DNA of 62,924 bases, counting the filler, from Octopus bimaculoides (lineage: Eukaryota), in NCBI RefSeq assembly GCF_001194135.2. It is 4 parts of 4 records of this genome, joined end to end, with 100 filler letters (N's around TTAATTAATTAA, not from the genome) between each part and the next. Parts side by side here need not be neighbours in the genome. Positions count along the whole stretch, not along the records: positions 23,720 to 37,979 come from NC_069008.1; 3 more parts are not named here. One strand, 5' to 3'. A program made the position numbers and the translations under genes. This document shows positions 1 through 62,924 of the stretch, in pieces. The notes under the pieces are model-generated. The model was not told where the DNA came from. It ran no database searches and worked only from the letters and a program-made list of their open reading frames with translations. Positions within the stretch are counted from its first letter, which is position 1. Each line of letters opens with the position of its first letter.

Positions 1-127
1 TATATGTATAAATATATAAAAGAATAGTTATTTTTATGTGTATTGTATATAAATACAGGCATATGAGCGTGTTGTATGTACAAATCTATATCTATCTATC
101 TATCTATCTCCTTCTCTTTCTCTATAT

Positions 128-173
<46 letters not shown>

Positions 174-209
174 GCATATATATACATATTATGTATATAA
201 GTATATACA

Positions 210-247
<38 letters not shown>

Positions 248-840
248 ACTATATTTTGACCCATGCCAACATAGTAAATGACATTAACTGATGATGATAA
301 TGCTGCTGCTGATGATGATAAGAACGATGATGATAACAGTGAGTGTAACTCTGAGTGTGAGTGTGTATCTGTGTCTGTGTGTCTGTAGAACTGAATTTAC
401 AAACAACACAAAAAGTAAACTACTGAGAACAAGTATAGAGTGTAATTATTTATTGTAGCATTGTTGTTACTCTCTGCCTATCACTATTCATATACATTTT
501 CATATTTAAATTGTTGTATGAAGGTAAGTGTGTATGTATAAATGTATATCAAGAAAAATAAAACAACAACACAAGGACATGGCACATGCAAAGTATTAAT
601 AAGATGCTGAGGGAAGGAAAGAAAGGATGTTTATGTTTTGCACAAAGCTCTTGCTCAGAAACAGGAGACAGAGGAAAGTCCAAAANNNNNNNNNNNNNNN
701 NNNNNNNNNNNNNNNNNNNNNNNNNNATATATATATTCATGTAGGACTGTACAGCTACATGCTTTTTTTTAACCAAATTACAGAAATATGGTACCAGTGA
801 TTTCTTGAGGATTTTATCAGGATGCTCATGTCAAAATTAA

Positions 841-1094
841 CCCTTTAGCATTGTCCTCAGCCATATTTGGCCAAAATTAACCCGGTAGTGTTGACCTCAG
901 CCATATATGACCAAAATAGTGTCCCTGTTTTATGCTCAAAGTGGCCAGATCCAACCTCTTACCCTACACTGTTAGTCTAAAATTATACAGCCACATAATC
1001 TAAATATCAAGATTACAAGATAATGTAGGATAAATTCAAAACAATGTGAATAAATAAACATTACATTTGATAGAGTAATCTGAATGCTAACGGG
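841..1094. mobile_element. piggyBac-like MITE
   Basis: Starts TTAA|CCCTTTAGCATT and ends AATGCTAACGGG (inverted termini, 1 mismatch). The left ~45 bp appears tandemly duplicated. The right TTAA target site is not intact. Confidence 0.65.
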
Positions 1095-1260
1095 ACAAGG
1101 TTAGAGTTAGAAAATTTTGACTAAATTTTTGGAATGTGTTAGAAAATTTATGGAAAGAATTAGAACAGGAAATTATGTAGAATAAGAATCAAAGCCAGAT
1201 TTATAAATTAGAAGATTACTATTTTTAAATCTCACAATGAGAGATATTCAGCAACAGTAT

Positions 1261-1684
1261 TTTGGAGTAAAGATTTTCGCCAACATAACATGGCAGTCCT
1301 GGTTTAGGATGAATGTTGCTGTAATTTAGCCCAAGAAGACATCGTCTCCAGCTGGCTATACAACACAATCTGTGTCATATTTTTGAACAAGGGAATCTAG
1401 CACCCCCATTCAGCTCAAAACAATATCTGTGTATTCCTGAGTTATTTTCCTTCAACAGCACAGAATAATTGTTTGGCTAGATGAAGGAAAATAACCTGGA
1501 AATTGCGATACACAGATATTGTTTTGAGCTGAGTTGGGGTGCTAGATTCCCTTGTTCGAAAATATAAAGCCACAGATCATGTCGTATAGCCAGCTGGAGA
1601 CGATGCCAACTGGGGCTAAATTACAGTAACATTCGTCCTAAACCAGGATTGCCATGTTATGTTGGCAAAAATCTTTACTCCAAA
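1261..1684. mobile_element. Foldback/palindromic MITE (~424 bp)
   Basis: The left arm (tttggagtaaagattttcgccaacataacatggcagtcctggtttagg...) is the reverse complement of the right arm (...cctaaaccaggattgccatgttatgttggcaaaaatctttactccaaa). The arms pair almost to the centre near 1470. Confidence 0.85.
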
Positions 1685-3959
1685 GCCAGATTTGTTGTAC
1701 CCTGAGTATACTTAAACTGATCTAGTTTCATGTTCTACCATTCATGCTACTAAGAAACAAATCAGCATTTACAAATCTAATACTTCCTAGCCATTTGAAA
1801 GTTTAAATGGATTAATTTCTACTCTCTACTGAAACAAAAACCAACAATGTAAAATTAACTACACTAGCTTGTCTTAATACTTACAACTTAAAAACTAAAT
1901 CTACTTGAATAATATGTTAATCTTCACATGATTATAACATTTAAATCTTGGACTGTTATATCTAACATTTTACTTAAATTATTCAAATAAAAAATGTAAA
2001 TTGATATGTAATACTCTGCACTCTGCTATATATATAACCATACATGATTATAGCCCATAATATGCTGAGATTTTGTGGATAGCCAAAAAAAAAAATGAAT
2101 GCTGAGCTAAAGTCGTAGAAAATAAGTGGTTGTCTTGTAGGAAAAGGAATGCTATATTATTTATTTGTAATATTTGTGGTGTAAGAAATATGACTAATAT
2201 ATCAAGAACACATACAAACACTTGGAAATATTTGAAACCTGGAAAAACATTAACCTAAGTCTCCCCAACCATCAACTCTGATATATGAAATAATTTTATG
2301 ACAACCTTGTTGTATACCAAGTATGTTGCCACATAAAACTTATCTTTCTATGAAAGTGCGTTACCTAGCTACTGAGATATTATACAATTTGATAAAAAAA
2401 TATAAAAGCAGCCCAGTCAAATTATTGCCTTTCTGTTCAGTATCAAATCAATCATAATTTATGTGACCTTATGTGCCTGTGGAAGATTCATGTAATTTCT
2501 GTCCTTCTAAGTTTCCAACATTATTTTCTCTGCAGTCAATAAAACAATTCTCTTCAGTCAGTAAGTTTTTCTTTTAAGCCAATCACAATATATATTTATT
2601 TCACCCACTGCAGTTAAAACCCCTGTATGTATTCACTTTGAAAGCAAAAGCAAGGTTTAAAGAACACAAGAAATTTAACAATAAAAAGGAAATAATTCCA
2701 AGGAATACCTCGTATCACCAGAAATATTTAAAAAAAAAATATTGCTATTGTGAATGATTCAAATACAGCTTGACAAGTAACTGCTGCTTAGAAATCTTTA
2801 TTCAGATCATTCTGAGACACATAATGGAAATATATTTCATGGTTTTCACAAAACGAGGCAAAAGAAATAGTTTGAAATCTTTCAATGTAGTTAGTTTTGT
2901 AAAAAGCTGGATTTGCTGATGTTATCATTTGACATAAAATAACAATCTCGGGAAATAATATTGCAACAGTAAATATCCTAGCCACAACACATCCCTAAAA
3001 GAGTTTCCTATAACTCTGTCATGGCATCATGAGAAGAGTACAATGAAGGGGTTTCTGGTTACCTTTTCAACATAGAAGTATATCTGAAATATTTTACACA
3101 ATAGAAAAAATGTGCCTGTGATTGTAAATCTTTTTACTCAGGAATTAAACACAAATAGTAAATGTAAGCAAGTTTTGAAGCCAAGGAACACATTTTACTT
3201 ATCATAATATACTTACCTTTTAATAAATGAATCACATGTGCAATTACAGTACTTAACAGAAAATTCTTTTACTTTGTTTTTTAATGTTTCTTGTATATTT
3301 CCATAATACTGAACATGATGGTAAAATTCTTGTCATAAAAGTATCAGTATTTCTCAGTTTTCTCAGCTATATCAAGAATTATTTCCTACCCTGTGTAACA
3401 TTGCATCTAAGATTTCCAGAATAAAAAAGAATGTTCGACTTGCTTAATGCTAATTTCTTGAAATATTCACATAAACGATGAGTCACTTGACAATGAAATA
3501 TCATTAGCTGAATGCTAAACAATAAATTGTCTGGCAAGCCCAGGAAAATATGTTTACTTATTTATAAAACATTTGATGATGTATTTTTTTCATTGTTCTG
3601 GAACATTTTATTGTAAATAGTACATGAGAGCAGAGTTCTAAAAGTATTCAGTTGAGTTGTATTTTGAAATTTTAAGAATTGTACCACAAGAACGATAAAA
3701 GGAAGAATCACAAAAGTTTTCAATATTCTGCTCATGTCACATGAGTTTCCCTTGACTGCTGTGCATTACTTTTTATGATTGATTGTTAGAGATAATGATG
3801 GCTTCTACACACTGCAAGATATTGACTAACTGTTTTGTTACGTGTGTAGATATTATATTAACTGAGTCAAGTCAAGTATCTTGTTTTGAAGAGTACCAAT
3901 TACTACATCACACATGAAAAGTACTGTAGCATGGGCTTCACATGTAATCTGTGGCAGTT

Positions 3960-5420
3960 TTAAATGTACACTAGAGGAATGGAGTTGCAGCAACAAGGAA
4001 TACATGTTTGCTATTTCAAGAATCTGACAAGAACAGAAAAATAAAAACCCATTTAAACAACTGCTACATGCTTATAGTACAGATGTATTTATAAAGGATT
4101 ACAAGATAGTATGAAACTGATCTGTCTAAACACCCCAACTTCAATTGTACCAGTGATACATGAAAAACAATTGCAAGCTCCAGCTTATCTGACTTTTGAA
4201 TCAACAGATAAAGTTGACATTCAAATGTCAGATCAGAATGAAAATTGAGAAGAGGAAGCAACAAGACACTGTGAATAGCTAGCAAGAGTTTGATGACCTT
4301 GTAACAAATTAGTATCTCACTAAATATGGTAAAGGGTAGTTGGTATTCAAATTAAATGAAAGGAATCTACTGGATGCAAAGGTGAAAATTTCTAAGAAAT
4401 GAACAAGGTTTGCAGCTTTGTCTTATTTCCACTTATTGTCTGAGTTGCTGGGCTTCTATACTGATGTAGGAGGCATGTTTGAAGTGACTGGTTTTAGACA
4501 CTCCTGTGATGAATGGCATTTGTTAATTGATATATCTATGAAAGCTTGAGAACAGTAGTTCTACAAAAGAGCAATCATTAGTCATCTATATTTGTTAGTT
4601 ATTGAAAGAAGAGTACAAAAATATTAAAGGGTTGCTCAAATATGATGATTCTAGTGAGATACATATATTGATTTCAAGCTGTTGGGATTCTTGTTTAGGT
4701 TGCATGGTGGATATACAAAGAACACTTGGTTTTTGTGCTTGTAGATTAGCAGAGGTAGAGAAAACAATTGTGCAAAAGGAAAATAGTATAAAAGATCAGC
4801 CCTGTAGATGAGCATCCAAAATGTATAGCTCAAACTCTTGTATCTGAGGAGAAAATCCTTCAGCCTCTGCTACACATAAAACTTTGTTTGAGAAAACAAT
4901 TCTTCATTGCCTTAGATTGTAATAGTGAAGTCTAAGTCAACATATGTGTGATGTTTGGAATGTTGTCTGATGCAAAATTGCTGTTGGTGTATTTGTTGGA
5001 GTACAGTTGAAGCAGATGCTTACATCCAAAACTCTGGATACAAAAATGACAGTGGTGGAAGAGAAAAACTTGAAATGTATTCAAGAACATTTTTCAATGG
5101 ATTTTCTGGCAACAATAAGGGGAAGAATTAAACAGATCTTACTGAAGAACTGATTGAAAGTCACAAAAGCATTGGAGTAAATGTCACTGAAGTTGCACTA
5201 TTTGTTCTCTCACTTGGAATTCTTTCTACCAAATCTTAGAGCTGTATCAGAAAGGCACAATGAATGATTCCAACACAACATACAATTCATGGTGAAGTGA
5301 TACTGGGGTAGGTGAAATGAAACAATAATGAGGTGATGGGCAATTAAGTTTGGGATTTGTTTTGAGAAGAATGTAGAGGTTACAAAAGACAACGATGGTC
5401 CAACGTTCACTTCGGTGCTT
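3960..5420 (+). mobile_element. Highly degenerate DNA transposase, Chapaev3/CMC-like
   Basis: Manual translation across stops and frameshifts gives remnants such as DEWHLLID, LKEEYKNIKGLLKYDD, LHGGYTKNTWFLC and MSLKLHYLFSHLEFFLPNLRAVSERHNE. These match recalled motifs WRLFIDSSK, GGYTKxxCFLC and MSLKxHFLxSHLDFFPxNLGAVSDEHGERFHQ. The superfamily name is from memory. Confidence 0.55.
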
Positions 5421-5723
5421 ATTGATATTTTTGATCCATTGTACCACTACTGCTATGTTGCATTATTCATGATTGCTTGTTATATTATAATTAATCGATT
5501 TCTATAATTATATTATATAATGCAGTTGAAATTACAATAAATTGTATTACAATAAATATTGTGTTTTCATGATTATTATGCAAATCTTTGTTCATATAGA
5601 AAAAACAAACTAATGTGCTTTTCATATTCAGCATGTCAAATTTGATAGCAAAAACACAAACATGGGAGTAAACCAGAACATTCATAAAAACCTGTTATTT
5701 GGTGTTATATTTTCAAATGAGCA

Positions 5724-6440
5724 CAGGTATGGTTGATTGGTTAAGAAGTTTGTTTCACAATCATGTTCTTTTGAGTTCAAATTTTCTGCTTTAGTCCTAG
5801 GCTTAACAATACTTTGTAAGTGAATTTGTTAGACAGAAACTATGTGGAAGCTTGTTGCATATATGGTCGAATGGTTAAAAAGTTTGCTTTGAAACTACAT
5901 GCTCCTGGTTTGATCCATTACATGATATCATGGACAAGTGTCATTTTTTTTTACAAATTCAACATGTCCTATATTTTACGAGCAAAACTTGGTGGACAGA
6001 AACTGTATTGAAGTTCATTGGATGGATTGCCCCTGTAATTCAAAGGCAGAGCCTTGTTACACACTGTGTCATGTTGATAGTACCTGGAAATTATGATAAA
6101 TGTCTGTGTGTCTGTGAAATACTTGGCTACTTTTACATTAATTCAATGAACAGGCAAATAAATCAGCTTGTTAGCAAAACGAGCAGAAATTTATCCACAT
6201 GCACGTGTGTATGTGTGTGTGTGTTTGTGTGTGTGCGTGTATGCATCCTTGTGTTTACATTTCTCTGTTTGATAATCAGTGTTGGTTTGTTTGCATCTTT
6301 GTAACTTAGCTTGGCCAAATTACACACATAAGATAAGTACTAAGCTTGAAATAAGCACTGTTGTTGATTTGATTGATTAAAAAAGTTCAAAGTGATACTC
6401 CAGTATGGCCATATTTCAATGAATGAAACAAATAAAAAAA
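5724..6440 (+). mobile_element. Old, diverged tRNA-derived SINE (family A), possibly two nested copies
   Basis: The head (ggttgattggttaagaagtttg...) and tail (ccagtatggccatatttcaatgaatgaaacaaataaaa) are diverged versions of the 34698-35210 copy. Boundaries are approximate. Confidence 0.5.
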
Positions 6441-8214
6441 AAATAAGGGAATAACATCATGATGTATATATTTTCTTTGTTTTCCTTAACATTAATTTCA
6501 TTTCAAGTCTTCTGGTAGATGCAAAAGCACAGCCATACATGCTCAATCTCACTTTAAAACATATTTCAAACAATGAAAAGAGCTAAATTAAGAAAATAAA
6601 GCAATGTGTTGCTCTATTTCCACAAGGAAAGAAATAGAAATCCTGATTGTCATTATGCATTTCCTTCCACCCAGAATAGCTGGTTATATTTAAGAGGCCT
6701 TAAGAGGGCAGCTGTAATTGAAGAGGATTCTATGGAGAAAACATCAAAATGATAGTTGGGAATTAAGTGGGACTGCCATAGTAATAATAATGCTGAAAAC
6801 TAAGATCAATGTTGTAGCAGCTATTATCCATTGGGGTCATATACAAAAGAGGGAATAACATTAAGGAAATTTTATTTGCTTGGGGGGAATGACTAATTGA
6901 TAAGAGGAGGAGTGTATAACAGCTTAATCAATTGAAAAGTGGAGATTGAACAGGAATAGCAAAAAAATTGCAGCTTTGCTGAATTTATTGCTATAACTGC
7001 AGGCATATCAAAACTGAAAGGAAGACTGAAAAACTAATTAAATGATGATAATGACGAGGATGATGGCAGAGATTATGATGATGAAAACAACAATAATAGT
7101 GATGATTATTTAAATTAACTAGTAAAAGCTCTCATGGGGTGGTATACGCCAGACTGTAGCTATGCAGGGGTTCAATTTCAAAGTTGCTTAGCAGAGGATG
7201 TCACTTCTAGATATGAAGTGATGTAAGGAAAGGTCATCATTGTTTGTCTCAGTGTTTGTCTATCTGTTGATTATTGGCTTATTGTTTATAACAAATAGTG
7301 TCAAAAGAACATGACTTATAAAGCCTGCTATTTCATTTGATTCCTGATTGGAATGAACTAAGAAGAAAATACATGGTTGTGTTTTAAAAGTTCATGTACC
7401 ATCTTCATTGCTGTCATCGTTGTCATCGTCGTCGTCATCGTCGTTGTCATCATCATCATTATCATTATCATCATTTTACATCCATTTTCCATGCTACCAT
7501 GCATTGAATGGTTCATCATTGTTAGTGTTGATGATTTTTATCAGTTATAAAATCATTCCCAAGATCCTTTGTGATTTGCCACAGAGAACACAAACAGTAC
7601 TCCATTAACACTTACACTTTATTTTAAAGTAGGATTGGAAACTCTCAGAACATTAGTAGATTAATAGATTTTGGAGAGTTAATGTTCCAAACTAAACATT
7701 ATGGACTAATGAATAATATAAAAAAAATCATTCTCGAATGTAGTCATTTATTGCAATATGATGCACACACACACTCACACACATATTATGTGTATGGGCA
7801 TGTGTGCATTTCTTTTACTAATACACATCAGTGAAAAATGTAAACATTGGCAAGGAGACAAAGCACACACACACACACAAACAAATAACAGTGCTTTTCA
7901 AATAAGTCTCTTGAGGTGTTTGTTCAGCATCAAGTTAGGAACTCCTTTGATATATTTGCCATGAGAAATGCATTGAATCTGTGACTGGCCAATCAAAAAC
8001 CTGTATAACAATAAAATTTCAGTTCTTCACAAAATATTTATTGTTTATATGATAAAATCAGATACGATGGCTGGATAAAGAAAAACAGGAAAATGAGAAG
8101 AAAGTTCTTTTCATAATGGTGGTTGAGAACTAAAGTTTATTTCATGATGTAATTATGTATTCATGCCTCCGAGAGGAAAAAGTTTCTGTGAAAGTGACCA
8201 GAGTGAGGTTATAT

Positions 8215-8430
8215 AGATTTAGTTGGTGTTTAGGAGAACAAATAGAGATGGGCTTTCCATATCATGCAAATGAAGGACAACAGATGGACTATCAGGGTGA
8301 CAGAGTGGACTACAAGTCAATGGAAAATATCAAGAGATCAACCAAAGACAAGATGGCAAGATGATCTCACCTGCTACCTGGGGCCTACATGGCTACGACT
8401 GGCCAGAGATAGACAGTAGTGGAAGTAATC
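8215..8430 (+). mobile_element. RTE-clade LINE 3' ORF fragment
   Basis: Translates to RWAFHIMQMKDNRWTIRVTEW...RDQPKTRWQDDL...WLRLARDRQ*WK, typical of the RTE C-terminus (WAGHxxRMxDxRW...RGRPxxRW). Confidence 0.7.
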
Positions 8431-8489
8431 TAAGGAGTGGGATTCCTTCTTCAGGATTGATGAAGCTTTGGATATCATTATTGATATTA

Positions 8490-8706
8490 TTAGGGGCAGG
8501 TAAAATCGCAAACTAGCAGAATCACTAAAACACTGAGAAAAATATTTAATGGCATTTTGTCTGTCTTACCATTCGGAGTTCAAATTCCACTGAGGTTGAT
8601 TTTGCCTCTCATCCCTTTTGGGGTTGATAAAATATGTAGCACTTGAGCACTGGGCTTGATGTAATCGACTTACATCCTCCCCAGAAATTATTGGCCTTGT
8701 ACCAAA
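8490..8706 (+). mobile_element. Diverged SINE (family B)
   Basis: ...ttcggagttcaaattccactgaggttgattttgcctctcatcccttttggggttgataaa... matches the reverse complement of the 47575-47808 copy, with CpG decay. Confidence 0.6.
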
Positions 8707-9171
8707 AATTGAAGCCATTATTGGGAGCAGGTAGTTCTTCATGTTTGACTGTCAAAACAAACCTGAATATCAGACTGGCAACTGATGTAATATTCGGCTG
8801 TAATTCTATTTCTTTCTCACATCTACTCAATGTGTCTGCACTCTAGGTCACATATTATGGTTGACTGATGTCAGTCAACAGCCTTGCTTGGTTAGTTTCC
8901 TGCTGATGTTACCAATGCATTTATGAAATTTAAATATTCAATTTAAAGCAGTCAGTTTCGATGTTTAAACAAAGAAAATTATTAGTTAGCTTCCTGGTGA
9001 TGTCATTAGTCCATTAAAAGAGTTCAGTTGTTCACCATAAATTTCTTAGCTACAAATAACCAGTTCCAGTTTCAAGTTTTAAATAGAGACTTGCCACATA
9101 CGTAACAAAAAAAAAAAAAAAAACTATGGTTCATGAATTTTTCATGTTAAATAAAATAAACATAAGCTTAC

Positions 9172-9625
9172 TTTTTATCTTTTACTTGTTTCAGTCATTA
9201 GATAGTGGCCATGCTGGAACATTGCCTTGAAAAACTTAAGTTGAATGAATCAACCCCAGTACTTGTTTCTTTAAAGCCCAGTCTTGCTTCCCTGGGCATG
9301 GACACATTAAGGCACTGATGTCTGGCAACAGACATGGTAGACACCCACAAGATTGCCCACTATCACAGGCTTTTGAAGTTATAAGAATGTAAAGACTTCA
9401 ACACCAGTTCTCCAGTGGTGGAGGACAAACACATACAATGACACACGTTCACATCCACACACATACACTACAGGCTTCTTTCAGTTTCTGTCGACCAAAT
9501 CCACTCAGAAGGCTTTGGCTGGTCAGAATCTATAATAGATGACACTCAAGGTCCATCATTGTGGGACTGACCCAAGAACCATGTGATTGGTAAGCAAACT
9601 TCTTACCATACGGCCACAACCAAGT
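9172..9625 (-). mobile_element. SINE (family A)
   Basis: Reverse complement of the 34698-35210 copy: tail ttttacttgtttcagtcatt...ggccatgctgg and head ...gaaccatgtgattggtaagcaaact. Confidence 0.75.
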
Positions 9626-10809
9626 GTAATAATTCTTTTCCCTTCTATGTATCTTAGAAATTTCATGAAAAATTTCAAAACGTACCTCAAATTTTTTGAA
9701 GAAGGAATTCTAAATTATATTGAATCCAATACTTCACTGGTATCTTACTTTATTAACTCTGGAAAGATGAAAGACAAAGTTGACATCAGAATGTAAAGAG
9801 TTGTGACTAAGTACCTCAAGATATTGTGTCTGATTCTTGACCTATACAACCATTGTACAGCTTCAACATCATTAATATTACTTATGAATTAGGTTTTATA
9901 CCCATTTTCATTGTTTATATAGCAGTCTAGAATTCTAAAGATGAATGAACAGAGTAGAAATTAAGTTGAGGAGACCCTTTAGTTTTGCCATATTGAAGAC
10001 ATAACCACCTCTCTAGTGTTGGTGCTATGCCAAAATACACAATGACGAAGGGCATCCAGTTCTGGAAATCAAGCTAAAATGAAATATGTGAGTAAAATGT
10101 CTTCCAATAACCCATCTTGATGGGAAGGAACTCTGAATAAGAACTGACTTGAACTGTGATAAGTCATCCAAACCCTGCCAATATGGAAAGCGAACATGAA
10201 ATAAAGATGACACTGATGCTGCTGCAAATGAATTAATATTTTCATATATTACTGATGAATCTGCTTTTAAATTGAGTGATTCCTTTTTTGTATTAACAGC
10301 TTAAGCCTAGTGTACAGTTAACCAATATGGATAAAGAAATATACCCTGTGAAGAAAAACATTAAAAAGTAAATGCTTTTTGCAAGAGCAAGATTTAGGAT
10401 TTCTCATACCTGAATCCTCATCATATTATTTCAGTCAAATTTGCGACAGTGTTGATACACCATCATCATCATTATTATAATATATTTTTTTTCAATAGTG
10501 GGACAAGTTTAACCCCTTGGTTAATTCACCTTAATCGTTAATTAGGTGTAGAAAGCTGTTTATTTATTCACAGTATGAAAGTGGATGATAATTTTATACC
10601 AGTGACTTTTAATTTTGTCATCACTTTGTCAAAGAAACCATGTTAAACGGAATGGTAAAATTCATGTAAATTTAGAAAAGGCATAGCTAATGTATTTCTT
10701 TATAAAATATAATTTTTCTAGTGACTCAGTTTGAAGGCCTCAAATTTAGAGAAAAAGAATAAAATGCATTGTCAACATCTGCAGGGTTTGAACTCAAAAT
10801 CCAGAGATC

Positions 10810-11260
10810 ATGATCATCATCATTTAACGTTCTTTGTCCATGCTGGCATGGTTTGGACTGTTTGACCAGGGCTGGCAAGCTGGAAGGCTGCACCAGACTC
10901 CAATCTGATTTGACATGGTTTTCTATGGCTGGCTACCCTTCCTAACACCAACCACTCTGAGAGGGTAATGGGTGCTTTTACATGCCACTGGTACGAGTGT
11001 CATTTTTGTGACACCAGTATCTGCTATGACTGGTTTTACTTAACTTGAAGGATCTTCTTCTCAAGCACGACATAATGACAAAGGTCTTGGTCATTCGTCA
11101 TTGCCTCTGTGAGGCCCAACACTTGAAAGGAACTTTTAACATGCCACTAGCATTGGCCACTTTGCCTCCATGAGGCTCAATGCTCGAAAAGTGCTTTTTA
11201 TGTGACACCAGCACAGGTGCCAGTTACATGATACCAGCATTGACCATGACTGACACCAGC
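10810..11260 (-). mobile_element. SINE (family C, with (GAT)n tail)
   Basis: (CAT)n followed by ttaacgtt...catgctggcatgg...acccttcctaacaccaaccactc...; the same family occurs at 22895-23170, 23320-23600 and 31290-31600. Confidence 0.65.
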
Positions 11261-12754
11261 ATTAAAACTAATGTTGTATAAGCAAATGGTACTTCTTAGT
11301 AATTAACTTCAATAAATTATTTTTAAATAGCTACTTGTTCGTGCTTACTTGTCAGCAATATTGTGCACTGGGTAATTAGTGATTTTCTCTTTACTCTTTT
11401 GGTTTGTATTAGGAAGTCAATGCCTTGAATAGAAAGGGTAATAGGACTAAATCTAGTCCTGAGTTGTATCCCTTGCATGCTGAACTTAGTATTGTGTTAA
11501 TAATTAGGCTAATATTTATTCATTACTATATAATTATGCCTAATTAGATTGTTGATGCTTCCTACACTAAATATGCTACTGCTAATTCAACTGAATACCA
11601 TGGGATATTTAGTGTAATATAATACTACTTCTATCAAATATATTGATATGTACTTCTATGTGAAAATGTTATTATATGTTAATGAATATTTTCACTGTGG
11701 AGTTTACAACAAACTAATTAACTATTTTCAAAACAGTAAAAATATTAAGACAATTAACAAAATGGTTATTGCTGCAGGGAGCAAAAGTGCTACAATAACT
11801 GAAAAAAATTTTTCTTTGTGATATTATTAAACACTTTAATATATACTTCATAATATGAGACATTAACTTTGGTGCAATATCATTGCCTGAGTTGTCATTC
11901 ATATATATTTTTTATGTTAAAATGAGATTGAGTAATAACATTACTAAATACAGCTGGATTTAGTAACTTTAAGCAAGATGTAAGGTGTGTATGAAAATGT
12001 GTGAAATATAAACAGCATTCTGAAATAAATATATATGTATATATNNNNNNNNNNNNNNNNNNNNNNNNNNNNNNNNNNNNNNNNNNNNNNNNNNNNNNNN
12101 NNNNNNNNNNNNNNNNNNNNNNNNNNNNNNNNNNNNNNNNNNNNNNNNNNNNNNNNNNNNNNNNNNNNNNNNNNNNNNNNNNNNNNNNNNNNNNNNNNNA
12201 TATATCAGTTAAATTTTAAAATTTAAAATTTACATGTTGGGTATGTCCCTAGAAGTATGCCGACAAACACGTTCACTGCTTGGCCTCATCAGCAATAATT
12301 ACACAATTGTCGCTGGATCTACATCAGGAATACCTTAGTGTACGTTGAGTATGACAGAAACGATAGAGGTGGAAAATGGAATATGTGAGAAACTTTGTTG
12401 ATCAAAACGATCGTTTCAACACATCCTGCATCACTCTCTCGCTGGTGGGAAACTATACAATTAATTTCGGGGATCCCACGGTGCAGAGGCATCTCATCAG
12501 GTGATGTACTAATGTACCTCGTTGCATAAGCAATGTTTCGTTTATTCAGATTCCCTAGAGCACGTTATTAGTGGTCATAGCTTAAATACATTGAAAAGAA
12601 GTGACTAGGAACAGGTTTAGTTGCAAAGCTATAGACACAAACAGGAAGTAAATTAAGAAGAAAAAATACAAAGAACGAGGAAAATAACACATATAATAAA
12701 GTAAAAGTAAGTAAACCATTAAGTGTGTCAGTACTCATCATACTGTTAGTCGTT

Positions 12755-12801
<47 letters not shown>

Positions 12802-13446
12802 NNNNNNNNNNNNNNNNNNNNNNNNNNNNNNNNNNNNNNNNNNNNNNNNNNNNNNNNNNNNNNNNNNNNNNNNNNNNNNNNNNNNNNNNNNNNNNNNNNN
12901 NNNNNNNNNNNNNNNNNNNNNNNNNNNNNNNNNNNNNNNNNNNNNNNNNNNNNNNNNNNNNNNNNNNNNNNNNNNNNNNNNNNNNNNNNNNNNNNNNNNN
13001 NNNNNNNNNNNNNNNNNNNNNNNNNNNNNNNNNNNNNNNNNNNNNNNNNNNNNNNNNNNNNNNNNNNNNNNNNNNNNNNNNNNNNNNNNNNNNNNNNNNN
13101 NNNNNNNNNNNNNNNNNNNNNNNNNNNNNNNNNNNNNNNNNNNNNNNNNNNNNNNNNNNNNNNNNNNNNNNNNNNNNNNNNNNNNNNNNNNNNNNNNNNN
13201 NNNNNNNNNNNNNNNNNNNNNNNNNNNNNNNNNNNNNNNNNNNNNNNNNNNNNNNNNNNNNNNNNNNNNNNNNNNNNNNNNNNNNNNNNNNNNNNNNNNN
13301 NNNNNNNNNNNNNNNNNNNNNNNNNNNNNNNNNNNNNNNNNNNNNNNNNNNNNNNNNNNNNNNNNNNNNNNNNNNNNNNNNNNNNNNNNNNNNNNNNNNN
13401 NNNNNNNNNNNNNNNNNNNNNNNNNNNNNNNNNNNNNNNNNNNNNN

Positions 13447-13484
<38 letters not shown>

Positions 13485-13699
13485 CTTTATAAACACACAC
13501 ACATATACACACACATATGTAATTATTTATACATTCATATATATATGTACACTCCCCCCACACACATATACATATGCCCAGCAACTAAAAAGCCTACTGT
13601 CTGGAACCAGAAAGGAAGAAATAATTGTGTTTGGTATGTATGTATATGGTGTATGGGTATGTGTGTGTGTGTTTTGACAGTCTGTGTGTGAGACTGTAT

Positions 13700-13950
13700 A
13701 TTTTTTATTTTACTTGTTCTTGTCATTTGACTGCGGCCATGCTGGAGCACAGCCCTTGAAAGGTACTAATCATTCATATTAACTTTTAAAGTCTGGTATT
13801 TATCTTAGCGATCAATATTTATTGCACTGCTAATTTACATGACACAAACACAGACACTGTTTTGTCTTCAAGCAATGACAAATATAAAGGCAGACATTTA
13901 GACTGACTTATACAACCATTCCTGCACACACATATATAAATACACTGATT
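13700..13950 (-). mobile_element. Partial SINE (family A)
   Basis: ttttacttgttcttgtcatttgactgcggccatgctggagcac tail motif. Boundaries are approximate. Confidence 0.55.
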
Positions 13951-26983: not shown

Positions 26984-28426
26984 TTATTTGTCATAATGAA
27001 GGAAAGCAAAAGATTGACGTCCAGGAATAATTCCAAAAACCATAAAAGAATTTTCTGAAACATCCAAACCAAGAACTTCACAAACTTCATTATCATCCCA
27101 TCTGAGGAGTAAATATTTTGGATTATCTTTTAATCTCAGGATTTCAATTTTTTTATATGTTTCCTCTTCAATATGTCGAGGTATTTCGTAAATATTGTTT
27201 CTTCTATCTGTTATATAAACACATTCACCAATTGTGATTAGACGACGTCTTGTAATATAATAATCCAGACTAATATATATTCTTTTTATTATTCTTATCC
27301 TCCTCACCAAAGACTTTTCCCTGAACCATTCCACAAAACACCAACCATTCCACCTTCCAGACTACTCCTTCTCCCTCCTCAAAACAACAACATCACCAAA
27401 AGATGTGACTCCCACATCATCTACCACCGAATCTCCCTCCAACCTTAAATATCTCCACGTCTCCCCCCAACACACTTCATCTTTACATTTCCCATCTTTC
27501 ATATCAACCACATCCACATAATAAGGGTCAAAGATGTCGGGGTCTTTCCAATAATAGTAAACCTTGTTGTTTTCCCATTCTCTTAGGTATTCCTCTTCTC
27601 TCTCTTCTTGAGTTAGGTCTCTAATATAATGACCACCACACACGAGTTGATTGTCATTGTATTTATAAATCGTGTTGTAGTATTTCTCAGTTCTGATGGT
27701 TTTTAAACAACAGAGATCCCTGTTGAAGACCCTCATTTCTCTCCCAAAGGCGACAATGAAACATTCATCTGTCTACCAACATATGTCCAGTGGTGGTTGT
27801 TGTTGTTGAAGTATGTCCACTGTTGTTGTTGTTGTTGTTCTGATTAATGTGACACTTTCTCGAAATATCAACACACTCACATTCTCATTTAACTTAATTA
27901 GTCTACTGTTCCGGTCCCTAATGTCCATCAAATCATAATTAACAGGTTCCTCAAATGCAGGAATGGTAAAAGGGACCATTGCTGTTCTATATGGAAGTCT
28001 CCTCACTGATATTTCATCAATTCCTGCATTACTAATCTCTGCTATGTAATTCCCACATCTCACCTTTAATCTACCTTTACTAATTATTTCACCTGATTTA
28101 CCTCTTCTTCCTCCATCTCCTCCACTGTATTTCAATTTATCAATTAATTCATTACTGAATATTTCCTTGTTCGTTTCAGATATAATGGAAGGGAAACGAA
28201 GACCGGAATCAAGATTTGATAACGACACAGATTCCAGAATGTTCATTTGGTCCCCATCAATCTTTATGCAATGACATTCAATCAATTCAATATGTTGACA
28301 CCAGTAAATACCCCCCACTTTTCTCCATATTACACCATAAGGGATGAGACTTGGCCAAACTTTGAATTTCTGCAAATCTTTTCCATTCAGTTGAAATATT
28401 TCGTTTCTTTTAGGAACCGTGGCCAT
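26984..28426 (-). pseudogene. Intronless 481-codon frame, possible NHL/beta-propeller-like protein, with two in-frame TAG (codons 218 and 355)
   Basis: The ORFs at 27773.., 27362.. and 26984.. are in one frame: ...PPLDICW*TDECFIVAFGREMRVF... and ...VLRREKE*SGRWNGWCFVEWFREK.... ATG is at 28426 (context ATAATGG), TAA at 26984-26986 and ATTAAA at 26964-26969. The fold is inferred from repeated short beta-strand-like motifs only. Confidence 0.75.
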
Positions 28427-28585
28427 TATGTNNNNNNNNNNNNNNNNNNNNNNNNNNNNNNNNNNNNNNNNNNNNNNNNNNNNNNNNNNNNNNNNNNNNN
28501 NNNNNNNNNNNNNNNNNNNNNNNNNNNNNNNATGCATGTGAGATCTTTATGACTTGTGCGAGATTTCACTGTTATTTCTAGAACC

Positions 28586-29238
28586 GATTTTTCCCTCATA
28601 ACTTTCAGGATAATCGATATATATTGGTGAAATTTTATAGAAATACCGTTCAAATGGTACAGATTACGATTATAAAGAAATTTCTGGGGAAAATGTTTTC
28701 CGAAGGGATGAGGAGAGGACTATCGGAAATTACACACGATCCGTTTATGCTCATAAATTTCAGGATCTAGTTTAGCACCTGGTCACTAAAACGAAAAAAA
28801 ACAAAAAAAAAACAGTCTAGTAGGTGTGGAAAAAAAAANNNNNNNNNNAAAAAAAAAAAAAACGGATAGTGGGAACTTTACACTCTTCGGAAAACATTTT
28901 CCCCGCAAATTTCTTTACAATCGTAATCTATGCTGTTTGAAAGGCGCTTCTGTAAAATTTCATTAAAAGATAACTATTTTCCTGAAAGTTTTGAAGGAAA
29001 AAATCGGATCGTGTGAATTTTCCGAAAGTCCTCTAATCCCACCCACCCCTCGTTCGTTTGTTCAAATTTTTCCTTACATATTCGTTTTCTACACGTTCTT
29101 GTACACCTATTAGACTGTTTCTTTTTTTCCGTCTTGGTGACTGGGTGCTAAAGTAGATCCTGAAATTTATGAGCATAAACGGATCGTGTGAACTTTCAGA
29201 CAATCCTCTCCCCACCGCTTCAGAAAACATTTTCCCCA
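28586..29238. repeat. Nested inverted and direct repeat block (transposon-like)
   Basis: Forward arm 28586-28830 has reverse-complement copies at ~28863-29000 and ~29100-29238. The motif cggatcgtgtgaa(c/t)ttt recurs at 28863 (variant), 29006 and 29180. Confidence 0.8.
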
Positions 29239-30199
29239 TATTAGTTTGTTGTGTGTTTTAGTTTCAGAAATATTCTGAAGCACACTCCAATCACTGAAAT
29301 GTTCTGTAAGAATCCAGTATTTTATTCTAATTTATGGAAGGTTTGTTTCTTGATATAAGTACAGATGTGTGCCGAAACCATTAGTAATTTGTTTTTTTAT
29401 TAACTTGTCCAAGGTGTCATGCAATTGAATTGAACTTGGAACCATCTAGTTGGGGTTAAAGCTTCTTACCACACAGCCACGTCTGAGCCAATTTTTGCAG
29501 TTTTTAGAAATAAAATAATTTTTCAAACTCATAAATTCCATTACAACAAAAACCAAAAAAATAAAAAGAAAAAATATCAAAACAAGATATTATCTTACAA
29601 TATTATTCTTTTTGTTTCTGTCAATTTTTGGGCGTTTCTGATGCTTTTGTTAGGGAGGTAATGATTGGAATGGAGACAAAGTCAGAAATAGTGGACTCAA
29701 TGAAAAAAGTAAAAGAAATACAATTGAAGGAGATAGATAGGGCGATGATATATATTCTACATTATGTGGTGACATGACCTACTAGATGTAAATTTCACTT
29801 TTCATTTATGNNNNNNNNNNNNNNNNNNNNNNNNNNNNNNNNNNNNNNNNNNNNNNNNNNNNNNNNNNNNNNNNNNNNNNNNNNNNNNNNNNNNNNNNNN
29901 NNNNNNNNNNCCCTACCCTGTCACAAAAATTGAAAAAAAAAAAAAATAGTGTACTAGGTGTAAAATAATGTGTAGTAAATGAATACAAAGGAAAGTACCA
30001 TTCGAGCATGATTGATGCCAGTGCCACCTGACTGGCCCCTGCACCAGTGGCACTTGAAAAGCACCCATTATACTCTCATCCAGTGATTTTAAGAGGTAGG
30101 AAAAAGATATAGTTTTAATATTATACTTTTACTTCATTTCACTTATACATGCAAAAACTCTAACATGTTTATTTTTAAATGAATATATCATTCGTTATC

Positions 30200-30420
30200 T
30201 CTCCACACACTTATTGGAAGATGGCAAAGAACTAAGAAATACCATCAGAGAGGCAGTAGCATTTAGAATGCCCCGTCAGTTACTCAATTTGTTTGCAATG
30301 ATTTGCTTATTTAACCATCCTCAAAATGCCCTTCAAATATGGAATGATTACACAGAGCACTTACAGAACATGATACAGCCACTGCTGAAAATCTGGCTTT
30401 ACATTCATTGAGTGGCATAT
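30200..30420 (+). mobile_element. Helitron Rep/helicase protein fragment
   Basis: LEDGKELRNTIREAVAFRMPRQLLNLFAMICLFNHPQNALQIWNDY matches the Helitron LxDDxEWxxxLxEAxxxxxPxQLRxLFAxI motif. Confidence 0.7.
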
Positions 30421-31289
30421 TCTGGGAACATGGAACCTCGAGCAGCAAGTTTGGTTTGTCAGAACCCATTGCAGAAACATTTACAAAGGATAATGACATG
30501 TCAGTTTGGGTTGTAAAATGATGGTGATGATGATGACCTGCAAAACAAGTTCCTGCTAAGAAAACCATTTTCCCATTCTTTCGTGTGTCAGGCAGAGATC
30601 TTTCGGCCAGATGCTCTTCCTGTTATCAACCATTACCAGTTTCCAAGCAAGGTAGTACTTCCTCATGTCTGGATATACTTTTATGTTGATGTGCATTGAT
30701 ATGTGTTACATGATGTGAAGACACACACTCACACACAGGACAGATTCTGTCTACCAAATCTACTCAGATGGCTTTAGATGCACTAGTGCCATTAAAGAAG
30801 ACACTTGCTCAAGGTGATGCTCTGGGATTGAACTTGAAACCACATGAGTGGAAATCCAAGTTCTTAATTTGTTTTCCAATTTTGTTGGTTTTTCATCATT
30901 CATCAGTGTTTATTCCTGTTTGATCTGTCATGAAAATCGTACATCCTGTCACTCTCCATGTGATCACGCGACCAACTAGAAATAACAGCACCTTTCCCTT
31001 AAATTTCTCCTACAGGTTATGAATGTTGAAGACTGTATTGGATGATGTTATAGAAATAGACAGGAAATTCATGGATGGAATGTCTTTAATCACATGTCTG
31101 CTCAGTCAGAGATGATCTGGACTAAACAGCAATGTCAAGTTCTATTTCTGCAGAAAGACTAATGCTAGTGTCCACTATTCTGTTGTTTTATTTTAAAACT
31201 GTTACACATTGTGAAGGTGTCAGTTTAGATTACAAAATATGTCAGCTTCACACAAGATTCTGTGATGTAAATTTTGATAAATTAAAATG

Positions 31290-31600
31290 GTGAGTTCACC
31301 ATCATCATATAACGTCCATTGTCTATGTTGGCATGGTTGGATGGTTTGAGCAGAGCTGGGAAGCTCCAGCAGACTCCAGTTTGATTCCTCATGGTTTCTA
31401 CAGTTGGATGCCCTTCCTAATGCCAACCACTTCACAGTGCACAGGGTGCTTTATATGGCACTTCACAGGCACTTTTACGTGGCACCACACAGTTGCTTTA
31501 ACATGATGGCACTTTTATATGGCACTGCATGTCTGCTTTTATGTGGAGCAGTCACAAGTGCTTTTTGCCACCAGAGGGATGAGTGTGAATACTTCCGCTG
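31290..31600 (-). mobile_element. SINE (family C)
   Basis: catcatcatataacgtccatt...ggatgcccttcctaatgccaaccac... Confidence 0.65.
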
Positions 31601-31849
31601 TGGAGTACGGGTCTTCTTGGTTACAGTGAGGTGCCGGGCATCTTGTTTCTCATATCACCTGAAGGTTTCAGCATCCTAAGTTAATTTATCAGCCCTTCCT
31701 CCCATGTCTTCCTGGGTGTCCCACTTCCATGTGTCCCATCTACTTTGAGAGTTCAGCACTTCCTTATGAAGCTGTTGTCATCCAGCTCAGTTGATCTCAT
31801 TAGAAATGAATTTGTATTGTTTAAGGAACCTCAACATCTTACACTGTTG

Positions 31850-31866
31850 TTTCTCTCTAATTTCAG
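31850..31866 (+). promoter_or_regulatory. Candidate 3' splice acceptor of the ZNF terminal exon (5'UTR and CDS from 31867)
   Basis: Polypyrimidine tract tttctctctaatttcAG lies 353 nt upstream of the ATG. Confidence 0.5.
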
Positions 31867-32219
31867 AACATCAGACAACATTGACATAACAGAAGAAACA
31901 TCCTCAATATCTACCATGTTTTAGAGACTAAAAAAAAATATTATACAAAAAAGATGCCTAAGATTGTTTTATACAAATCTGGAAAAATTCTTGTGAAACA
32001 TTTGCTGTTAAATAATATTAGCAGAATTTCTGAACATCACCAACTGGAGTGTCAAGAAGAGGAGCGTGTGTGTTGATTGAAGTTGGACAAATTTATTTAA
32101 GTGTTGCTAAACAAAGGTAACACTGGACAGAAATACAACAGTAGAAGTGTTTGTAAGGATTATCGTAATAAGAACAAAATGAAGAAAAATATATAAATAG
32201 GGATTTCAGAGGAAAAATA

Positions 32220-33218
32220 ATGGAAAAGAGTGACAAAAGTATACAATTGATTTCCCCTGAATCCATGACAACAGAGATGATATCATACGAATGTGATGTC
32301 TGTACAAAGTCCTTCCTTCAAAAAATTGACCTACTTAGGCACAAACGTATTCACACAGGAGAGAAACTGTATCATTGTGATATCTGTGGTAAATCATTCT
32401 CTTGCAGTAGTAAGTTATCTACACACAAACGTTCTCATACAGGAGAGAAGCCATATCATTGTGATATCTGTGGTAAATCTTTCTCTCAAAATAATCACCT
32501 AACTCATCACAAACGTATTCATGCAGGAGAGAAACCATATCATTGTGATATCTGTGGTAAATCTTTCTCTCAAAATAATCATCTAACTGATCACAAACGT
32601 ATTCATGCAGGAGAGAAACCATATCATTGTGATATCTGTGGTAATTCATTCTCTTGTAGTGGTAGCCTTACTGTGCACAAACGTACTCATACAGGAGAGA
32701 GACCATATCACTGTGATATCTGTGGTAAAGCATTCTCTCAAAATACTACCTTAAAGAAACACAAAAATATTCATACTGGGGAGAAACCATATCACTGTGA
32801 TATTTGTGGTAAATCATTCTCTCAAAGTATTCACTTAACTGAACACAAACATATTCATACAGGAGAGAAACCATATCATTGTGATATCTGTGGTAAAGCA
32901 TTCTCTCGTAATAGTGACTTAACTAGACACATACGTATTCATACAGGAGAGAAACCATATCATTGTGATATTTGTGGTAAATCATTCTCGGAAAATATTG
33001 CCTTAACAAAACACATACGTACTCATACAGGAGAGAAGCCATATCACTGTGATATTTGTGGTAAGCCATTCTCTGACAATACTGCCTTAGCAACACACAA
33101 ACGTATTCATACAGGAGAGAAACCATATCATTGTGATATTTGTGGTAAATCATTCTCTCAAAATAGTAACTTAATGAGGCACAAACATATTCATATTAGG
33201 GAGAAAGGAAAAGGGTAG
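32220..33218 (+). CDS. Tandem C2H2 zinc-finger protein, 11 fingers, 332 aa, with no recognisable effector domain
   Basis: 11 repeats of [23 protein letters not shown] with TGEKP/AGEKP linkers in an intact ORF. This is typical of the expanded cephalopod C2H2 family. Confidence 0.95.
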
Positions 33219-33422
33219 TTTCTTGTTTGCTATATATGTTTAATATTCCTGTGTTTTATGCAATTTTTTCTTTCTGCTGCTTCCTTCACCATTCATACAT
33301 TCCCTTTTTCCATGGTGCTGTCGATGTTTGGTTATCTTCGCCAGAAATATTTGTCATGATATAATTGAGAAGGCTGCAGACTGGTGTGAAATATACACAA
33401 ACACCTCACAAATATAACAATA

Positions 33423-34177
33423 CTAGCAGAGGCACCTGGCGTTGCTCGGGAATGAAATTGTTGCTTATATTCTTGAAGAAAAAAAGACAAAATATGCTGT
33501 ATAGAAATTTGAGAGGACATTCTGTAGATGGACTCTCAGATGAATGATGGCTGGGCGCTTCTCATGAATGGGGAAAATTGAAGATGTGCCAAAAAGCCTC
33601 ATTGGTACTTGGAAACTTTTACGAAAATTAAAATGGGGATTAAATGAAAAAAATGATTTACGTGAATATCCTCACAAGAGTAATTGAAATAAATGGCGAT
33701 TGTGGNNNNNNNNNNNNNNNNNNNNNNNNNNNNNNNNNNNNNNNNNNNNNNNNNNNNNNNNNNNNNNNNNNNNNNNNNNNNNNNNNNNGCGCATACACAC
33801 GTGTGTCTTTGTAAATATGTTTGTATACATTTATGTATGTGTGTGTTTGTAAGAGACAGAGTGTGAGTGAGTCAAGGGGTGTGTGTGTGCATGTGTATGT
33901 AGTATTTACTCTCTCTCTCATACACACTCACACACAAAATAGAGAGTGAAGGTTTTTGCCGTTGTTACGTCAATACCGGAAGTTGACATTGAGGAACCTT
34001 TTTAAAGAAGTGAATCTTAAATATAAAGCAATATTATTTATTAAAAAATCAAATGAAGAGCCTAAGTTTTATCCGAGGTCAAATTATTCACGCATCACAA
34101 GTAAGGAAGCATTTGGTGAAGTCGATTTCACGTGAAAAGCGATTACACACACATCTTTGTTTTATATATAGTATAGA
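33423..34177 (-). mobile_element. Non-autonomous Helitron inserted in the ZNF 3' region
   Basis: 5' end A|TCTATACTATATATAAAAC at 34177 and 3' end CCCGAGCAACGCCAGG...GCTAG|T at 33423, inserted between A and T. The paralogous block at ~25213 shows the empty site (acaata|tcagtgtc). Confidence 0.85.
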
Positions 34178-34454
34178 TTAGTGTCAAGACACACTGACAG
34201 ATGAGAATTCTTGCAAAATAATTTCAAAATCTGTTAGACATTATTGATCTTAAAAGTATCCCAAAGGTAAGTTATCTCATCAGTGTAGTAATAGACAGAG
34301 CAATGTAAAATACATTGTTAGAAAGCTGTTGTATTTCTTTTCATGTATGAATAAATTTCAACTTACTGATTAGTGATTTGTTGTTTCATAAAGAAGGAAT
34401 TTTGACAGTAAACCATATTTCTGCATGCTATAAGAGGCAAGTAAGAGGTTGCCA

Positions 34455-35490
34455 TCAAGAAAGTTCATCCAACTGTAAATAACAGCTAAAAAAAAAAACA
34501 GTCACAATGAATGGATTAATTTGTATACATGACCTTCTGAAAGCCAACAAACTGCTGTGTAGTAGAAGTTTCTGAAAATGTTCTCCCCTTTCTTCACAAA
34601 TGTAAGCAAATAATCTTGATTTAAGAAGTCTACTTTTGATGTAATTGACCATTTGAACCACTTCGTTTATAACTCTTCGTAAATCTTCGTAGCTATAGGT
34701 GCAGGAGTGGCTGTGTGGTAAGTAGTTTGCTTATCAACCACATGGTTCCAGGTTCATTCCCACTGCATGGCACCACTATTGCCTTGTGAGTGGATTTGGT
34801 AGATGAAAACTGAAAGAAGCCTGTCGTATGTATGTGTCTGTGTTTGTCCCCCCCCCCCNNNNNNNNNNNNNNNNNNNNNNNNNNNNNNNNNNNNNNNNNN
34901 NNNNNNNNNNNNNNNNNNNNNNNNNNNNNNNNNNNNNNNNNNNNNNNNNNNNNNNNNNNNNNNNNNNNNNNNNNNNNNNNNNNNNNNNNNNNNNNNNNNN
35001 NNNNNNNNNNNNNNNNNNNNNNNNNNNNNNNNNNNNNNNNNNNNNNNNNNNNNNNNNNNNNNCCCCGTAACTTAGTGGTTCAGCAGAAGCAACTGATAGA
35101 ATAAGTACTAGGCTTACAAAGAATAAGTCCTGGGGTTGATTTGCTCAACTAAAGGCACTGCTCCAGCATGGCCACAGTCAAATGACTGAAACAAGTAAAA
35201 AAAAAAAAACGAGGAAGAAATCACAGTTTGTACAATTAGTGCTTTGTGATGCAAAAATTGCTAAAATTGTAAAAACCTTTTGCTGAACCTACTATTGAGG
35301 GTGTGCCGTTTGTGCATATTCCTACACAGTTTAACCATAAATTATTTTCCTTCGTGAAGGAATTTAAAGCTTTAAGATTGTCTTCACCTCTAGTTCTCAA
35401 TGGAAGTTCTAGACAAGACAAGAATTGTCTTTTAAATCTTTTCATACATAACACTTCTTCATGTGATTTCTTCCATGGTGCTATTATCTA
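34455..35490 (-). mobile_element. hAT Buster/ZBED5-like transposase fragments split by a SINE
   Basis: FLSCLELPLRTRGEDNLKALNSF...CVGICTNGTPSIVG (35236-35454) and VVQMVNYIKSRLLKSRLFAYICEE...LLLHS (34455-34680). Confidence 0.8.
34698..35210 (+). mobile_element. tRNA-derived SINE (family A), with a central gap
   Basis: Head ggtgcaggagtggctgtgtggtaag...ggttcattccc (A/B-box-like) and tail ccagcatggccacagtcaaatgactgaaacaagtaaaa. Confidence 0.85.
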
Positions 35491-35732
35491 GGTCTTTTCT
35501 ACAGCTTTTCCATATATAAATTACCACATATGGATAGTTATGTTCGCATATCAATACAAATATGTCTAGTCAAGACATTACTGTCAGAGAATGCCGAAAT
35601 CACCGTTCAGTGAAAATATTTGACCCAAGATGACAAAGGATGGCCTGTTCAAGAAAGAACTAGGAGGGCATAGCCAGCATCGAAGTAGAACAACTTCCGA
35701 CAGGATGATCAATGCACTCAGATATAAATATT

Positions 35733-35897
35733 CTTTTCTGCTCTAGGCATAAAGCCTGAAATTTTTTGTGGAGGTTACCAGTCAATTACATCGACCCCAG
35801 TATGCAACTGGTACTTAACTTATCGACTCCTAAAGGCTGAAAGCAAAGTCGACTTCGGCGGAATTTGAACTCAGAACGTAACGGCAGACGAAATACC
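35733..35897 (-). mobile_element. SINE family B, 3' part (5' part at 37611-37669), split by the ORF1-only element
   Basis: It continues seamlessly into 37624 gctaagcatctcgcctggtgtgc... when aligned to the intact copy at 47575-47808. Confidence 0.8.
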
Positions 35898-37610
35898 AAT
35901 TTCTTTATTAAGCATAAAGCCCTAAACACAGATGCGGACACCACAAGGACAGACAAGACCACAGTGGGGACAAAAAACATAAAACGAATGTAAATGGGAT
36001 GAAATTATATAATAATGAAAAAAATGAAAATGGCCACACGGGCCCCACTCCCATGCGGTACCATTTGAACCATTATATGTACTATCTACAATTGTTCTTT
36101 TTTCCTACTTCATTACCTTTATTTTCCTAAAAATAACATCATTTAACATACATTATTTTTTCCTCTTCACCAGTAATATCTCTCAGATTCACTACTGGTG
36201 GCAACACCTTGAATTCTACCTCCACTCCTGGTGGGTTAACGCTATCTCCACACATCTCTTTCAATTTTCTGTAGTTTTCCTCTTCTATCAATATTGCCTT
36301 CACATCCTCTGCGAAGACGTATGAAGGCATCTTCACTCTTACTATTGAATTAAACTTAATAATCTCTTTTTTTTCTGTTTCAACATTCTTTGGGTATGTC
36401 ACATAATACCACACTCCATCTCCTCCTCGTATCTTCTTTCCTTTATCTTGTACTTTTTGTTCTCTTTTTCCTTCTTCTATCCTAAATAATCTCTCCAACT
36501 CTCCTTCCTGCACTTGTATTTCCGAATCCTCCTCCACTGGAACAACCGCTATCTTTATTGCTAACTCCACTTTCTTTTTACTTTCCCTTTTTTTATTCTT
36601 TCTTCCTGATCACCTTCACAGTTTCTTTTCTTACCTTTTCTCTCTTCTTTTTCTGCTTCTCTGGCAGAGAACTCATTCCTCTGCTCATTCTTCTTTTCTT
36701 TTTAACCATAGTAAATCCATTCTCTGTTTCTTCTTCTGTTACTATGACCTGGTCCACACTCTCCTGTCTCTCCACATGTTCTCTTTGGGTGCACCATGCC
36801 TTCATGTGGCCCCTCTCTCCACTTGAGAAACATATCGGCGGCCTTCCCTCTACACTGACTCTCAATCTTGCATCTTCTGGCAGTACAATCTCATCCACCA
36901 CTGTTCAAATCCTCCGTAGTTGCCTGAATCGTCAATTCAATACCGTATCCCCAGTAGTTTACTTTTTGGGTCCTGGTAGCCTTCAAAACCTTCCCATCCT
37001 TCATATCATATGTTATTGCTGTTATCAGCCATTCTTCCTTTAATTCGGGTGGCCCCTTACCCACTCGCACTTTGGTCACACGTTTGCCGCAGTACAAAGG
37101 CAGGAGCATCCATTCTTCTGACCTTATAGCCTCTGTGGAGTGCTTTATTGCTTCTTCCTCTGTTGTGAAGCGCACCTCCACAGTGGCGTATTTTCTCCCT
37201 CTCGTAATGTAAGTTGTAAGTCTTTTCAATTCCTTGATACTCTCTTCTATGGCTTCTATCAGCGCAACTTCTATTTTTCTTGTAGTTGTCTTCACGGTTT
37301 TAAATATCACAGTTCTTCTTAACACAATGGCTGAAATCTCTTCAGGTGGCGTTAGTTTCAGAGTGTTACTTTCTTTTGGGATTAATTTTTCACTCTCCTT
37401 CATCTTTCGAGGCTCCACCTTTATCTTGCGGACCTCCAACTCTTGCACGTTCACTCCTCTGCTCGTTGCGGTTGCATAACTTGGGCCTCCCTCCTGCATC
37501 TTCTCCATTTTCCCACAATGGGGAACAAAACAACAATTAACAACAGCAACAGTTCTAACAACAATTTAAATCAAATAACAATGCAATAAATATTTCAACA
37601 TAAACTCATT
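35898..37610 (-). mobile_element. Complete 1713-bp ORF1-only (HAL1-like) non-LTR retroelement with a degenerate gag-like ORF (37508 to 36139, two frameshifts)
   Basis: Flanked by a 13-bp TSD, cagacgaaatacc (35885-35897) and cagacgaacgacc (37611-37623). The ORF has an N-terminal SYATA, an RRM-like YATVEVRFTTEEEA and a knuckle CFSSGERGHMKAWC (second C to S). AATAAA lies 8 nt from the 3' end. There is no RT or endonuclease between the TSDs. Confidence 0.8.
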
Positions 37611-37669
37611 CAGACGAACGACCGCTAAGCATCTCGCCTGGTGTGCTAAAGTTTATGCAGCTCGCCGCC

Positions 37670-37979
37670 CTTGCTCGGATATAAATTGTTGTTTGTTGGC
37701 ACTCGGTCGCTTACGACGTCCAAGGTTCCAGTTGATCCGATCAACGGCACAGCCTGCTCGTGAAATTAACGTGCAAGTGGCTGAGCACTCCACAGACACG
37801 TGTACCCTTAACGTAGTTCTCGGGGGATATTCAGCGTGACACAGTGTGACAAGGCTGACCCTTTGAATTACAGGCACAACAGAAACAGGAAGTAAGAGTG
37901 AGAGAAAGTTGTGGTGGAAGAGTACAGCAGGGTTCGCCACCATCCCCTGCCGGAGCCTCGTGGGACTTTAGGAGTTTTC
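37670..37979. mobile_element. Common interspersed repeat (SINE-like), with a diverged copy at ~38480-38830
   Basis: The block ttccagttgatccgatcaacgg...gtggctgagcactccacagacacgtgtacccttaacgtagttctcggg... recurs in decayed form at 38480-38650. Confidence 0.55.
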
Positions 37980-38209
37980 NNNNNNNNNNNNNNNNNNNNN
38001 NNNNNNNNNNNNNNNNNNNNNNNTTAATTAATTAANNNNNNNNNNNNNNNNNNNNNNNNNNNNNNNNNNNNNNNNNNNNGTAGCTCGAAACGTCAAAGAC
38101 TTTCCGTATTCCCGAGCGTCATACTAATACATCCTTTTGTTATTTACACCACCTGTCCTCGTCTGTTGTTGTTTTTTCGTACATTCTCCCATATATATAT
38201 ATATATCTG

Positions 38210-38242
<33 letters not shown>

Positions 38243-38244
38243 AC

Positions 38245-38383
38245 ACGACGGTCTTCTTGGAGTTTCTGTCGACTAAATCAACTCACAGGGCTTTGGTTGG
38301 CCCAAGGCTATCGCAGAAGACACTTGACCAAAGTGCCACGCAGTGGGACTGAACCCGGAACCATGTGGCCACTCCTGTACCTA
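38245..38383 (-). mobile_element. SINE family A, 5' half
   Basis: gacacttgaccaaagtgccacgcagtgggactgaacccggaaccatgtggccactcctgtacc is the reverse complement of the SINE head. Confidence 0.75.
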
Positions 38384-41294
38384 TATATACATATACATTT
38401 TTATATATTTACATGCACACACACACACATACACACACACAAATTCATCTAATTCTAAGCATATGCATGCATTAGATAGATTTGGTCAGAGTTTCCAACC
38501 GCATGTGTTTAGTTGTTTGATCAACCGAATTGCTCATTGAAAGCACTTGCAATTGGTTGAGTATTCCATATGCATTTGTACTCTTGATACAATTCTCGGG
38601 CGGAATCCGCATATCACAATGTGACAAAGGTGTACCCTTGAATTACTGCTACAATCAATCCGTCGGATTGTCATAGTTATCGTCTCCCCAGTGTCACTCA
38701 TAAAGAATAGTTCAACCCGAGACTATAGAAATTAAAACCTTCCCAAAATGCCAAGTAGCCGAATCGGAACCGCTCGTCATCTTTGCAAAATAACGTTCTT
38801 CCACATTCGGTTTTAATACGCCTAAAATAATACACACGTACGCGCACATGCTATACTTAGTTATACAGTCATCAATCCCTCCATCCATCCTTGTATGCGT
38901 GTGAGCGTGTGTGCGCGCGCGAGTATATTAGCATGCATACATACATACATACATACATACATACATAAGGTTTTTTTGTTGAAATTGAAGCTGAGAGTTT
39001 GCTTCACGCCTCATCTTTCACGCCACTGCAATCTTCATATATGTGAGTATTTGTATGTATGTGTGTGTTTATGTTGCACACACACACACACACACACATA
39101 AATACATATATACACATATATATATAGTATATGTGTTTATGTGTGTGTGTGTAGTGGCATACAAGGGTCACCATAAACTATACTTGATTTTGTTATTTGC
39201 TTGAAATCAATTTACAGATTACGTTGCGGCGAATATATCATTACATTACAGTTCTCGCTACAAAATGCCCTTGAGAAATATGTCAAAGCTTCCATAGTCT
39301 ATTTCATCTTTCCCTGTAAGCCTCCCCGGATTAATACCTATAAAAGAAACTTGTAATAAATCGTGATGATATTTTAATACATTGGGTGATATAATTAATT
39401 CGATGAAAGTACTCTAAAATAAAATAGGCAAATAGAATAAATAAATTCCTAGTAATCTCGCAGGGAAAAGAGATTTAATAAATGAAACATATGACGCAGT
39501 CACTACTAGTTGATGAAGGGGCGATTAAATAGATTAAATATTGGTTGTAGGCGTGAAAATGCTTGCCTTGGAAGGTAAAAAGATCAATATCTTCCTTGTT
39601 AGTATAACCTTTTAACTGATGAAGAAATGTAAATATTGCCAAGGTGCTCTTTGTAACCTTGTTCATTTTAACTTGTTGACTGTTGTCTCTCACTTACACG
39701 CACGAACAAACGCACATATACACATATTACTTCTCTTCATTTCAGATAAATAGAAGTTGTACTTAGAAAGTCAACAACATATAAGGGTCATAGTAAAATT
39801 AAATCGAGATGTGTGATATACGTCTTACATAGTGCATTCCAACTCTGTTATCAGGCAAATGGGTAATGAAGGCTTTTATTCGATGATGAATGTTTTAAAT
39901 ATAATCTTTACCATGATTTACGAGTAACCGTCCGATCTGTGGTCAGTTATGTTCAAAGAGTGATATGATCAGGAGGGAAACGTCATATATTTGGTGGTAA
40001 CTTCTTTTGGAGATTTTGTTTAAAATGCATTTGCTTGAATGTGATGGAAGCTAAATAAAAATTCTTAAGGCTCACACTTTTATCTCTCTCAAAATTTAAA
40101 ACTCAGTGATTGTAACCTTTGAACTGTTAATTAGTCAATGTTAACTCGTTGAATACTAACTGATTTTGGAATATAATGCAATGGAATCTTTCCATGCAAA
40201 TTCCAAACCCAATCCAGTATTACTGAATTTTGAGAATCCTGAAATAATACTTAAAGTATAGTAATTTTGTGCAAGTTATAGATAGTTATAGATATTAGTA
40301 ATTTGATTAGTCCGTTTCATTTCCATGTGTGTTTGTAGTCCACATATTTTTGAAAAAAAAAAAAGAAGAAAAAATATTCTAAGTATCCAGTTCTATTAAC
40401 AAATAGTAATCGTTGGCAGATACCTTACTGCTAGCAATATATCTTTGAATTTGTAACAAGAGAAAAACAAAGCAGGTATTTGTTTAACTCCAGTACATTC
40501 TCGACAGAAAAAAATATATGATCTAAGACACTCTCACCATGACAATCCTGTCAGTGTCCAGTCAATGTACATTTCAAGCTGCTTTATCCAATTTCCTCCC
40601 CACTTTTCACTAGCGACGATGCAAAATTTCCTTCTCTGCTCGTTGTCCATTGTCATACATAATATAAAATATGAAATGAATTGTAGTAAGACATGAAATA
40701 AATTATAGTTCTTTAGACGTCTGTCACGACGAAAGCTGGTTCATTCCATTGTCATACTAATCATCAATGATAATATTCATATAATTTATTCCAATCAGTA
40801 AAATTGATCATTTACATTTGTAACAATGTGTAATTCAGTATCTTAACGCTTGAACGTTGAACATAACATTTCCCTAAGACTCCTATGAGGTAGCACAGAA
40901 ACTTCTCAGGCTATCCTTCTGTAAACTATAAGGAAATTTATATGGATATTTTTATAAACCGGTAGCGTTTCTAACTAATAACAACAGGTGATATAGCACA
41001 ACCATCTTGGCCAAACTAAACACGCACAGCTTAAAAAATATGAGGAAGTATACGTATAAATAGACAGTGCAGACTTTGAGCTGTTTATGTATAGTTAGGT
41101 TGTGTTTAGAATTAGTTACAATTTCATCTATTAACACACTGAAAGATAAACATTGCAAATAAGAAAGCAAAATGGCCATTTAAATTGTTATAAGAAAATA
41201 ACAGAAAACAAACACTTTTTCTATCATCGAGTAAAAGTCAGAGCAATCTTTATTATCTCCTATTGTTCAGAGATACTTAGACTTTCTTTGTTCA

Positions 41295-41328
41295 ACTACT
41301 ACTACTACTACTACTACTGCTGCTGCTG

Positions 41329-41381
<53 letters not shown>

Positions 41382-41435
41382 GCTGCTGCTATTGCTACTG
41401 CTGCTGCTGCTGCCACTGCCACCACTAAGACGAAG

Positions 41436-41466
<31 letters not shown>

Positions 41467-41518
41467 CGTCGTGGTCGTAGTAGTAGTCGTCGTGGTCGTA
41501 GTAGTAGTAGTCGTCGTC

Positions 41519-41549
<31 letters not shown>
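41295..41549. repeat. (CTA/CTG)n followed by (TAG/TCG)n, an inverted compound microsatellite
   Basis: Directly visible, with the polarity switch at ~41425. Confidence 0.95.
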
Positions 41550-41929
41550 AACAAAGAAAGTAGCTTTTATAAAAAATAGTAGAAACAAAGATTTCACAAA
41601 AGATAAAAGCTAACACGCATATCAGAGACATTCTTTTGTAAATTATCTGCAATAACAAGAATTGTTTAGACATGCAAGACAAGCCAGCAAAACCAATTGT
41701 ACTGTTTCTAAGAGTCAACATTTCAATAAAATATTTCGAAACTCCAGACGCTTACTGGGTTATCTTTAAACAGCGTTTCATGACGGATTGTTACATTCTC
41801 TGCAATGGATTGGACTGAAAACCTATTCATTCCTTTATGTTGATCTGAAGAACGTTGTGTTATTTTGTGTATATTTCAATACAACATTTAAATAGATTGT
41901 TTAAATCTCATTCGCAAATTTGTTTATAT

Positions 41930-42205
41930 CTTTTATTATCTTTTACTTGTTTTAGTCATTAGGCTGCGGCCTTGGTGGGACACCGCTCCTGAAGAATATT
42001 TCGATCAAACCGACCCCAGTACTTATTTTATCGGCCTCTTCTACCGAAACGTTATGTTACGGAGACATAAACACACCAAAAACCGGTTGTCATGCGGTGG
42101 TTGGGGACAAGCACAGACACAGACACACACATGGATACACACAAACATACACACACACACACGCATATCGTTGGGAAGCAAACCTATTATCACCCAGCCA
42201 CGCCT
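41930..42205 (-). mobile_element. SINE family A
   Basis: ttttacttgttttagtcattaggctgcggcc...gaccccagtacttatttt... Confidence 0.65.
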
Positions 42206-45200
42206 GCACTTATATATATATATATATATATTTAGGAAAGCGTTACTAACAGTTTATGTATTTACGATACTTTAAATTGCCATGGTTCTGTTCATGTGTT
42301 AGATCTATTTTAAAAATCAGGACCCTGGACTGTGAGAAAATGAGAAAAAAAAAAAAACGAGAAGAAAAAGCATGAAGAAGTTTGATGCAATATATGGAAN
42401 NNNNNNNNNNNNNNNNNNNNNNNNNNNNNNNNNNNNNNNNNNNNNNNNNNNNNNNNNNNNNNNNNNNNNNNNNNNNNNNNNNNNNNNNNNNNNNNNNNNN
42501 NNNNNNNNNNNNNNNNNNNNNNNNNNNNNNNNNNNNNNNNNNNNNNNNNNNNNNNNNNNNNNNNNNNNNNNNNNNNNNNNNNNNNNNNNNNNNNNNNNNN
42601 NNNNNNNNNNNNNNNNNNNNNNNNNNNNNNNNNNNNNNNNNNNNNNNNNNNNNNNNNNNNNNNNNNNNNNNNNNNNNNNNNNNNNNNNNNNNNNNNNNNN
42701 NNNNNNNNNNNNNNNNNNNNNNNNNNNNNNNNNNNNNNNNNNNNNNNNNNNNNNNNNNNNNNNNNNNNNNNNNNNNNNNNNNNNNNNNNNNNNNNNNNNN
42801 NNNNNNNNNNNNNNNNNNNNNNNNNNNNNNNNNNNNNNNNNNNNNNNNNNNNNNNNNNNNNNNNNNNNNNNNNNNNNNNNNNNNNNNNNNNNATATATAT
42901 ATATATATATATATATATACACCATAGACCAGGAAACCGGCCCTATGCTTTATATGGATTAATGTGGATTAACCATTATGATATATGAGATTATTTAACA
43001 AGTAGTTGTCCTTAAAGATTATTTTGAAATTTAAAAATGGATCTCAAGTTCTCGAATTAAGTTAAATAGTTTGAAAATCTTCACCTGAAATTGTTTTCAT
43101 TTGTTGTACATCTAAAAATAATGAGTTGGTATATCTATATGTCTGCTTGTCAGTACATTTCTGCTATACAATTCTACCTTTACTTGCCCTGTATGCTAGA
43201 GAAAGTATATGATAAATTTAAAGGAAACTTTGTTCAGTGTTAATAAGTCAGCTGACCGTGAATGGTTGGAAAGGAACAGACGTTTCAGATGCAGGTATTC
43301 AATTTTTCTATTTTCACTCTTAACAATATCCAAAAGCACTGCCATAATAAATACAAACTCTCCTTTAAATTTATTATTAATAACTTAAGTATTATATTTG
43401 ACGGACACACGCACCAATATTCTTGGATTCCAGATTTTATACTGAGAGTGTGTAATTGTGTATGTGCGCATGTACGTGAATGCTTGTGAGGAACCACAAA
43501 ATCAGATATACTGTACGCTCCTTAAAGGAGACAGAAATCTCTCTTGAAACAACACATCGTCAACACTTTTTGGAAAGAAAGGACTCTCATAAATTCTGCT
43601 GAAGATCAATTGGAAACTAATTTGTGGAATCTATATAATTACAATAGAAGTGATGATCTGATATTTCATTGGTAGTCGGGAGAACATGTTGATTATTTGA
43701 AAACTTTATGCAAATTCTTTAAATGACCTAAGAAAATCATACTAAGATCATTGGAAGAACTGTCAATTATCAATGAGACCAAGCCAGTGAAAGTTGTATT
43801 CAGAAATGTAGCACAAGATCTCTTACGAATGTAGTATAATCCTCGTGAATTGCCGGGACAAAAACTGAAAATACTATCATTATTGAATGCCTACCATATC
43901 ATCTCAAAGTCGAGATGAGTTTACAGAATTATGAATTCATGACTGGTATCTAATAATAAGAATATGTCTATTTTAAATGTAATATATGTGGTTTGTACAG
44001 AATGATTTGTTCAGTTGTATGAAATAACTCAATTGCCTTGGAACAAAGCAAACAAGAAACAAAACAATTGAGTATAATGGAATAATTTTATTTAGAAATC
44101 AATTAAATATATCTTAGAGAGTTCCATTTTAAGAGCAATGATTTAAATATGGTACGAAGTCATTAAACCATATAATAATCAAATTAGAGACAAAGACATG
44201 AAGAATGAGAAAGTGAATGATTTAGTGAGAATTTGTGGGCATTTATGTGCGAGCGTCTACATTTCAAAGTGGGAAATATCAAAATTTTAATCTGTTTTCT
44301 ATGAAATCTGATAAAAAAAATACCATTAAGAGTTGGACTAACTTTGATGTTTCTAAATTGAAACTTAAATACAATTATTGAGTTTACTAACAATTATATT
44401 GAGAAAGTGTCTTTGTAGCATTAGCCGCAGTAACTCTATTATTTTTCTCAATTGATTAAGTTAATGATTTATCGAATGAAAGGAATTATAGGATATACTA
44501 TAATGCTAAAGGAAAACGAAAAGGTTATTGCCGTTAATGTTCTCATTCAAAATAATAGGATTCAAAATCAGAAACGACAAATTCAGTTTCTGTTTAGAAG
44601 TATGTATAATTCTACCAATTAGTCTTAGAATTTTTCATAATAATTAAATTTTGCTTTAGGTCACCGAGATAATAAAAATCTTTGATGATACGAAATAAAC
44701 ATTCACCCTATTTTTATTAATAGTATACGGGTATCATTTAACACTCAACTTGAATCAATAAAAGCATAAAAGGCTTTTCTGGAATACACTTCATAGCATC
44801 CACTAACCAGTGTTTTCTTTACAGTATCGTTTTAGGTACTTTCAGGTATACTCATCATGTTTCACATTTCTTAATTAGTAGCCAAATTTCACGAAACCTT
44901 CAAGGAAGTACTCCAGCATGGCCGCAGTCAAATGACTGAAACATATAAAATAATAAAAAAATATCCTTTCATCTCATAACTCTCAATAAAATAACCCCCT
45001 GTAATGCAATAGAATCGATAATAAACTAAGCTGATTTTATGGAAAATACGCCCTCAATTTCCTATAAGATATTTAGAAATACAACTCTGAATGTTTCGTT
45101 TAAAATATTAAGCAGAATATCCCATTCGCGAAGGCTTATTAATTAATATGCTATGTGTGATATTTGTATGGTATATAATATTAATGTCTCTATTATTAGA

Positions 45201-46063
45201 TAATGTCGTGCAAAGAGCCTTATTTATTTGATATGAATCTCTGTAGGCAGCTGCAGAATTTTAAACAAATCCAATAAATGTTTTGAATGTTTCTTTTTTT
45301 AAATACGAACTGCAAACAGTAAATTTTTACACTCAGATGTAAATACTGTATTGTGATATTTGACCTATTACCCCCATGTGGTTCGCTATTGTATTTGTAC
45401 TTTTACGTGAGAGAGTATTATCAATTTATTTCACCCACTTTATATGATTATCACAAGTTCACGTCAACAGTGAATAGTGTTGTATTATGCATAAGTATAG
45501 ACAGAAAAATATTATAGGGACGGTCTCCGATATTACACGTGTTTTTTATTTGGGTGTTAAGAGCAGTGAAATAAAATAGTTTCGATATGGAATGAAAACA
45601 ATTAAGAATTTCTTTAGATATAATTTTGCTGGTACAGTATGCTATCTGTCATTCCATGATCATTATCAATGAAGAAATCTTAATTTTTTTTCATGTAATT
45701 CAATATTTTTATACACAAACTTGATATCGTCTTTCTTAATAAATCAGAAAAAGGTACTTTTTCCCACGCAATTCGTTCAACAGAACGAATGGGACAACAT
45801 AAAGGCCCTACTGGAACAATTGCTAATTATTAGACATGAATTAACATCGTTTCTTACTGTATATATTTTGAAAATTAATCCATGTTTTAGTGATACACCA
45901 TTACTGTTGTGGCTGAAATTATCGCGTATAGTATGGCGTTATATTGTAAGTTACTCTTGTAAATAATCATATCAATCAAAGCAGATCAGAGAGGCAAATG
46001 GATGGATATATTTTTACAGTTAATCAATATGTTACTTATTTTACTTGAAACGTATATATATGT

Positions 46064-46102
<39 letters not shown>

Positions 46103-47023
46103 TGTACCTATATATCTGTGTGTGTCTGTGTCTGCGTGTGTGTGCTTGCATATGTGCATGTGCGTGCTTGCAGATGTGCGTGTGAATGTGTGTATGTATG
46201 TGTTTGTATGTATGTATATTCCAAATTTTAGTTTAAAATGTTTTACTGTATAATTTGATTAATCTAGATAATTTTTTTCTGGTAACGCTATTAACAATTT
46301 ATATCGCTGCTACAGTTTACTAAAAGATGAAGTCATATTTTATCACATGATGCTATAGTTTGGGAAATCTGTTTGGGAAATCTGTTTGATCTTCAGTCAG
46401 ATAAAAAAATATATATAGTCTCAGATTTTATGATATGAACAAATACATGTTTTTATATTATCACTTCACTCAAATACGTGCGATATCAAAACAAGATATA
46501 TATATTTTCGTGGCAACTGTCATACAATAATCTATAACTTATCGTTGACGAAGGTGGAGGACAATGTTCGAATCTCAGTTAAGTCAATTTCACTTCATTT
46601 ACATCAGTAATATTCTGGGGAAAAATACTAATGTTGTTTAATTCAGTTATACCTCCTGCAATAAATTCAGCTTAGATTTCTCAGCGTTTTTCAGTATTTT
46701 AATAAAATTACAAATCAATTTGAACTAAGGATATCTCCTTAAATTCTTTTTGCTTTTTAAAAGAACTGCTGGATTTTGCAATCCTAAAGCCATGTAGGAA
46801 TTACGGTCTTCATGTTTATATGTTCAAACTTGTTCACAATACGAAGACAGGAACCAATAAAAGAGCAGATTTTAGTTGCTTTTGTCCCGATATCTCTTCA
46901 TATTCAATATTTCTACCTAATCCTTCCTTTTATCTATTATGAGTAATTTCCTACTAACTCCAATTAGAAGGACGGGATATCTACAGAGGGATGGGATATC
47001 TACGGAAATATTATTCTTCAAAT

Positions 47024-47160
<137 letters not shown>

Positions 47161-47574
47161 GTGAATAACAAACATCATGGGCGTGTAATAAAGACCTGGG
47201 AAGATAGATCAAATCTATAACCATCACGAAGCAGGAGTTAAGAATACGTTAAAACAATGAAAGAACATATGTCTTAATGTAAGTCATCTCGGAAACAGAA
47301 AGATTTTTCTTGATATATGGAGGGTATATTGGCGCCGCCAATGAAGAAATAGTCTCAATGATAACGGTGCGAAACTACTAAGACTACTGGACGTTAACTG
47401 ATGAGGAATTAGCTACGATTTATCCGTGTGTTATGTTTTTGTCAAATTACCTGTGATTTTGTTAAATTTTCCGGTTGTTATGTTTTTTAAAAGAATCTTG
47501 AAATCTCCACCACAACTCCTCATTACTTAATAATATATTATCAGATGTAATACTATGTTGTAAACATAGGTTCT

Positions 47575-47808
47575 TATTTCTTTACTGCCCACAAGGGGCT
47601 ACACACATAGGGGACAAACAAGGACAGACAACGGGATTAAGTCGATTATATCGACCCCAGTGCGTAACTTGTACTTATTTAATCGACCCCGAAAGGATGA
47701 AAGGCAAAGTCCACCTCGGCGGAATTTGAACTCAGAACGTAGCGGCAAACGAAATACCACTAAGCATTTCACCCGGCGTGCTAACGTTTCTGCCAGCTCG
47801 CCGCCTTA
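47575..47808 (-). mobile_element. Intact tRNA-derived SINE (family B) with a 17-bp TSD
   Basis: TSD ttgtaaacataggttct at 47558-47574 and 47809-47825. B-box-like gttctgagttcaaattcc is on the minus strand. Confidence 0.9.
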
Positions 47809-47883
47809 TTGTAAACATAGGTTCTACACATCATTTGCACATTCTATTAAATCTATGAAATCCCACAACTATAACTACCCTTA

Positions 47884-48560
47884 CTCAAATTTAACCTTAA
47901 GGTACGTCAGAAGGGGAAGGAGGCCAATGAAGTCAAAGCTAAATGGTCTGAATCTAGTAAAGGCTTTAAATACTTGGATAGTATTATTACTTAGATACTC
48001 AGCAGCTTTTGTAGACTGGACAAAAACTGAATTAGCAAAGCTAGATAGAGCAACTAGGAAGGAATTCAATATGAATGGGGGACTCCACCCAAGAGCAGAA
48101 GTAACAAGATTATACTTACCTAGAAAGAAAGGTGGAAGATGGGTAATATCAGTAGAAGACTGCCTGGTGTTAGATAAAGTAGATATAGATTCTAGCTATA
48201 GACTCTATGTGTAGATATAGAGTAGATGTAGGTAATAGTGAACAAAATTTTTAAGAGCTGCTAGAGTCGCAGTAGGACATATGGTAACCAGAAAGAAGAA
48301 AAAAAGTTATCTGATTGGCAGGAGAAGGCTTTGTATGTTAGATTCTGAAAGATAGTTATAGCAAATAATAGTAGAGAGACATGGTTATGGTTGTGGAAAG
48401 GACGGATGAAAAGGGAGACAGAAAGTTTGCTAGTAGCAGCACAAGATCAAGCATTAAGGACTAATTGGATAAAAGCCAAGACAGACAAAAACTAAGTAGA
48501 TTCTTAATGTAGGTTATGCAAATCAAAAGAGGATAGTGTTATTCATATAGTAAGTGCATG
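47884..48560 (+). mobile_element. R4/Dong-like (RLE) LINE fragment, post-RT region to CCHC
   Basis: KSKLNGLNLVKALNTW...RYSAAFVDWTKTEL...GLHPRAEVTRLYLPRKKGGR, then ETESLLVAAQDQALRTN...CRLCKSKEDSVIHIVSAC. Confidence 0.85.
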
Positions 48561-48562
48561 TA

Positions 48563-48937
48563 TCAGGTCATCCCATAAGTTCTGTCCGAATTTTGAATAA
48601 AGAAAACAAGTGATCAAATGTTATATTTAATTCAAACTTAATCATCAATGTACTTTCCCTGATTATCTATGACTTCCTTCCATCTATTTACAAGCTTTTT
48701 CATCCCATCAATGTAAAACTCTTTTGGTTTCAAAGCGAAGAACTCTGAAATGTCAGTTTCGACCTCCTTCTGGCTTGCGAAAGTTATGTCCCCCAAATGA
48801 TTCTGTAAACTACGAAACAAATGGTGGTGTGAAGGAGCAAGGTCGGGAGAATAAGGTGGATGAGGAATTTTTTCCCAACCAAGCTCTTCGATCTTCTGTG
48901 ATGTGATCTTTGCAGTGTGGGGTCGCACATTGTCCTG
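48563..48937 (-). mobile_element. Mariner (DD34D-type) transposase 3' end with TIR, truncated by a gap
   Basis: RPHTAKIT...LGWEKIPHPPYSPDLAPSHHHLFRSL...KKLVNRWKEVIDNQGKYIDD*. TA is followed by the TIR TCAGGTCATCCCATAAGTTCTGTCC at 48563. Confidence 0.9.
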
Positions 48938-49719
48938 NNNNNNNNNNNNNNNNNNNNNNNNNNNNNNNNNNNNNNNNNNNNTTAATTAATTAANNNNNNN
49001 NNNNNNNNNNNNNNNNNNNNNNNNNNNNNNNNNNNNNACGAGGCACATTGACCTTTGTTTGAAATTATCTACCGTTATAATTTGTTTCGTGGCATCCACA
49101 TACAACAACAACAACAACAACGAGGACAACGACGATGGCGTCGACAACTACGAAGTCGCATCAACAGTATTAATTGCAATTTAACAATTTTAAGTCGCAA
49201 CAACAACAACATCAACAACAACAGCTTCGGTAAGAAGTTAAATTTTAGTGAAAGAACCTACGCCATGTGAATTTGTTTGAAATCGTCTTCATGTTTACTC
49301 AACGGTTATGCATATGCGTGTGTGTTTGTGTGTGTGTGTGTGTGTGTATTTTGTACGTTTGCAAGTCAGTATATGTATATGTATATGTATGTATGCATGT
49401 ATGTATGTACGTGTTTGTATGCTTATTTGTATATACATATGTATGTGTATACATACATATACATACACACACACATACATAAGTATGTATGTCATTATTA
49501 AGTTTTACTTCAAGATTTCTTGCCAATAGAGAGAGATCCAAGGCTCCTTCATTGGAATTTCAACATTAACAGGGCACTTTTGCATGTATGTATGTATGTA
49601 TGTATGTATGTATGTGTGTATGTATGTATGTATGCAGCTATGTATGTATGTATGTATGTATGTATGTATATCTGCAGATTTGTATGTTTTGCTTTATGCA
49701 TGTATTCTCATGCATGTAC

Positions 49720-50030
49720 TTGTATATCGAGATAGGCTCATATATATTCATATGATAAACTTCTGAAAAGTTTTACAGATTTTACAGTTCCAGTGATTGA
49801 CTGAATCCGAGGTCTTCGAATTAACTTTACCACAACTGTGCAGTTTCTCTTCTCTATCGCAAATCATTATATCAGGTCTGTTGTGCTAACATTTTTTTGA
49901 TGTCTTCACTGGAACATTCCGCCAGTATTCCTTTTCATTGAGTGGCTATGGCTTCTACCATATTGTGGGTTCTTATTTCTTTGTCTGGTAGATCCATTAG
50001 AACAAAAAATGGACAGAATTTCTTTAGGTT
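49720..50030 (-). mobile_element. RLE-LINE endonuclease remnant
   Basis: The minus strand reads YWRNVPVKTSKKC*HNRPDIMICDREEK, the W..P..T....HNRPDI RLE motif. Confidence 0.6.
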
Positions 50031-50632
50031 ATATGGTTGCCTTTTGCTTAAGATAAGTGTTTAATTAGTTATTATGTTCTTAATTTTTCCCTTTGTTTTA
50101 TGATTGGCAAATTTGTTCGCCAAATTTCATTGAGCGAACATATAGACACATGCAGTCATAAAAAATGTTTCTAGTTTTTCCTTTCCACAAACTACACGAC
50201 ACAAGTGTGGTTGGAAGAAAGATAAAAGAAAAACGGTTTATTAAAAGGTTCAAACCTGTTCTGGACGGAAATAACAGCAATGATATAACAACCAGTTAAT
50301 GATGTGGTTTAATAAATACAAACAAGTTACAGAATATTGGTACGCCTGGCACACCGTGATGTTTAAGAGCATGCGGATTGGTGAAAAAGGTATTCTAAAA
50401 ATTGAGCTGGTTGGAGAGTTCTAAGAGGTACTAAAGTTGTCAAGAACTCAACTGTCTGTTAAACACACTTGAAATCTGATGAGAACTCTAATGCTAATTT
50501 ACGAGCATTACAAAATAATTTTGTCATATTAAGATGTTAAAAATGCCATAATAGGAAACGTGAAAACCAGAAGACACTGTTTTAACTTTATTCAACTGTT
50601 ATATTATTCCCTCACTCTCTCTCTCCGTATAC

Positions 50633-50669
<37 letters not shown>

Positions 50670-51039
50670 NNNNNNNNNNNNNNNNNNNNNNNNNNNNNNN
50701 NNNNNNNNNNNNNNNNNNNNNNNNNNNNNNNNNNNNNNNNNNNNNNNNNNNNNNNNNNNNNNNNNNNNNNNNNNNNNNNNNNNNNNNGTATATGTGTGTG
50801 TGTGTGCATGTGTATATACATGTATATATATATATATGTGTGTGTGTGTATATATAGATATATAGATATATGTAGAGAGAGAGAGAATGAGAGAGAGTGA
50901 GAAAGAGAGAGAGAGAGAGTGAGAGAAAGAGAGTGAGAGAAAGAGAGTGAGAGAGAGATGAAGAGAGGGAAAAAAGAGAGTGAGAGAGAGAGAGACAGAC
51001 AGACAGAGATATATACATATATACATATATACATATACA

Positions 51040-51084
<45 letters not shown>

Positions 51085-51094
51085 ATCATGTGTA

Positions 51095-51125
<31 letters not shown>

Positions 51126-51994
51126 ATGTGTCTATATGTGTATGCGTACGTTGGGTCTGCAATATGTCAGTAATTATAATGGTCTCCATTTCTTTAGTAG
51201 AGACAGAAGTTTGTTCTAGTTATAATATTTATTGCTCAGATACAACGAATAATCTTTTATGTCTAGCTGCAAGCTGTTTCACGTTGGCCATTATTGCAGA
51301 AAGCAACAAAAACAACAGGAGATCACTGAGGCTAATTACTCAGTAACGCTATCTGCATAAAAATAGAATAGCCAAGAGGAAGTAGCGACTATTAAATAAT
51401 CAGTTTGAAATTCTCCATCACAAGACCCAGTTCTTGTTGTGTTGTTTCATTTTGTGTGCCTCGATGACCCCCGAGAGCTATGTCAGTGAAGGGCAAGCCC
51501 CTACTTGAGGTGCTCATGCGTAACAGGCCAAAGAAGAAAAGGACTGTCTTATAAGGACCGTCTCTCCCGTGAGGTAAAAATTGGTTTGAATAAGGGAAAA
51601 ACCTTTACCTAGAAAAAAAAAGTTACAGAAGCATGGGTAACATTTGAAAACCAAGGCTTGGGAGAAGAAGGCCTTTCGTCAGGGAAACATATGACCCGTC
51701 ACAGCCTGATCTGAAAGCCTTCTATCCTTTGTTTCTCCTGTTTGTCCATGTGATGTACAGCACATATTTCCCTAGTATCCGTGCCAGGAACACACATATA
51801 GTATCTAAAGGTAAATCTTTTTTTCTTCTGATGATATTGTGCTCAAGTCACATAAATGTAAATTTAATGTTTATTGATTATAAATAGAAACGGCTGTAAG
51901 TGAAGATGACCAATTTGCTGTTTATAATAAACAATTATTAACTTCCAAATCACTATTTCCTTCTTCTTTTAAACATACGCACACGCACACACAC

Positions 51995-51995
<1 letters not shown>

Positions 51996-52062
<67 letters not shown>

Positions 52063-52230
52063 GGATGGATGGATGGATGGATGGATGGATGGATAGATAA
52101 ATAGATAGATAAGATAGATTGATGGATAGATAGCTACATATATACATACATACATATATACACGCACAAACACATACATACAAACACATACATACATACA
52201 TACATACATACATACATACATACATACATA
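51996..52230. repeat. (GATA)n/(GGAT)n/(CATA)n compound microsatellite
   Basis: Directly visible. Confidence 0.95.
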
Positions 52231-52239
52231 GGTACGTAC

Positions 52240-52326
52240 CGCATTTTGGAGCTGAAAAGATTTGTCTCTCCTTATGGACGCCATATATTCAGCAATACTT
52301 CCCTTAAAATTCTGTTTATTCATTAT
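52240..52326 (-). CDS. DUF885-like gene, exon c (IMNKQNFKGSIAEYMASIRRDKSFQLQNA)
   Basis: Acceptor ttctcatttttcAG, donor GCG|gtacgt, phase 0-0, 87 nt. It continues the DUF885 motif IM...F.G....F...L..D..F. Confidence 0.8.
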
Positions 52327-52379
52327 CTGAAAAATGAGAAAATGTCCAGCTTTACAGAAGGCAAACTCATCGTAGAACT

Positions 52380-52620
52380 GAAGAGTAACTCATTTTGCTA
52401 AGGAGTTATGCGGAAAACTTGAATGATGTGATGTTTAAGAAAGCGAAGTTGTGCGCAGGTCGCTCATCCCGTGATCTATCCAGAGACTCTCCATTCCACG
52501 TGTCTCAAACAGAACAGGTGGAGACAAGAGGGATGGGTCGTCGCTGAAGAGGTCATGGGATTTGTGACGAAAGATTTTCACACAATGCATATAAAGTAAG
52601 AACAATAATGAATCTGAAGT
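52380..52620 (-). mobile_element. Decayed Tc1/mariner C-terminal remnant
   Basis: Weak similarity to WPPxSPDLxPLD (…DLFSDDPSLLSPPVLF…). Confidence 0.3.
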
Positions 52621-52799
52621 GAAGAACGAATATACAGTGCGTGTGTTTATTTGGCAAAAATGTAATAAATAAATAAGAATAAAATAAATGAAATAAAAAT
52701 GACCATCCCGAAATATCACAATATTTGTTTCAACACACGATTTCTCATCAGGAATCTTGCAAAGCAAATACATAAATGTATCATTCATCAGTTTATATA

Positions 52800-53311
52800 T
52801 TAGGTTGTCCGGAAAGTTCTGTTTTTTTTTTTTTAATATGCAAAAAGGAATATAGTTCCTGAACCGTACTTTTAGGAACTCCCAACTCCTCTGCAAGCTC
52901 TCTAGTCGTGATATTTGAGCTTTCTTCGATTTTTGCCTTCAAAATATCTTCAATTTGAAAACTAAACTCTCCAGCTTTAAATTTTGCAAGCCACCTTCGG
53001 ATAGTTTATTCACCTACAGCATCATCACTATAAACATCACAAATGTCTTTGCAAGTTTTTGCAGCATTTCCTCCTTTTTTTAGAAAGGAAAAACATTACA
53101 ACGTGAATATAAAATATTCGGTTATCCATTTCAAATGTCAATAAAGGGTAACCGGAATGAAAAATAAATCTATTTTTAGTCTGGAACAAAGAAGAGAGGC
53201 TCTACAACTTCAAGCAGAGCCAAAAGTTTAACTGTGTTACGTTTCAGGTGTGTTCAATGAAGCGTTAAAAGATTTAGCTTAAAAACGCTCAGAACTTTCT
53301 GGACGACTTAA
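52800..53311 (-). mobile_element. Internally deleted mariner (512 bp) with both TIRs and TA TSD
   Basis: TA|TTAGGTTGTCCGGAAAGTTCTG ... CAGAACTTTCTGGACGACTTAA|TA. The internal HTH remnant reads KGGNAAKTCKDICDVYSDDAVGE*TIRRWLAKFKAG...TTRELAEELGVPKSTV. Confidence 0.9.
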
Positions 53312-53387
53312 TATCATATAATCGATAAAGAGAGACTTGGGGATCGAAACAAGGATAAACAACTATAAAAAGGGCAAATAAACTTAC

Positions 53388-53549
53388 GGCCTTTACACGT
53401 TTTTTAATTCTTTTTGCTTCATCGAGACCCAGTTGGTGCACACGGTCCGCAGTGACGTTACTGTCAAGATGCCATCTTAAGTATTGTTGGTACATGTCTT
53501 TATGCCAAGCGTTTATAGAAATGTCCTCCCTTGTCGCCGGCAGGTATTC
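53388..53549 (-). CDS. DUF885-like gene, exon b (EYLPATREDISINAWHKDMYQQYLRWHLDSNVTADRVHQLGLDEAKRIKKRVKA)
   Basis: Acceptor tttcttttcgttatcAG, donor GCC|gtaagt, 162 nt, phase 0-0. It matches the DUF885 EYLP..R...Y...LRxH....T.xEVH.xGL.EV.RI motif. Confidence 0.85.
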
Positions 53550-53693
53550 CTGATAACGAAAAGAAAAACAAACTCTATGGAATATCTGTACATACATACA
53601 TACACACATATATACATTAACACATATGATGATGATGATGATGACGACGACGAGGAAGAAGAAGGAGGGTGAAGAGAACATGACGGTACTCAC

Positions 53694-53775
53694 GGATTTT
53701 ATGAAGTTCAGAAATTCTCCATAAGCGACCATCGCCCTTGAAATGGTCTCATTGCCTTTTGTCTCTAATTTGACT
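53694..53775 (-). CDS. DUF885-like gene, exon a (xVKLETKGNETISRAMVAYGEFLNFIKS)
   Basis: Acceptor ttcaattttgatttgacAG (an alternative AG lies 2 nt downstream), donor TCC|gtgagt. It joins in frame to exon b to give FLNFIKS-EYLP. Confidence 0.8.
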
Positions 53776-53942
53776 CTGTCAAATCAAAATTGAAAGGGAA
53801 TTCATTCTAATTAGCTTTCAGTAAAATATTATCACACACACAGACATACACATATACACAGCCATATATACGCGCACACACGCACACACGCACACACTTA
53901 TACTCACAAAAAGATTGCATATATCTCCAACAACATTCACAC

Positions 53943-53980
<38 letters not shown>

Positions 53981-54089
53981 CAATAATAGGACGAATTCTT
54001 TTACAAGAATTTATCAAGTAGCTAGCGTGAAAAAACCCTCATAAGGGAAAAAATCCATCATTTATTCCCGAAATGCCCTTATATAAATA

Positions 54090-54126
<37 letters not shown>

Positions 54127-54494
54127 GACATTAAAAATAAGAATGGGGAGTTATATATCCTCAAAGCTTGTTTATTGCAGTATTATATACAATATCTTCA
54201 TTTTAAATATATAGAAATAGATTAAATACGCTTGAGTAAGAAAACGAAAGGGAAAATAACAGTTATACATTGAAGTAGAGACGAAGTAAAAGTGAGAAAG
54301 TGGCACAAAAAGGTAAAAGGTTAAAGACAAAAAGTGAGAAAAAGAAAAGGAATAAAGATTTATAACGAAACAAAATAAATGGGAAACAGAATAAAGACAG
54401 GGAAATAGAAAGAGAGGAAAAGAGAATGAAACAGAATAGGAATGAAATGCGAAAAAATCAGGAGGAATAGTAGAACGGTCACGGACATGAACTA

Positions 54495-54850
54495 CAGTCA
54501 TCATTCGCCATATCGCGGTTCATCTATCACGCCCTCAGTACATCGCGGATTTTTCTGGCTAATATATGTAAATTTATATCGCGGTCTCCTCGGTATATTG
54601 CGGGTTTCTGCGGTTGATAGGGATTTATATTTATTTTAGATTTTAATCATTTCTGTGGTAAAATAAGCATTTTCACGCTTAAGAGTTAATAAATTAATGA
54701 ATAAAAATACAGTACAGTACTGCACTGTATAACACATTAATTAGAATATCTTAAAAGAAAATACGTAGTGTTCCGTAGATGAGTAAACAAAGAATCGCAT
54801 ATACTGTATGGAAAACGAAACTCGGGAGGCGAGTGTGTGGTGTTTTACAT
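54495..54850. mobile_element. pogo/Tigger-like MITE, left end only
   Basis: TA|CAGTCATCATTCGCCATATCGCGGTTC... with repeated ATCGCGG motifs. The right TIR is not clearly found. Confidence 0.35.
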
Positions 54851-54861
54851 TTATAATCCTT

Positions 54862-55030
54862 TCTACTATAGTCACAAGGCCTGAAATTTTGGGGGAAGGG
54901 GCAACTGGTACTTAATTTATCAACCTCGAAAGGATAAAAGGCAAAGTCGACCCCAGCGGAATTTGAACGCAGAACGTAAAGACGGAGAAAATGTCGCTAA
55001 GCATTTTGCCCGAGGTGCTAACGATTCTGT
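54862..55030 (-). mobile_element. SINE family B
   Basis: cacaaggcctgaaattttggggg...aaaggcaaagtcgaccccagcggaatttgaacgcagaacgtaaagac...gctaagcatttt. Confidence 0.75.
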
Positions 55031-55608
55031 TTTGCATTTATAATAAAATAAATATATCCAAATTATAAAAATAGTAAAAAAAAATGGAGTACAGTACTGT
55101 TTGTACTTCGTGGNNNNNNNNNNNNNNNNNNNNNNNNNNNNNNNNNNNNNNNNNNNNNNNNNNNNNNNNNNNNNNNNNNNNNNNNNNNNNNNNNNNNNNN
55201 NNNNNNNNNNNNNNNNNNNNNNNNNNNNNNNNNNNNNNNNNNNNNNNNNNNNNNNNNNNNNNNNNNNNNNNNNNNNNNNNNNNNNNNNNNNNNNNNNNNN
55301 NNNNNNNNNNNNNNNNNNNNNNNNNNNNNNNNNNNNNNNNNNNNNNNNNNNNNNNNNNNNNNNNNNNNNNNNNNNNNNNNNNNNNNNNNNNNNNNNNNNN
55401 NNNNNNNNNNNNNNNNNNNNNNNNNNNNNNNNNNNNNNNNNNNNNNNNNNNNNNNNNNNNNNNAGACAGACAGACAGAGATTACCATATCTATTAATTGA
55501 CCATAACTGACAAACATTTCCCTTCTCTTCATACACAAAGAGAGAGAGAGAAAGAGAGACGGAAAGAGAAAGAGAGAGAGGGAAAGAGAAAGAGAGAGAG
55601 AGGGAAAC

Positions 55609-55647
<39 letters not shown>

Positions 55648-56637
55648 AAGAGAGACAGATAGACAGACAGATGGAGAGAGAAACAGAGGAAGAGTCATTG
55701 CTATTTATTAATTGAACATGATGAATAATAAACGCTTTTTCTCTCCTCATACACATAAAAGGGGATGCGTTCACACATCATAAACAAAGAAAGAAAAAAA
55801 GAAATAAAGGGACACAGAGACTGAATGAAAGAGAGAGAGGGAGAGAAAGAGAGAGACAAACAGAGGGAGACGGAGAGAACAGGAAAAAGATTAGAACATC
55901 TGATGTCAAATATGTCAAAGTCGAATTGGTGACGTCAAATAGCCGGCGCCAAAACTGCTGTGCCAAAACATCTCATACCTATAAATATATTGGTAGAGGA
56001 CCGAATAGGAAGAAAGAAAGAAAGAAAATGTAGGATGGTGAAGGCGAGAGGGAGGAAATGTATTATAGTTTGTAAAATAGAGTTGAAAGAAACTCATACA
56101 TTTTTACACAATGTGTTAAAAGACAATAGAAACGATCAGTAAGAGTCGCCATAAGATTAATACCGAAATGAAGAAAACGATTGGCAGAGAGGGAAGAGAG
56201 GACGAGAGGGAAGAGAGGACGAGAGGGAAACAGAAGATGAAAGAGAGTGAGAACGAGATAATTATTGATAGAAATAAATGCTGATCGATATTTAACTAAA
56301 ATAAATTGAAACGGTGTATAAAAATCAATACACAAAAACAGATTCGAGGTAGTTTTCCGATAATGAGAAAAACAGAAGTCAATTATCCAATAGGTTTCAT
56401 ACGAAATGCCTTTCATCATCACATAGCTAATATATAAAGCCTTTGGCACAAACATACGGGTTAAGAAGCAAAACTCAATAACTATGTATGCGCTCTCTAT
56501 AGTACTTCAAGGGTTTTCCAGTAACGATCAAAGAATTTCTAAGTAATTCTATTTGTTGTCGTACAATAAAATAAGACTGTTGTTAGAATAATTTTGAAAT
56601 AGACTTGGTTTTGGTGACGACATATGGAAATGAACTC

Positions 56638-56738
56638 ACGCCTAAAATGTGGCAAGTTAGACAGAAAAGTTAACACGGACAGTTTCTTTTCATTTAGACA
56701 AACAGCAGTATCCAGATTGTCTAGAATATCGTTTGAGA
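56638..56738 (-). CDS. Candidate upstream DUF885-like exon (partial, 5' part in gap): SNDILDNLDTAVCLNEKK...
   Basis: It is the only open frame emerging from the gap, it resembles the PFxDxLDN segment preceding exon a, and a gtgagt donor follows 56638. The exact donor is uncertain. Confidence 0.3.
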
Positions 56739-57087
56739 NNNNNNNNNNNNNNNNNNNNNNNNNNNNNNNNNNNNNNNNNNNNNNNNNNNNNNNNNNNNNN
56801 NNNNNNNNNNNNNNNNNNNNNNNNNNNNNNNNNNNNNNNNNNNNNNNNNNNNNNNNNNNNNNNNNNNNNNNNNNNNNNNNNNNNNNNNNNNNNNNNNNNN
56901 NNNNNNNNNNNNNNNNNNNNNNNNNNNNNNNNNNNNNNNNNNNNNNNNNNNNNNNNNNNNNNNNNNNNNNNNNNNNNNNNNNNNNNNNNNNNNNNNNNNN
57001 NNNNNNNNNNNNNNNNNNNNNNNNNNNNNNNNNNNNNNNNNNNNNNNNNNNNNNNNNNNNNNNNNNNATATATATATATATACACAC

Positions 57088-57480
57088 ACATGTGGTAAGA
57101 AGTTTGCTTCCCAACCATATGGATTTGGGTTCAGTCTCGCTGCGTGACATCTTGGGCAAGAGTCTTTTATTATAGCTTCAAGACAAACAATGCCTTGTGC
57201 GTCGATTTAGTTGACAAAAACTGAAAGATGCACGTTGTGTGTGTGTGTTTGTGTCTTTTTGTGTTTTTGTGTATGCGTGTGATATGTTTGTGCCTGTCCT
57301 CTACCGCTTCACGACCGCTGTTGGTTTACTTACATCTCCGTAACATAGAGGTTCGCAATAGAAACCGATAGAATTAGCTCCAGACTTAAAATATAAAAAC
57401 TGGCGTCGATTTGTTTGACTTAAATCCTTGAAGGCGGTGCCCCAGCATGGTCGCAGTCTAATGACTGAAACAAGTACAAA
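57088..57480 (+). mobile_element. SINE family A
   Basis: tgtggtaagaagtttgcttcccaaccatatgg...gggttcagtc... to ccagcatggtcgcagtctaatgactgaaacaagt. Confidence 0.8.
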
Positions 57481-57709
57481 ATAAGAGGCAAAAAAACATT
57501 ATTATCATCATTATTACTGTTGCTGTGGTTATTCTCAGTGGCGGATTAGGTATGCTGTGGCTTCTAATGCGCCGACACGCCCTTACGTTACGTCATCTGC
57601 AACGATTTCTGGACGGTGAGCGTGTGTGGCCTCCATTTGTGGGGCTCGTCTTTCCGCAGCTCATCTCCTTGATTGAGTTGCAGTCATGGGTGAAGAAAAG
57701 ACCGGGAAT

Positions 57710-58136
57710 ACATCAACTATTAAAGGAACTGTTTCTGTTTTTAGGTTCCACATTCGAGTTACCTCTACTTTCAGGTTTTTGTATTTTGAAAGTATCTCCG
57801 TTTCTTTTAGGGGTACATTGTCATCTGTTGGTATTGATACATCGATTAGAAAGCAGATTTTGCTTGATGATCTTTGACAACTATATCGGGTATATTAGCC
57901 TTGATTTCTCTATCCGCATGTATTGGCTTATCCCATATTATGGTTGCTTTTTCATTTTCCGTAACCTTTTTTGGGGTGTGCCCAGACCAACTTTTTTCCG
58001 ATGTCATTCCATAGTGTTGGCATAGCTTCAGGTGTATATAGGCCCCAACTCTGTCGTATCTGTGGATATATTCTTTCTTAGCCAGGACTGGGCAACCAGA
58101 GACAATATGATTTATTGTTTCTTCCCCATCACCATA
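57710..58136 (-). mobile_element. R4/Dong-like LINE CCHC and RLE endonuclease fragment
   Basis: EETINHIVSGCPVLAKKEYIHRYDRVGAYIH...ENEKATIIWDKPIHADREIKANIPDIVVKD...IDVSIPTDDN. Confidence 0.85.
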
Positions 58137-58808
58137 CACACACACACACACACACATATATGTTTCCATGTATGAGATTCTACGTGCGTATGTATGTGTG
58201 GTGTGCATACGTAAGTGAAGAGAATTATGTACATGTCTGTATGTTTTCCTTTTTTTTTTTTTACTTTTGAATATTTAAATCCTTCCAAGAAGAAAAGAGA
58301 TGGTTTGTAACCAGGAAATGAAGTTCCAGCACAAGAATTTGGATACGTATGTTTACATGTACACACATACGTACATACATACAAACAAACACTCACATAC
58401 AGCATGATAATGTATGTACGTATATAGCATGTATATATATGTATGTGTGAATATGTGTATGCTTTTGAGCATGTATCTATGTTTGTGTGCATCTTCGTGT
58501 GAACATAAGAAGGTATATATTTGTGTATAGGTCATTATGCATATGCGTATGTGTGCGTATGCATATGTGTGTGTGTGTGTGTGTGTGCATGGATGTGTAT
58601 ACAATATGTACGTACGTATGTATATGCATATATTTGCATATATGTCTAGATGTGTGCGTCTGTCTCAGCTAAGATAACTACATGTCGAAAAATATGTGCA
58701 ATGTGTGTGTACATGTATGTGTGTGTATATGATGGTCTGTGTGTGCGTGCGTGCGCATAAATGGTCGTATGTATATATCTGCTAGAGTGTACATAATGTA
58801 AAAAGCAG

Positions 58809-58852
<44 letters not shown>

Positions 58853-58864
58853 NNNNNNNNNNTA

Positions 58865-58897
<33 letters not shown>

Positions 58898-59280
58898 ATA
58901 TGTATATATATACATATATACAGAAATAGAAAGTAAATTAAAGGAACAAAGAAATCTATATATACGCATGTATGAGGGAGTGGTGTAGTTTATGTATATT
59001 TTTGTCTCTTATCTACTTCATTAAATCTGATGACGTCATTGTGTTATTAAGTACACTTTGTCTCTTTATATATATATACACACGCGCGTGTTCCCACCTA
59101 TACATGCATCCCCACACATTTATAGACGCGTAAACATACACACAGACGCATAAGTGTAACTACCTACATACATTTACTTATGTATACATATACTTACTTA
59201 CCTACCTACCTACCAACCTACCTACCTACCAACTTACCTACCTACCTACCTACCTACCCATGTATCTATCTATCTATCTA

Positions 59281-59315
<35 letters not shown>

Positions 59316-60089
59316 NNNNNNNNNNNNNNNNNNNNNNNNNNNNNNNNNNNNNNNNNNNNNNNNNNNNNNNNNNNNNNNNNNNNNNNNNNNNNNNNNNNNN
59401 NNNNNNNNNNNNNNNNNNNNNNNNNNNNNNNNNNNNNNNNNNNNNNNNNNNNNNNNNNNNNNNNNNNNNNNNNNNNNNNNNNNNNNNNNNNNNNNNNNNN
59501 NNNNNNNNNNNNNNNNNNNNNNNNNNNNNNNCTGAGTTTATACGTATGGATGTAGTTGTGTATATATCTATGTATATACATAATATTTATATGTATGTAT
59601 ATATAGATGTGTATATATTTATACATTTATATAAATTTATATAAATTTACACACATATATATATATAGACAGAGAGAGAGAGGGGAGAAAGAGGGAGAGA
59701 GAGAAGAGAGAGAATGAGAGAGGCGAGAGGGGGAGAGAGAGGGAGAGAGAGAGAGGGAGAGAGAGAGAGGGAGAGAGAGAGAGAAATGAGCAGCATGTGA
59801 ATATGTCTGTATATATGCAAAGAACATACCAGTATAAATGGACATAAACGCATCGTACACACATGCATATATACACTCGTATAGACAAATGTTTTGTATA
59901 CAAGTGTAATGACATGTACAAAAACATAAATATATATAGGCACAACATATACACACATGTGTGTGTGTGTATGCATAAACAAAATATATAGTTATGTACC
60001 TGTATGTGTGTTTATATATATATACACAAGCACATTCAAACACATACACACAACACACACGCTCACACACACACACGCTCACACACACA

Positions 60090-60141
<52 letters not shown>

Positions 60142-60289
60142 CTCACACATGCACATACACGCATACGTACGCATATACATACATACATCCATACAGATAT
60201 TCATACACACTTGCATGTATACACATAAACACGCGTTGATCAGGATACATTTTAAATGTCAAAGAAGCAATTTTTGTCTAGTAAACGGC

Positions 60290-60390
60290 ATCATCTTCAT
60301 CATCATCATCATCTCCATCGTCATCATCATCACCATCACCATCATCATCACCATCACCATCATCATCATCATCATCACCATCATCATGCT
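60290..60390. repeat. (CAT/CAC)n microsatellite
   Basis: Directly visible. Confidence 0.95.
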
Positions 60391-60574
60391 TGCGTCGTTG
60401 TTTTTGTTGTGATTGCTGCTATTATGTTTTAAACGAGTTGTTTCGAGTTTCGCTCAGAGACCACAGGAAACGTTCTACCCCGACGGTTATGATATTTTTT
60501 TCAGGAAAAGGGGACCAAATACTGGGAATTAAGATTCCTTTGAAAGTTTATTCGAATATTTGCGAATTTGCGGG

Positions 60575-60646
60575 CGGCGAGTTGGCAGAGTCGTTTGCGA
60601 GCAGGATAAAATACTTAGCAGTATTTCGTCCGAACTTACGTTCTGA
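60575..60646 (+). mobile_element. SINE family B head, truncated at the B-box
   Basis: ggcggcgagttggcagagtcgtt...cttagcagtatttcgtcc...ttacgttctga. Confidence 0.65.
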
Positions 60647-60885
60647 TTCGTTTAAGGACGTCTTCGTTTAAGAATGACTTCGTTTAAGGACTTTTTCGTT
60701 TAACGACGTCTTCGTTTAAGAATGACTTTGTTTAAGGGCGCTTCGTTTAAGGACGTCCTCGTTTAAGTACCTCTTCGTTTAAGGACATCTTCGTTTAAGA
60801 ATGACTTTGCTTAAGGGCGTCTTCGTTTAAGGACCTCCTCGTTTAAGTAAGTCTTCGTTTAAGGACTCCTTCGTTTAAGGTCGCC
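60647..60885. repeat. Minisatellite, 15 x 16 bp (TTCGTTTAAG plus a variable 6-mer)
   Basis: Counted directly: 14 units of 16 bp and 1 unit of 15 bp. Confidence 0.95.
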
Positions 60886-61429
60886 TTCTTGTATCTGCTA
60901 ATGCACAGACTTGTATTAAATTTATCACTCTATGAAGAGCATCGAAAAAAAATGGGTAATGATGTTGTGTGAAGCTTAATATCTGATGACAAAGATGAAC
61001 TGCATTTCGCAAAACAGGAAAGACATAATCCAGACAATGGCATTATCCACAGAAAAAATTTATTACATAAAGTATTTGGCAGTGTGTAAGATGCACTTTC
61101 GCATATGACAAGCCCTTAAAGTTTCGTGGAACTATATTTTAAGGAAAAAAACCCTAAGAAATTTTGTATTTCATCTTGCACTCTATAACTTTTGCATCCT
61201 ATTCGAAAACGGTCGCATTTAGCAATAGAAAAAAAAATGGCGCGTTTTTTTACATCGGAATATTCGCTAGATAGTCTTGTAGATAAATATATCGATGTTT
61301 GGTTTATAGTCTAATACGATATTGAGAAGAGCATGTCAGTGCAGGAAGGTGGAGCGTTAAAGAAAAAGGAAACATTTTGGGAAATAGGTCTGGATTTTTA
61401 GGGTCACCCAACTGGAATAATAAAACCAA

Positions 61430-61815
61430 CAACGACAGCTACAATAATATCAGCACCTCCACCACCACCACTACCACCCACGTCGTCGTCATCATCATCA
61501 TCATCATCATCAACAACAACAACAGCTTCTAGCTGTCATACATTCTGCTTTTTCAATGCGTCTTTTCCACGACGACGACGACTACCACCACCACTGCGAT
61601 CACAACCAAAAGAACTACTACTACTACTACTACTACTATCATCACCACCAAATGCGTTACTATTTCTGGCACAACTACCACAATAGCGACCATTACAATT
61701 ATCCCTGTAATTACTCTTACCACAACACATACTACAACCACTACCAAAACCAGCACGACCAATATTACCACCACCACCATCACCACCACCACAAGACCCA
61801 CCACAAGACCCACCA
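61430..61815. repeat. Degenerate ACN/CAT trinucleotide low-complexity tract
   Basis: Directly visible. Confidence 0.85.
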
Positions 61816-61964
61816 ACATGACTATGTCTACACGTGTTACTATGTCTGCAGAAACCGGGCAATTGCGTACACCCCGCCTTCGTATATTTCGTTGAAGTCA
61901 TACGGTGGCGAAACATTTGGAAACAGAAGCTAATTGTGCATTAATTATTACAGACAGTGTAGAC

Positions 61965-61999
<35 letters not shown>

Positions 62000-62086
62000 G
62001 AGAGAGATACATACATACATATATATATACATTCATACACACATACGTACGTACATACCTACATGCACACGCACATACATATTTGA

Positions 62087-62142
<56 letters not shown>

Positions 62143-62295
62143 ATATATATATTACATATATATATACATATATATATATTCATGCATATACATATATATA
62201 ATATATATAATATATACATATAATATATACACATATATATAAGATATATATATATGTTGAATATATAAATATTTATATATACCATACATACATAT

Positions 62296-62368
<73 letters not shown>

Positions 62369-62886
62369 TATATGTGTGTGTGAGTGTGATCTAATCTGCT
62401 TAATAAGTGTATATGACATAAACAGTCACACTGCCGCCGCCATGAACGAGACGATTATCTTCGCATCACTGAGAATAATAATGATGATGATTAATTATTA
62501 GAATCATTTATACACACACACACACACTCACACACACAAAGCGGTGCCTTTATAGCATGTATTTGTGGTTATTAGTTAGTTATAAGGGAAACCTAATGCG
62601 TGATTTGTAGAGTTTATTACAGTATAAATTAACACAATCAACAAGGCAGACGACGATTCATCGTGAGATTACGTCATAATCTCGCAAATCAATCATCTGA
62701 CACACAACTTTCCGTTTGTTGTGAATATGGCCGTAGGGATGTGTTTTTGTTTTTTCTTTTCATATTCCCGATGAGTGAATTACGCAAGGATTTTTAGCGA
62801 CCCGAAGGAAAGTTTCGCGGCTTTCCCTGTCTATCGTGATTTGCATGTGTATATGTGTGTGTGTGTGTATGTGTGTGTGTGTGTGC

Positions 62887-62924
<38 letters not shown>

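What the first reader, a model, noticed from the sequence alone, without database searches (positions are those of the whole stretch)
26984..28426. 481-codon intronless gene broken only by two amber (TAG) codons: candidate for A-to-I stop repair
Seen: three separate ORFs are one uninterrupted frame of 1443 nt with no frameshift. It has a good start (ATAATGG), a TAA stop, ATTAAA 15 nt later and then a (CTT)n tail. The only defects are TAG at 27773-27775 (W*T) and 27362-27364 (E*S). Known: UAG is the preferred ADAR triplet, a single A-to-I edit makes it UGG (Trp, as at the HDV amber/W site), and coleoid cephalopods recode extensively by ADAR. Inference: the locus could be an editing-dependent gene (giving DICWWTDE and EKEWSGRWNGW), a readthrough or amber-recoded foreign insert, or simply a young pseudogene with TGG>TAG mutations. 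A GT-AG micro-intron could remove the second stop (45 nt), but the equivalent 36-nt excision at the first stop recreates TGA, so splicing does not explain it. The product looks like a divergent beta-propeller with no family I can name. The strand is purine-rich, unlike the flanks.
Basis: partly seen in the sequence, partly recalled or inferred. Interest (0 to 1): 0.8.

Follow-up and report, generated by a model that had tools for sequence, protein, structure and literature searches.

The report
Truncated pseudogene of octopus propeller family
The two-amber-codon reading frame is real, but it is the gap-truncated tail of one decaying copy of an octopus-only, multi-copy beta-propeller gene family, so it is most likely an ordinary pseudogene and not an editing-repaired gene.

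Summary
The minus-strand frame 28426-26984 exists as described: 481 codons, two in-frame TAGs, a TAA stop, ATTAAA and a (CTT)n run. It is not a complete gene. The "start" ATG lies 5 nt from a 100-N assembly gap and is an internal Met in every relative. The window holds only the last ~30% of an intronless, 1,600-1,900-aa protein found only in octopods (Octopus vulgaris, O. sinensis, O. bimaculoides, Argonauta hians).

DNA alignment with four paralogues shows:
- Stop 1 is TGG>TAG, at a Trp invariant across the family.
- Stop 2 is GAG>TAG, in a variable loop. A-to-I editing there would give a non-ancestral Trp.

The copy shows no coding constraint:
- pN/pS is about 1 or higher in every segment.
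- Lineage-specific substitutions fall 24/23/19 over the three codon positions.
- 66 neutral substitutions predict 2.4-3.5 stops; 2 are seen.
- Its in-frame indels all lie in trinucleotide repeats.
- Sister copies are broken by frameshifts and deletions.
- Neither TAG sits in unusual RNA structure.

Best reading: a truncated, young pseudogene (about 0.8). Editing-dependent rescue is not excluded, because no RNA data were available, but I put it at about 3%. Interest is low. The uncharacterised, fast-evolving family is the more interesting by-product.

The parts
26984..28431 (-). C-terminal ~482 codons of one copy of an Octopoda-restricted, intronless family of 1,600-1,900-aa multi-beta-propeller proteins. 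The frame is open to the gap edge. The copy carries two nonsense codons.
   Evidence: frame. (homology; aligns to aa 1135-1625 of P0025). (about 90% nt identity and collinear with four paralogue loci).
28432..28531 (.). 100-N assembly gap that cuts off the 5' ~70% of the gene.
   Evidence: N runs. (..SH-IMATVPKR.. in all relatives). (no N-terminal homology anywhere else in the piece).
27773..27775 (-). Stop 1: TAG derived from TGG by a G>A transition. It replaces a Trp that is invariant in the whole family (motif D-I-C-x-W-T). It lies in the most confidently modelled beta-strand core.
   Evidence: TGT TGG TAG ACA against TGT CGG/TGG TGG ACA in the paralogues. (W in all 15 relatives, including Argonauta). 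(pLDDT about 87-91 for residues 211-260).
27362..27364 (-). Stop 2: TAG derived from GAG (Glu) by a G>T transversion, in a variable, indel-rich loop. A-to-I editing here would give Trp, not the ancestral residue.
   Evidence: GAG AAG GAG TAG TCT against ..AAG GAG GAG TTT.. in the paralogues. (E, K, L, R or a gap at this column). (pLDDT about 54).
27227..27616 (-). Hypervariable segment of the ORF (codons 271-400). It contains stop 2.
   Evidence: 65-70% aa identity here against 86-90% in the rest. (pN/pS about 2; both pS and pN are raised).
26964..26986 (-). Family-conserved 3' end: the TAA stop codon, a 14-nt spacer and an ATTAAA poly(A)-signal-like hexamer.
   Evidence: The stop codon and the ATTAAA hexamer are identical in all five copies; in the spacer, L001, L002a and L003 are identical to the window and L004 differs at 2 positions.
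26897..26957 (-). (CTT)n microsatellite, 20.3 units. Its first units are shared by all paralogues. Homology between the window and the other copies ends here.
   Evidence: TRF. (alignment). (the blastn matches end inside the microsatellite, at 26894-26948 depending on the locus).

Best explanation
The segment is the 3' third of a dead or dying paralogue of an octopod-specific gene family. It is not an editing-dependent gene.

The family:
- It encodes very large (about 1,600-1,900 aa), single-exon proteins built of beta-propeller-like repeats.
- Besides a few conserved orthologue groups, it has a fast-turnover subfamily. This subfamily multiplies by segmental or tandem duplication among C2H2 zinc-finger genes and is concentrated on one chromosome in O. 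vulgaris.
- Copies of that subfamily drift without detectable coding constraint and pick up disabling mutations.

The window copy:
- It has two ordinary point nonsense mutations: TGG>TAG at an invariant Trp, and GAG>TAG in a variable loop.
- Its 5' ~3.4 kb is missing at an assembly gap. That part is either unassembled or truly absent.
- The frame looks clean for two reasons. The copy is young, at about 10% nt divergence from its relatives. Its few indels also arose by slippage in trinucleotide repeats, which keeps the frame without any selection.

What is shown: the homology, the ancestral codons, the neutral substitution pattern, the truncation, and the broken sister copies.
What is inferred: that the copy makes no functional protein, and that the TAGs are true, fixed genomic bases.
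For: 1. Family and truncation.
- Hits at E = 1e-248 go only to Octopus proteins.
- A profile search of 1.84 billion representatives finds 26 proteins. The significant ones that were looked up are all octopod.
- The window aligns to aa 1135-1625 of the 1625-aa P0025, right up to the 100-N gap.
- No upstream part is found elsewhere in the piece.

2. Ancestral codons.
- TGG and GAG, from the five-copy DNA alignment.
- The Trp is invariant in 15 relatives.

3. Neutrality.
- NG86 dN/dS is 1.46-2.34 for window against paralogues.
- By segment, pN/pS is 0.86-0.97 (codons 1-270), about 2 (271-400) and 1.6-4 (401-480). None departs significantly from neutrality.
- The 66 window-specific substitutions split 24/23/19 over codon positions (chi-square p = 0.73).

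4. Number of stops.
- 3.6-5.3% of possible substitutions create stops, so 66 substitutions predict 2.4-3.5 stops. Two are observed.

5. Indels.
- The window's gaps of 12, 9, 3 and 3 nt all lie in GGA/GAT, CAA and GAG/GAA repeats.

6. Sister copies are visibly decaying.
- L001 and L003 each have one frameshift splitting the about 1,850-codon ORF.
- L004 has several frameshifts plus a deletion.
- L002 has many frameshifts.

7. No ADAR-type context.
- Folding of 251 nt around each TAG gives z = -0.17 and -1.71.
- There are no long inverted repeats.
Against: - There are no frameshifts in 1,443 nt despite about 10% divergence. Stop 1 is exactly the kind of G>A change that A-to-I editing would reverse, at a residue that must be Trp.
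- Coleoids edit coding RNA heavily and show an excess of restorative editing (PMC6881472). Premature-stop correction by A-to-I editing is real in fungi (PMC7306014, PMC10776026).
- No RNA data could be examined, so transcription and editing are untested.
- The assembly is a gappy draft, with five N runs in 14 kb. The TAGs could therefore be errors or alleles.
- dN/dS at or above 1 also fits diversifying selection on a functional family.
Confidence: 0.8

Rival explanations
1. Editing-dependent gene. The transcript is made, and ADAR converts both UAG codons to UIG (read as Trp). This would give a functional propeller protein, analogous to fungal premature-stop-codon correction or the HDV amber/W site.
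For: - Both stops are TAG. UAG is the favoured ADAR triplet (established knowledge).
- Stop 1 replaces a family-invariant Trp by a G>A change, so editing would be exactly restorative.
- Coleoids show abundant restorative recoding (PMC6881472).
- Premature-stop correction exists in fungi (PMC7306014, PMC10776026).
- No frameshift in 1,443 nt.
Against: - Stop 2 comes from GAG. Editing would put a non-ancestral Trp in a variable loop.
- There is no purifying selection on the copy in any segment.
- The number of stops equals the neutral expectation.
- The ORF lacks its first ~70% in this assembly.
- There is no significant local dsRNA and no inverted repeat.
- Sister copies die by frameshifts that editing cannot fix.
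- TGG>TAG is among the commonest routes to a stop.
Confidence: 0.03
2. The gene is intact in the animal. One or both TAGs, and the 5' truncation, are artefacts of a draft short-read assembly (consensus errors, or collapse of ~90%-identical paralogues), or they are a segregating null allele.
For: - Five N runs in 14 kb, one of them abutting the ORF.
- The family has many paralogues at about 90% nt identity that could be collapsed or mis-joined.
- Intact long members exist, for example P0025 at 1625 aa.
Against: - The neutral substitution pattern covers the whole copy, not just the two sites.
- High-quality O. vulgaris copies of the same subfamily also carry disabling lesions.
- Single-base consensus errors that produce exactly two stops and no indels are not the usual short-read error mode (inference).
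Confidence: 0.1
3. The unit is, or travels with, a mobile element. The window copy would be a 5'-truncated insertion ending in a simple-repeat tail, so the stops are ordinary post-insertion decay of a repeat.
For: - The family is multi-copy, intronless and dispersed.
- Copies L003/L004 share only the unit: from about 400 nt upstream of the ATG to a short stretch past the (CTT)n.
- The window shares only the ORF through to the (CTT)n.
- pN/pS among copies is about 1, as for dead repeat copies.
- Retroelement fragments are nearby.
Against: - No reverse transcriptase, transposase or integrase domain in 1,229-1,913-aa members.
- L001, L002 and L003 share several kb of 3' flank, which indicates segmental duplication.
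- Conserved orthologue groups on other chromosomes are at least 90% identical between Octopus species.
- The tail is (CTT)n on the sense strand, not poly(A).
Confidence: 0.05
4. The three sub-ORFs (254+, 124 and 116 aa) are expressed as separate short proteins, or the stops are bypassed by translational readthrough.
For: The sub-ORFs 27736-27362 and 27334-26984 have ATG and GTG starts respectively.
Against: - The pieces would cut propeller blades apart.
- No such products are on record.
- No constraint.
- No known readthrough context was examined or is evident.
Confidence: 0.02

Closest known systems
Uncharacterised octopod proteins: O. vulgaris CAI9743080.1 (P0025, 1625 aa), O. bimaculoides XP_014788244.1 (LOC106882172, P0001) and XP_014776406.1, Argonauta hians GAB1597371.1
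   Same: - 79% aa and about 90% nt identity to the nearest members, collinear over all 481 codons.
- The same TAA stop and ATTAAA hexamer, a near-identical spacer between them, and the same (CTT)n onset.
- The same single-exon organisation.
   Different: - The window copy has TAG in place of the invariant Trp, and TAG in place of Glu.
- It lacks the first ~1,134 codons.
- It is about equally distant (~81%) from the O. bimaculoides copy and from the O. vulgaris cluster.
Fungal premature-stop-codon-correction (restorative) A-to-I editing, e.g. PUK1 and 71 'pseudogenes' of Fusarium graminearum (PMC7306014, PMC10776026)
   Same: In-frame UAG codons in an otherwise open frame. At stop 1, UAG>UGG would restore the ancestral Trp.
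   Different: - The fungal system is ADAR-independent and specific to the sexual stage, and its genes are otherwise constrained and complete.
- Here stop 2 is not restorative, constraint is absent, the ORF is truncated, and no RNA evidence exists.
Restorative ('harm-permitting') ADAR recoding in coleoids (PMC6881472)
   Same: A G>A substitution at a conserved site in a coleoid coding sequence (stop 1) is the class of change that model describes.
   Different: - That model concerns missense sites in expressed, conserved neural genes.
- Median restorative editing levels are below 2.5%, far too low to rescue a nonsense codon, let alone two.
NHL-repeat six-bladed beta-propellers (Pfam PF01436; Brat, TRIM2, TRIM3, TRIM71)
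   Same: - An all-beta, propeller-like AF2 model. The Brat NHL domain (1q7f) is among the Foldseek matches.
- The weak sequence hits in family members go to NHL proteins.
   Different: - All sequence hits are below threshold: 18.5 bits against a cut-off of 20, and E = 0.3-0.9.
- WD40 and clathrin propellers match the model equally well.
- No RING, B-box or coiled-coil domains were detected.

Membership tests
Octopoda-restricted giant multi-propeller protein family (unnamed) | Significant full-length sequence similarity to family members | tested here: met
   E = 1e-248, 79% identity over 100% of the 480 aa. About 90% nt identity over ~1,500 nt to four loci.
Octopoda-restricted giant multi-propeller protein family (unnamed) | Uninterrupted single-exon ORF of about 1,600-1,900 codons | tested here: not met
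   Only the last ~482 codons are present, up to a 100-N gap, and they carry two in-frame TAGs.
Octopoda-restricted giant multi-propeller protein family (unnamed) | Invariant D-I-C-x-W-T motif | tested here: not met
   The window encodes D-I-C-W-stop-T. All 15 relatives have W at that position.
Octopoda-restricted giant multi-propeller protein family (unnamed) | Conserved 3' end (TAA, ATTAAA 14 nt later, onset of (CTT)n) | tested here: met
   The TAA stop and the ATTAAA hexamer are identical in window, L001, L002a, L003 and L004; in the spacer, L001, L002a and L003 are identical to the window and L004 differs at 2 positions.
A-to-I premature-stop-correction / restorative editing substrate | The edited codon (UGG, Trp) equals the ancestral residue | tested here: inconclusive
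   Met at stop 1 (TGG ancestral). Not met at stop 2 (GAG ancestral; the column is variable).
A-to-I premature-stop-correction / restorative editing substrate | The rest of the ORF is complete and under purifying selection | tested here: not met
   pN/pS is 0.86-4 in all segments, and none is significantly below 1. Substitutions split 24/23/19 over codon positions. The ORF is truncated.
A-to-I premature-stop-correction / restorative editing substrate | Double-stranded RNA context for ADAR around the edited A | tested here: inconclusive
   Local folds give z = -0.17 and -1.71, with no long inverted repeat within 3 kb. Distant or intronic partners cannot be excluded.
A-to-I premature-stop-correction / restorative editing substrate | A>G difference between RNA and DNA at the stop codon in the same individual | not testable with these tools
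   No read data were available. No product of this locus, edited or unedited, is on record.
NHL-repeat beta-propeller (PF01436) | Pfam NHL match at or above the gathering score | tested here: not met
   No NHL hit in the window product. The best hit in a relative (P0033) is 18.5 bits against a cut-off of 20.
NHL-repeat beta-propeller (PF01436) | Six-bladed propeller fold | tested here: inconclusive
   AF2 mean pLDDT is 57 (residues ~165-480 are all-beta, with stretches above 85). Foldseek finds propellers of several classes with TM 0.3-0.54. The second model reached only pLDDT 44.
Processed (retro-copied) pseudogene | Poly(A) tract at the 3' end and loss of the parental introns | tested here: not met
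   The tail is (CTT)n, it is shared with the intact paralogues, and the parental genes are themselves intronless.

The most novel reading that the evidence does not exclude
A coleoid counterpart of fungal premature-stop correction. The copy would be transcribed, and ADAR would edit UAG>UIG at 27774, restoring the family-invariant Trp, and at 27363, creating a new Trp in a hypervariable loop. The protein would then be made only where editing is high, for example in neural tissue. A separate and less exotic reading also survives: the fast-turnover subfamily, with its hypervariable loop segment and pN/pS of about 2, is a diversifying recognition-type gene family unique to octopods.
Probability: 0.03. 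Interest if true: 0.8.

Novelty: new member of a known kind. Interest (0 to 1): 0.15.

Why it matters
As found, it matters little. It is one more decaying duplicate in a lineage-specific gene cluster, and it illustrates how a clean frame with only TAG stops can arise by neutral drift when indels fall in trinucleotide repeats.

If the low-probability editing reading were true, it would be the first animal gene that depends on ADAR to remove premature stops. That would bear on the debate over whether cephalopod recoding is adaptive or merely harm-permitting.

The side result may be more useful. Octopods carry an undescribed family of giant, intronless, multi-propeller proteins. It has a few conserved orthologue groups, and it also has a rapidly duplicating, rapidly diverging cluster embedded among C2H2 zinc-finger genes. 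Current annotations split or fuse many of these copies wrongly.

Tried and rejected
- **Pfam.** Nothing significant for the window product, for the upstream 1,229-aa ORF or for six long relatives.
- **PDB sequence searches.** Only sub-threshold NHL hits.
- **Second AF2 run (P0001, alignment A2).** pLDDT 44, no gain.
- **Missing N-terminal part.** tblastn found nothing beyond the gap, even at E up to 10.
- **Exact-sequence look-ups.** The window's ZNF ORF, the two sub-ORFs and P0001 are not on record. The source record and any transcript-derived product therefore could not be identified.
- **Rfam.** No matches in the piece.
- **Micro-intron removal of the stops.** Rejected, because paralogues are collinear coding sequence through both sites.
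- **Foreign or amber-recoded insert.** Rejected, because every relative looked up is an octopod nuclear gene model.
- **TAG bias among lesions of other copies.** No such pattern. Those copies are broken mainly by frameshifts, and the stops tblastn reports lie in shifted frames.
- **In-frame indels as evidence for selection.** Rejected, because all lie in trinucleotide repeats.

Full report
**Observation**

The reverse strand of 28426-26984 reads as one frame of 481 codons.
- The only internal stops are TAG at 27775-27773 (codon 218, DICW*TDE) and TAG at 27364-27362 (codon 355, REKE*SGRW).
- The frame ends in TAA at 26986-26984.
- ATTAAA follows after 14 nt, at 26969-26964. A (CTT)n run of 20.3 units lies at 26957-26897.
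- The sense strand is purine-rich.

So the sequence-level description holds. It is not chance: the W-substituted product matches octopus proteins at E = 1e-248.

The claim of a complete intronless gene with a good start does not hold.
- A 100-N assembly gap (28432-28531) begins 5 nt upstream of the ATG, and the frame is open to the gap edge.
- In every relative this Met is internal (..CFTQESH-IMATVPKR..).
- The window aligns to residues 1135-1625 of the 1625-aa O. vulgaris protein P0025.
- Nothing resembling the missing 1,134 codons lies anywhere else in the piece.

**What the family is**

- A word-indexed search of 5.8 billion proteins returned 24 hits. All 24 are Octopus proteins.
- An exhaustive profile search of 1.84 billion representatives returned 26 hits. 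The significant ones that I looked up are O. vulgaris, O. sinensis, O. bimaculoides or Argonauta hians. One marginal hit is a fish Ig protein at E = 2.6e-4, which I take to be spurious.
- Full-length members are 1,478-1,925 aa.
- In O. vulgaris the gene is a single exon. Locus L003 carries ORFs of 1,229 and 677 codons that overlap in different frames. That is one unit of about 1,850 codons split by a single frameshift.
- Two orthologue groups (P0029/45/46 and P0033/48/49) each fall within a single 90%-identity cluster that includes O. vulgaris, O. sinensis and O. bimaculoides. They lie on large chromosomes, so conserved members exist.
- The copies closest to the window belong to a cluster on one 29-Mb O. 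vulgaris chromosome. These are 88-94% identical to each other at the protein level.
- L001, L002 and L003 share kilobases of flank, which indicates segmental duplication. L003 and L004 share only the unit itself.
- No Pfam domain reaches threshold in any member.
- The AF2 model of the window product is all-beta from about residue 165, with stretches of pLDDT 87-91 (mean 57). It matches WD40, NHL and clathrin propellers in the PDB.
- The only sequence-level leads are sub-threshold NHL hits.

I call it a beta-propeller-repeat family with a possible NHL affinity. NHL membership is not shown.

**The two stops**

I aligned the window DNA with four paralogue loci at about 90% identity.
- **Stop 1:** the window has TGT TGG TAG ACA where the paralogues have TGT CGG/TGG TGG ACA. 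This is a G>A transition in a TGG codon. That Trp is invariant in all 15 relatives examined, including Argonauta and both conserved orthologue groups (motif D-I-C-x-W-T). It sits in the best-modelled strand region.
- **Stop 2:** the window has GAG AAG GAG TAG TCT where the paralogues have ..AAG GAG GAG TTT... This is a G>T transversion in a GAG (Glu) codon. The site lies in a loop where relatives differ in both residue and length.

A-to-I editing would therefore restore the ancestral residue at stop 1. At stop 2 it would insert a non-ancestral Trp.

Both sites are flanked by collinear coding sequence in the paralogues, so micro-introns play no part. The TAA stop and the ATTAAA hexamer are identical in all five copies, the first CTT units are shared, and only L004 differs, at 2 positions in the 14-nt spacer.

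**Is the copy under constraint?**

No constraint is detectable.
- Nei-Gojobori dN/dS for window against paralogues is 1.46-2.34. Among the paralogues it is 0.93-1.94.
- By segment, window-versus-paralogue pN/pS is 0.86-0.97 for codons 1-270, about 2 for the hypervariable codons 271-400, and 1.6-4 for codons 401-480. No comparison departs significantly from the neutral ratio.
- The 66 substitutions unique to the window relative to four paralogues fall 24/23/19 on codon positions 1/2/3 (chi-square p = 0.73).
- Of all single-base changes to the consensus sequence, 3.6-5.3% create stops. So 66 neutral substitutions predict 2.4-3.5 stops, and two are present.
- The absence of frameshifts is the only feature that hints at selection. 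The window's four length differences (12, 9, 3 and 3 nt) all lie in GGA/GAT, CAA and GAG/GAA trinucleotide repeats, where slippage preserves the frame.

Sister copies are visibly decaying in ways that no editing could repair.
- L001 and L003 each have one frameshift.
- L004 has several frameshifts and a deletion of about 130 codons.
- L002 has many frameshifts.

**ADAR context**

- Folding 251 nt around each TAG gives z = -0.17 and -1.71 against dinucleotide shuffles.
- The only inverted repeats nearby are (CAA)n/(GTT)n-type low-complexity matches.
- This does not exclude long-range pairing, but it gives no support.
- No product of this locus, with or without read-through, is on record in the protein collections. 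That is weak evidence either way.

**Comparison with what is known**

- Premature-stop correction by A-to-I editing is established in filamentous fungi. Examples are PUK1, where two adjacent stops become Trp, and 71 'pseudogenes' in F. graminearum (PMC7306014, PMC10776026). That system is ADAR-independent and acts on genes that are otherwise intact.
- In coleoids, restorative editing at G>A-substituted sites is over-represented, but the median level is below 2.5% (PMC6881472).
- The window copy fits the pattern only in that stop 1 is restorative. It fails on stop 2, on constraint and on completeness. The defining RNA-DNA difference could not be tested.

**Verdict**

- The segment is most likely a gap-truncated, recently inactivated paralogue, that is, an ordinary pseudogene. 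It belongs to an octopod-specific beta-propeller gene family that undergoes rapid birth and death among C2H2 zinc-finger genes (confidence about 0.8).
- Assembly error or a segregating null allele takes about 0.1.
- A mobile-element reading of the unit takes about 0.05.
- Editing-dependent expression takes about 0.03.
- Separate expression of the three sub-ORFs, or translational readthrough, takes about 0.02.
- Interest is low (0.15). The family itself, and especially its hypervariable segment, is a modest lead for separate study.

Noticed in passing
window 32220-33218 (+): An intact 332-aa ORF encoding 11 tandem C2H2 zinc fingers, with an 84-nt period (10.2 copies by TRF). This shows that the propeller-family copy sits inside a ZNF cluster, as in O. 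sinensis contig L002.
   Followed up: partly
window 26801-26896 (-): Directly after the (CTT)n lies a degenerate C2H2 finger (CTVCDANFKQFSGLKSH*STH) with an in-frame TGA. It is a ZNF pseudogene fragment.
   Followed up: partly
window 36139-37508 (-): Three consecutive purine-rich ORFs of 205, 102 and 143 aa with no Pfam match. 'CFSSGERGHMKAWC' looks like a decayed CCHC knuckle, so this is probably a retroelement gag-like remnant (inference).
   Followed up: partly
window 28432-28531, 28839-28848, 29811-29910, 33706-33788, 34859-35062: Five N runs within 14 kb. This is a gappy draft scaffold, so single-base calls and joins around the multi-copy gene deserve caution.
   Followed up: yes
L001 2735-7956 and L003 6418-12034 (O. 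vulgaris OX597841.1): Each full-length family unit of about 1,850 codons is split by a single frameshift (near L001 5770 and L003 10030). Each is annotated as two separate 'hypothetical' genes.
   Followed up: partly
window 27227-27616 (-), codons 271-400: A hypervariable stretch. It has 65-70% aa identity against 86-90% in the rest, pN/pS of about 2, and raised pS as well. This could reflect diversifying selection or a mutation/conversion hot spot. Pairwise tests are not significant.
   Followed up: partly
L002 3963-10042 (O. sinensis VCDQ01009858.1): Gene model P0023, 'zinc finger protein 431-like', joins a fragment of the propeller family to C2H2 exons. It is probably a chimeric annotation across a pseudogene and a ZNF gene.
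   Followed up: partly
L001 ~8000-8050, L002 ~4770-4820, L003 ~12080-12130: Just past the microsatellite, three paralogue loci share GGCTTC(A/G)CC(C/T)GGGAATCGAACCTGCATCGCAT. Its reverse complement resembles a tRNA T-arm, so this is probably a tRNA-derived SINE. The resemblance is recalled from memory and was not tested.
   Followed up: no
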